Shown: positions 1 through 64,000 of the stretch, piece by piece
Layout of the letters: every line of letters begins with the position of its first letter
How positions within the stretch are numbered: position 1 is the stretch's first letter
NCBI GenBank assembly: GCA_004022145.1
Contig: RCNU01000009.1
DNA length: 64,000 nt
Direction: 5' to 3' (one strand)
Source of the DNA: Paecilomyces variotii
Taxonomy: Eukaryota
Notes under the pieces: model-generated
Told to the model about the DNA's origin: nothing
Databases searched by the model: none
What the model saw: only the letters and a program-made list of their open reading frames with translations
Translations under genes and position numbers: made by a program

Positions 1-804
1 AGTCGCAGAGCTTGTTCCTGTGCTACCGGGTATCGTTGGGACTGCTTGTTCTATTTTATTTTATTTTTTTTCTTGGGACAATAATAATTGCGGCACTACC
101 GGACCAACAACAGAAAGAAAAAAAAAGAATCCAAAGGCCGTTCTGTCTCATCCCACCACCAAAAGCAGACGGCAATTGCGACACCGGCTTCTCCGCGATG
201 GCGACAAACCCCGGCGGCGTGACATCATCAGAGATATCTTAATCATACGTCGCAAGAAAGTGACTATATGAATATACTTATATACTTACTTACTCTCACT
301 ATCTAGACGACGATTTAACCGAATCACCTCAGCGCGGGGTTCGAAGATATTGGTCTACTCTTGCCCCGCGCTGCTGCGAGACAAGCGGCAAAGATTCCAG
401 CCACGGCGTTGCTAAGTCACCATTTTATCAAAAAAGAAGACTAGGGAATTTCTGCCGCTTCACATATGTATATATAAGAGACCTGGCGGGATATAGATTA
501 GAATACCATCAAGAATGGCGCTGATGAGAAAAGCCCATCTGTGACCTGCCCAGCTGGATCAGTCCCGGCTGTTAGACAGAGACGGATTGATCGACACTGC
601 GACACTGTAGGAGGGAAGAATAAACCTGGTGATTGGGCTGTGTTCCTGAACAACATGCGGGGGACAAGGCAGTGGAAATCTACATTCATCTTTTGATTGT
701 GAGAAGATTTGGATCGCGCAAACAACCGGAGAACAATATAAAGTCCTCCCCCATCTTTGTATTCATTATTTACAATAAACCCTATCATGAGAATCACAAG
801 TCTT

Positions 805-2952
805 CTATGACTTCGCAGCAACGGATTTCTGTTCACTCTCCATTTTCTTCGCTGGTTCTGTCTTCTCTGCTGTCCTCTCTGCAAAACGGGCTCGCGCGAG
901 CTCAATCCTCGACTTGGGACGCTCTGCGGGGCCAGAACCGTTCTCTGTTTGAGGTCCCAATCCCTTGGCTTTCGCCTTCCATTCTCCTGGTCGTCGCTTA
1001 TACAGATCCATGGACCAGTTCCGCCATACGGCTCGTCCCACGAAGGAATCGCGGAGGGTGAGCTCATTTTGTGACAGCTCCTGTGCGAACCGCTCCTTAA
1101 CGAAGAAGATGTCCTTGGTCGCGGGCCAGAGGGCATCCGCAACGTGTGAGCCGCTCGAGTGAAGGGCTAACTCGTTCATGTGGCCGAGGAAGCGCGACGT
1201 GAACTGGCGGCGGAACTGAGCGGTTGAAGTAGGAAGGGTGAGCGCTTGCTGAAGCACTCTCGAGGAAATAGGATCCATCGCCATCTGAAGCAGATCCTCT
1301 GATGACTTAGCCAAAAGACTGGAGTAGATCATTCCACTCAGCGGACCGGAGACGCCCAGCATGGTTTGCGCGAGCAAAGAGCCGTGCGTCTTTTCCGCGT
1401 TTCTGGCCGTTGGGTTCTCCGGCTCTCTCTGCGGCTCTCCCTTGGGCTGGGATTCTTCTTGACTTTCTTGTTGGGATGCTGGCTGGAGTTTCAGCATCTG
1501 ATCTAGTCTGGTGGCAGGGTCCTTGTCATATGCAGCTTCGAGAGCCTTCGCGATAGGCGCGGTGTTGACTCCGCGAACCACACATCGCTCGATTAGCACC
1601 CTGGGAACAACCAATCTGGACCGTTCAACGAGACCTTGCGCTTCAGGCAAGATCAGTTCCACAGCAGCTTGCAAGTCATCTTTACCCAGTCTCTCCAGCA
1701 CGCGTAGGACAACATACGAGGCGGTCTCATTTCGCGCGAGGGAACCAATGCGTTCCTTGATACCATTTTTGTAGAGATTTTTGAAGAGCTTTCCGGGGGC
1801 ACATCGCACAATCGTCTCGAGCAATCGTGAGCCGACTGGATCGTAGAGTAAACCTCTGACAAACAGAGCACTTTCAGACCCTTCCTCCAATGTCTCATCC
1901 GGGATGAGCCTGCGGATAATGGAGTTCTCGTCCTTTGCGCTTGACTTGCCGAAATGGGAGAGTTCCAGAGATAGCAGGACCTGCAGCACCGGGTTTCCGA
2001 CGGGGTGCGTAGCCAAGGCCCGGAGATATGTGTTGTCCAATACAGCCGTCATATCCTTCATGATCTTTTTCAAGGTATCCTCGAACGACTGCGGCACCGG
2101 CCTCCTCTGGGTGACGGCATTCTCAGCCGGAGGCTCTGCAGTTGGAGTACCGCCTAGACGTTCCTTCTTCTTGCTGGCCACGACGGACTTATTCGAAACG
2201 ACGTCGACTTGCTCACCGGCGAGCACTAAGAGAAGAACTCGGATGGTATGTGACGCAAATCGCTCCGTTAGCAGGTAACCCCAGTTTTCCTGCAACTCCT
2301 CCACGACGGCCAAGAACATATCAGCCATGGACATGTCCGGAACCTCATCTTCCTCCTCCCCTTCCTCAACATCCACCACTTTCTCTTCCTTCTTCTTTTT
2401 CGATGGTTTGTGCGTCACAGCCGGCGCGGCATGAATGAACAGTGTCTCACAACAATGACTGGCGAACCGATGTTGCACCAAGTGCAAGAAGTGGCCCAAA
2501 AATTTACCAAACAGCCTCCGAATCTGATGAACATCCGACATGGAGATCAACTTCTCCATGAGTCTCGAGCAGGACTGACTGCACGCAATCTTCAATTCTT
2601 TCCCTTTCGCTTCCCTGTAGACACTCTCGACGAATAATTGCCTCTCCTCCGCATCCTGGAACTGGTTCAACTCGAGCAGCTCGCTCGCGCGCGAGAAGTA
2701 TTCTTGCTCTTCGGTATCGAGCAGACCATAGAATGGCATATCGCCCGATGGATGGCCACCTTCATATTCATTTTGGCCTTCTCCATTCCCATCTTCGAGG
2801 GCAATGTAGTCTTCGTTGTTTTCGAAGTCGACCTGCTGCTCGTTGTCGGTAGAGGGCTTTGGCCGTTTCGTCGCAGCCTCTTCGGGGACCTCTTCACGCT
2901 TGCGCTTCTTCTCTTCGGCGCGCCGGCCTCTCTTCTGCTTTTCGCGAGGCAT
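805..2952 (-). CDS. NOP9: Nucleolar protein 9 (Pumilio/PUF-repeat 18S rRNA processing factor)
   Basis: Intronless 715-aa ORF. Basic N-terminus [14 protein letters not shown]-like repeats ([46 protein letters not shown]); C-terminal [15 protein letters not shown] typical of Nop9. Confidence 0.92.
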
Positions 2953-3365
2953 GGCTGCGATACACGCTGTGCAGTGGGTGGGAAATGGGGTATCTTAGAT
3001 TGTGGTCGAAACCATTTGCGATGCGGTTTCGCCGTAGGAAATTTTTGGATAAGGTGTGGTCAAAGCTTCCGCGCTAGTGATATCGGGTTCCCCGTTTCGC
3101 TGTGTTTGACGAGTTTGCATTTTCAAGACACAGCTTTTAATGAGAATATGGGAAGAATAATCGGATTATTATCTATATATTACCTTGTACTGCTCGGTTA
3201 ATAGTACAGAGGAGCACTGTTTAGTGCTATAGTAAGATGTGCAGTTTAGTTGTAATTAGTCTCGCGACCCAGATCGACTATTATACTTCATTAGGTACGA
3301 AACTTTTTAATGGTACGCTTACTCCTATGTCACATATCATACATAAATTAGATAGAGATCGAACT

Positions 3366-5114
3366 TTACACTGCTGAGTATATAGCGGATACATGCTTTC
3401 CACACTCGACGCGCTGTTCCATGGACACTGTCCGGTTGCCCAGTTTTCCCTTGTGGCGTGGGATGATCTGAAGGCGTCGATCATTATCAGTCTTCTTGCC
3501 CACGGCGTCTGGAGGAGCATTGATGTTGGTAGGAGTGGGAATATTATTCCTCTTTCCCGTTCCCAGTTGCCAGTACTCATTGCCTCCCCACCAAAGAACA
3601 TCGGAGCCAAAATTCGTGTCGCTGGTTGAGCGTTGAGACGAGTCCAGATGAGTGTTGTTGTCCAAGACCGCGGACGCATGGGTAGCACCGACAGACAGTT
3701 GTCGCAGACGAATAGGGACAGTGTTCTTCCTTTTTTCATCATACTCAGCCAGGCCGCTGAGAGCTTTCACTTTGGTGGGAGCATCTTGCAAGTGCGTCCA
3801 CCTTCCATTGCCAAGTACTCCGGTAATTCCCTTTCCTGAAGCCCATGTGTCAGCAGTGATGTGCCCTAGGTCCCTAACCAGCGACTTGTCTTCCTCAGGT
3901 CCGAGAATACGAGTGGCATCCACAGTAAAGAAGGTGTTTGCGCCACCTGCTGCGATGCTCGTAGCTTTCGGGTTCCAGATCTTTCCCGGATAGAGCTTTT
4001 GCAAGGGCAGCAAAGTTGGCGCGTCGGTATAAGGGAATGCCGGATCAAATTCAATTCCCAGCTGGCCGAATCCGTTATCGCCAAATACAAACACGCGACC
4101 ATCCTTGTCGAGAAGCAAAGAATGATAATCGCCGCTGGCCACTTGCACAATCTTGGTTCCCCGGAGTGCTGTTATCTCATGGCAGGCGTCCACAGGACCT
4201 TCAGGTCTCGTGGCCCAGGTCAGGCCGGGAATACCAAGCTGACCACGGGATGGATAATGATCCGTCGCAGAAGCTGCAGAGAAGACACGCCCGGAGTTTG
4301 TGAGCAACAAAACATGCTCTTCTCCTCCGCTGATCGCAGTGACTTTCTCGCCCAGGGATAAGCGCGGTTGAAGGAGACGGTAGCTGACTCTGGCTCTGCT
4401 ACCCACATAAGGCACCCAGGAACTTTCGCGCGGCTTCGGCCCCGATTGCTGATCGTTCTTAGAGATCGGGAGCGAGTATACGTTTCCATTGGACGACAGA
4501 GCAATAACGCGATCGCGAGACATGCAAAGCGAAACGAGATTTTTGCCGGTCAGAGTCTTCGTGGGCTTGAAATCGGTCTCCGAGTATCCTTTGCCCCATT
4601 GGATCAAGTCGCCATCTTCAGATATTGCAGCACCTGATCGTTCATCAAGCTTGAGGTCCCTGAGTATCTTGCCATCGAAATAAGAGATCTTCCGTGGTAT
4701 TTTCACAATGGCTTCATTAGAATCCGGATCCACCACGCGATACTCATTTGAACCCCATGCATACACCCCCGGACTTTCCAGGCTCTTTTTCACCTGGACA
4801 TGTTGCGCACTGAGATCTTCCTTCGACGGCTTGTCAGTCCTCCTTGACTTCTCGAAAACCAGCTCTGCGGGTGTTCTCGGTGCCGGTTGAGGTTCATTTG
4901 TTAGAAAGGTGTAGCCGACAAATGCTGCTGAGCCCACACCGATCGCGCCAAGGGTAGGCCACAGCAGTGAAGACGATGGCTTCTGCTGGTTATTGCTCGC
5001 ATAGCATCGACATTGTAGTCTAGTTGGTCGCGTCCTTTTCGCGGCAGCAGCAAAAGTAGCGACTTTTGTCGCTGGTTGTCGAGTCCTGCTAGCGAGCATA
5101 GTGCAGACAGACAT
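3366..5114 (-). CDS. FMP25: Mitochondrial RCC1-repeat membrane protein (Fmp25/Bca1-like)
   Basis: 582-aa ORF. Arg-rich presequence-like N-terminus, one hydrophobic helix (LWPTLGAIGVGSAAFVGYTFL), RCC1 repeats (VYAWGSN, ISGGEEHVLLL, VASGDYHSLLL, FGDNGFGQLG). Confidence 0.85.
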   Translation of the reverse strand: MSVCTMLASRTRQPATKVATFAAAAKRTRPTRLQCRCYASNNQQKPSSSLLWPTLGAIGVGSAAFVGYTFLTNEPQPAPRTPAELVFEKSRRTDKPSKEDLSAQHVQVKKSLESPGVYAWGSNEYRVVDPDSNEAIVKIPRKISYFDGKILRDLKLDERSGAAISEDGDLIQWGKGYSETDFKPTKTLTGKNLVSLCMSRDRVIALSSNGNVYSLPISKNDQQSGPKPRESSWVPYVGSRARVSYRLLQPRLSLGEKVTAISGGEEHVLLLTNSGRVFSAASATDHYPSRGQLGIPGLTWATRPEGPVDACHEITALRGTKIVQVASGDYHSLLLDKDGRVFVFGDNGFGQLGIEFDPAFPYTDAPTLLPLQKLYPGKIWNPKATSIAAGGANTFFTVDATRILGPEEDKSLVRDLGHITADTWASGKGITGVLGNGRWTHLQDAPTKVKALSGLAEYDEKRKNTVPIRLRQLSVGATHASAVLDNNTHLDSSQRSTSDTNFGSDVLWWGGNEYWQLGTGKRNNIPTPTNINAPPDAVGKKTDNDRRLQIIPRHKGKLGNRTVSMEQRVECGKHVSAIYSAV

Positions 5115-5460
5115 TTATTCGCAGATTATCTCATAACACCTGCCGGCCAAGTAAATAACCACACAGCAGCAATTGAAGGTGTAGATATCGCAGACCTTCA
5201 CTGAGAGATCTAAAAAAGAGCTTCTGTCGTCACTTCAACGCTAAACAGATCAACAGAGGCGGCATTGGGCGGCAGAATCAGCACGAAGCTTAAGCGGCCA
5301 CGAATGACATTGTCGCTAACGGTCAACGGACGATTATTTGGCGTCAGGTCTCAATATTGATCTATGGCTTGATTGATACGGTGCCGTTCTTGTTCATGTA
5401 CCCAGGCATACGTCCCAAGACGATTCCTTAGCAAGTCCTGCCTGGGGACTGAGCCTCATA

Positions 5461-7989
5461 ATGCACAACACCGTCCGACAGCGGCCTCGGCGCCCGACAG
5501 ACCCCTGGGGTCTCCCAGTGCGCACCAAAGTTCGAGATGCTGATCAAACGGTCACCAGGCCAAAAGCTCGTAAGCTGGTGAATGAAATTGGCACGGAGGC
5601 GGACTTTGCGAGATGGTACAATGAAGTGGAGGGCGACCTGCTTGAGTCGAGCTATGAGGAATACCAGTACGCAGAACAGCTCTATACCGATATAATAGAT
5701 CCTGACGAAGAGTGGCACTAGGACCTGTCTGGATCAACTCCAGATGTCGAAATCTCATCTTGATACCCTTCTTTCCGACACATCCTCCACACTCGATCTC
5801 CTCTCTAAGCTCTCGCAGTCGTTCAGTGCGGTGGAATCTCAGACGTCCACTTTCCAAAAGCAGTGCGAGGGCCTCCTCTCCGCCCAGAAGCGCAATTCCG
5901 ACCTCGCGGATGATATCCATAAAAATCTTGAATACTATGATTTTCTGGAGCCTGCCTCCAGGAGACTCAATGCACCGGGCGCTGGAAGCACGGTCCGCTC
6001 GCAGGAGTTCTCGGATATGCTCAGGCGCCTGGACGAATGTCTGGACTATATGGAGAGTCATGTCGGTATTTCATTCATCAGTGATGGGATCCCTGGCTAA
6101 CAGTGTCCAGTCCGAACAAAAAGAGGCCGAAGTATACCGTTCTCGATATAGGCTGCTTCTTACACGAGCCCTCACTCTCATCCGTGGACATTTCGTATCT
6201 GCCCTTCGCGAAATCTCATCTGGTGTTTCGAAAAGAGTAGCTGAGAAGCAACTTAATGAGACGACCATATCGGCCCTTCTCTATGCAAAGTTCCGCGTTG
6301 GTGCGCCTGAGTTGAAACAGATCGGTCTCGAAATCCAGAAAAGAGCTGTCCCTTCGTTGGACCCCGATCAGGGCGCTGAGGCTGAGTATCAAGGTCTTCT
6401 TACGGAGCTTCACAGTAATTTTTCAGCGACGCGCAGCAAATTTATCATACCATTGGTACGAAAAAAGCTGAACGACATCGCACAGGCTCCAAGCACTTCC
6501 ACAGACTTGGTGGGATTCGCGCGTGCTAGCATAAGTTATATTCGTGGTATCTGCTTGGACGAATTTGAGCTGTGGGGAGAATGGTTCCATGGACAAACAG
6601 GCTTATATGAGTTTTTGGAGTCAATCTGCGAACCCCTTTACGATCATCTCAGACCGAGAATCCTGCGCGAGGACAAACTTGTCAAGCTCTGTCAGCTTTG
6701 CAGTCTCCTCCAGACGCGATACTTATCTGACCCGGAGGACGAGAACGAATATCTGGATCCGAATCAGCTTGACTTTTCAGTCCTAATCCAGCCTGCTCTA
6801 GAAGACGTCCAGACCCGTCTCGTGTTTCGGACCCAGGCAATTTTGCGAGATGAGATTGAGAGATACAAACCGCGTCCTGAAGATATCGATTATCCTGCTC
6901 TAAACAAGCGAATCACCGTATCCGCGACAGGGAATCAGATATCAGGTCGGAAAGTGTCGACTGCGGAGCCTACAACTCCTCTGCCAAAGACACCGATGAT
7001 CGTCGAAGAGGACACTGATCCCGTAGCAGAAGGAGAACTTGGAGAAGTCAGATGGGATTTCGACTCGCAAGCTGACGCGCAAGGATGGTACCCAACGCTT
7101 CGAAAAGCCATCTGGCTGCTCAGCAGAATATATAGACTTGTGAATGTAAGGGCGCCCCCTTTTCTAAGATTAATCATGTTGCTGACTATCCAAACAGTCT
7201 ACCGTCTTTGATGACCTAGCTCATCAGATCGTCCATCAGACGAATATATCCCTTCAGCAAGCGAGTGCACTCATATCAAGCAAAGCATCACCAGCAGACG
7301 GACAGCTTTTCTTGATCAAACATCTACTCATCCTCAAGCAACAAATTGTTGCTTTTGACATCGAGTATGTCTCTCCAGACATTTCGCTGGACTTCTCCGG
7401 CGTAACGAATACATTCTGGGAGCTTCGAGAACGCGGTGGTCTCTTCAACCCCGCAAACCTAATGCGTCTCGTCGGCCAGGGCCTGCTCCCACGAGTCGTG
7501 GAAAACATGCTAGATGCCAAGGTCGAGCTCGACGGAATGCTCAGAACCGTCATTAATGATTTCACCAACAATTTCGCGACGAGAATGACCGCATCTCTAC
7601 CCACGAAATTCGTCGATAACCGCAACATGGAACGTGGCGGCGTTATCAACCCTACATGTCGAAACATCGAGAAGGAAGTCCCCATCCTCCGACAGACCCT
7701 GGACGATTATCTCGACGATGTCCGCACAAAGGAGACTCTGGTAGGCGCCGTGCAGGATCGCGTATTACAGATGTACGAAGATTTCTTCGAAGCATACCGC
7801 ACCGCGGAGAAGAACAAGGGCAAACCAGTCAGCAAAAAGGGCAAGGGCCGCGAAGATGCAGTGTGGGACCTTGACACCTTCGCCGAATGGAGCGAGGAGG
7901 TCTTCCGGGTTGGGATTGCAGGAATACGATCTTCGGATGAAGAAGACGATGAGATGAGTCAGGACGTCAGTCGAAGGGGGAGCATATAG
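5461..7989 (+). CDS. COG3: Conserved oligomeric Golgi complex subunit 3 (Sec34), 4 exons
   Basis: ORF pieces join in frame across introns 5667-5721, ~6062-6110 and ~7146-7197. Motifs: YYDFLEPASRRLN, EAEVYRSRYRLLLTRAL, LEDVQTRLVFRTQ, WYPTLRKAIWLLSRIYRLV, DGQLFLIKHLLILKQQI. Confidence 0.9.
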
Positions 7990-8467
7990 AAGCTATCCCT
8001 GCTTCGACTCGTCTACGTTGTCACGAACAGAGGCCATATCCATATCTTGGCTCTTGACACTGTGCATGCTAATCGGGGATAGTAATGACAATGATGAGAC
8101 GAGACGAGTCCATGATCACGTCCATGTACATACATACAAACATACTCTCGTGCGGAATCTTAAGACGCATAACTCGTAATTATGTCGAGACATATGATAT
8201 AAGAAGTGAATTACTGGTACCAAGCACTGCTGTAGTCTCTCCAAATATCCAGCCATCTAGAGGCACAGAACAACGGATAATCACATATAATTTTTGATCT
8301 ATTAACTAAAAGTTCATACATGAGATTTGTAAAATCCGAATAAGTGATCTTTTCAGACTCGCAACAGACCTTGCGGGGTATTATGCAGATAGAAAAGACA
8401 TACAGCAAGCAGGAAAAGGTGTATAATAGGATCGCTAATACAGTACTGCGGGTTATAAGAGTTCGGT

Positions 8468-11400
8468 TCACAGAACGTGACGAATCTTAGCATAGAGCTC
8501 GGTATTGACAAAATTATAATATGGATCGGGTTCGCAGAAGGGGTGCTGGCTGAGAAGAGTTTGGGCTGTTGGACGCTCAGCTGAATCACTGTACATGGGA
8601 GGTTAGACTTGAAATGCCATAAATGATGGGAGGGGCATCTACTTACACCGTGAAGCAGTCATACATGAAAGCGAGAGCTGCAGGGCTGATATTCATGGAT
8701 ACATCCTCGGGAATAGGAGGTGCTTGGTTCAAGCTACCCAACTTGAAGATCGCACCGATAGCCTCTTCTTTGCTCCAAGGTCGGCGACCCGCAAACATCT
8801 CCAGGACCACACAGCCCAGTGACCAGATATCAACTTTGGCACTGTAGCCCTGGCCTTTCGATTGTACGACTTCAGGAGCCATCCAGAAGACTGAGCCCTG
8901 CATTGAGTTTGACGCATCATTGCCGTAGATATTGTCGGTTTTCTTTGAAATTCCGAAATCAGAGATCTTGCATGTGCCATCGAGATCAAGAAGGATATTA
9001 TCCGCTTTGAGGTCACGATGGAGGATTCCTTGATCATGGAGGTACGCCAATCCATCAAGAGTCTGACGAGTCAGTGATTTGACGACGCTCTCTTCAAATT
9101 TGCCATGTTTTCGCAGACAACTACCGATAGAGCCACCAGAAATATACTCTAGGTAGATGGAAATGGAGAATTCGCCTCGCTCGCAACCAAGATACTGCAC
9201 GATATTAGGATGCTCGAGATGCTGCATAGTGTCAATCTCTTGGTCCATCGCTGCTACCATCTCCTTGATTCGGTCTTTATCTTGACCTGCGAGTTTGGGA
9301 TTGATCTCGACTTGTTTCACAGCCAGAAGCTCACCAGTGTCTGCGTTGATACCGAGATACACTCTTCCATAAGTCCCCTTTCCAATCAGCTGACCCCGGA
9401 CAATTCGGAAAGTAGGCTGTCTCTGCGGGACATTTCCATGTGGAACAGAGTTCTGCGGGATAGGATCCAGTTGACTTATGCGGATGCCAGGTCTTGGACT
9501 GATTTGCATGATCTTCGCTCCAAACATTTTGGTGCTCTTACGGCGAAGGATCGTGCCGGGCTGCGCGTTATTGGACGAGGCCACACTGCGATTTCGGTGA
9601 ACTTGATGTGCTCCCTTAGCCACCTCTCTGATGGATTTCATACGGCCAAGCCCGCTAGCAGAACGACCGGCGTTGCTTCGAGACTTGCCACTTATACTTT
9701 TGTTGGCGTTCATCGTAGGCTCCCCAAAACTGAAGGAATCGGATGCTTCGCGACTAGGCTGTGGTGCTTGAGATGGACCAGCGCCATGAGACTGGTCCTC
9801 CGCTACTCCCCGGACTGGGGTTGCAACGGGCGATGCAGGGGGACTTGCTGCGCCCAAGTAGGGTTCATCGAGATCGATATCAGGGAAGTAATCGTCTAGA
9901 TTCTCTATGACTCCTTCGACCGGAGGTCTGCTCGCCCAGACATCGTCCCTGGCGAATGAACTCCTCCGTAATGATTTTTGCTCGGCGGGAGAATGACTCG
10001 AGGAGCTTGCGGCAGTGGCCGGCTGATGCGCTCTCGAGTCACTGCTTTCTCCGCTCGGGCTGTGAGCTGGAGGCCCAGCAGAGAAGTCTCCAGGAACTGT
10101 GGGTGATTTGAAGCTCACACTGAGCCCCTTTCCTGGTCTTGCCTCAGTGTTCAGTGTAAGAGATGGTTTTGCGGACTTCTTTTCGGTCTCGGGGAACGGA
10201 GACCCTGGTTGCTTCACATCTGATTCTGGTTTCCTCGCAGTCAACGGTTTGGCAAACAAACCGTCATCGGAATCCGAATCCTCGTTGTCCTGTGAAGACG
10301 ACGGTTGCTGGAATGACACCTTGGTCTCTTCAAAATCAAATTCTGGGCCGTAGGACTTGCGAGCCTTCGGTGTCGGTCGCGTTGGCTGTTCGGACGGTGC
10401 TGGTGGCGTTTCCATGCGACGCTGTTCTCGAGCCCCATTATTCGATCCCGCTGATTTTGGTGTTGTCATTACTGTTTTATAGCGCGGTCAGATATAGAAT
10501 AAACCTGCCTGATAATAGATACATACCTGGACTAGTCCTGCTTGGCCCTGTGAAGCTATGTTCGGGAGATTGCACTAGTTTCTGGCAAAAGTCAATCTCG
10601 GAAGACACTGCAGGAATAACAAAAGACCTTACGGATGGCGATGGTATAGATGGTGATGGTGTGCCGATGGCGCTTGTCATTTTCCCGACACTGGCAACGG
10701 CTGCTGCGAGACCGTGACCCAAACCATGCGCAGGACCTATCGGCTTCCGACCATCAGCCAGCTCCTCAGGAGTTAGAATTCCAGGAGGCCTGTTCTTGTT
10801 TTGATCTCCCTGGATTACAGGGGATCGCTGACCCGGTTTCTTGCTCATCGAATTGACTTTCGCTAGCGTGTGAGATTCAGACGGTGCAGATGGAGCTTTC
10901 CGTTGCGGGATAAGGTTGTCGACTCGTTTGTCTTCAAATGGAGAAGGCCTAGGCCTGTCGAAATCTATTACGCCTTCTCTTCGATAGCCTGTTTCTCCAT
11001 AATGATTTGGCCTAGGCCTGCTATCAGAGGAGCGAGGAGGGAATTCGTGGTTATCTGACTCGGGTGTTTGTTTGGATTCCCGCGGACCGTCAATAGGGGA
11101 TACACCAGCCGCCGACACACGAAGCATAGCATCTTCATCTAAAGGCTTCCTTTGCAGGTGATGTTGCCCAGATATGGGAGACATAGTGTTCTTTTCGGGC
11201 ATCGAAACGCCGAGACCAGCAAAGCGCGGTGAATGGGTGGAGGTTGAATGTGGATTCGCAGCGCGCACGTATACTTTCATCGTACCCAGAGCATCCGATT
11301 TAGTACGCCTAGAAACCAGTGCATGATCGTTCAGTGGTTCCTCGTGATCAGTCTGTCCTGGTTCGGTAGCGAAGATCTGAGCATTTACCCAATCTGACAT

Positions 11401-13446
11401 CCCTAGGTTTTGGCAGATGGCACGGCGCAAAGCGTCAGCGGAATCAAGGTCAGTCACGTCGACCAATCGGTAGTTCCAGCCATCTGCCGTGACGAAGAGA
11501 TACTTCTTTCCCCTAGAGGCAGGCTTTATCCGGACTGCCACCTTTTCATGGTCTGAAAAAGACGCAGAAGAAGGCCGCTCACCCAGTGACACATCGCTAG
11601 TATTTAGTCCAGGCTTTGTGAAAGGAAGATAACTACCGTTTTGACGTATGTTTACCGGACTCGTCGGTGATTCAAGACTCTGTTCTTCTGGAGATGGGTT
11701 GCTAGAATCGGTAAGCTTAGGTCTCTTCTTGAAAATGTTCAGAAAGCCCTTGCTGCTCTCTTTGGAATAGGATGCGCTTTCTCCGTTCCATTGACGATAG
11801 TTTGTATCTTGCGGCGACGGACGGACAGTATCCAAGCCTTGCCTTCGCGCCTCATAATACCTAGTAGGAATATCCTTATTAGGACCATGGCCAGAGCCCC
11901 CAAACGCAGAATCAGTACTGTTCCCCCGCGAGTGTTCCGACCTATACGTCAGATCGCCTGTAGACGACGATGTCAATCCCGATGGGACAAGGGTGGCATT
12001 CTGTGCGGCTGGACTGCCACTTTTAGGGCTCTCCTCATATGGTCGAAGGGGCGGGGCAGGGAAAGGTCCACTATCGCTAGCCGTCGAAGAGCTGTGTCTT
12101 CGATGCTCGCTTAATCCCTTGAGAGCAGATCGAGAAAGCTCTGAGCGAGGATACAATGTCGCAGCTTCCAAAGGGTGGGATTCATTTGCATGAGAATCGT
12201 GGCTCATAGACCCGGGGACCGGCAACGTTACCGACCGCAGCTGCGCGCTATTCCTGCGAGAATACTCGCCGAACTTGCCCTTCGCAGTATAGTTTACCGG
12301 GCTTTCAGGATTGCCTGAACTGATCGCCGAGCCCGCATCTCGCCCGAGGTTCGGTGAGCCATCCAGGCCAGCATCGAACATAGGTGAAGCAGTCAATGGT
12401 TGGGATGACCGTCGCTTCTGAAGACTGACATGTGTTGTCTCACGGCTACCATCATCGTGAATATTGCGAATCAGTTTCCGCATGCGCTTTCCTTCTTCTC
12501 GTTCACGCCTTTCACGGACCTGATCCCACCCTGTGCCGGTCCTCTGGCATTCTTTCGCCAGTTGGGGATAGACGACATTGTGCATTTTCCCCAGATTGCC
12601 TCTACCGTTGGCGCCATGGCCCAGCTCGAGAAAATCCGCTCCTTGTAATTCTAGGGACTTGAAGGTCTCTTGCCAGTCATTGGAAAACCCATTTTGTGCA
12701 AGCCATGACAACACGCGGTCCAAGGGCCATTGAACAGCAGCTTCACTTGGTGATAGACCCCCCAATGAGGCACTACTGTTATTATGACGGTGACTGGATG
12801 ACTTGGCAAGCCCAGATGCTTGCCCCGTGCTCTGCGCTGGTGGGTTCTGCGCCGAATTCGCTGGCACGTTTGGAGATACCAACTCATGAACGGTATCATG
12901 TAACACAAATGAGGACGGCATATTGCGAGTGGAGGGTGTGAGTGTGCTTTCATCTTTCCTATACAATGCGTTAGCTCTATCAGTGCCATATGATCAGATC
13001 GCGAGTCATATCCTCGAGTCCATCGCTACATGGTGGCCATACCCTTCATAAACAGAACGAGTATATGAATCAAATAGAGGAGGTATCCCGACTCCCGGCC
13101 CAAAAGACTCGCCGGCCGGGATGTAAGTCGCTGAGGTGAGGGGTTGATTCTCGCTCTGTGGCGGCAGAGGGGGCGGACGACCAAAGGCTAGGTGTTGGTT
13201 CTGTTGGTTTAACATAGGTGGATGAGGAGGAGGGGGAGGAAGTCCCCTTCCCCAGCTTTGCTGCCATCCCGGCGCGACCCCAAAGCCAGACCCCGGCGGT
13301 GGTCCTGGAGGAGGCGGAGGAATGCCATGGGGCTGTGTCTGAGGACGAGGAGGAGGCGGCGGTAATGGTATAACATGGGACTGGGGCGGTTGCGATATTG
13401 CGGGTGGAGGAGGAACCGGTATGTACGGCTGTCTCTGTCCATCCAT
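8468..13446 (-). CDS. BCK1: MAP kinase kinase kinase of the cell-wall-integrity pathway (Bck1/BckA), 4 exons
   Basis: Pro-rich N-terminal exon, a SAM-like segment (WPLDRVLSWL) and a C-terminal kinase domain (GKGTYGRV, AVKQV, HRDLKADNIL, DFG, GSVFWMAPE, DIWSLGC). Introns at ~12957-13041, ~10473-10526 and ~8589-8646. Last exon DSAERPTAQTLL...KIRHVL ends at stop 8468. Confidence 0.93.
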
Positions 13447-14684
13447 GATGTCTGTTTTCCACGCAGGGTCTCACCAACTTGAAGTGGACAACTTCTCCAC
13501 CAGTTAAAAGAAAACTTATTTTTTTTTTTGGAGATGGACCCTGTTGTCTCTTGAATGCCCTTCTCCTGTACCACACAAGCAGGTAGACCTTGTTCGGATT
13601 TTCGCAAATATTCAACCCTTCACCGTACAATCCAGGACTATTTCATGACCAGTTTCATACTAATGACCTGTGTCGAATCTCAGAGGTAAAGGGCGTGAGA
13701 GTCTGAATTACGGCTTCACGAGCTCAAATTCACCCAGTCGATGAAAAGAAGTGGCAGATAGTTGAAGCCGAACATCGTAGAGGAATCGGGCTGCGTGGTA
13801 GCTGAAGCCAGCAGGATAATTGACTGCAGATCGCTGAAGCGCACAGTGTTCGATAGATTTCGACGCAATGTTCGAAAAATCCGAGCTTCAACTGTACAGG
13901 CGTAATCTTAAGGCCGATTGAACCATATAACCAAACGTCATACGTCTCCCCGCAATGGAGCCGCAGAGCGAAAGTCAACTTGATGGATGCTGCTGCGTCT
14001 TAATATTGGGGGGCAGATCGCAAGGGACTATCTGTAGAGTCCGTAGAAGTAAGCATGTAACTCAGGCGCAAGTCCTAAGAGGCGCATCAAAGAGAAGATT
14101 ACACCTTTGAATGAAAAGGGACAGTGTCAGCCCGCAAGACACGGTAACTCACCACGACCACGTCAAACCCACTACGGGAGCCAGACCTCAAGCAATGGAT
14201 TTAATGCCCCGCGTTAAGCCCCTCGACAAGACGAAGAGGTTCTTGTCCAGATTGGAGGCAATCGTTTCGATGATCAGTCCCCTAGAAAGAGTTTCGACAC
14301 CCCGGGGGAGCTTTGTTGCTGCTTAGCGCTTATCAGTCACGTGGAATCCCGACAGCGATTTAGCGCATGCCAAGTCAAACGCGCCCGAAGTGGCCAAACG
14401 GGCCGGAAGCCGGAGGGAATTAGACTCAACCATGCCATTATTGAGCAAATTATTGAAGCAAGCTAAGTGGGCACATTATTCTTAGGCAGTTAAGTTTTAC
14501 TACTAACTAGTGAATTAATTTACTTGGATTATGACATGCCATCATGATCTAAGGGATCTCTCTGTGAAACAACAATCTTCTTCGTGGTCCTTCGTATCCC
14601 TGCCGTCTATTTTAATTAGACTATGTAGTTGACACACTTTTGGTAGTTACTCATGATCGTCAATCAAATAATGACAGCAATTCG

Positions 14685-16705
14685 TCACTTAAGGTAAGTA
14701 GGCAATGCCTGCGTTCCCTCCTCGGCCATCTTAGCATTAGTCCGTGCGGCAGCTTCCGCAGTCATCTTGAGGGCTGCCGGTGCATCTTCTTGCGGCATAT
14801 AGAGTTCCACGAGCTTGAGAACAGTCAGCAACAGTTGTCAGCGTCATGGTCATATTCACTTACCTGCAGGCACGGGGCGGAGGAGAAGGTCTCGTCAGCA
14901 AAGAGCTTAGTCAACTCATCGCGAGTCTTGATTTGATAACCCTTGTATTCCTTCGCCCCGAACGCAGTGGGGATATCCTTGAACTTCCACGTTTGGATGT
15001 CGTTGTATTCGTCCTTCCAGCCATGAATGTACCGCTCAATAGTATATCCGTTGTTGCATATCACGAATCTGAGGTAGTGCGTCAGCAGCTTTACCACGGA
15101 CTATTACTGAGGACTTTCTTTCTCCTTTCCAAACATGTTCAGAACTCACATTATTGGTTTCAATCCGTTCCTCAGCATTGTGCTCACTTCTTGGACAGTA
15201 AGCTGGAAGCTACCATCGCCGACAAAAAGGATGGTTCGACGGTTAGAACCGTCATCCTTAGCAGCCAGTGCGGCACCTTGGCAAGCTCCAACAGAGTACC
15301 CGATACTGCCCCAAAGCACTTGACTCACAGCAGTAACTCCTTTGGGAAACCTTGTTTCCCATATTCCGAAGTTTGCTGTTCCCGTCTCTGTGATGATGAT
15401 GTCGTTCTCCTTCATCCACTGCCCGACAATTGGCCACAGCCAATTATGAGTGATTGTCTTATCGCTCGACGTCTTCTCCTCCTGAGGAAGCGCGTTCGAG
15501 ATCTTGGGGGGAGACGAGACATTCAATTTACCCATCTTCTGGATGACCTTTCTCAAAACACCTTTCATGTTGATGTCTGGGTACTCGGAGTATCGCACGC
15601 GTACATAATTACTGTGGAAATCAATCGTATTAAGCTGCCCGATGCGGTAGGTGAAACCTGCGGTATTGAAGTCGGATTTGATTGCCCCGATGCTAAGAAT
15701 GAGGTCGGAGGATTCCACACGCTCGCGAACACCTTGGTTTGATCCGTCGCCTGCGTAGACACCTCCATAGTTGGGATGTGTCTCATTAATAGCTCCTTTA
15801 CCCATGGGGGCGACGAAAGCCGGCAAGCCAGAAGCCTGGATGAGGTCATGAACTTCTTCGAGAACACGGTGACGAATGGCGCAAGCGTCAACTAGAATAA
15901 CAGGGCTCTTGGCTGCATGAAGGGATTTTAGGACCACATCGACCACGTAGTCTTCTTTCTCCGGATCGTTATTGGGTAGCGAGAGGTCGATTGGTGTCTT
16001 CAGGCGCTCTCCTTCAACCTTTTTCTGAACAATGTCAGTTGGCAGAGTGATGTAAACTGGCCTACTCCGGACCCAGCATTCTCTAATAGCGTTGTCTATT
16101 AACGTCGCCGCCTCCTGAGCGTCGTTAAGCCTCGCAACGTTGCAAGATATACAAGCACTCATGTTCGTAAAGACATTGAAGTCCCCATTTCCAAGCGTGT
16201 GGTGGAGTAGCATTCCACTCCTCTGTGACAATGTACTTGGCTGCCCGACAATGTGGACAACGGGGACGTATTCTGAGTAGGAACCTGCAATAGCATTCAG
16301 AGCCGAAAGCTCACCCACACCAAATGTGGTAACCAGGGCACTGATTCCCTTCAGTCGAGCATAACCGTCAGCAGCATATCCTGCAAGCAGAAACCATGTC
16401 AGCAACCGGTCATATCTTGTGTTATGCATAGTATTCGGGACTGTACCGGCATTCAATTCGTTGGTGTTTCCAACCCAATCGAGACCGACTTTAGGAATAT
16501 AATCCAATGCTACCAGGTTATAGTCCCCTATAAACGAAGAAGTTAGTCTTCTGTCATAGGGCATCTCTCTAACCAGCATTTGAACAGGGTAATTACCGGG
16601 TACGCCATGCACCGATCGAACTCCCACCTCGTGGAGCCTTCTGAAGAGATATTCTGCGACGTCAATAGGAGACTTGAGCTCCCTTGTCGCGATATCAGTG
16701 GCCAT
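14685..16705 (-). CDS. pdcA: Pyruvate decarboxylase (TPP-dependent), multi-exon
   Basis: Motifs [45 protein letters not shown] motif GDGSFQLT...NNGYTIER. Last exon [12 protein letters not shown]...PTYLK ends at TGA 14685. Confidence 0.95.
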
Positions 16706-17209
16706 CTTCTGCTGGCTGCAATTAAACTATGACTCTGTATGTTGCGATTGTAATGGGCAGCGCAATACCTTCCCAGGCTCCTTGAGTAAAGGCAGGGAGA
16801 TCGACTAGTCAAAAACCCTGTAATCACCAGGGGAAATATTCAAATGGAAAAAAGGTACTGAATATTAAGATGGTCGACCCAGAGTTATGGGAGAGAATGA
16901 TGGCTATTTTGCGGATGACAACGGAGAGCCATGACTAGCAGATGATGTCATGACAGAATAGTGTCCTTCCTTGATAGAGTGGTTATCTCTCTGCCCCGCG
17001 TATACGCGTTCATCGAGTTTCCAGGCCACATCAGGTTAGTTTGTGAACCAGATGGATTTAATTTGACTAAGTGCTTATATGCCCATTTGTAGTATGTAGT
17101 ATGCTTCGTCTCCAGTTCTATTCTTGGAGCAATGGGAAATGGATGATCTGCGCGGAATTGACCACTAGATAGCTGAAGATAGAACCCCGCGCCGCTTTGG
17201 AGTGTAATA

Positions 17210-17219
17210 ATCACGTGAC
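17210..17219. promoter_or_regulatory. E-box ATCACGTGAC in the divergent pdcA/THUMP promoter
   Basis: Palindromic TCACGTGA core about 500 nt upstream of the pdcA ATG; a bHLH (Cbf1/SREBP-type) consensus. Confidence 0.45.
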
Positions 17220-17584
17220 CCATGACTGACCAGCTTACTGAACATTTCGTAGTTAGTAGTAGTAGTTACAACAAACTGCATCCCATCGGGTCAGTAGTCT
17301 GGAATAGAAAAGGAGATCCACTTCATAAATTATTCGGGGTCACTATTTCGGTGCGTCGCCGTCTCCGCGCTTATCGTTGTTCCCGCGCGGGAGGGCGATA
17401 AGTACATACATCGCGATTAAACCCACTAAAACAAAATGATCGTGGCTAACCCCACCAATTAGGGAACCCGAGAAATCTCAGTATCACCTAACTATCCAGA
17501 TCGAGGCCAAACTCTCAGGAACAGCCCGACTTTTACAAGAGAAAGACAGCAGAATATCCATCTCTCTTATTTTAGAGTGTGTGC

Positions 17585-18925
17585 ATGGCTGAGCAAAAGA
17601 AAAGAGCTATGGCGGGTCCTGATCGGTCATCGAAAAGAAGAAAAGTAGGTTTCGAAATTGCGCTCCTTGTACGCTTGAGATATATGTACACGTCCTATTC
17701 ATGTTCTACGTTGGAATTCATGGGTTTTTGTTTCACTCAGCTCAACAAATACGTTGCTAACCTGCTATAGGGGGGCGATAAACGGTACAAGCAGCAGACC
17801 CAAAAGAAAGTCGCCATCGAATCCGGTGATTCTGGCGTCTTTGTGACATGCGACATAGGCAGAGAGCACAAAGCGTCCATGGAAGCACTTGATCTTTTCT
17901 CTGAGGCAAGTACTACTCCAATCCTTCTATTTGAGTGCGCCCAGCCTCTGTTCCTGATTCAGCTTTCGGCTAGCTGACGCAGGGCCTTCTCCCATAGAAA
18001 GTGGGGAATAACGAGGATGATGTACCCGAAACTGAAGACTCAGGTGCTGATGAGGATGATATCGAAACCCAAATCAGAAAGGAAATGGAGGGTCTGAAGC
18101 CCAAGTCGGGTGGTAACCGTCGATTCCAAGTGATTAAGATGGAAATGCCGTGCAGTGCGTCAATTCGTATAGAATGGAATATTTGACAGGAATCAGATAT
18201 AACTGACTCTCTACAGTGTCATTTATTAGACTCGACAAGTCGATAGATCCTGTGGATCTGGTCCACAGCATATGTGTTGACGCTCAAAAAAATCCCGACA
18301 AGAAGAGAAGCCGCTGGATTATGAGGATGACCCCCGTCACTGCCATTCGAAAGACCCTCAGCGTAAACCTGGAAGACTTTGCGAAGGAAATCCTTAAGCC
18401 TCACTTCCATTCTGGTGGACCTCCGAAGAAGGTGTGTCCCTCTCCCCGCGAACGGACGAAGAAGAAAAAGAGAATGCATTCCTAAACCGGATATCCTATC
18501 TTGCATGCAACTGATTATTCAGTCGCTCACATGCTTTTGGGTCTCTTTGCTAATTCAGTGCAGTACGCCATCCGTCCTAATGTGAGAAGTAACAAACAAT
18601 GGGGACGGGATATCATCATCAAGACAGTAGCAGATGCAGTCGGTCCGGGCCACAGCGTTGATCTCAAAAACTATGACCTTATCATTTTGGTCGACGTCGT
18701 CCAGGTAAGCAAGCCATTTCACGGTCCAAGCCATCTTGTATGTCCGTGCAGTGGTCACGCTGACAGTCGACCTCTCTACAGAATGTTATTGGAATGAGCG
18801 TTGTCGGCAGTGACTATGACTCGCTCAAGCGCTTCAACCTGGCAGAACTCTACAATCCAGCCGACAAGCCACAAGAATCTCGTGTAGGCTTAGCTGAGGC
18901 CGCTGAGCCAGGATCCAAGGAATAG
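17585..18925 (+). CDS. TAN1: THUMP-domain protein (Tan1-like tRNA acetylation adaptor), 6 exons
   Basis: Spliced model: MAEQKK... / ...IESGDSGVFVTCDIGRE... / ...DIETQIRKEMEGLK... / ...SRWIMRMTPV... / YAIRPNVR...HSVDLKNYDLIILVDV / NVIGMSVVGSDYDSLKRFNL, stop at 18923-18925. Second intron is GC-AG. Confidence 0.85.
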
Positions 18926-19980
18926 AGTTTTGGGTAGCTAAGTGGATTCTTTCCTCCTGCCACAGTATACAAAATGATATACAAGCCGCGCGGGTATCTA
19001 CCGGACATGGCATGATACCAAAAAAGATGATTACATAACGGATTACTTTGGATTCTGGAATGACCTGCTGTAACCTCGGCCCAAGGCTGGTCGACAGATG
19101 TATTTTTTATCAGATCAAGTTCGTGCGTCTTCTAGAACGGGCATTTCAACAGCGTATCGCAAACTCTTGCCCCGAGCGTGGAGATGAGCGCTTCTACACG
19201 ACCAAACCCGTTAAAGGATTTCGGCGACATTACTTGTCCTGGAAGCAGCGGCAGCGAACGACCTTGCAGACGCCTAAGATCCCCGATCTTGGTCGTTCCG
19301 ACTCGTTCGTCCTCGGCGAGGTGGTTTCAGATCGTCTAAGCCAGCCAGGACCTCGCCAAAATCCCGATGTGATTGGGCAATGCCAAGCGAGTTCCCATCG
19401 ACCTCAAGGAAGCCTTTCTCAGAGCGGGAGACTTAGGCGAGTCCGCAAGATCGGCGGGGCGGAGACCCTTTGTCTCGCATCGTCTCGGGAACCACATGGC
19501 GGCATGGCCCGCACTGGCGCTTGAATAATTCCTTTCCTACGCTCGTTTGCATCCAACATGGCTCTTCTACGGTTCTACCACTGTTTAGTGCTTCCTTATG
19601 GTTAACGCACCGCTCCAGTGTGCCGAAGCCCTCGTTTCAGTTGGATCCAAGATCTCGGTATATGGTCCTATACAGATGGCTTCCTTCAGTGTGACGGGCC
19701 ACCCTGCGGCCATTACCCCCCTCCTGCCCGGAGGAATCGTGCCTGTTGCTTCCAGATACCTAATGGGTGCTCGTGCCCGTGCCTGTTCAGTCGCCCAGCG
19801 GATCTTTTGTCGCTTCTCTGACTTTTCTGTGCCGGGGTGGAGTATCATCTCTTTTAATCATCGCTTGTGCACTTGCGCGTCTGGTCTCAGGCCGAGATGT
19901 AGTGTGGGGTATTATAACAGTCTCAGTATCCATCTCTGACAGTCGTGTCCTATTTCCCTTCTTTCCTTTACCTAGCCAAT

Positions 19981-21096
19981 ATGTCTGTTTCTCTAAAACC
20001 GCCTGCAGGGTCGCTGTCCCTGGAATCACAGAGACCCTTTATAATGTCTATGGCTGCTCTCTCCCCTGTACCGACCCGCCCTGTCGAGCTCCGTAGGCTT
20101 CAGGATATAGTGCAGTCACTTTTCCCAACTACTACCGTCCGGGTCCAAGATGTGCAGGTTCTGGACGGTCACATGCATCCACTGCGTCTTCTGAAGTTGT
20201 CCAACGGTCTGCAGTTAATGCTCAAAACTTCGCCTCGGCCAACAACAGCCCTCTTGCGCAGGGAGCGTTATCTACTGGAGACAGAAGCCAGAGTGCTTGC
20301 CCTTCTTGCCTCGTGTGCCCACCCATGTATTCCACAGCTATTTCTTTTTGATCCAAGTCGTGCGTCTCTGGGCTCGCCGTTTCTCTTTCGCCAATACATA
20401 GGAGGCTGTCCTCTGCATGACATGGAGACACAAATCACGACAAAACAGCGGAGGAATATCGATCGACACTTGGGCTCCCTTGTCAATTTGATTGGTCAGC
20501 AAGTGGCACCGTCTTTTGGATCCTTGGTGAAAGTAGCAGGCGGATTAGGAAGTCCTTCGTGGAAACATGCATATATTTGCATCTTTGAAGAAGTCCTCCG
20601 CGATGCAGAAGACATGTTTATCAATCTTCCATATGCAGAGATCCGGCGCGAGATTGACCGCCTATCACCCGCCCTCGAGGAGGTCACCGTGCCCCGACTG
20701 GTTATCGTCGACTTTGGCAGACCATCCCAAATAATTTTGGACCCTGAATTGAAGCAATTACGCGGTGTTGTTGACCTGGGGAACGCAGTATGGGGGGATG
20801 TTTTGATGGCAGAGATCTTCGAGAACCCGTCATCTGCTGTTCTCGAGGGTTTCGGATCGAGGCTGAATCTCGAAGGCTCAGAAAGGATCCGAATACTGTT
20901 GTGAGTATATTTCTTTCTTACCAAGTCTTTAGTCATTGCAAACTAAGCCTTGCTCACGATGTACAGGTATGCATGCTATCGCTATGTCCAGAAGATTACC
21001 GAGCAATACTATCGGAATCGCAACGAGGCACTCGAAATTCAGGCACGGAGAGGCTTGACTGCGACGCTCCAAAATATCAACGCGATCGAACTTTGA
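19981..21096 (+). CDS. Aminoglycoside-phosphotransferase/choline-kinase-like fold protein, 2 exons
   Basis: Motifs LMLKTSP, LETEARVL, PSFGS, W...F...LRDAEDM, LRGVVDLGNAVWGD. Intron ~20901-20966, then LYACYR...NAIEL stop at 21096. Confidence 0.75.
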
Positions 21097-21298
21097 GCAC
21101 TATCTCGGCGTTTGTTTTATAGCCACTTCGGTCGGCTCCTAACGACATGATGACTTTCTTCTGGCGGTCGATGCATAGTTACCTGGTTTGGCGCAAATCA
21201 TGAGACAGGCTGTGTGGGGCTGCCCTCCTTTCTTTCTTCATTTCCTCTGCATTGTTTTTCTCCAGGAGAGCTAGAAATTAGACAACTTAATACAGATA

Positions 21299-21320
21299 AT
21301 GATCATGATCATGATCATGA
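21299..21320. repeat. Self-complementary (ATGATC)n hexamer repeat
   Basis: atgatcatgatcatgatcatga; a second copy lies at 63664-63686. Confidence 0.8.
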
Positions 21321-21715
21321 TGACGGCCTCAATAGAAGATCTTGAGCTTCATAAAGACCAACATGTTCGAATTTCAGGAGCCCTGCATTAAGTATGCCGG
21401 ATAGACTGGACTTAGTAGTAGAGCATCGTCCGATAATCTTACCAGTACTAACAAACCTGTGGGAATGTCAGACATGATTTTGAAAAGCTCTATCTTCTCG
21501 GAACTCCCCGCGTCTTTATATACTGTAGCGGGGCGAGCTGCCAAGCCACAATGCCGTCAGCTCTCGGCGCCCGCTTCCGCCTGCAGTTCAACAGCCACAG
21601 CCCCTCCACCTAAGGATAAGTACGGTAGTTTACTTCCCCAGCTGCCTCCTCATCCCGTCCATCGTCAATGCCATCGATCTAGGTAGCTTGTCGCTGCCTT
21701 TCCACTGTCGCAGAG

Positions 21716-24700
21716 ATGGCTCATTTCTTGCGAGGCAAGCAGGCCGGTATCCAGAACGACCTGTCTGCTGGTTTAAATCCAGAGCTCTTCGCTGTGGACG
21801 ATGTACGTCTCCGCGGTTCTGCCAATCCGGGGCAGCAAGTTTACTACCCCATAGCTTGAAACATGAACCTAACCATCTATAGTTTGCTCGATATGGAATA
21901 AATTCACAGATTAGCGCAATAGCATACGATCCAGTGCAGTCCTTGCTCGCTGTAGGGACGAGTGATACACAATTTGGCAGCGGTCAGATATACGTTTTCG
22001 GCCAGCGGAGAGTCTCTGTCGTTTTCAACTTCCCGCGAAAGGCGTCTGCAAGATTCGTTCAATTTTGCGCGGACAAGCTCGTAAGCGTCGATTCTAAGAG
22101 TGAGATATGCGTATTCTCTCTCGCGACGAAGAAATTGCTAGTGTCCTATGCTCCTCCGGGCCTCGTCTCTTCACTGCTGACAGACCCGAGTCTGGATTAC
22201 GCGTTCATCGGTCTACAGAACGGTTTGGATCCCATACAGCCTATCATCTTGATTGGAGACTTACAGCATGGCAGGGGATATCATTGCGTACGATCTCGAC
22301 CGCGAATCCTTGACGCCCTTCCGCATACCTAATCTCTGGAAGGAGCATAATCCCCGATCGCGGTTGTTCCCTGTCGTGTCGCTAGCTTTCGCACCTCGTG
22401 ACATAGGAAAGCTCCTAGTTGGGTACCCAGAAGGTGCGGTGACATTCTCGTTCAAGCAGAATATCGCCCAAAAGTACTTCGAATATGAGATTCCGCCAGG
22501 TGCCCCGGGCGGTTACTCGGATGTAGCAATGGCCCAGGAGCTGCGCCGGCCGAAATTGACGAAGGCACTATGGCATCCCACTAACACTTTTGTCTTGACT
22601 GTGCATGAGGATTCAAGTCTAGTATTTTGGGATCCCAAGGATGGCCGCCTGGTGATGGCAACGACGATCCACGACGCCAACATAAACGTGCCAGGAGCGA
22701 TGTCTGAAAGACGAGATTCACAGCAGATGCTTCCATCTGCAAAAGAACCTATTCGCCAGATTGCCTGGTGTGCGAAGAACAACCCTGACGACACCGGTCT
22801 CCTCATAGCCGGTGGTCATCCAACAACGGAGACCAACAAAGGACTGACGTTTCTTGACTTTGGGCCGACCCCGAACTATCAGACTTCGTCATGGCAGGTT
22901 CTCTCCAAACATTTCGAGTCTCCCAAAAGGCGTATTACACTACCAGTCCCGCCAGGCGCAGACGTCGTCGATTTCTGTCTCATTCCGCGTTCGTCGCCAT
23001 ATTTTGCTGGTGCTCATGATCCGATCGCAATTATCGCATTATTATCCTCTGGTGAACTACTGACGATGAGCTTCCCTAGCGGACATCCTATCAGCCCCAC
23101 CAACATGCTCCACGTCTCTTTGGCTTTTGTTCACCCATTTGTCAATAAAATCTCACTCACGCCTGTGGACCGCTCACCTTGGCTAGGGTTGAAAGAGCGA
23201 CGATCTCAGGGACCCAAGTTCCTGATTGGCGGTGCTGAGGCGAAGAAAAACTTGAAGCGCTTTGAGGACCGTACAATCGTCTCAACTGCTCATGCGGATG
23301 GAACAGTCCGTATTTGGGATGCTGGCCATGATGATGAAATTGAAAATGGAGACGTAATTCAGGTCGATTTGGCTCGTGCTGTGGGCCGCGTCCAAGATGT
23401 GGAGGTGACCCAAATGTCTATGTCTGGAGCGGCAGGGGAATTATCAGTCGGCTTGAAAACTGGAGAAGTTGTAGTATTCAGATGGGGCCGTAACCGGAAT
23501 TTTGGACGTGATATCCCAACCGGGCCCAATGCAGGGCCGGGGGAATTAACAGATATCACCCTAAGGACAGATCCCATTTTGAAGGATGGCCTCTTGCCAT
23601 TAACTCTATTGGATATGCAGCAAGGGCCCGTGACTGCACTGAAACATAGCGACGTCGGATTCATATGCGCCGGGTTCGAGGGAGGGAGCTTGGCACTCAT
23701 CGATCTGCGTGGACCGGCAGTGATATACTCTGCTCAGATCTCTGACTTCGTAAAGGTCAATAAGCGGAGTAGCATCAGAAAGAGCCGCACACAAGAAGGT
23801 GCTCCATCTGAGTGGCCCACGTGCATCGAGTTCGGCGTCTTAACGCTGGATGGAGAAGGTAAGCAGACTCGTAAACCCTGGCAGAAAACCATACTGATAT
23901 GGTGCATCAGATTACTCGAGTATCTGCTGTTTTGTTGGTACGAACCGAGGGAATCTGGCGACATTCAAAATTTTACCATCCAATACTGGGGCTTATACCG
24001 CCGTGTTAGCCGGTATCACCTCCCTCGATGATAAAGTCATAAGCATCAGTCCCATCGATGCGGAAAAGGGGAATCCTGCGCTGGCAACCGCAAAGGCTGT
24101 TGCGGGTCTCAGGACCGGTTTCAAACTCAATGGGGTGATTGTCGTTGTGACTCCATCGGGTTGTAGGATATTCAAACCGGCAACCTCCAAAGGAGCCTAT
24201 AAAAGCTGGGACGATTTCCTGTGTGACTCGGCTGCGGTGGTCAAGACTGAAGGCAGAGGTTATAGTCTTGTCGGCCTCTTTGGCGACGGAAACGTTCGTG
24301 CCTACTCCATCCCGTCTTTGAAGGAGATCGGAAGCTCCAGAATCGATCACTTAGTGGATATGAGGCGACTTTCAGAAGCTTTGATCTCCCCTACTGGCAA
24401 TATCCTTGCTTGGATAGGTCCATCTGAAGTGGGCTTGTTGCGGGCCTGGGGAGCTGGCATCGGAATGTATGTGACAGTGCCAGCGATTAAGTACGTTATA
24501 GGAAGGGTGAGACTGACAATTCTACAGACAACCCTCTGCAGACCAACTATTTAATGAGCAGGCGCTCACTCCACCTCGTCCGACAATCTCAAATCTACAG
24601 TGGATCGCCGGCACTCAATATGTGTCTCCTGCGGATATGGATATCCTAAGTAAGTGATCCAGTCCTGCCTCTGTCGCAATTATGCTGACATGTTTGCAGT

Positions 24701-25074
24701 CGGTGGTCCTGATCGGCCCCCTTCCAAGCGCATGTTGGAGCAGATGCGCGTTGAAGAACAAGAACGTCGCAGAGCCGCCCGTGAGGGTCAACGGCCAGGC
24801 CAGTCCCCAGTTGAAAGAAACGATGAAGGTTATATGGCCTACATGTCACGACAGGTCCAAGAGAGAACTGAGAGGCTCAATCTCATGGGAGACACCATGG
24901 ATAGGCTGGAAGAAAACAGCAGCAGCTTTGCAAACGACGTCAGTAAATATGTTCAATCACAGAAACGAAAGATGTTCCTTGGTGGTAAGTCTCTCCAGTC
25001 CCTGATGAACCCGCTGTATGTGCAGTCGAATACTGATGCTCTGAAAAGCCCTAGGCTCTAAGTTCGGCCTCTGA
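21716..25074 (+). CDS. SRO7: Lethal-giant-larvae/tomosyn family exocytosis protein Sro7/Sro77, multi-exon
   Basis: Starts MAHFLRGKQAGIQNDLS; WD40 motifs (AYDPVQSLLAVGT, LWHPTNTFVLTVHEDSSLVFWD); C-terminal R-SNARE-like coil (ERTERLNLMGDTMDRLEENS); ends ALGSKFGL, stop at 25074. Confidence 0.9.
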
Positions 25075-25643
25075 GCATCGCGTGTTTCCATGTACGTATT
25101 AACGGTCGTGAACTTATCTGGTAAAGGGCTGGGACACTTTCTGCAAAGCTTATGATAGATGATACCACTGGAGTTATCCGTTCATTACGACGTTCCATTA
25201 GTGTTTTTTTTTTCCCCTCTCATTCCGAATGCTATACTGTGGCCATGATGGATTCATCCGCTAGCGGATTTGCCATGGCCGTACGCTGTTTACATTGGAG
25301 AATATCTCATTAAAATTGCAGAAATACAAGGAAACTAGAATTGTCTGTCCGTGCTTTTGAAGGGAAATAAAAGACTATTCCGTGATATATACTCGCATAA
25401 GAGATTCTGGAAAGTCACTATAAAAGTTGTGAACAAAGAAAGAAACTGCGCCTGGCCCCCCTAAGTAGCATTATGGCCGGACTCTATCAGATAAAGCAGA
25501 TAATGCGATATATGTTAAATATGGAGGGTGTGCTGGAAATCATCCTGACTCGTGAAGCATTCCTTATAGATCGTAAATCCTGTATTGGCAGTCCCGTTGT
25601 TTTCCCATCCAGAAAAGGAAAGTGCATATCAAAAATCAAAAGC

Positions 25644-26675
25644 TCAGTGGACCATGACTTCGGGCTGCGAGTGTTGCGCAGCGTCGGGCTTAGATACCTC
25701 GTCCTTGTCATCACCCATTTCGACATCGTCATCGCCGTCTCCGCCTTCATCTTCGTCAAGATCTTCCTCGTCGCTGCCACTGCTCTCGGCTTCCAGGTCC
25801 TCACTTTCGGCATCGGAGACGTCCTCCTCCTTAGATGGGCCAGCAGTTTCTTCGGCACCCTCCATCTCCTGGTCTTCACCACCTTCTCTTTCTTCTCCTT
25901 CTCCTCGCTCGGCCTCCTCAAGCTCTCTCATAAGGGCGGCCTCAAGTTCAGCTTCCTCGGCACCATAGTTCGCGCCGTCGTCCTCGAGATTATCCGCATC
26001 CGGTTGTTCAGGAGGATATTCAGCTGGTGCAGATTCCTCGGAGTCCCTAGCAATGCCACGTCAGTTACCCGTCAAAGCCCCACGTGTGCGGTTCAGCATG
26101 CTCACCATTTGATCGCGAAGCGAGTGACCCTAGGCTTCTCCGCAAGCACATTGCGGCGCACGCGCTCAATGATAGGCTTCGCAGGGGGTTCCGCATTGAG
26201 CTCTTCACTATCGTATTCGTTGTTTACATAGTATCCAACGCGAACAAACTCTCTGCCATCGTAGCTGCATGTGAGCAGAATCACGGTGACGCCCAGAATC
26301 TCGGAGGGCGGGATGCGCTTCAGGTCTGGTGGGTCGGCCTCGAAGATGAACTTGTTGACCCCGACAGGGATAGGTCCAACAAGTAAAGAGTCGAGCTCCT
26401 GGTCATGTTCAGATCTTGAATAGTCAGTATGATGAAGCAAATGAGAGGGGTTCCAAGGGACCAACTCACGAAGTAGCGGAACCGACATAAGTAAGCTTCC
26501 ATTCGAGATCTAATCTCCGTTAGTGAGCCGGGATCAGGAATATGCAGAAACCTGTCTTTTAGTCACCTTTTTGAAGCTGTTCAAGGCACTCAAAGGTGAT
26601 TTCGAATTCGTAGGGCGCGAGGAAAGGGGCCGGGTTCTTGAGAACCTTCACTCCGAGAAGGGAGACGACAGACAT
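25644..26675 (-). CDS. ASF1: Histone H3-H4 chaperone Asf1, 4 exons
   Basis: [74 protein letters not shown], followed by an acidic tail. Confidence 0.96.
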
Positions 26676-26906
26676 GGCGGCGAAAGGCGGGGTGGGGTAT
26701 ATGGAACAACAGCTTTTGTGCTTTGATGTGGGAGGAGGCCTGCAGACAACAACAACAAAGGAATCCAAATATGTGAGAAGGGAGAGGAGGCGACGGTGAC
26801 TTTATGTCCCGGGAGGATGAAGGAGGTCTCTTAGCAGCCCCAGAGCGGGATCGACGCGCTGCCCGATTATTGACCGCGTCCTCGCATTCTCGCGCTGCCA
26901 ATTAAC

Positions 26907-26916
26907 GTCACGTGAT
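26907..26916. promoter_or_regulatory. E-box GTCACGTGAT in the divergent ASF1/RNA14 promoter
   Basis: Cbf1-type consensus, flanked by several CGCG (MCB-like) cores at ~26853-26930. Confidence 0.45.
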
Positions 26917-27209
26917 CATCCCTCGCGTGAGAGCTTTGAAGCTTCTGCGGCGAATTTGACAACTACAGCAAGCAACACCCAGCAACCTCTGGGATACCTC
27001 GTCCCCATTACCCACCCGCTCTGGAACGCACCTAGCTCTTTTGCCCTTTGATAACTAATTTAGCTCTCTTTTGATATTATCTCACGTTCATTCCACCTGT
27101 GAGCTAGTCCCTTTGCTGCCGCCAGCTTAGCTCTTTGCTAATCCTCCTTGGCAGCTAGCTTTCTTATTCGCTTCGTTTGTTTTGCTTCAGGACAACACAG
27201 CTTATTATC

Positions 27210-30200
27210 ATGGCTGAAGATGACGCTGAAAAGGCCTTTTTCCAGGCCCAGGCAATGAATGCAGATACTGTGAGCTACAATACTGTTGAGGAACAAGGTG
27301 CAGATAGTTCAGATTCAGATGATTATGACCCTTCAAAAACGCTGCAAGATCAATTTTCTGCTCCTTTAACAGACTCCAAGCAAGATGAAATACAAGAGTC
27401 TCCCCCAGTTACTGCACAATCGGCTTCAGGCACTCCTCAGCACGGTTCAGTACCGCCGGAGAATGGTTCGAATCAGCCTCTTAGTGGTAACTACCCGTCC
27501 GAGACGCCGTCCAGGACTGAGTCGAGAGCTTCAGCATCTATGCCTCCATCCAATACCCATGTGCAACCGAAGACCCGAACAATAGGGGGCTTTGTCGTTG
27601 AGGATGATGAGGAGGATGACAAGGGCGATACTGAGTATGAGCCACCGGCCGTACTGGGCGGTGGTGAAGATGTGGGAACTGTTTCTGCAGGCGTACCTGA
27701 GCAGGCTGTCTCTGAAAATGCAAATCAAAATACTTCTACCTCTGATGTATCAGTACAGCAGGCCGCACCAGACCTGTCCACCTCGAAAGATGTTTTCAAT
27801 AACTCCTATTCTCCTCCTGTTCCTGCTCCACAAAATGATCCTTCTCTTGTTCCTGGTCAAGATCTGTACAATCCCTTGGCTATGCAGGGCGGACTTGCAA
27901 GTAACAGCCCTGTGCCAACCCCTCCGGCTGCTACTGCCGAGTCTTCCTCTACAGGTCGGCTGCCCCACGATCGTGTTGGCATACTGGAGGATAGGATCCA
28001 AGAAGACCCTCGCGGAGATATTCCTGCATGGCTTGAGCTCATCAACGAGCATCGCAGTCGCAATAAGATCGACAACGCCCGTGAGGTCTATGAGCGTTTC
28101 TTCAAAGTCTTTCCTCAAGCGGTAAGTATCTCATGACATTATTCCTTCGATTTCACCGGAACTCACGAATATTAGGCGGATCAATGGGTCTCATATGCCA
28201 ATATGGAGTCTGAAAACAACGAACTTTACCGTCTAGAGCAGATCTTCAACAGGACGCTTCTCGCAACCCCCAGTGTTCAGCTGTGGTCTGTCTATCTTGA
28301 CTATGTTCGTCGCCGTAACCCCTTAACAACAGACACCACAGGTCAGGCCAGACGAATTATATCGTCTGCTTATGATTTTGCGCTTCAGAATATTGGTATC
28401 GATAAGGATTCAGCTCCTATCTGGGTGGATTACGTCCAGTTCATACGTTCAGGCCCGGGTAATATTGGGGGTTCTGGCTGGCAGGACCAGCAGAAGATGG
28501 ACCTATTGCGGAAGGCTTACCAGAAAGCGATCTGTGTACCTACTCATGCTGTAAACACTTTCTGGAAGGAGTATGATCAGTTTGAGATGGGTCTGAATAA
28601 ACTTACTGTAGGTCTCTTCGTCTTTTTGACGAAAGTTTTGATAAAGTTTGATGAGCTAATACGGTTCTGTCAGGGTCGCAAATTTCTCCAGGAGCGCTCT
28701 CCTGCATATATGACCGCGCGGAGCTCATACACTGAGCTCCAGAATATCACGCGTGATCTTATCCGTACTTCGTTACCTAGGCTACCTCCTATTCCGGGCT
28801 CAGAAGGAGACGTGGAGTTTAATCAGCAGGTCGAGATATGGAAGCGTTGGATTGACTGGGAGAAGAGCGACCCATTGGTTCTCAAAGAAGAAGATATTGC
28901 AGGTTTCAGGGCGCGTGTATTGTATGTCTACAAGCAAGCGCTGATGGCCCTGAGATTCCTGCCCGAAATATGGTTTGAGGCGGCGGAGTTCTGCTTCCAG
29001 AATGATATGGAAACAGAAGGGAATGAGTTCTTGAAGCAAGGAATAGACGCCAACCCAGAGAGTTGTCTGCTTGCATTCAAGCGGGCTGATCGCCTTGAGA
29101 TTACGTCGGAATCAGAACAAGACCCGAAGAAGAGAGGTGCCAAAGTAAGGGAACCTTACGACAAAGTTCTCGATGCGCTCTATGACTTGATCAATAAGGC
29201 TCGCACCCGCGAAGCGCAAGACGTCGCTCGTATTGAAGAAACCTATGCCAACGCTCAACCAGAGAACCTGCCTGTTCAGGAAGAGGACGAGGATGAGGAC
29301 CGTGGGAGTGAATCAAAGGCGAAGGAGTCTGCGAAAAAGGCCCAGATTGACGCGGTGCGGAAAGCGCATGCTGTGCAAATCGGGATTCTTTCTAAGACAA
29401 TATCCTTCGCGTGGATTGCTCTGATGCGCGCGATGCGTCGTATTCAAGGAAAGGGCAAGCCTGGTGAAATGGCTGGCTCAAGACAGATATTTGCGGATGC
29501 TCGCAAACGTGGCCGGATCACCAGTGACGTCTATATCGCCAGTGCTCTCATTGAATATCACTGTTATAAGGATCCGGCAGCGACGAAGATCTTTGAGCGT
29601 GGTGCAAAGCTGTTCCCAGAAGATGAGAATTTTGCTCTCGAATATTTGAAACATTTGATTGATATCAACGACGTCACGAGTAGGTGTTTCTGTGTTCCAT
29701 CTGAGCAGCAGAACTGTGAGCTAATGTGGTAATTGCAGATGCGAGAGCGGTATTTGAGATGACTGTCAGGAAGCTGGCATCCAATCCAGAGAACGTCCAC
29801 AAGGCAAAACCCATTTTCGCCTTCCTTCACGAGTATGAGTCCCGATACGGCGACTTAGTCCAAGTGGTCAATTTGGAGACGCGGATGCGCGAGCTATTCC
29901 CTGAGGATCCGGCCTTAGCACACTTTTCGCACCGCTATTTGACGTCCACTTTCGATCCTACAGCAGTCCGACCGATCATATCACCCTCTCAAGCGAGACC
30001 AAAGACGCTGGTAACAACCGAGCAGGTCACTGACGCACCTGTTCCACGGTATGCCGACGCGCCGTCGACGAGTTCTCCCAAGCGGGCATTCCCGCTTGAC
30101 GAATTGGACGATGAGATGGGAAGACCCCGTAAATTTATCCGCGCAGAGTCACCGCTCAAAGCCGCGGCCGCTCGACGCGTCGATCAACAGAAACAGACCC

Positions 30201-30615
30201 AAGTGGTCAACGGCGGAATTCAGAGCAGAGCGCAGTACAGACCCCAGTCCTCTGCAGCCCCTTTACCTCGCGATGTCGTCTATCTTCTTAGTATAATCCC
30301 CCCTGCTTCTGCGTACAATGCTGGCAGGTTTTCCCCTGAAAAGATGGTGGATCTCCTCCGAAGGATCGATATTCCTTCGTCCATATCACAGTTACCCAAT
30401 GTCTCGCAGGCTATGTATGGAATGCCAGCTGGACAGACGCAAGTCCTTGGGATGCACCCTTCAACTGGTAAGATGCTTGTGTCCTCCCATTTGTTGAATG
30501 CATAAGGCTCCCGCAAAGTGGGAAAAGTACCTGCGGTTCTGCCTGGGATACTATTAGATGAACTTGGAAGACTCCTCGCTAACAGTTCTTGTTTCCTCCA
30601 GGTCAATACCGTTAG
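27210..30615 (+). CDS. RNA14: mRNA 3'-end processing protein Rna14 (CstF-77 ortholog, HAT repeats), 5 coding exons
   Basis: RLPHDRVGILEDRI; HAT repeats (LWSVYLDYVRR, MDLLRKAYQKA, WKRWIDWEK, KIFERGAKLF). Introns ~28122-28175, ~28608-28673, ~29683-29738, ~30468-30601; tiny last exon GQYR stop. Confidence 0.92.
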
Positions 30616-33136
30616 TTCGCACTGTAACGGAAGAACCAAGCATAGGGGCGCCCTTAAGGATACTATGGCCCTCGTACTAGCTCAATCTCGACTACAACTC
30701 CTCGATCAGATTTTCTTGTTTGTCATGCTTTGATGTTATTGAATGTAAATGGACATCACCATATGCACCTAAAACAGGCACACCTGCATGCGAAGTGAAC
30801 GGCGTTGTTTGGTTTGGTGTTCTTTCTCTTTTTCTTTTCTTTTCTTTTTTCTAAAAGCCGGATGGCGACATGCTCATAGCGAGGATTGTGATCGGCTTCT
30901 TGGGTCGGACATTCAAGGAAGGATGGGGGCATTTGTACAGTTCGATGACGGGCGGAAGATTCTACGAATGGAGAGCAATCGACGAGACTCCGTATTTCTA
31001 AGCAAATGGGAGATGCTCATTTAATACTTGAAAAGCATCATCATAACATGTATTGTTCTGAAGCGTACCTTTTCTTATTCCAGTTTACGCAGTGTAGTTC
31101 GGTCCTATTTACACGATGCTTGTCTGAATCAATGTCCAGAAACAAATGCTAGATAGTATTTTCCGCGTAGTTCATTCCATTCTCAAGCAGAGGGTGCAAC
31201 ATTACATACGGTAGTCTCTTGCCTACACACGCAGAAAGTAGTTATATACATCATCAGCGACTGCCAGCTTTCGGTCTGATATTCTCAGACATCGAACATC
31301 TTGATACTGTGACTTTTCGCTGATCTCAAATAGCAAGCTCAAAAGGACTGATCTGCAATCCATAATATCGAGCTTTATTTTCCGACAACAGTTAGCTATG
31401 TCACCTACAGATAGCAGCCACTGGCAAATTAACAAGGTTTGTCCATTCTGTTATGTAACGGTCGGGAATCTCGACCGGTCCAGCTCATTTCACTTTTTCG
31501 TATACCCTGACGATATCCAGAGATGGTGAATATGGAACTTTGTCTATACAGGCTCACGCTCAGTACATTTCCTTATTAATCAAGTCCACCGTTCACTCCG
31601 TTGTCTTCTGTTCTGTTTCCGAGTGTATGAACGCTGTCAATAATCTGCCCTCCAGTTTGTATCGAAGATTGTTGTACTGCACAGAATTTCGGTTATGTCG
31701 AGCCTATTGAATATCCGAGGAGACAGTACTCTGCAATTTAAAATCGGTAGCTAGCCCTTTTACCTTTTTAGAATGGATGCTTAGATATGTGATCATACGT
31801 ACCTGCTTGAATAAACATGATCGCAGATTCTAAGAGACGATCGATTCCATTGTGTTTATGGTTCTCAAGTAGCTACGACTTAGCATGTAAAATTGGGAGG
31901 TAATATACCATAGTCTACTGTATTGGGTCGGGAAGAACATAAATTTATCTCACAATGCTTCCAATGCCACAGGACTCGCTATAGTGTAGGAAGTTCCCAC
32001 ACGACACGCCGTAACAAACAGAACGTCCCTTCAAACCTGGGATTCCACAAGTATGGACATTCAACCCATGCATCGAAGCACAGTAGTATTTTCTAGAACC
32101 AGTCTGGAACCATAGCCATTATAAACATGAGATGGGGTATATTATGTCCGTCATTTGGTAGATCTTCTAAGTAGACGCTGATTGCACATCCAGGATCGAG
32201 TCAGTCAGAAAGTCCAAACCTTCAAAGATGTGACAGGGAAATCTCACTTAGCTCACTATCTCAGAGACAATCCAAATACTATTTTGTGGCGCGTAGTTCT
32301 GCGAGGCATCAATATTTAAGAGGACTCGAACGCATATAGACTGCGTGATCTCGACAACTCCACAACTATCATCCTAAGGATCCATCAGCTCAGGCTTCTC
32401 ATTCTCCTTTTTCGATTCGTTCCTCACTTCTCCTAAATTAAGCAAACATACCTACTTGACATCCTAATCATATACTCCTCAATTCCGGAAATTACCTTCT
32501 GTTCAGAACCACGTCAGTGGGACAACCAGCCCCATTGAGGCTGGCTCTGTTGTTCCTTCCTAAAACGTCTTGTGGTCGCTGTGGACGTCAACTTCCTAGG
32601 AGACAGTCTGTGTTCTCTTTCTCCAGACGCGTCCTCGCCTCAAGGTCTCCTCTTCTCCTCTCCTCTCCTGCTTTCTCCCTCCCACATCTCACCTCTATCC
32701 TCTCCTCCTTCATCCTCACCTACAACTCGAAGTTGCTTTTCTTTCCTGTTCTGCACTGTCTCATCTCATACACCCTTCCACACATCTATCTCTTCTCTTC
32801 TTCGTATTTCTTCGTTGCAAGTTATCGCCATATCGCTTTTCCTACCCTTCAAGTAAGTGTTCTCTTTCTTCTCTCTCAGCAGTTAGGCTGTCTCTGGTAC
32901 CCCATCACTTGGAAGAGAATCCAGCTTTTCAGGTAGGTAACACGCCATCAACGTTTCTTCTCTTCGTTCCTCCAACGCTCCTCAGTTCATCGATTTTGCC
33001 CTTGTCCTTATTGCAATACACTCTGTAGTGACTAACGAGCATAGGTTCTGACTTCGTCGGGTTTTCAGCAGTCTTGTTTCCTTGAGAGCTCCACTCGCGA
33101 CGATCGATACTTAAATCAGGGTTTATACCAGTCGCC

Positions 33137-36100
33137 ATGTCTGGTAGACCATCCTTGCCTGGGTCTCCGACCACTCACCCAATGAGCCCGACCCAGCGTG
33201 AACCCGCTCGCGGTGATCCTGCTTTGGATCGTCCGCGGCTGGCAACAGATAGCTGTAAGAACATCGATCTTCCGCCGACGGCGTTTGCTCTGAACTATCC
33301 GGTAAGTCAGTGATGTTTGTATTGCTTTCGAGAATATGTCTTTCGGTTTCCCACGCTGCTCGGCCAGTCACCTCCCAAATATATTGAGAAACGCAATGAC
33401 TTCTCTAAGGAGAACGAGTGGATGCCCCTCCCCAAGACTACCTCCTGGTTGCTTTCACGCAAGCAGTAACTAGTAGTCTGCTGCTTCTTCCCGAGCTTTT
33501 TTTGATAGTGAATGCGGGATCCCGCATCATCCCCTATTGTCTTCGGCCGCCCAACTCCTTGAGTGGTTGCAACCATTCACAGACAACCATCTTCCTATTG
33601 CTATGTCGCAGCAATTCATCGCTACCTATGCGGCACTTTCACCCATGATCGTTCAAGCTGCGTATCCCATGAATTCACACGATTACTCCGCTTCTTGGTG
33701 TATATATAGACCTATTCGCCTCGTTCATTACTCTTCTTCTTCTCCCCCAAACCACCAAAGCTCCTCTCTCTTCAACTGCCTCCCAACTCGATCATACCTC
33801 TTGCTGCTTCAACCCACATCTCTTGTACCTTGAGACCTTGAGTGTGCTAGGCCTACACGATGCAGAATCTTATTGAAGATCCGGACATCCCTCAGCCCGT
33901 TCTGACGGCGGAGATGATCCGTGCTCCTCAGTTTGATGGGATCATCAAAGGGTTGCCCCGTAACCTGAACTTCTATGGCGCTGACGATCAAAAGAATGCC
34001 GTTCCGTTGGACATCTGCCAACGTCCTGGAACCAACACGACTGGAAAAGAAATCGAGGTCTCGCTGAATGCGTATCCGATTTCTAAGTTTCCTAGCAAGA
34101 CCGTATACCAATACGATGTAAGTATAATTCCGTTCCACAACCCCGGTGACGTCCTGACATATCTGACGCATTTACAGGTCCATATCGGCAACGGCGCGGA
34201 GAAGCGTGCTGTCATCCAGAAAGTATGGAACTCGAACGCCAGGAAGTCAGTTCTTCGCCAGACCATCTTCGATGGTAACAAGCTCGCTTGGTAAGTATCA
34301 TCCGCTCCCCTAGTTGATTCTTGAACTAACTTCATTAGGTCATTGAACAATTTTGAAAATGGTTTGAATGTGGTCGTCGATCTTGACGCTGAGCAAGGTC
34401 GTCGCAATATCACTGGAAAGAACCAATTCCGCTTGGTCGTCCGCCGCACCAAGACGGTCAACCTTTCCGTGTTGAGCGCCTGGCTCCGTGGCCAGACTTC
34501 CTATAGTGAGGATGTGAACGAGGCTTTGAGTAAGTACTGCATCGGTCTATATCCACTGGAAATAGGGCATTTACTGACGGCCTAGCTTTCTTCGATCATG
34601 TGCTCCGCGAATATCCATCTACCAAGTTCGTGACCCATAAGAGGTCCTTCATTGATCCCAAGGGCCAGAAGGAAGACCTTGGAAATGGAGTTCTCGCCTT
34701 CAAGGGCGTCTACCAGGCGATCCGCATTACTCATGTAAGTCATCAATCCGTCTGTACCAGTTTATTTTCACATTAGTCTAACGCACTATTGTAGCCCGGG
34801 CGGCTGTGTGTCAACATCGACGTCTCCAACACGTGCTACTGGGCACGTATCTCTATCATGGGTGCTTGCATTGGCATGACCGATTCCCGTGACATTCAGC
34901 AGGTTATGTGGAACCTGAAGCCCGTCCCGGATGGCTACGGTGGCTTCACGGAATCGGCAATGTTCTATGAAGTCCACAAGCGGCTGAACAAATTGGTTGT
35001 CCGTCCCAACTATAACGGCTGCCCTGTGTCTGATCAGGACTTCGTTATCAAGGGCCTGGTCAATTCCAGTCCTCGAATGTTCACAATTGATATCAAGGAC
35101 AAGGCTACTGGGACGACTAGACGGCTCACTGTACAGGCTTACTTCAAGGAGAAGTATAACATAGACCTGAGGTACCCAGACCTTCCGATGGTCGAAATGA
35201 CCAAGAAGGAGGTCTATTACCCAATGGAATTCTTGACCATCCAGGGCCTCAACAAGTACCCGTACAAACTGAGCGAACATCAAACAGCAAAGATGATCAA
35301 GTTTGCTGTTTCTCGTCCTGCCGAACGTTTGAAGTCCATTGAGAAGTGCAAGGAAACCCTCGATCATTCTCACGACCCAGTCTTGCAGTCGTTTGGCCTC
35401 AAGGTCGAAGAAAACATGATACGCACGAAAGCCCGTCTTCTCCCCAACCCGGAGATCCAGTTCGGTAACCAGAAACTCAATCCTGGGACCAATGGACGCT
35501 GGGATCTGCGAGGAAAGAAGTTTCTCGAGCCGAATAAGTGGCCTCTGACCGCGTGGGGCGTGGGATACGTATCCAACAACCGTCACCCGATCAACCAGAG
35601 CCAAGTCGAAAGCTTCTGTGACAGTTTTATGAAGATATACTCTGGTCACGGTGGCAAGGTGGCTAATCGTCCTTGCATTGTGGAACTCAAGGAAGATGTG
35701 GCTGAAGCCGTTAAGAAGGTCTACACGGCCACTGGAAACAAGTTCCAGAAGGACCCTCAGCTGATCATTTTCATTGTTCCTGACAAGAACTCCTTCACCT
35801 ACCTTCGAATCAAGAAGTCAATGGACTGCCGCTGGGGGGCTCCTTCGCAGGTCCTCCAATCGGAACAGGTTGTGAAGGGTAACCCTCAGTATGTCTCCAA
35901 CGTTTTGATGAAAGTCAATGCGAAGCTTGGAGGTACCACTGCTCGCGCGATCTCCAAAATGCCAGATTGCGGCGTCCGCTCCGGCTCGATGATAATCGGG
36001 GCTGACGTTTCACACTCAAGCCCTGGAAGCTGGGCACCTTCAATGGCTGCTGTATCTGTTTGTGCGGATTCATATGGGGCTCGTTACTGGGGAGCGTGCG

Positions 36101-36880
36101 ATACGAACATGGAGCGTGTCGAGATGATCGCTCATTCCAACTTGCACACCATGTTGAAACCTCTTATTAGAGAATGGATTATGACGGTCAACAAGGGCCG
36201 ACTTCCAGAGCACGTCTATTACTTCCGAGACGGCGTCTCAGATGGTCAGTACCAGCAGGTGCTCATGGATGAGGTGCCGCATATCAAGGCGCTCCTTGGG
36301 GTGATAGCTGAAGGTGCTTGGAATGGGAAATTCACAGTGGTTATCTGCTCTAAGCGGCACCACATTCGAGCATTCCCTAGACCTAATGACCGTAACGCTG
36401 CAGACAGGTTCGGCAATCCTCTGCCAGGAACCTTGATTGAACGGGATATAACCAGCCCAGACCACTGGGACTTTATCCTGTACTCGCACATCGCCCTGCA
36501 GGGTACTTCTCGCCCTGTTCACTATCACGTCATCCTGGATGAGCTCAAACACAAGCCTCACCAGCTCCAGAATATGATCTATGATCATTGCTACCAGTAC
36601 ATGAGGTCGACTACTTCTGTCTCACTTTGTAAGTTGGTGCTCGGTTACATTATTCTTCATCCTGCTAACCATCATTACAGTCCCCGCAGTGTACTATGCG
36701 CATCTAATCTCAAACAGAGCGCGCCATCACGAAAACGTTCCTGCCAGCTCGGGTCCTCAGAGCGGACCGCACATCAAGCTGGACAACCCAAAGCCGAAGA
36801 AACCACAGCCGCTGGAGAAGCGCCTGCTTCCCATGCACGCCAGTTCCAACAGGCTGGCTTTCGGGATGTGGTACATCTAG
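33137..36880 (+). CDS. Argonaute (PAZ/MID/PIWI) protein with an intact DEDH catalytic tetrad
   Basis: Predicted exons 33137-33301 (or an alternative start at 33860), 33995-34117, 34178-34290, 34339-34529, 34586-34734, 34795-36628, 36681-36880. PAZ (YFKEKYNIDLRYPDLP, YYPME), MID (NVLMKVNAKLGG), PIWI (IGADVSH, RVEMI, YFRDGVS, QGTSRPVHY, PAVYYAH), C-terminal MWYI. Confidence 0.93.
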
Positions 36881-38667
36881 ATGATACACATTCAATGGTG
36901 GCAAAATCAGGATGGATGGTCTCCGGGCAACTGCTTCTCTGTCTCGCCGGCAACAACGAGCTGGAGCAAGTTCGTCATTTGCCCATCGTGTTTTTGTCTG
37001 ACATTGACCACTGGGGGAGCGGTAAAAGGGTTAGGTCGTTTCCATGTCCTGACTGTGGAGCATCTCATTCTGCATTGTTAATCTCAAGCCGTGAGATAGA
37101 TTGGAACTGATCGGCTCTGTACTGGGCTTGAACGGATCTGAACTAACTGAACCGGTGCATATTAGCATGGCGGCCCGTGTCTCTTTTATGCTGATAGCGG
37201 ATAGGTGGAGGTGATCTCTTAACAGTATCGGAGGAAATGACCAATACATCACTTATGACCCAGTCTTAATGCTCTCCTAGCCTCCTACAGTAGACTTGTA
37301 GACTTGTAGACCAAGTGTCTTTCTGATAGACGGTACACTAGAACCTTCCTCACTTTGTTATCATGGTAGATGATGGCACAGGAGTCGAAAGAATCATGCT
37401 TAGATTGTAATTTGTATTGGCTATAAGAGAAGAATTGGTAACTAATGTGCAGTATCTGCACGGTTTACTCCTTACATGCAAGAAAAACCTACGGACATTG
37501 GATGGAGAAGCAACGACGCCAGACTGTTGAGGATTCAAGCCAGTCCTAGAATCAAATACCTCGACGACAGAATACCTCCTGTATGCAAGATATCATCGCC
37601 TTCCACCTTGGCATGAGAGCCAGGCTTAGGAGGGGATTAGAACTGTCTTAGCTTAATAGGCACTCCAGCAGAGAGTAAAAGGAGGGGACAGTCAATCTGT
37701 CGAGGGCTACTGTCTACAGAGATCCAGACATCGCAAGATTGGATCAAACCATCCTTGGAGATACAACTTGTCCATTTTATTTCTCTCTTTCATATACGTA
37801 CACCCGGCTGGATGTGTATAACTCCTTGGTCAGAGAAATAAGCTGCGCCGTGATTTCGAGTATAAGACCAATGCTATTAACTCATGGCCTTCATTTTCAA
37901 CGTATAGAAAACGGGCTGATGAATGAGAAGGGGGAATAGAACGATGCAATGGAGCCCAAGACAGGTCGCGATGTGTTGATGATAGATATTACAGAGACAG
38001 AGGGACATTGAAGCAATAGGAGGGCAAAGCCTTCGTCGATGCCTTTGAACATTAGACTGGCATGCGCGTTTAGGCAGCGCAGTCCAAGCAGGAGGGGAAG
38101 GGGAAGAGAGCCATCCAGATGATATTGAAACACACAAAAAGAAGAAACAGAATGACAGAAGACTTCTGCTTGTGTCACTTTGCACAGCTGCCATCATCAT
38201 TATTGGAAGAGAGAATGAAAACAGAAAAAACGGAGAAAAACGAGGATTCCCAGAAGGGTCGGGTGAAGAACAGTCTGAGAACCCACTCCTCATAAGTACT
38301 GCGCCATCCGACCCTCCCACTGTCCCAACACACAAGTCTATGGATATGCGCACATAAATTCCCATATTATCATAGCGCAGTATACCATCACCAAATGCAG
38401 AATTTTTTCCGATCCTGAATGCCATCATTTTTGCGACTCGACTTCCTCGCTTTTGAACCAAAGAACGACGTAGGTACGACCTCAATGTGGCGGCAACAAG
38501 CCTTATCCATGCATCCAGCCTCCGTGAAGCGAGGTCGACCCTAACTACGTCCACTGGAAAATAAACCCAACATGTATACAGCACCCTGCCAGTGGCCAAA
38601 AAGAAAAGGAGAGATAAAACACAAATGTCGAAGATAGGGAAAACGGAAATGAGGTAGATGTAAAAGA

Positions 38668-41600
38668 TCACGACGGGCCATCGATACTTTCGGGACTGAT
38701 CATACCAGCGCCATGGTTGCCAGAACCATCGACGTTAGATCCAGCAGTCGCCGTGGATGAATCGGCGACTGTCCCGTTAGTCATCTGGCCAGATGTGCCG
38801 TTCACTTTACCGGAATGCGAGTTGGTGCTGCCTTCTCCACCAAAGGAATCAGATAGACCACTTTTCGCGCTGCTGTTGTCTAAGGAAGTGGCGGCAGAGG
38901 CCACATTCACACCGGGAACATTTAGCTTCAGCTTAGAGACTGACTTGGTTGCTGTCGGGCTCGTCATATCATCCGCGACCGGCATTTCCTCGCCTGGTGC
39001 ATCCGCGTTGGATCCGCCTATGCCCGCCGCGCCGCTGTTCTTCTTCACTTTCTTCTTGCTCGGCTCTGATATGCTACCTCTCGCAGAAGCTGCCTGGTTG
39101 GGAGCTGAAGCTGGAAGTGGTCGCTTCTGGGGGCTGTTTGTAGGTCTAGCAAGATTCAAAGGCGCAGTGATCTTTCCTGAGGCTGGAAGACGAGGCCTAG
39201 CGACCGTGGGTCTCTGTTTGGGCGGTAGTTCCAGATCTTCAACGAGTGGCTCATCATTGTTCGCTTGTAATTTGCTGCGAAAGAAGTTTTGAACCAAGCC
39301 AATCTGATCCGACAAGGTCTGAAGCGATATGCGCGGATATGGCGGAGGAGGGGGAAAGAGCGTCGATGTTGCTTGCGATGCGCTAGGAAATCTGTCAGTG
39401 GGAATCTTCTTTGGTCAAGCAAGGGAGCCACGTACTTCGTATTCTGGGCCTGTGCCGCATTATACATCCTGTTCTGGAGCAGATGAAGTGGTACACTGAG
39501 ACTGGAGAGTCCGAATTCCTTGTCCAGTCCCAGTTCTTTGAAACCAAAGAAGTCTTCGTCGATGTCTTCAGCGAAATCACCGCCAATGAACTGTTCGCTA
39601 CCGTCATGGAAGGCATTGGAGCCATCAGCACCGCCATCTGCGAGAGCGGGACGGAGCAACTCTGTCAGATGGGCCCTCAAACGATCATGGACAACACCGA
39701 GCTTCGTGCCCAAGCGCTCCACATCATCTTTGATGTATGACTCCAATGATTCGACATCTATTCCGACAGATGAGAGGGTATGGAGAATAATTTCTTGCTC
39801 CGTGTATGCAGGCTTAAACTGAGTAGCCGATGGCGCAGAAGTATCCAGAGGATCCGAAACTGGAACTTTCGGGGCTTCCATGTAAGTTTTGAATGTCTCG
39901 CCGATCTTCTTGAAGAAGTCAGAGGCGATGTCGGTAACTGCGTCCAGGGCCGACGGTTGGTACTCCTCGAAACCGGCGTGATAGAATAACTTTCCAACAG
40001 ACCGTTGCAGTGCAGCTTTGCATACCCAAGGAGCTATTACTGGTCCTTCGTCGTTCATAACATGAGTTGGAACATCCTGCTCCACAAATGGTTCTGGGTT
40101 GTATTTCTGGAACTGATTTTGGTACATCTAATATTCGTTAGTCTGCATCAGAAAAGAAACATCTTGGAGAGATGTTCATACTTGAGATTGGAGCTGCATC
40201 TGCTTTACGATACCAATTTTGGAGCAGATCTTCCGTGTCTCCTGCATCTGTCGCATGTTGGCGTCCATCTTCCGCGACAACTTGCTATCGGGAGCGGTAA
40301 AGGAGCCCTTGGGGAGAATCCGGAGGAACTCTTCCGAGGCATCAACGACGTTGCCTTCAGCATCTTCTCGCCATAGAAGATGGTCAGGAAGGTCAGGAAT
40401 ACCCGACATAACATCGTAATAGTCCGGAATAACCTTGTCTTCAACTTCTATCCCTTCCGCGAGGGTCTCGCCGGCTGCAACTGGTTCCAGGGCCTGAGAA
40501 TTCGACTCCTGAGTCTTTTCTCCTTCAGCCGCACGCTTTTGGTTCCTGAGCCATCTTCTCATCCCGGCCTTTGTCCGAAGCAGAGCTGGCTCATCGGAAT
40601 TAAGCTTGTCACCCTTGAATAAGCGATGTCTCTCCGCTGCAATAAGAGCGCGGTCTTTCTTGGTGACTTGCTTCCAGACCTTATATTCTGGGTCTTCAGC
40701 ATCGATACCAGGAGCGGACAAGGCGCTGAGAACGGTACTGGAAGGGCCAAAACCATCAATATCCATTGCATCAGTCTGACTCCCTGGTGCACCACCTCCA
40801 GCGGCATCAAGGGGTGTTAGAGTGCCAGGGGGTGGTGTCGCAAATCCGTTCTGGCTCCCATCCATAGCAGCATCGGAATCCGAACGCACAAAAGCGTTTG
40901 ACTGGGCTTGAGGAGGTCCCTGTGGACCTTCAGAAGGCTGCGGAGTCTCGCGAGAGGGTCCAGCGCCTTTTTTGGATGTCTTCCCAGGTGCCTTTCTACC
41001 TCTAGATGACATGATGGGTTCGTCGTCACTTTCCTCGGCTCCGTCCATCTCTGCGAGTTGCTGTCGACGCTCTTCTGCTTCGACTTCCGCCCGATCTCTG
41101 ATTACGATATCAGGGATCAGGGGCACAAGCTTCTCTGTCTCCTTACGCATATACAGAGCATGTTTGCGAAGGAAATGATCAGGATTAGCGTTATACTTCA
41201 GACAGTTTGCCCAAATAAGGTTTAGATCGTCGACAAACTCCTGCTTCGACTTATACTGCAGTGCTTTGAGTTTTTTGGTCATCGTCCCCAGATCCATGGG
41301 ATGTTTAATGACTGTTGTGTATTAGCACCCGCCTGATGATAAGCAAATTAGCGCAAGACTCACTGTTGTAATAGTCAGGTGCTTCTCGTTTGTTCACCCT
41401 GGTTAGGAAAGCAGTTGAGTGTTCCGTCTGGGCTTTCAGCTCGCTGAGCACCTTTTCCGCCGCTTCGTACAGCTCCTCCTGACCAATCTTATCCTCGCTA
41501 GCCCATTTACTTCGATTTTTGCGAACCTCGCTCATCAGACTCCGAAGTTCCGCATCAGAGGCCTGCACCATATTCCGCTTCATGTCAATGCGAGCAATCA

Positions 41601-42474
41601 AATTCTTCAGGGTCAGACTCGAAGCACCAAGATTCGCGCTACTCAAAGAACCATAGCCATTCGTTCCGGTGTTGGTGGTGTTCGCACCAGCGGTGACACC
41701 TTGGCCAGACATCTCGGCCTCGACTTGTCTTTCAGACTCCTCTAGCCGTTGCTGATCTAGCATAGCGTCCCTATCATTTTCCAAGGTGTAAAACATTGTA
41801 TGGAAGCTCCTCTTTGCAGCCTCTTCCGTAGCTTTCTTGTCCTCCTCGAGCTTCTTGCGAATCTCCTCCACCGTCTCCTTTTTGATATCCTTCAAGCTAT
41901 CTGCGGTTGCGATGCTAGGCCGATGGCCAGGGGATGGGTCCGCACTCGACTCCAGAACGGCAGCTGCCGACGCGACCTTGACTGGAGATGCGACTGGTCC
42001 TATATCCTCATCATCCTCCTCCTCCTGCTCCTGCTCCTCCTCCTCCTCATCATATTCATCGTAGTCATCTTCATCTATCTTTCTCGCCGACTTTTTAGGA
42101 GCAGTCGTTGCAGGCGCGTCCTCCTCCTTGGCGCGTGCGGCGGCGGTTTCCGGTTCATCGTTGGTGGCCGGTCCGACATCCCTAGATTCAGCATCGGCTT
42201 TTTCCTTGCTAAACAGTGTTCCAATCTTCGCCTCGCTCTTTTTGTACAGCTCACGGAACATGGCGATGCGTGGATCTTCGTCCGGCGCGGTGTCACTTTC
42301 CGATATCAAATTGTCCGTTTGGGACCCATCCGCGCCGACGGAGACCCGCGTCTGAGGCGTCCGGGGGCGCTGGGGAGGTTTTGGAAGGCCATTGACGGAG
42401 CGCACGTCGTTATGATCATCGGGAGGCCGGAGATGTCCTGGTGGCAGCCAGGCGTGGTGTTGAGCGAGCGACAT
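38668..42474 (-). CDS. SPT7: SAGA complex bromodomain subunit Spt7, 4 exons
   Basis: [17 protein letters not shown]; bromodomain ([14 protein letters not shown] / [14 protein letters not shown]...NCLKYN); histone-fold region ([15 protein letters not shown]); [16 protein letters not shown]. Introns near 41310-41363, 40129-40181 and 39384-39434. Confidence 0.93.
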
Positions 42475-43050
42475 GGTCGCTCGAAATCCCCGGTTCTGGG
42501 GCGGGCGAGGGGGTCCGTTTCTCCACGTTTATGACGAGGTGTCGCAGGGCACAACGGGGTAATTTCGGACGGGAAAAAAGGGACGCGGGACAAGAAGAGT
42601 GCGCGAGCAAGCGCGACACGATGTCTCCAGCGTCAGAAGTGATGGTGAGGGGGCGGCGTCGATGGCAGACGAAGGCGCTCCTGGAGGTGGTTCTTGCGCG
42701 GAGGAACGAGGTGAGGTTGGCCATCAGCCCAGCGCCGTCACGGCAGTCGGACCAACCGCGCAGTTCTCGACGTTCCCGTCAAGTGAGGACGATACCAGAC
42801 AACCACAGCGGACGATTCTCTCTCCATCGCCCTGTTGAGCCTTCTCTGGGGCCTTCTGGGGAGCTTCTCCCTATCTATCTTATTGTTCAAACAACACATT
42901 GTCCGGATCCTCCCAGACTGCTGCCCCGTGCTGATCTGCCTCCACTGCGCATGACGCAAGCGCCGCCAGCGTAACTTGTCCAACCCGCAGCTCCGCCTCC
43001 AGATAGATAGACAGACAGACTCCCAGCAGACCACATCAGCCTTCTTCACG

Positions 43051-43903
43051 ATGCGAATCCGTTGGCCTTTTGCAGGTACGTGTCACCCTCAATTCCTGGC
43101 AGCTTTCTATTTCATGGAATTGTGACCTCTCTGGCACAAAAAGCGTCAATGGCCATGGTACCTCTGTTAGCTGCTGGCTAGCGCGTTCTTTCATGCTGGT
43201 ATATATATACATTACAAAAAACAGCAGTATTAACAATGCTATTATCCCAGGGGCATTCGCGGTTCTCGTCCTTCTCTCCGCCTATATCGGCCTCCTGCCT
43301 CACAGCACCGCCTCTGATGATGGCTCCGGTCCCGCGATTCCCGCTCATCTCCAACCGAACGACAAATTCCTGCACCTCGTGACCTTCTTTTTCCTCTCTC
43401 TGATCTTCTACTGGATCTCAGATACCACCAGAAGACGCAATCTGCATCTCACCCTGCTCGTCTGCACATTAGTCCTGGGAGTCGGGTCGGAGATCGTCCA
43501 AGGCCTGCTCCCGAATGACCGGGCATTCGATCCGTTCGATGTCATCGCAAACGTCGTCGGCAGCCTGGGTGCTATCGGCCTATGTAGCTGGTATCATAAG
43601 CGGATGATCGAGCGTCGACGAAAGGCACGATATGGTGCCTTTGCCGATGGCGCCGGTGACGATGTCGAGCTAGGCGTCAACCCCGGCTCCGGCGGTGAGG
43701 AAAGCCACCTAGGCCCTCAAGAAACCGGTGTCACGACATTGGAGCAGGAGGTAGATAACTGGGACGAGAACGCAGTGGATGACTGGGATGCGGAGGATGG
43801 ACCTAGGGAGACAGAAGGCCTAGCCGGCAAGAATGCTCCGAGCGAAGGACAGCCCGGTCCCACGACGAGTACAGCCGGTGGAGAAGGCAAGAGAAGCGAC
43901 TGA
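43051..43903 (+). CDS. VanZ-like family membrane protein, 2 exons
   Basis: Exon 1 MRIRWPFA(G) 43051-43075, intron 43076-43250. Motifs NDKFLHLVTFF, GSEIVQGLLPNDRAFDPFDVIANVVGS; acidic tail. Confidence 0.85.
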
Positions 43904-44933
43904 GTAGTCCATTGTTATGGATTATTCGTGGACATAGTTGGTTTCTTTTTCCTATACTCCTCTTCTGGACTGTTCGGCACCGAAGGCTTTATTTATCTCC
44001 CATCCCCCATCTCCCATCTCACAACACCACCAGTCACGTTCTCTGTGCATTGTTTTGTTGCAAGATACCGTGTTGTTATCACAGTACTCCCCTCAGATTT
44101 TTTTTATTTTTTTATTTTTATTTTTTTCTTTGTTTTTTTCGAAGCCGTGTCTCTGCAAGCATCATTTCCGCAAAAAGAAACGAAAGGAAAGGAAGGAAGA
44201 GAAGAGAAGGAAAAGAGCCCAGGCTCTATTACGAGTGCATGTACGTTATGACGAGAACCAGATGTGTGTTTCCAGCTAGTCTATTTGTCATTTTGATATA
44301 TCCTCTTATCGTGCTGCAAATTTTCAAGTGCAATGCTTTGCTCAGGTAGAGGGGCACTTTGGCAAAGTTTAAGTGAATGATACTGCAAGGATGACTTTTG
44401 TTGATATTCAGTGCGTTGCATGTATCAATAGGATCAGCAAATACTCGATACTCGCATTTTGATGATAGTACTCTCCATTCTCAATTTGGTCGGACTGGAT
44501 CGAAATAATGTACATGAATTCTAATGTTGACATGACGCACTGGGCAATAATGGGGTCGTGGGAAGAAGGATAAACAAACCAGGGTATTATTCTGACAAAC
44601 CATTGAAAGAAAACATATGCGAGAAAGGGCGAGGCCGGTGTAAGCATAATTCCCTCTGTTTGCGGAGGGAGATATGCCCCATCAACCAAGACCAAAGGGT
44701 GGAAAGGGAGCTGCAAAAATCCTGAAAGACACACTGTGTCCCAGGGAAATGCAAAAGGGATGCAACAGGTGAACATGTATGGGAAAGGCTCTCTGGGCCA
44801 ATGCAGAATCAACGCGCGCACCTAAGACATGTATCTCTATGACAGGCACAAAAGAAAAGTTGGTGGGTAGAAGAAGGAAGACATAAACATTTTCGTATGC
44901 AGTCTCCATGCGTGGCAACGAGGTTGCAACGCC

Positions 44934-46302
44934 TCAGACAGGCTGTAGCTCTGGCTTCTCGGCTGCCCTGTAATCCGAATCGGAGGATAGCCTCGCCATC
45001 TTAGGAGATCTAATATCTGGATCGCCATCCTTGGAACCCGTCCGACCGTCGTTCTCCTTGCCGTGACCCAACCTCAGTTCGGCTTGTTCCCTGATAACTT
45101 CGTAGATGAACAGCAGTTGCATCTCATTGTACACCATCATCATCCGCTGTTCACGCATGTGATCGACCGTGTCGAAGACGGGGTCTACCTGGGGATCACT
45201 GATCTCCAGAAGCGCTCCGGAGTCGAGTTCCTTCAGAAGATAGTCCAGAGCAATGAACGTGCCGGTGCGCCCAACGCCAGCACTGCAGTGCACCACACGA
45301 GGGTTATCTGGGGTGGTAGATTTGGATTCAGAGGCCTTGAGGAGCTCGAGAAGAGCCTGGCGATCCTCGCCTTCAGGCTTGGAGTAATCCGCCCAACCCC
45401 CAAATAAGAAATGCCAGACAATCTTTGACTCCGAGCCTATCGTGAGTTCAAGCTTGCGGACCTGCGAGCGACAGGATTCGTCCCAGTGAGATTCCAGCAG
45501 AGTGACTCTGCCACTCATGCTTTCCTTGACCTTGTCACGCGCCTCGTCGTTGATAAAGGGATCCTCTTCCTCTATTTGTAAATCGATGGTGGGTTTTTCC
45601 TGGTCCAAGGGAAAGTACTGAGCACATTTCTCCCTGCCAGCTTCGACGGTCTGGGTCAGCATCACTACTACTGCCTCTTCCTTGCTCTCGTGGAAGACCA
45701 TGTGCCAGAAATACGCGATTTGTCCTGTGACGGGACCCTAGTCAAGAGTCAGTGAGAAAAGTCCAACAGATCCCGACAAAGGCTCAGAACTGACCTGCGT
45801 TGCGATATATCTCCTCTCCTCACCCTGAGTGGAAGCCTTCAACACGATCGGAGACGCATTGATGAAATCACTCTCGCCCTCGGGCACCTTGAGACGGATC
45901 CGAGAGTTCGCCCACACCAACACGTTCATGTAGCGGTTCCGCGCCTTTGCTTCGGGGCCTGTTTCGAGCGCCCAGCGGTGCGATCCATCGTTGGCAGTGG
46001 TTCCCTCGTGGACGCGACGTCTCTGACGCCATTCGAGTTCATCAAACTTCTCGTGGATTTCTAAGGGCCCAGCATGCACGGATTAGTTTGTTTTTTCTTG
46101 AAGCATCTTGCGAGATTCGAGCTTTGAACCGACCTGAATATGACTGGCAGAGGAACGGAGGTAGAGGCACATTGCTGTGAGGCCGCTGTGCACTTGCTCC
46201 CTGGTCGACGATCAACGAGTCCGCGGGGATCTCATCGCTGTCCTGCGAACGCCCACGCTTTGTTGCAACATTGGTATCGATCTTGATCGGCGAGGGCGCC
46301 AT
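44934..46302 (-). CDS. Classical protein-tyrosine phosphatase (Ptp1/Pyp1-like), 3 exons
   Basis: RNRYMNV, DFINAS, YIATQ/GP, EKCAQYFP, WAD loop, catalytic VHCSAGVGRTGTFIA, MREQRMMMV. First AUG at 46302; introns ~46061-46126 and ~45738-45794. Confidence 0.9.
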
Positions 46303-47461
46303 CTTAGCCGCAGCAGACCTCTGCAAGGCGCGAACCCGACCCAGGACGCTGCGCGCCTTTTTCGACGCCCGCTTCCCAGTCGATGCGAGTTTCCGAGATC
46401 TGCTGCGAAGGGCGAGCGACTCTGGAGAGGGGCAGCGGGGTAGCCCCGTCGCTGTTTCCCGCTCGCCGCTGTCGGATGCGCCAACACTTGCTCTGCTTGC
46501 TGAGTCTGGTCGCGATATCTGCAGCGAGGACAGGTCGGGACAGGTATGGAAGCTCGACGGCGACGCTGACGGTGGTGGTGGTGCAGCCAGTTTTCCAACT
46601 CCCGCGCGCACGAATCGCGGTCGCTGGAGATGTTGTCGCAAAGCCACTTTGGGCGTGTTGGGCACGTTGCGTGACGCCGAGAAATCCGTAGATAGCAAAT
46701 GAGTCTCCCTCCGCGAATCGGGCGGGCAAGACAGAATGCGTTGGAATGAATGGACAGACTTAGAGTTACTAACTCGTCGCTAACAGGGTCTCTGCCAGTG
46801 CCACCAGGGCTGGTTCTGAACAATAATATGTAATGTGGAAGTGTCTTTTGCGTGTACAATGGGACAAGACCCTTGTCGGACCTGCCCAGCAGTCCAGTTA
46901 ATAATTAAAGAATAAGGAAAGACTTAACTGATTATGATTAAGGGGGGTAGATCCGGATGATGATGCGCAAAAAGAGGAGTCATAAATAATAACTATAGAC
47001 CCGTCAAGTTGACGACCGGATCACTAGCTGCCCAGTGGCAAAGATTGAAAGATCTAGAATAAAGAGGGATAGATATAGGAAAGAGAATCAAAATCATCAT
47101 ATGAATCAACGATAATAATCATATTATTAAGTGATTAGAGTAGTTACTGTACTCTGTAACTAATTAGATGCCGGGGAATGGATCTTGAATTCATCATTAT
47201 TCATGTCCACTACTGCCGGTCATCCGTTGGACCAAACCAAACCCGCTCTAGGAATGTCTTGGTTGTGCCTCGGGTCTCTCACTCTAAAGCTTGCCTTCTT
47301 CCGTTCTGCGATCTTCTTCTTCTTATTCCAGCTCGTGACCTAACTATTATTTACTCAGCGGCACGCTTGAATGCCCTCGTTGCCAATGGCGCAATCTTGA
47401 TTTCCATTCCGTGAAACTCGTAGCCTGTTCAGCTAGTGAAGCTGCTGCTGCCACTCCAGTC

Positions 47462-47967
47462 ATGTTCAAAGGGTGGTGGCTGCGAGCCTTCGAGGTGGGT
47501 TTCGCCGACCAAAAAATTCTTTTCACCTCGGCCACCGCAGCGCAGCAAGCTAACAGCTCTCTTTCCATCTACAGATCTGGCTCACTGGCCGCGTATGTCT
47601 GATGGTTGCCGCCGTCTTGAATTGATCTTCGCTTGCTGACCCTTTTTTTTTTCTGCTCGTCCCGCACAGCTCCTCGCCAGTCCAACATTCCATCGAATGG
47701 TCGGGAGAGTCCATCGAAGGATCCAAATTTTCAGATATGGAACCCCTCCAGAGGAGATGGGCGGCACGAAGATCGATAATAATAATGGTATTGGCTTCTA
47801 TTTCCGTTTTTTTATCGGAATCCACCGGCTCTCATGGGAATATGTCCCTCCGTATTGAAATCCTCTAACAATGGAACGACCCTACAGGATCAGGAGCAAA
47901 GCATTTTCTGCAGCTCTTCAAAGACGAACTGAGCGAGCAGTTCAAGGGCAAACCGCGTAATCGATAG
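47462..47967 (+). CDS. Small 82-aa MRX7-like (mitochondrial MIOREX component) protein, 4 exons, absent from the ORF track
   Basis: Exons 47462-47494, 47575-47592, 47670-47787, 47888-47967, all GT-AG with CTAAC/CTGAC branch sites, 249 nt in frame: MFKGWWLRAFEIWLTGRLLASPTFHRMVGRVHRRIQIFRYGTPPEEMGGTKIDNNNGSGAKHFLQLFKDELSEQFKGKPRNR. Family call rests on recalled motifs LLxSPxFHR and FxxxFKDE. Confidence 0.85.
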
Positions 47968-48365
47968 CGGTGGATTTTGAGTCTTGTTTACCAGCATGGG
48001 TGATGGATTTTGGATTTTATGATACCCCTTCCTAATCGCAATACGTTTTGATCTCGTCGTTTATTGCTCGATGATCGAATTTCACAGTATCGACTACTTC
48101 GTACGACTTCCATCTTTTCTTCTTTTGACATCTGTCTGTCTCTTCTATCTGTTGGGGCATATCGACAGAACACACCGGATATAGATTGGGCTACAGAACT
48201 CTTGCACCGTGGACTGTGTCCCTCATTCTATCCGAAGAGCGAACCTCTGATTGCTTCATTCCGCTTTGTCCAGCCGCTTGACTTCACCGGTTTGGCTGGG
48301 ACTTGAAATATCGAAGCATACACTGCTTGTATTGTTGTTATCAAGGGATCTTGACCCCGTCGGGG

Positions 48366-48387
48366 TATATATATATATATATATATA
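48366..48387. repeat. (TA)n microsatellite
   Basis: About 11 TA units. Confidence 0.9.
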
Positions 48388-50561
48388 ATAAAATCAAATC
48401 GTCAGCGCGACGATCCCCATATATCGATAGTCATCCATCCAGTGGCTGTAGATAAAATGCTCGAGTGAGAATATATAATACATGTACAAACGCCAAGGGG
48501 CAGACGCATTGCCGATCAGACACCCTCCAACCCTATCAGATCTCATCTACACGCGACCAGAAGCCATCTGGCGAAACATGACGATCCATACGTAGCACTG
48601 TACCTGTTATTCGATAGTCTCAACACTCTCAATCCTTGCATATTTCATGCAAGACGTATTAAAAATCCAGTAAAAATGCATGATAAACTCCTACTCTTCT
48701 TAACCTGCAGCGCACCAACCCACGTTCGGTCGATACGCGCAAGACCTAAAGGGCTGAAACGAAACGGACAGTGTCCGAAGCGAAGGTCGGGTCCATAGCC
48801 AGCTGAGGATGAAGAACGAAGGAGCGAGGGTAGTAGTGATCGTCAGATCCAGGTTACATCATGATCATTCGTAGTGGTAGTCTAGCAGCAGTACTCCGTA
48901 GTACTACAGCAGTAGTACCATAAGTATGTATGGTAATTCTGCAGCGGCGTAGGGCGCTTCCTCTTTCTCTGGGCAGCAGCCCTAGATCTGCGGAGAACCC
49001 GGTCTCGGGTTGATCATGGGAGGCGAATACAATAATAGTTAATAGGGCAGTCGATATTTTCATGGCCCGTATAGTTATTGGTCAAGTAACTTAACTACTC
49101 TAGTGAGTTAGGTTATTGTTTCGTCACTGGGAGGGCCGGTGTTGTGTGGCTAATCAATTAATAATAAACAGTAATATTCTGGTTAGTTGATGATGCTGGT
49201 AATTAACTAATTAATGATAATAATAATAATGATGATGATAATAATAATCCTACGCAGTCGGTAGCCCTCGTATTTCCCGATTTTCTTCACGGAAACAGAG
49301 GGATAGCAACGATACTACCACACAGCCACACACCAGCAGCATGGGAACGAGAGACAGCGAATAGTGAAAGCGAAATAATGAATTAGTGCATTAATGCCTG
49401 CTCATAAGCCGCCTTCGAGTCGATTACGGATACTACTTCTGACAAGTTGACCACCGTTCTACCGCGGATGACCCTTGGATGAATGGCAGCCGGAGCGGAT
49501 GAACCGGCGATGCCAACGAGCGGCTATCCGGCCAGCGCTGCGACCGGGTGATTGGAAGAGATTCCAGCGGCGCGATGAAAAGGGAAATGAGGGTTTTTGC
49601 TGGTCGCTCTCCAGGGGTGGGAAGGACGATGATCAGACGACGTGGTGAAACGGCCAGAGAGGCACCGGGTTGGCACCTGAATCGTGTATTACTCCGTAAC
49701 CTCGCCAGAGGGCAGCAGGCTCAGGCTCATATAATTATACTTAATGAAGCAGAGACCAGGCGCGAGCTGGCTTCATTCCTCTCGAGTAGAATATCTAACT
49801 CTTTTTCCTGCGCAGGGCGAGCATTCCTGAACCGTGTCACCGTTGAAATCGCGCCCCCCCTCCCCCCCACGTCTTGAAGACTTCTTCTTATGAACCATAA
49901 TTACTGCACAGCACGTGCAGCCCTGAGCCTAACGTCCCTCGAGTTCAGTTCTTGCATAGAGTATTCTCCGTCCATCCCTGGTGGATAGACAAGACACCAT
50001 TCTGCTTTTGCATCGCAAATCCCTAATTAATTAATAGTCGGCCTGGGGTTTATTTTTGGGCACGCGAGAGAGTCCGAGACAGAGATTGAGTCTAAGCCTA
50101 GGACTGTCTAGCGGGCCAAACGGTTTAACCGACGGCTGGAAGCCAAATTTCCCGCCGGGGTCAGCTGACTGGTTCCTGGTCTTGCCCTGGGCTGGATCCA
50201 TCGCTCGCTCCACGTCTCGCCTCGTCCGTTGACTTTGACTCCCTTCACATCCCTTCTCCAATAATACCAAACTCCCCCTCGTTTTTCTCTGACTTCTCTC
50301 GTTTGGTCATTCATTCCTCCTGCCCTAGGGCCTCTTCTGTCTTTGTCCATCTCTGTTATCGTCCGCAGAGATCCATCCAGTCGTTCTCTTCATCATATCT
50401 CTCACATCCTCTGGCCCTCTCCTCCCTCGATCTATCTGGGTCGTCAGTCACTAGTGCCAGATCGCTGAGCGTTCAGACCCTCCTTCTCGACGGCTGAACA
50501 GCCCTTCTGTACAGCCATAATATCTATACAGAGTCGAGAGTCGCCAAATATCACAGCAAAA

Positions 50562-51416
50562 ATGCGTTCGTTCTTCTGGCTCTGTCTGGCCCTCTTCGCC
50601 GTGCTCTCCGGCTCCGTCCAGGTCGACGAGAGGGACAACAAGATCAGCGCCTTGGACCCGTTGTCTCTGTCCAGCGCATCCTCAACCAGCGATACTGCTG
50701 CTGCCTCCTCCGCGACTTCCAGCAGCTCGTCCGCAGACTCGTCCTCAGAGACCTCCGCCCCTTCGACCTCTGCATCATCAACAGAGTCTGCAGCCCCTAC
50801 CACCACCGCTAATACCGCTACCACCACCAGCGACACTTCCAAGTCCTCGAGCACAAACGAGCCCAGTCCCTCTCAGACGAGTCAGACGGCTGCGAAGACG
50901 TCCGACACTACCGCACCCACCTCGACCTCCGAGACCTCATCGGTCAGCAAGAGTAGCGACTCTTCGGCTACCACCACTGCTGCGAAGACCACTGGCCCCG
51001 CGCCCACTCCTGTGGTGATCGTTACCACCAAGACCATTAGTGGAACCCCGGTGGCCTCTTCCTATACCTCCACTCCCACCGCGGCCTCTGAGACGGGTTC
51101 CCCCAGCTTAAACAACCAGAGCTCCGGCGGCTCAGGCAGCTCTGGCCTGAGTGAGTCCTCGAAGAAGGTCGTCATTGGTGTCGTCGTTGGTGTTGGTGGT
51201 GCCATTGTCATCGGTGTCATCGCTCTGGTCTTCTGGAGAGTCTGGGGCCGCAGGAGGAACAGGGACGCTACCGACGAGGATGATCTGATGAGCGCCGGTA
51301 CGGCTGTCGGTGCTGGCAGTCGAGAGAAAGCGGCCAGCCCTGCCGGTACGCCATTCAAGTCAACGCTGGACCAGTACCATAACCCCGGTCCCGTCAATGC
51401 TGCATCCAACTTCTAA
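50562..51416 (+). CDS. Mid2/Mtl1-like cell-wall stress sensor (MidA/MtlA-type)
   Basis: Signal peptide, long Ser/Thr-rich ectodomain, single TM helix (VVIGVVVGVGGAIVIGVIALVFW), basic stop-transfer RRRNR, tail ending QYHNPGPVNAASNF; intronless 284 aa. Confidence 0.85.
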   Translation: MRSFFWLCLALFAVLSGSVQVDERDNKISALDPLSLSSASSTSDTAAASSATSSSSSADSSSETSAPSTSASSTESAAPTTTANTATTTSDTSKSSSTNEPSPSQTSQTAAKTSDTTAPTSTSETSSVSKSSDSSATTTAAKTTGPAPTPVVIVTTKTISGTPVASSYTSTPTAASETGSPSLNNQSSGGSGSSGLSESSKKVVIGVVVGVGGAIVIGVIALVFWRVWGRRRNRDATDEDDLMSAGTAVGAGSREKAASPAGTPFKSTLDQYHNPGPVNAASNF

Positions 51417-52780
51417 GCGTTGTATAAAAAAAATACAAAAAAATGAAACTTGTTTGGTCTGCATCCGGTCGGTTTGGGTTTCTGTTGCGCTGCTGTTACG
51501 ACTTAGTTCGAACACCATGGTTTGAGGCTACACGGATGGACGTCTCTTGCGTGGTCGACTAACCGTCGGGTTATTTCCGACTTACGATTCAAGCACCTCC
51601 GCCGTGGATGTCGCCCATCTGGGGCTGCCTCTCCACATTCGCTCTCTACGATCATTCACGGGATTTATTTTTCACTGGCGCGACTAGGTGGGAAAGGATC
51701 GAGTCACGACTGCTTCTGTTTTCCAGGATTGCCCGCAGCGGCACTATCCTCACTATTCCGTTCATTTCACATAGACTCACTCACTGTTCCATTCTCGACA
51801 ATCTTGCACGTCCCGTTCTCAGATACCTCTACTCTCGATCATCCGGCTGTTTCCGGTTTTTGTTTTTACCGTCCCTCAGCCTTCAAACTCGCGATGATTC
51901 CCACCTGGCTACCAGGAGTCACGAGTTTCGCGCAATGGGTTGTGTCATTGTTGTGCATATATGGACTATTCCCCCTTTGATTATCCGCGAACAATAGCCG
52001 GAAAGGCATGTCGTGGGAATCCGGTTGTTCCTGTCTTCTAGATTTTTCTCTTCCAGTTCGACGGGGTTGATTTGGATGCACATCTGCATCACAACTTTCC
52101 TCTGTGTATCTATGTAATATCTTTCTGACAAGAGTCAGCAATCAAATCAAAAAAGCGTTGATTTAGGCACTGCTCTAACCGTGACCAATTGACACTAGTG
52201 ATGCAGTATCTATCAACAGGCATAAGAAATGATGTCAATTCTGATTCTCGGTGACACTACTGAAGGAACCGTGCACAAAATTGGCACCGTGAAGATCCCG
52301 CACTTGGAAGGCTCTAAAACCGCTGATCAGCAGCATCAGATAAAAATAACTCTTCTCTTGAACTTCTTCTCTACCAGGAGGCATCAACATGATGTAAGAC
52401 TACCTCTCGGAACCAGCTCGTCCCGTTAAGAAATCCAACACGGTGAAGCCCTGGCTCAAACATATCTGAAACTCGAACTACTTACCCGACATGGCTACAA
52501 ATTCCCAGGAGTTTTTACTTGACAAGGTATCGTGGATTAGTATCTCTTACTTGTTCCGGTAGGTTCTGAGTCTGAAAATAGTATCCAGTTCGATCTTTTG
52601 TTAGAGAACTGGGTATTCTGCGTTGGAAGGGGAGGGGAGAGGAGTATGAGTTTGAGAATCATAGCGGTGGTCTAGGGAGAGAGGGATGAGAAATCCTGGT
52701 TTAGCTTCGTTTGTAGTCTGCTGAATTCCTTGTCTTGTTCTTTTGTTGCATTTCCAAGGGAAAGTAGTGTGTATTAGAAG

Positions 52781-52782
<2 letters not shown>

Positions 52783-52814
<32 letters not shown>
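52783..52814. repeat. (TTA)n trinucleotide microsatellite
   Basis: About 10 TTA units followed by TTC units. Confidence 0.9.
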
Positions 52815-52815
<1 letters not shown>

Positions 52816-52988
52816 TTCTTCTTTTTTTTCAGGATATATTTGCGATTCCTACGGATCATCATCATAATCATTGGCGGGGATCACCATCACCATCAACATC
52901 GTTACCGTCACTTTTGCCATCATAAATCGGAAAGGAACCTAAATCTCTCTTATCTATAGAGCAATCAATCCCAACCCTTGAAAGCGAA

Positions 52989-54092
52989 ATGCCACGACAA
53001 CGCCACCCCCAACTCACAACCCTCCTCATCCTTCTTCTCCTTTTCGAATTCCTTTCCTGCTCTCTTGTCGTCGTCGTCGACGCCTCATCCATGGCTATAA
53101 CGCATAAACTGGACCCGATGATGATGCGCATGTTATACGGCCAGATGGTTAAGAGGAAAGATGATAATTTACAGGTGTGCTCTGCTCTGGACTTGTTGTA
53201 TTGGGCGGTTTTTATATTCCGTGGATAATACTGATCGGTTTTGCGGGTGAGAAAAGGTGTTTAAAGGAGTTATGGGAGCAGCTGCACCGGCGGTAAGAGA
53301 GTATTTCTTTTTTGTTTCTCTTTTGAGCTCTATTCTGTCGAAAATGGCGTGTGGGGGTTTCTTGAAGTTCTCGAGCGTTCGCTGATGGCATGTTGGTACA
53401 TACATATATTAGATCACGGATACAGGAAATCCGGAGAGACCATTTGGCGTCGATGGGGATACGTTTGTGAGTTTCTATTCCCTTCTAGGATTATGGTTAT
53501 TTTTATTTTCTAATTTGCTCTTTTCTTGCTAGACGGATTTCCAATCTGCAGGAGAGAGAAGGTTAGTCGTGGCAGTAGCAGTACCATGCTTATACACATG
53601 CTAGCAGGCTGCCGTATATGATTGATTTTTTCATATCAGACCTTACTAACATGTTTCCTCTACAGCTGCGATAACCAATTCAACAGCTGTCAACTTGTTA
53701 GAGAAACCCTATCTATGATTTTCATACCACTCGCATAAGCTGACAATACATACGCAGAAAGCGAATACGAACAAAACCTCGAATTTCACAGTGAAAGATT
53801 GCGAGAGTCAGCAGAGTCAGTCGAATGAATTCTTTATTACACCATCCATCCATCCTTTCTTTTCAATTAACGCTACTCCGTATACTTCCCCGCGAATTGA
53901 TTCATGAAGGGTAGGTAATCAGGCTGACAAGTTTGCGATCTGTCTACAGAACAATGCCGTCTCGCTCAGTCGGCCGCTTCCGTGACTCGATTCGCTGCCA
54001 TCGCGGACGTGACGAATGCAGCGCCTGAGCCGCAGCAGACGTTTCCATTTGATGAAGAATTCGATATTGTTTGTGATGTCCCTGATGTCTGA
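52989..54092 (+). CDS. Small secreted Cys-containing protein, 7 exons, 178 aa
   Basis: Exons 52989-53174, 53257-53292, 53413-53466, 53533-53561, 53666-53696, 53758-53815, 53950-54092 join in frame (537 nt). Hydrophobic signal peptide, KR site, then DNLQVFKGVMGAAAPAITDTGNPERPFGVDGDTFTDFQSAGERSCDNQFNSCQLKAN...DCESQQKQC...FDIVCDVPDV. Confidence 0.82.
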
Positions 54093-54746
54093 TGGATGGA
54101 TTAAAGAAGGGAGTATTGGGTTTGATGTTTAGGATGCCCTTTTTCGGAGCTATACGCATGAGATCAAGAGTATGATTAATTGATGGAGACGGGATGAGAT
54201 GACCAAGTACTGTCTGTGTACTAACTACTACTGTACAATACATTAGAAAGGGGGAGGACGTAAGGAGGCCGAGTTGAGTACAGCTAGCTACCTAATCTGC
54301 AGAATCCACTCCAACCACACGATACGATCCACAAACACCATATTCTCCCTCAATAGTGAATTGACACATACCTCTCCAAAGTTAAAACCCAATCTCCACC
54401 CACAATCTACTCGTAGACACGCGAGAAAACAACCTCCCTCGATAGATCTGCGCGGCTGGCTGCCTCAGGAATGCTATATGCGCGAATCGGGACTAGCGCA
54501 GGGGTCTATCCGCGTGACGTCGTGACAAAAGACTAGTCTATCTAACGCGAATCTCGACCTTTTGACGCGGAGTGGCTGGTACAAAACTTGTTGATTTTAG
54601 ATCTGGATAGACGTTATTACTCTCACTCTATCCATCTATCTACCCGAAGGACCCTTTGACCAAGAAGAAGAAGAAGACGCAACGAAGCTCTTACATCGCT
54701 TACAAACGCAACAAAGTCATCATCCGAGAAGAAAACAAAAAGTATA

Positions 54747-55645
54747 ATGTCCGTCTCCGCGCTCCCTCATCCAACACACATCCCACTCCAGAACTCGTTC
54801 CATTACGTACCTGCGCGTTCCTCGCCGCTGGCTCCGCGCGATGCGAGTCGCACATCTCGACTGATGATGCCGATGTCCGAATCATCTTCTTCATCCCCAG
54901 CTCCGAAATCAGGGATTTTTTCGAATTTCAACTTCAACACTTCATCCTCAACCACTACTACTACCAGTGGCAAGGATGATCAAAACCCCCAGACCCGATT
55001 CGAATTCGGAAGCTTCTCGAACAACACTCCCAAATCATCCGCATACGCCCAGCGGTACGCGTCTCAAGTCTCCAATCCAGCGAGCAAAGTCGCCTCTCGC
55101 GGCACCACGTCCGCATCAGAAGCAGCGCGCGCTAAGCGTCGAGATATGTTCCTGAGCCGCGTGAAGCGAGATCGGGAAGCTGGTCGACTCGATGCGCGCG
55201 GCGAGCAGCTCATGATGATGGAGTATATGGCGGAGCAGAAGCAGTGGGGAGAGATTATGAGTCGTCGTGCGGATGGGATTTTGAGAGAGTACGGTCACGG
55301 TCTCGATGAAGAGGGGGAGGAAGTTGAGGAACGTGGTGATGTGATAGGTATGTAACCAACTAACTACATGATTGCCATTTACTCTTGGGATCAATGGGAT
55401 GTGGAGCTGACGGAAGAGCAGATGAGGCGGATATGTACGCTTTGGATGAGTACATCTCGCAGGAACATGAGATGGAGGAGGCCCTTGAGGAATTGGCTCC
55501 GCAGAATGCGCCCTCGTCACCGCGCAGCGAGCGGGATTCGTTTTACAGCGACGATGACTATGATGATATCTTCATGGATCTGGCGGACCATGTTCAAGGC
55601 GCTGGACACCTGCAACATAGTCAGGACATGGATATGAGTGGCTGA
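54747..55645 (+). CDS. Hypothetical protein with a basic helical segment and acidic tail, 2 exons
   Basis: ORFs 54747-55355 and 55385-55645 join in frame across intron 55348-55421 (GTATGT...GCTGAC...CAG). Segments RRDMFLSRVKRDRE and YSDDDYDDIFMDL. Confidence 0.72.
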
Positions 55646-56055
55646 TCGTCCTAACGAGACTTCTCAACTTTTTTGTTTTCTTTCTTGCATTGGGTGGCGT
55701 TGGAGTGACTTTCATTGTGCGGCGTTATGGGGTCGGTCTAATCTTCTGGACTCGTGGTTCGAGACCTATGTTCATTCTTGAATGTCTCTGTGTGGGCCTA
55801 AGATCGGCCACATGTGGTGTCTGCCATGGTACATATTTTGTGCAGATAAAAGGGGGTATCAGAAGTATGGGCTATGTATATACAAATCGTGCCTGCGCAA
55901 GTGACATAGATCATAATCTATTATAACGACCTGTGGTCATCGAGTAAATGTGCCCAACCAATCAATCGCAGAGAGGGTCCTGTCTCCCGCTAAGTGTCCG
56001 AAAAAAGGAAAAAAAGACACGTAAAGAGTTATGGGATATACAAAATCCTAGCAGC

Positions 56056-57366
56056 TCACTGCGTCGGGCAATCCGGGGGAAGTTGTCCATCGCCTCCGGT
56101 GCCCTTAAGTTCCTCAGCTAAAGGATTTGCGATGAGATCCTCAGGCGGGCTGCCAGCTGCTTGCATCTGTTTGGAGAAAATCGTTAGCATTTCGTCTACA
56201 AGTCAAATCAATCTCCGGAAAATGGGGTTGCAGTACCTCCTGCATCCTGTCCCAGATATACGTCCTGCATTCGGGCTTATCATCGGAGTACCCCTCCTCG
56301 TCGAACTTGGCTACAATCTCTCTCACAACGCGCGCTTGTGTCCGGTACCGCGCCATATCCTCCGCCGGCACCTTATCCTTGTTCTCTTCAAGCCAAGGGC
56401 CGAACTTGCCGTCCAGTTCCTTGATCGGCTCGTACAGAAGATCTTTGTTGGACAACTGCTGCATCATTCCAAGGAACATCTTGTTCAGATCCATGTCGTC
56501 ACCACCACTACCTGCACCTGCTTCCAGCGCCTTCAGCAACTGAGAGACCATATCATCGTTAAGACCCTCCTCTGTAGCTTCAGCAGTGGCGCGGTCTCCG
56601 GACTCCTGCATCCGCTGCATCGTTCGTCGGATCGTATCCTGGAACGATTCTGGCTGGGCTGAAGAAGCTCCAGCAGCTCCTGCACTTGGCTCTGCCTCCG
56701 TCTTTGTAGCACCAGCAGGGCCATCTTTTTGCTTCTGGGCGGCTGGAGAGACAGTCTCAGACAGGAGCTGCTTGAGAAAGTCTTCTGCCCCAATCCCACT
56801 CTCCTGTAGTTGCTTGGAAAGCTCATCAATCTCTTTATCAATCATACTTTCTTGCGCCTTCAAGTCTGGCGCGCCCTCTCCTACTGCAGCTGCTAGCCCT
56901 GCGTCGCCTGCGCCCTTACCGCCACCCATGAGACTGGCCATCATATCGGCCTCGAGCTGTTTTAGAAAAGCTTCCTCATCGAAACCGCCGGCTGCTGAAG
57001 CCGCACTGGCTTCTGGCTTACTAGGTTCCGAAGCAGGAGCTTTCTCTGCAGTTGTCGACTTGGGCTTGTTGAAATCATCCAGGACCTCTGCAAGATAGAT
57101 CAGTCAGTCAGTCAGTGGCGCCAAACAAACATTTGAGGTAACGCTCGCAAGCGGAATAAGCTGCAGAATTCGCCCATACCATCTAATTCTCCCCAATCAG
57201 AATCATCTTCGTCGCCAGCATCAGCAGCTGCACTGGGCGCCGGATTCGATGCGGTCTTCCCGGCAGTATCGGGAGCAGATGTCGAGGCAGACCGAGGCTC
57301 GGTATTCGCCTGTGTGGTGGCAGGGTCGGGCGCGCTGGCCGTCTCGACAGGCGTCTCTTTCTCCAT
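56056..57366 (-). CDS. PEX19: Peroxisomal membrane protein receptor/chaperone Pex19, 3 exons
   Basis: N-terminal DWGELD/EVLDDF motif, QLSNKDLLYEPIKEL, MQE/MQAAGSPPEDL, C-terminal CaaX box CPTQ before TGA at 56056. Confidence 0.94.
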
Positions 57367-58579
57367 TTCCCCAATAAGAAAGCTGAAATAGAAAAAAGAC
57401 TGAAAGGGAGGGGAGGGGAGGGGGGGAAGGAAGTTCTTGCGTGCGCTTTTCTGCAGAATAATGCAACCGGTGTTTTGTCGAGTTGGGAAACGCCTTCACT
57501 CCGCATGAGGGGATTTACTTGGGTGGCCGCGGGGAAGAAGTGCTGTCACCGATCGCCGCGGTTGGTCGATCTAAACTCGGAGTAGCTTTGCCGCTGTGTG
57601 AGGTCGCCTTTTACTCATACCGAATCTGGGAACTGGTAAAGAGCTTTATTTTTTTCTTATATCTGCGAGGGTTTTACGATATATCTTAGCACTTTCAATG
57701 GAGCATCTATGCGATCAGGCCAGCACCGTTTTTAAATATATCAAGTTGACTCCTTACTTCTCAAGATTTTTTTCTATTTATCTAGATGCACACACAGTCT
57801 CAGTCATTCTATCGAAATATGGGGTCCACCTCCCTTCTAAATCTAGAGTTAAGCAAGGAACTAGCATGGTCTGCTAGAGGTCCAATATAACTCTTCGCTT
57901 TTTAAATACACTCAATCTCCGTGGATTCGCCCACGTTGCTACCCATCTCACAACGCCTATGCATTCGTCTTTATCTAATTTATCAGCCTCTCATAAATCA
58001 GAAGGAAATCAGCTATCGCGGGGAGACGTAGTCATATCAATCAAAAAAAAAAGAAAGAAAGAAAAGAAAAAAAAAGAACCCCTGTAGTTGCGTGGAGCAG
58101 CCATATTTATAACCAATTCAACTGAACAGCTGGATAGAGCAAAATATTTGCGGAACATAGGTTTTCTTGATATAGATGAAGTAAATTGTGAGCAATATGA
58201 CGTTTCTAGCTCTCCCGAGGCCATTTTCGAAATCCAGGACCTAAAAACTAGGCAGACGGCATTGGGCGGCTTACACGTAGACGACTGGATGAAGGAAAGT
58301 AGTATAACTGGACCGAAAAATTAAAAGGACAAGTTACTTTCAGCCAAGACGAACGAGCAGTCCAGTATCTCATGAAAGAAGGAGATAAAGGAGATCCAAT
58401 CCTTAAATAATACAGAAGCGACCGATGTACTTTGTCGAGTTCACCGGGTTACCGTTACCCTCCCATGGCTCACCTAGAGGCATAGGAGAAAATATCGACA
58501 ATTGAAATGGGCTACCGGAAGCCCTAAGAGCGAGGATATATCAACGCAGATTGTCTGTATTCTCGGTGGTGTCTGGGGA

Positions 58580-58813
58580 TTATGCCCAATTTTTCCGTTG
58601 GGACATAACTAAGGGTTTCCCCGATGCAAGTATATTCCCATAGCATGCGTTGCAGAGTAGGTTATCCCAGTTTCCATCAATGATAGTTACTAGCTTGGCT
58701 TTCTTATCTTGCTTGCAACGGGTACACTGAAAATTCGTGCTCTGGGAGAGTCGGTACTGTTGTAGTGAGCCACGTGGAGGATATGCTTTAACAATGTCGT
58801 CTGAAATAGGCAT
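58580..58813 (-). CDS. Small intronless protein with CxxC...CxxC putative zinc site (77 aa)
   Basis: ATG at 58813 in ACCATG context: MPISDDIVKAYPPRGSLQQYRLSQSTNFQCTRCKQDKKAKLVTIIDGNWDNLLCNACYGNILASGKPLVMSQRKNWA. Confidence 0.7.
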   Translation of the reverse strand: MPISDDIVKAYPPRGSLQQYRLSQSTNFQCTRCKQDKKAKLVTIIDGNWDNLLCNACYGNILASGKPLVMSQRKNWA

Positions 58814-61694
58814 GGTTGAGGAATTCAAATCAGTAAGCTCTCGATGCTTTTGGAAAATGTATCCGTTAACTGATTAAGGCCACCGATAGATGGTAGTAAA
58901 AAGGCTAAGTTTCTATCCTCAGTGGGAGGAGTAGCTAAATATTAATACCTACACAAAGCTGACTACCTACTTACGCAATTACCCCGCTCTACCGACTATG
59001 CCGCGGTGATACCTAGAATCTATATATATGATATGATATATATGATATAATTTACTTGATGAATATACCTATTGGTCACTTGCACTATTACTGTTCATTA
59101 TAGTAGACAGGCTCGTTCGTTAACCAGCGAAGTAAATTGGCCTGTATCAATGAGTGATAAAAAAACGATCGATAAGTTTTCAAATACACCCAATAAATAA
59201 CAGGACGGCGGTAGCCCAGCTCTTGATGGATTATATCTATCTCCAGAAAGCGCAGATAAGACCCAAGTAAGAAAGCATTTACGTGGATATACGTATACGT
59301 CCCGAAGCCCAAGTCTTTACTTAAAAAAAAGCGATCTTTGATTTCGACATAGTTCGTGTCATTGCGGGTACGAAAGCAGCATATAATTAGGTGACCTCAC
59401 GATGGTATATCCACTGAAGATATCGGCTAGATAGATTCTGAGAATGATATGCAACGTAGGTAAATTAAACCCTTACCAGGCTGAAGTTGCTTGCATAACG
59501 CTTGCATTTTCTTGCAATCTCGGATTATTTATCATCACGGGTGGCACGTGCCTGCAGGGTTTAGTTACCTGTATGATGATGATAATAATAGAATTTTGGT
59601 CTCAGAAGGGGTTTGTAGTTCGATCTCCTTTCATTGTGGGTGTGAATCGTTCTGATCTGTAGAGAAGAAGTCCATTAGGGTAGGGAGCATCACAACTCTA
59701 TTCAAGACGGTCAATCTATAAGAGCCGGCAACGGCGTCCTCGAATTTCCAGCAATAGATTGAATCGAAGCGCTAGTGCTCAGATCTGGTAATAACGATCA
59801 TCGATGCGTCCATCTGATATCCATGGCCCAGGGACATACTCTACGAAGGTGGGCCCGATTGCACGTGGATGGCCAACGCGTCCGTGAGATCTATAAGTAG
59901 ATCTCCACACGGACCTTTACTGATACTGTACGGAGTAGCAAGGATCAGGATTACCTATCGAATCGACGAATAATCTCCGCGGCTTGAACGAGTCAGTCAA
60001 CCCTGATGCCTGGTTTGCGCGATACCTTTTCGCGGGCCACTCTTTCTCGCCAAGTGTTCGGGATTGAGCGGTACGAGCATGACAATTGATTCGACAATGT
60101 CTTCTGGATATCGAATCTCTCCACCACTTGAAGTCATACGGGAGAAAAGGGCTCAGCTCAGCATCTTGTAGAGGCCGAGAGGTTGAGCTCATCCTTGACG
60201 GAGGTCTCCGGCCCTCGACCACGGCCTAGGACTTGAAGGGAAAGTGCACACGACCGGCTTGGCGCCGATCTCGTTTTCGCCTGGCTTCACCTTCACGGTT
60301 TCACCCCTCTTCGGCTGAGGAGGAATTAAGAGGAGAGCCGTGAGGTGCATCAACGAAAGGCTGGCCAGTGTGACTTTTGTTGTTGTGCCACTGTCGTATT
60401 CAAATATTCTTGCCTGCACGGGATTCGGGGTCTCGTGACTGTGAGTGACCTGCTGATGTTGCGCTTCTCCAATCCCAACGCGCCGCATTTTTTCGCCATC
60501 TTGGGCGGTGGCTGCGAAAAGCTTGTCCATTGAGGCCTCAAGTTGAGGACTGCGCATGGGAGCAGGGCGGTATGCTCTGAGCGAGGATGAAGACCATCGC
60601 AGAGATCGATTTCAAGATCCATTGACTGCCCGGTCGAGGATTTGTCGACCTGCGACTTTCCAGACCGACAAGTCATGGAATCATGGATTCATGGAATTTC
60701 TGTCTGGCCCGACCGCTATTTAAAGACATGGACTTTCAGACAAAACTGCAATGCATACGAGCGTCGACCTGCGATCTGACCGTCCGTATGATCCTGAATC
60801 AGACCAGGATGATGAACTCTGTGCAGCCCGCGTCAGAGTGATGGCAGCGGTCGACGCTTGTGCTCCCGGTATCGGCCCTACCATCGACATGGATTGAAAG
60901 AAAGGATATCCGGCGCTTGTCCCTCGCAGAGAAGAGCAAAAGACGGTTCCTAACGGCTGCTCCCATGTGTGTTGGTTGTCCGCGTGTACTATAAGAGCAC
61001 AGGTACCTGGCTAGGCACTGTCCTCGAGTTGATAGTCAGCGATCAGATACAGAGTAGTTATGTAGATAGATAGATAGACAGATGGCCAGGACCCCGTTTC
61101 TCTTCAGATCCAGATCTACCCGTACTAACTACTAGTTATACCGGCGCTTCTCCGCGGAGGACAGGGGACACTAACCAGTTCATAGTTAGTTAGTTAGTCG
61201 AGGATGACGAACAAAACGGCATCCCCTCGTGGCCACCCCACCACCAGTTGCTCGTCGTCGTCGCAGCCAAGCGAGAAGAAAGAGATCTGCTCAGCGGTGG
61301 TTCGTTCAGTGGATCGTTCTCGAGCCGGACGCCCCCCTCCTAGAAGCGCAGAAGAAGAAAAAAGGCCAGCTCACGGGCCGAGGCGAGCGTCTTAAGGCGC
61401 TGCCTGACCCGGAAAGACTTTTTTTCTCCCATCGCGTCGCTTTTTTCTTAGTAAATAATTTTACCTCACGTCTTCCCCTGTTTTCCTCCAGCTTTTTCTT
61501 ATCGTCGGCTGTCACGCAATTTCTTTTATGTCACAGCTTGCCCTTCCTCGCTCTGTTACTCGCTCTCTCCAGCTGCTCTCGTTCCTGGTGTCCGCACAGC
61601 CGCGCGCTTTCTGCGTCTGAATCCTGAGACCCCGCGGTTATTGTTGATTCCAATTTCCCGCTCGTTCTCACTGGTTTGTCCTCGCGACGCTGCA

Positions 61695-63181
61695 ATGGTC
61701 TCCATGCTCGAGGCCAACGATTCCAGCATCAATAATGACTCGCCCATGGAGACGGTCGTGCCCAAGAGCGAGCCTCCGCGCGACGCTTCCGTCAGCTCGG
61801 CCGTCTCGACGCCCGAGGCAGAAGTAGAGACGCTGACCCAGGATGTTGTCCAGACGCAGAAGAGGAAAGGAGGCAGAAAACCTGTACGTAAGACGAATTG
61901 GTCTCCATCGATCGCCCCAGATGCAGCCCTACGGATGGGGCCCCAATAACTGACAGGAAGCTCTGTAGATCTATGCTACCTCGGAGGAGCGCAAGCAGCG
62001 CAATAGACAGGCCCAGGCTGCCTTCCGCGAGCGGCGCACAGAGTACATCAAGCAGTTGGAGACGACCATTAAGCATAATGAGGAGACGCTCCAGTCTCTA
62101 CAGCAGAGTCACCGTAGTGCAGCAGACGAATGTCTGATGTTGCGATATAAGAATTCGCTGCTGGAGAGAATTCTGCTGGAGAAAGGTAATCGACCGCTAC
62201 CCTACCGCCTCATGGCGACATTTTCTACGCCGGAGAGAGGGAGCTAACCAGTCATCTAGGTATTGATGTACAGGCAGAATTGCGTCTGAAGAGTGCTGCG
62301 CCGGGCATGGCGCCGGTCAAGCCCAACACGATGGTACCAAAACAGCCGGCGCCCCTGGACCGTACGGCAATTCACAGGAATTCCCTTACCAGGCAAAAGG
62401 CTGGAATTGTTCCTAAGCCGGACCTGCCAGGATTGTCCCAGCAGCACCGTGAAGGTGCTTACGGTGTGCAGTCACCTCAACTCCAGCCGACTCCCTCCTC
62501 TCACGTCTCCTCGCCATCGACAGCCAGATCCCCCGGGTTTGGCTTGTCGGGCGCAATGTCTCCAACGAGCACCGAATTCCAGACACAGCAGCAGCAGCAG
62601 CAGCAGCAACATGGCCGTCCGCCGTTACTCCCTCAGCAGCGAAGCTTTAATCAAGGCCCGTCATCGATGGGAATGGCCAGTTCGGATTCCATGGAGCCCG
62701 CCACGTCGCAATCGATGATGTCCGGTGGTACAGCGCCAATCGCTTCCCGCATGTCATCGGCGTACTATCCGTCACCATTCCAAAAGCATTATGACCAACT
62801 AGGCAAGCTGTCCCGTCCCTTCCCTTGTTCTACCCCCATAGTGCTCTGTTCGTCCTAGGTTGATTCCTTTATACAGAGCAGGAGTACGACGCCCAAGCTG
62901 ACCTGCTCGACGACCACGACCAAGACGACACAGTGAACGCCGGTTCCTTCGTACCCGATTTCAACCAGCCTCCCGCCCCGAACGGCTCACGGCGATTAGG
63001 GATGCCGCCTCATTTCAACTCGCAGACCGGAGAAGTCGACCAGAACGCTTACGGTGGGAGCAATAATCCTCTCTTCGGACAATACGAACCGATGCTCGAC
63101 ACGGATCCGTTTGGTCTCAACGCAAGCATGCACTTTCAGACCCCGTACAGTTACGAGCAGAACCAACATCTCCGGCAATGA
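61695..63181 (+). CDS. meaB: bZIP transcription factor, MeaB-like, 4 exons
   Basis: QKRKGGRKP / IYATSEERKQRNRQAQAAFRERRTEYIKQLE...LRYKNSLLERILLEKG / IDVQAEL... / EQEYDAQ...DPFGLNASMHFQ. Introns ~61884-61968, ~62186-62259, 62803-62876 (GC-AG). Symbol from motif recall and recalled gene order next to PEX19 in Aspergilli. Confidence 0.8.
62586..62610 (+). repeat. (CAG)n repeat encoding polyglutamine in the bZIP factor
   Basis: Run of CAG/CAA codons giving TQQQQQQQQH. Confidence 0.85.
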
Positions 63182-63663
63182 AAGTGGCCAAACAGGACGC
63201 TGCCACGAGATGATCTTCACTTTCGCCTGTATACCATTTTTTTTACACTATTGTTTATTTTTCAATTCCCTCTTGTTCCGGTGGCCACGTCATATTCCTG
63301 GGAGACGGAAAGACAAAAGAAAAGTTCTATACCAACGCATTGCTGGGCGTTTAGGGTTGATACCATTTTGATGTTGTTTCTCAGCTGGAGAATCTCCAGG
63401 TAACGCTGTTTTTCCTCTTCTCTTCTCTTCTGGGGTTGTTCTTTTTTTTCCGTAAGTTGGGACGATGGCTTCTCTCTCTCTCGTATGACATACATGATGA
63501 TGGACGTGTACATACATACTCTAGCAGTACCATAGCCATTGCGGGGATCAGAGTAAAGAAAACAGGAATAACAATACAATGAGATATTATTTTAAATGAT
63601 TCTATATTATTATTTTCCATACTGTATGATGCTGGAGTTCAGCAATGTAATAATAATATAATA

Positions 63664-63686
63664 ATGATCATGATCATGATCATGAT
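63664..63686. repeat. Self-complementary (ATGATC)n hexamer repeat
   Basis: atgatcatgatcatgatcatgat downstream of the bZIP gene. Confidence 0.8.
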
Positions 63687-64000
63687 AATAAGAACTAATG
63701 ACAACCCCGCAGAAAGAATAATACCCTAAGCCCTAACCTGGCAGCGGCAAACCAACCGAAGGAATTATTCGCTTAGCACCGATTCCACCTTACTCCTTTG
63801 GCTTCCAGCTCCTCTGGCGGCCACAACCACAGAAGGTCTAACCTATCCAGCCCGCATCTCACCTTCACCAACCCCCCTTCCTACCACCTCCCATCCAACC
63901 ACTCCCCACGAGGCTGAATTCCTATCTCTCCAGGGTTCTGCCTTGCTGACCTCCCCCGTTCAGCTCTTTCTCGAATTGTTGCGATAACAGACAGCCTTCC

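What the first reader, a model, noticed from the sequence alone, without database searches (positions are those of the whole stretch)
33137..34117. Argonaute with two alternative first coding exons and a promoter nested in its first intron
Seen: a 55-codon exon (ATG 33137 to 33301, MSGRPS...GDPALDRPRLATDSCKNIDLPPTAFALNYP) ends in a perfect phase-0 GTAAGT donor. An in-frame acceptor with a branch site (GCTGAC...AAAG) sits at 33994, implying a ~693-nt intron, far longer than the 50-175-nt introns elsewhere in the window. Inside that intron are a TATATATA box (33701-33708), a CT-rich tract (~33725-33830) and a second ATG (33860, A at -3). That ATG reads 45 codons (MQNLIED...IIKGLPRNLNFYGADDQK) straight into the same frame. 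Both leaders end in a loosely similar LP...F segment just before the shared NAVPLDICQRPG. Inference: one locus makes two Argonaute isoforms with different N-termini from two promoters, possibly by exon duplication, which could split RNAi roles by stage or compartment.
Basis: partly seen in the sequence, partly recalled or inferred. Interest (0 to 1): 0.75.

Follow-up and report, generated by a model that had tools for sequence, protein, structure and literature searches.

The report
Fungal Argonaute with two alternative N-termini
This mould Argonaute (RNA-silencing) gene appears to encode two proteins with different front ends, one from an upstream exon and one from a start codon inside the long first intron, and the same layout recurs in many related fungi but is missed or mis-joined by current annotations.

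Summary
The gene is an AGO-clade Argonaute whose leader-2 model is identical to annotated Paecilomyces variotii proteins.

- **Leader 1 (L1).** The predicted 33301^33995 junction is present in one spliced RNA contig of a metatranscriptome run, with a 693-nt skip and GT..AG ends.
- **Conservation.** L1 carries the motif DPALD..TDxCKN[IV]DLP..AF. Leader 2 (L2) carries a Met shortly before [FL]R[HN]. Both recur across Eurotiales and Onygenales, and both occur in the same locus in several species.
- **Distant fungal contigs.** The homologous phase-0 intron is 551-720 nt where it holds an ATG-started L2 reading frame, and 52 nt where it does not.
- **Embedded splice signals.** The L2 frame contains the branch site (CTRAC/CTAAT, 14 nt before the exon) and the AG acceptor used by the L1 splice.
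- **Start context.** The 150 nt upstream of the L2 ATG are ATG-free and pyrimidine-rich in 10 of 10 loci, with a purine at -3.
- **Monascus.** Spliced transcript-sized contigs carry each N-terminus.

A transcription start inside the intron was not observed directly, so the second promoter remains an inference. Origin by exon duplication is not supported. Verdict: a probable, old, unannotated alternative-first-exon architecture. It is a new member of a known kind and of moderate interest.

The parts
32767..32852 (+). 5'UTR exon (at least this much) of the leader-1 transcript
   Evidence: RNA contig record 12 of run X6 covers 32767-32852 and is joined to 33061.
32853..33060 (+). 5'UTR intron of about 208 nt (GTAAGT donor at 32853). 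As aligned, the acceptor reads GG in this strain, so the exact acceptor is not settled.
   Evidence: Joint 32852->33061 in run X6; sequence.
33137..33301 (+). Leader 1 (L1): alternative first coding exon, 55 codons, ending in phase 0. It carries the conserved motif GDPALDRPRLATDSCKNIDLPPTAFALNYP.
   Evidence: The RNA contig ends at 33301 and a junction contig links it to 33995. Homologues are P0002, P0003, P0007, P0012, P0036, P0039, P0089, P0162.
33302..33994 (+). Intron 1 of the L1 transcript, 693 nt, phase 0. It hosts the presumed second promoter and leader 2.
   Evidence: Joint skipping 693 nt with GT..AG. The homologous introns are 551-720 nt in L2-bearing loci and 52 nt in L2-less loci.
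33701..33708 (+). TATATATA, a candidate TATA box 159 nt upstream of the L2 ATG
   Evidence: TATAWA was found within 400 nt of the ATG in only 2 of 12 rows (window and L001), so it is not a conserved feature.
33725..33859 (+). Pyrimidine-rich, ATG-free leader upstream of the L2 start. The nearest upstream ATG is 191 nt away.
   Evidence: The same property holds in 10 of 10 distinct loci.
33860..33994 (+). Leader 2 (L2): 45 codons continuous with the shared exon. M19 (33914) aligns with the Met of the 27-residue Aspergillus leader.
   Evidence: Identical to annotated P. variotii models P0158/P0165.
33981..33994 (+). Branch site CTGAC (33981-33985) and AG acceptor (33993-33994) of the L1 splice, embedded in L2 codons A-D-D-Q-K
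   Evidence: One search shows the same -14 spacing in L001/2, L003/4, L005, L006/7, L017 and L033-35. K or Q occupies the acceptor codon in 80 of 89 L2 leaders.
33995..34117 (+). Shared exon part (NAVPLDICQRPG...YQYD), the start of the ArgoN domain
   Evidence: joints 33995 and 34117^34178.
34178..36880 (+). Remaining coding exons 34178-34290, 34339-34529, 34586-34734, 34795-36628 and 36681-36880 (stop included), covering N, PAZ, L2, MID and PIWI
   Evidence: All 914 residues of P0158 map exactly. Pfam hits. RNA joints 34117^34178 and 34529^34586.

Best explanation
The locus is an AGO-clade Argonaute gene with two mutually exclusive first coding exons.

**L1 isoform.** A transcript from the upstream promoter (C/T-rich region about 32600-32850) has a 5'UTR intron. 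It starts translation at ATG 33137 and splices 33301 to 33995. This gives a protein whose N-terminal extension is leader 1, about 924 aa by arithmetic from the exon coordinates.

**L2 isoform.** A second transcript is inferred to start inside the 693-nt intron, within about 190 nt upstream of ATG 33860. It would be translated from that ATG straight into the shared exon, giving the 914-aa leader-2 protein that current P. variotii annotation records.

**Dual coding.** The last five L2 codons also encode the branch site and the AG acceptor used by the L1 splice.

**Age.** The arrangement is old. It occurs in Eurotiales and Onygenales and in more distant unnamed fungal contigs.

**Shown versus inferred.** Shown here: the L1 junction in RNA, the conservation of both leaders and of the embedded splice signals, and the 5'UTR-like, ATG-free leader before L2. 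Inferred: a transcription start inside the intron, and any functional difference between the isoforms. The two leaders are low-confidence, probably flexible N-terminal extensions placed before the N domain.
For: **RNA evidence for L1**
1. In run X6, contig record 15 (depth 293.5) joins 33300/1 to 33994/5, skipping 693 nt with GT..AG ends. The same contig carries the 34117^34178 joint. Record 12 (depth 135) runs through the 5'UTR intron and ends exactly at 33301.

**Conservation of L1**
2. P0003 is 71 % identical to L1, and the similarity stops at ..NYP, the exon end. P0007 and P0156 (908 aa, on 3.3-3.4 kb contigs), P0012, P0036, P0089 and P0101 join an L1-type leader directly to the shared exon.

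**Conservation of L2**
3. P0001 is 83 % identical over the 86-aa exon. An HMM classed 32 of 76 full-length relatives as L2-only. Dozens of exon-sized reading frames carry a Met followed within a few residues by [FL]R[HN].

**Both leaders in one locus, in the order L1, L2, shared exon**
4. Protein models: P0039 (A. ellipticus), P0075/76 (A. oryzae), P0030 (Onygenales sp.), P0033 (Coccidioides), P0162/P0163 (Paecilomyces).
5. DNA: L003/4, L006/7, L009-13 and L029.

**Intron size**
6. The homologous phase-0 intron is 551-720 nt where L2 is present (6 loci measured besides the window; L029 was not measured). It is 52 nt in the L2-less loci L016, L021 and L025.

**Embedded splice signals**
7. The acceptor codon is AAG or CAG, with CTRAC or CTAAT 14 nt before the exon, in the L2 loci. 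K or Q fills that codon in 80 of 89 L2 leaders. A [TAPS][ND] dipeptide lies in the last 9 residues in 77 of 89.

**Start-codon context**
8. In 10 of 10 distinct loci the 150 nt before the L2 ATG hold no ATG; the nearest upstream ATG is 167-393 nt away.
9. The product of the per-locus shuffle probabilities is about 4e-6. It is about 3e-4 if in-frame ATGs are discounted as excluded by construction.
10. All 10 have a purine at -3 and 9 of 10 have G at +4. The leader's pyrimidine fraction is 0.54-0.84 per 50-nt block over the 150 nt, against 0.51-0.59 locus-wide.

**Transcript-sized contigs with L2**
11. ORF calls on large Monascus contigs are exon-sized. Full-length ORFs on 3-4 kb contigs therefore come from spliced RNA. 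These include the L2 start (P0155, 896 aa; P0157, 986 aa) as well as the L1 form.
12. In A. fumigatus, P0085 and P0149 are partly spliced ORFs on about 3.2 kb contigs that begin with L2.

**Stop codon before L2**
13. An in-frame TAG lies 3 codons before ATG 33860.
Against: - No read or contig shows a 5' end inside the intron, because contigs cannot show starts.
- The L2-containing Monascus and A. fumigatus transcripts could be upstream-promoter RNAs that retain intron 1. P0157 has at least 270 nt of open frame upstream of the L2 ATG.
- Part of the L2 peptide conservation ([TA][ND]..[KQ]) is explained by the splice signals alone.
- AF2 gives pLDDT below 50 for L2 residues 1-43, so there is no structural support for a folded element.
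- The junction contig has only 29 nt on its short side. It comes from a metatranscriptome and is about 97-98 % alike, not identical.
- The TATA box is not conserved: 2 of 12 rows.
- The HMM counts are descriptive, because the HMMs were built from members of the same set.
Confidence: 0.68

Rival explanations
1. There is one promoter and one functional protein, the L1 form. The L2 reading frame is not used as a start. Its conservation reflects the embedded branch site and acceptor plus intronic regulatory sequence. RNAs that contain L2 are intron-1-retaining by-products.
For: The only clearly spliced RNA of this species seen here is the L1 form. The branch site and AG explain the conserved C-terminal L2 residues. 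P0157 carries at least 270 nt of upstream intron sequence. AF2 confidence for L2 is low.
Against: - The Met and the adjacent [FL]R[HN] motif are conserved at a fixed distance. Third codon positions vary (ttt/ttc cgt cac/cat, and aga in L014).
- The reading frame is closed 3-19 codons upstream of the Met in most loci.
- The zone before the Met is ATG-free with a good start context in 10 of 10 loci.
- Lineages without L2 have shrunk the same intron to 52 nt with stop codons.
- The first 18 L2 residues are 16 of 18 identical between P. variotii and P. lecythidis.
Confidence: 0.17
2. A single protein carries both segments in series. Exon 1 splices to the in-frame CAG at 33865 (or a nearby acceptor), as in the annotated 969-aa and 974-aa Paecilomyces models.
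For: P0162 (..ALNYP|NLIEDP..) and P0163 are annotated in this way. P0039, P0030 and P0033 are in-series models in other genera.
Against: - The RNA joint goes to 33995, not 33866.
- No CTRAY branch motif lies in the 60 nt before 33865 (my own reading of the sequence). CTGAC sits 14 nt before 33995, as in other loci.
- Transcript-derived L1 forms in Monascus, and the models P0012 and P0036, join L1 directly to the shared exon.
- In other loci stop codons lie a few codons upstream of the L2 Met.
Confidence: 0.06
3. Leader 1 is a separate small gene or an upstream reading frame, and the Argonaute proper begins at L2. This is how one P. variotii annotation treats it: a 110-aa hypothetical protein next to the 914-aa Argonaute.
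For: P0002 (DTO271G3_8186) is annotated beside P0165 (DTO271G3_8185).
Against: P0002 and P0003 simply read through the GTAAGT donor, and their similarity ends at the exon end. The RNA junction joins L1 in frame to the Argonaute. L1-type leaders are the N-termini of full-length Argonautes in many fungi.
Confidence: 0.03

Closest known systems
Annotated Argonaute models of Paecilomyces, Aspergillus and Monascus (e.g. P0158/P0165 P. variotii 914 aa, P0001 P. lecythidis, P0150 Monascus purpureus, Aspergillus 'eIF-2C4 / Piwi domain' proteins of about 896 aa)
   Same: Same gene and the same L2 N-terminus. P0158 maps residue for residue on the window. The domain set is ArgoN, PAZ, L2, MID and PIWI.
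   Different: These models give one protein only. None of the 15 listed members of the 16-member Paecilomyces cluster has the RNA-supported L1^33995 form. L1 is dropped, called as a separate 110-aa gene (P0002), or fused in series (P0162, P0163). The RefSeq model P0161 starts at M19 and keeps an intron in frame.
Genes with an alternative promoter inside intron 1 whose first exon is a 5' extension of exon 2 (a general eukaryotic mechanism for N-terminal proteoforms; the review PMC13082882 was seen as a search listing only)
   Same: Two mutually exclusive 5' coding exons joined to a common body. The downstream one is contiguous with the shared exon and contains the acceptor used by the upstream one.
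   Different: Here the second start site is inferred, not mapped. The case concerns a fungal Argonaute, for which my searches found no report.
N-terminal isoforms or extensions of Argonautes in other eukaryotes (recalled, not tested here: long and short forms of Toxoplasma TgAgo and C. elegans ALG-1; the N-terminal extension of Arabidopsis AGO1 carrying localisation and loading functions)
   Same: The variable, largely disordered region ahead of the N domain is the part that differs. L1-type leaders of many fungi are long and R/G/S/P-rich with a basic MAGAGKKR start.
   Different: No functional data exist for the fungal leaders. L1 and L2 share no significant similarity with each other, and I did not compare them with those proteins.
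Neurospora QDE-2 (PDB 2yhb/2yha, MID-PIWI)
   Same: Fungal AGO-clade Argonaute with homologous MID-PIWI (E 7e-40).
   Different: The window's protein scores better against human AGO1-4 (E about 1e-77, over a longer stretch) than against QDE-2. Orthology to QDE-2/RsdA/PpdA versus the second fungal paralogue (SMS-2/PpdB type) was not settled.

Membership tests
Eukaryotic Argonaute (AGO clade) | Domain order N - PAZ - MID - PIWI | tested here: met
   Pfam: ArgoN (weak on the first exon alone), PAZ 6e-16, ArgoL2 1e-13, ArgoMid 4e-12, Piwi 1e-67. PDB hits to human AGO1-4 at E about 1e-77. The AF2 model of the close relative P0001 has pTM 0.73.
Eukaryotic Argonaute (AGO clade) | Catalytic tetrad residues of the PIWI domain (DEDH) | tested here: inconclusive
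   Alignment A2 has invariant D641, E680, D716 and H856 (P0001 numbering) within GADVSH, RDGVS and YYAHL contexts. Assigning them to the tetrad rests on recalled human AGO2 motifs, not on a structural superposition.
Alternative-first-exon (two-promoter) gene | Upstream first exon spliced to the common exon, skipping the downstream first exon | tested here: met
   Joint 33301^33995 in an RNA contig of run X6. The equivalent joins appear in Monascus transcript-derived P0007 and P0156.
Alternative-first-exon (two-promoter) gene | Downstream first exon has its own conserved start codon and coding leader | tested here: met
   Searches show a conserved Met and motif, closure of the frame upstream of the Met, a good start context, and an ATG-free leader in 10 of 10 loci.
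Alternative-first-exon (two-promoter) gene | A second, independent transcription start site inside intron 1 | not testable with these tools
   Only assembled contigs were available, and these cannot show starts or strand.
Tandem exon duplication (origin of L1 and L2) | Detectable homology between the two alternative exons | tested here: not met
   hhalign of a 20-row L1 profile against a 61-row L2 profile gave Prob 0.4 %, E 0.16 over 5 aligned columns.

The most novel reading that the evidence does not exclude
An Argonaute paralogue of Eurotiomycetes, and of more distant filamentous ascomycetes, has kept for a very long time an intron-hosted second promoter. From one gene it would make two Argonautes with different N-terminal extensions. 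One is a long or phosphorylatable L1 extension carrying the DLP..AF motif. The other is a short L2 extension carrying the FRH-type motif. The two would serve distinct RNAi roles, for example by stage or by compartment. Transcription across the upstream promoter, such as the unspliced RNA-like unit 32160-33850 seen in three runs, might help switch between them.
Probability: 0.25. Interest if true: 0.7.

Novelty: new member of a known kind. Interest (0 to 1): 0.55.

Why it matters
If both isoforms are made, most public models of this Argonaute in Aspergillus, Monascus, Paecilomyces and the Onygenales describe only one of two proteins, or an artificial fusion of both leaders. Knock-outs, tags placed at 'the' N-terminus, and expression measurements of this RNAi gene would then need re-reading isoform by isoform. 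The two N-terminal extensions would be a natural handle for asking how fungal Argonautes are sorted between pathways. The dual use of five codons as branch site and acceptor also shows how splice signals can shape a protein's sequence. The case should not be oversold: alternative promoters are a common mechanism, and the second start site is still only inferred.

Tried and rejected

**Runs X2-X4 (one study).**
- They gave only genome-colinear, unspliced contigs: 32158-33852 at depth 39-61, and 33864-35000 with introns retained.
- One contig is 5.5 kb long and extends past the window start of the laid stretch.
- These may be DNA or pre-mRNA in an RNA library, so I did not use them for or against the second promoter.
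- Their common break at about 33813-33920, with adapter-tipped ends, stays unexplained.

**Run X6.** There is no cover of 33414-33993, including L2-specific sequence. Contigs drop rare forms and a hole proves nothing, so I draw no conclusion about L2 expression from it.

**Loose end.** The 13-nt loose end before 32767 in X6 has no convincing match in the window: 2 hits at up to 2 mismatches against 1.4 expected.

**Exon duplication.** Rejected as unsupported.

**AF2 models.**
- The L2 form (P0001) has residues 1-43 at pLDDT below 50.
- The L1 form (P0007) has residues 1-24 below 50, and the motif region scores 53-69 with two short helices.
- Neither result shows a docking site, and coordinates could not be inspected, so no mechanism follows.

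**TATA box.** As a conserved feature it is rejected: TATAWA lies within 400 nt of the L2 ATG in 2 of 12 rows.

**Literature.** Six searches, passages of PMC10275271 and passages of PMC12754623 gave nothing on fungal Argonaute isoforms. Subscription journals and supplements were not covered.

**Orthology.** Assignment to PpdA/RsdA/QDE-2 versus PpdB/SMS-2 was not resolved.
Full report
**1. What is in the sequence**

- ATG 33137, then 55 codons to 33301, then a phase-0 GTAAGT donor at 33302.
- TATATATA at 33701-33708.
- A C/T-rich tract at about 33725-33830.
- ATG 33860 with A at -3, reading in frame into NAVPLDICQRPG.. and on to a GTAAGT donor at 34118.
- GCTGAC (33980-33985) and AAG (33992-33994) directly before 33995.

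An in-frame TAG lies three codons upstream of ATG 33860.

Pfam places PAZ, ArgoL2, ArgoMid and Piwi in the large exon. The start of ArgoN falls at the end of the 33860-34117 exon. PDB sequence search gives human AGO1-4 at E about 1e-77 and Neurospora QDE-2 MID-PIWI at 7e-40.

All 914 residues of the annotated Paecilomyces variotii protein P0158 map exactly onto the window. This defines exons 33860-34117, 34178-34290, 34339-34529, 34586-34734, 34795-36628 and 36681-36880. The introns between them are 60, 48, 56, 60 and 52 nt. The proposed 693-nt intron is therefore 12-14 times longer than any other coding intron of the gene.

**2. RNA evidence in this species complex**

One run search and one laying of four metatranscriptome runs were allowed.

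In run X6, whose contigs are about 97-98 % alike to the window:
- Contig record 15 (depth 293.5) joins 33300/1 to 33994/5. It skips 693 nt with GT..AG ends, has 29 nt on the short side, and also carries the 34117^34178 joint.
- Contig record 12 (depth 135) covers 32767-32852, skips about 208 nt of 5'UTR, and then runs 33061-33301, ending exactly at the L1 donor.
- A further joint, 34529^34586, matches the gene model.

Two caveats apply: there is one junction contig with a 29-nt side, and it comes from a metatranscriptome.

The three runs of the other study gave only unspliced, genome-colinear contigs and are not informative (see Tried and rejected).

**3. Both leaders are conserved, and they occur together**

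*Leader 1.* A search with the 55-aa peptide found two proteins:
- P0002 is a P. variotii 'hypothetical protein' of 110 aa that simply reads through the donor.
- P0003 is 71 % identical, and its similarity stops at ..NYP, the exon end.

*Leader 2.* A search with the 86-aa exon found P0001 of P. lecythidis, 83 % identical, which begins MMQNLIEDP.

*Relatives.* Among 76 relatives of the N-terminal 300 residues, HMMs built from the same material classed 32 as L2-only, 10 as L1-only, 2 as both and 32 as neither. These counts are descriptive, and the L2 HMM is narrow enough to miss P0001 itself.

By eye:
- Most Aspergillus models start with a 27-residue L2, MENLEQINKLTGGLRHLR.RDADE..K.
- Onygenales models start with ..LFRHMHVTDQSAEQ or ..RN.IFYETDPD..
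- Penicilliopsis zonata P0012, Histoplasma P0036, P0089, P0101 and Monascus P0007 join ..DPA....TDMC[KR]N[IV]DLP..AF.. directly to the shared Y.VP...PRPG.
- Models with both leaders in series exist for A. ellipticus (P0039), A. oryzae (P0075/76, L1 truncated), Onygenales sp. (P0030), Coccidioides posadasii (P0033), and Paecilomyces itself (P0162, 969 aa; P0163, 974 aa).

These in-series models show that the genomic order L1, L2, shared exon is shared by Eurotiales and Onygenales.

The Aspergillus Met aligns with M19 of the window's L2 (27 residues in each). Paecilomyces carries an 18-residue extension, 16 of 18 identical between the window and P. lecythidis.

**4. DNA-level architecture in other fungi**

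A scan of metagenome contigs with an exon alignment returned 38 loci.

*Loci with both leaders.* In L003/4, L006/7, L009-13 and L029 an upstream reading frame begins M[AT]GA.K.R.. and carries the N..DL[PG]..AY-type motif. It ends at a phase-0 GTAAGT or GTGAGC donor. Downstream lies an ATG-started L2 frame continuous with the shared exon. The intron measures 599, 568, 551 and 720 nt (L009 and L012 are both 720); L029 was not measured.

*Loci without L2.* In L016, L021 and L025 the homologous phase-0 intron is 52 nt and carries stop codons. L036-38 have no intron there at all.

*Splice signals inside L2.* In the L2 loci the codon before the shared exon is AAG or CAG. CTGAC, CTAAC or CTAAT sits 14 nt before the exon: the window, L001/2, L003/4, L005, L006/7, L017 and L033-35. 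L014 and L029 appear to use slightly shifted acceptors, and L009-13 lack a canonical branch motif.

*The same signature at protein level.*
- 111 candidates were examined (P0001, P0004-P0043, P0079-P0148).
- 101 yielded a leader (including the window's own), i.e. the RP...QYD anchor was found with the leader long enough; 89 of these were kept as L2-only.
- 12 were dropped: 8 carried an L1 motif upstream, and 4 were longer than 70 aa or did not start with M.
- 80 of the 89 end in K or Q at the predicted acceptor codon.
- 77 of the 89 have [TAPS][ND] in the last nine residues.

The C-terminal part of L2 is therefore dual-coded. It is protein sequence in one transcript and branch site plus acceptor in the other. 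This weakens that part of the peptide as evidence for protein-level selection. It is also strong evidence that the L1 splice to this acceptor is ancient.

**5. Is L2 a true start?**

- The Met lies a few residues before a conserved [FL]-[RQ]-[HN] motif (MEVQTFRH, MDPTAFRH, MADEDVNLRH, MDFHAFQH..). Third-position codon variation is present.
- The frame is closed 3-19 codons upstream of the Met in most loci.
- Ten distinct loci were kept after near-duplicates were left out. In 10 of 10, the 150 nt before the L2 ATG contain no ATG in any frame, and the nearest upstream ATG is 167-393 nt away.
- Composition-preserving shuffles give per-locus probabilities of 0.14-0.47, with a product of about 4e-6. 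The product is about 3e-4 if in-frame ATGs are discounted as partly excluded by my choice of the first Met.
- All ten have a purine at -3 and nine have G at +4. The last 150 nt are pyrimidine-rich.

These are the properties of a short 5'UTR. They are not expected of the interior of an intron, and they argue for a start of transcription within a few hundred bases of the L2 ATG.

*Transcript-sized contigs.* ORF calls on large Monascus contigs are exon-sized. Full-length ORFs on 3-4 kb contigs must therefore be spliced RNA. These occur with the L1 N-terminus (P0007, P0156; 908 aa) and with the L2 N-terminus (P0155, 896 aa; P0157, 986 aa, open for 90 codons further upstream). A. fumigatus contigs of about 3.2 kb carry partly spliced ORFs that begin with L2.

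These show that L2-containing, otherwise spliced RNAs exist. They cannot distinguish an internal start from retention of intron 1.

**6. What was not supported**

- A profile-profile comparison of L1 (20 rows) and L2 (61 rows) found nothing significant: Prob 0.4 %, E 0.16. Exon duplication is thus without support.
- AF2 models of an L2 form (P0001 with 35 relatives) and an L1 form (P0007 with 19 relatives) give a confident Argonaute body (pTM 0.73 and 0.77).
- The leaders score low. L2 residues 1-43 are below 50. L1 residues 1-24 are below 50, and the motif region scores 53-69 with two short helices. Both are best described as flexible N-terminal extensions.
- The TATA box is not a conserved feature.

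**7. Rivals**

- *In-series reading (33301^33866, as in P0162).* It conflicts with the RNA joint, with the lack of a branch motif before 33865, and with the conserved signals before 33995.
- *'L1 is a separate small gene' (P0002).* It conflicts with the in-frame junction.
- *One promoter, with L2 RNAs as intron-retention products.* This is the serious rival. It explains the RNA contigs. It does not explain the conserved Met, the start context, the ATG-free leader, or the collapse of the intron to 52 nt where L2 is absent.

**8. Comparison and novelty**

Alternative promoters that give N-terminal proteoforms are a well-known mechanism, and N-terminal variation of Argonautes is known in other eukaryotes (recalled, not tested here).

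I found no report for fungal Argonautes in six full-text searches, in the passages read of PMC10275271, or in the passages read of PMC12754623. Subscription journals and supplements were not covered.

Current annotations of this gene are inconsistent in Paecilomyces. They include 914-aa L2 models, a 916-aa RefSeq model starting at M19 with an intron retained in frame, 969-aa and 974-aa in-series models, and L1 called as a separate gene. None of the 15 listed members of the 16-member cluster shows the RNA-supported L1 form.

I rate this a new member of a known kind and of moderate interest. The confidence that two isoforms are made from two starts is about 0.68.

Noticed in passing
window 32158-33852 and 33864-35000: In three metatranscriptome runs of one study the locus is covered by unspliced, genome-colinear contigs. 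The segment from about 32160/32260 to 33813/33852 has 2-4 times the depth of its flanks in X2 and X4. All three runs break within 33813-33920, with adapter sequence at the contig tips. This could be DNA in the library, an antisense or unspliced RNA across the upstream promoter and L1, or strain polymorphism. The strand is unknown.
   Followed up: partly
window 32158-33852: Differences from the strains in those runs are uneven. About 24 listed differences fall in 32158-33136 (promoter and 5'UTR). Only 33474 (runs X2-X4) and 33211 (X6; synonymous, CGC to CGT) are listed within 33137-33852. The long intron looks better conserved between strains than the region upstream. Four differences were not shown by the tool.
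   Followed up: no
window 28176-30505 (+) ; L022:1558-2343: The gene upstream on the same strand is a Suf / RNA14 (CstF-77-like) mRNA 3'-end processing factor (Pfam Suf, 4e-144). The same gene lies upstream of the Argonaute in metagenome locus L022 (45 % identity over 255 aa), and similar reading frames occur in L018, L020 and L031. The Suf-Argonaute neighbourhood is therefore conserved.
   Followed up: partly
window 33914 and 34118-34177: The RefSeq-type model P0161 of P. variotii starts at M19 (ATG 33914) and reads the 60-nt intron 34118-34177 through in frame (..YQYDVSIIPFHNPGDVLTYLTHLQVHIGNG..). An RNA contig shows that intron spliced out.
   Followed up: yes
window 32852/33061: As aligned, the 5'UTR intron seen in run X6 has a GT..GG boundary in the window's strain. 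The X6 strain also has a 4-nt insertion (TAGG) behind 33123 and several substitutions nearby. The true acceptor in this strain may lie at a nearby AG (for example 33067-33069).
   Followed up: no
P0157 / P0154 (Monascus): In Monascus the frame upstream of the L2 Met stays open for 90 codons to another ATG (MHHQADIH..). The translation is hydrophobic and C/T-rich. One transcript-sized contig would encode a 986-aa form if that ATG were used.
   Followed up: no
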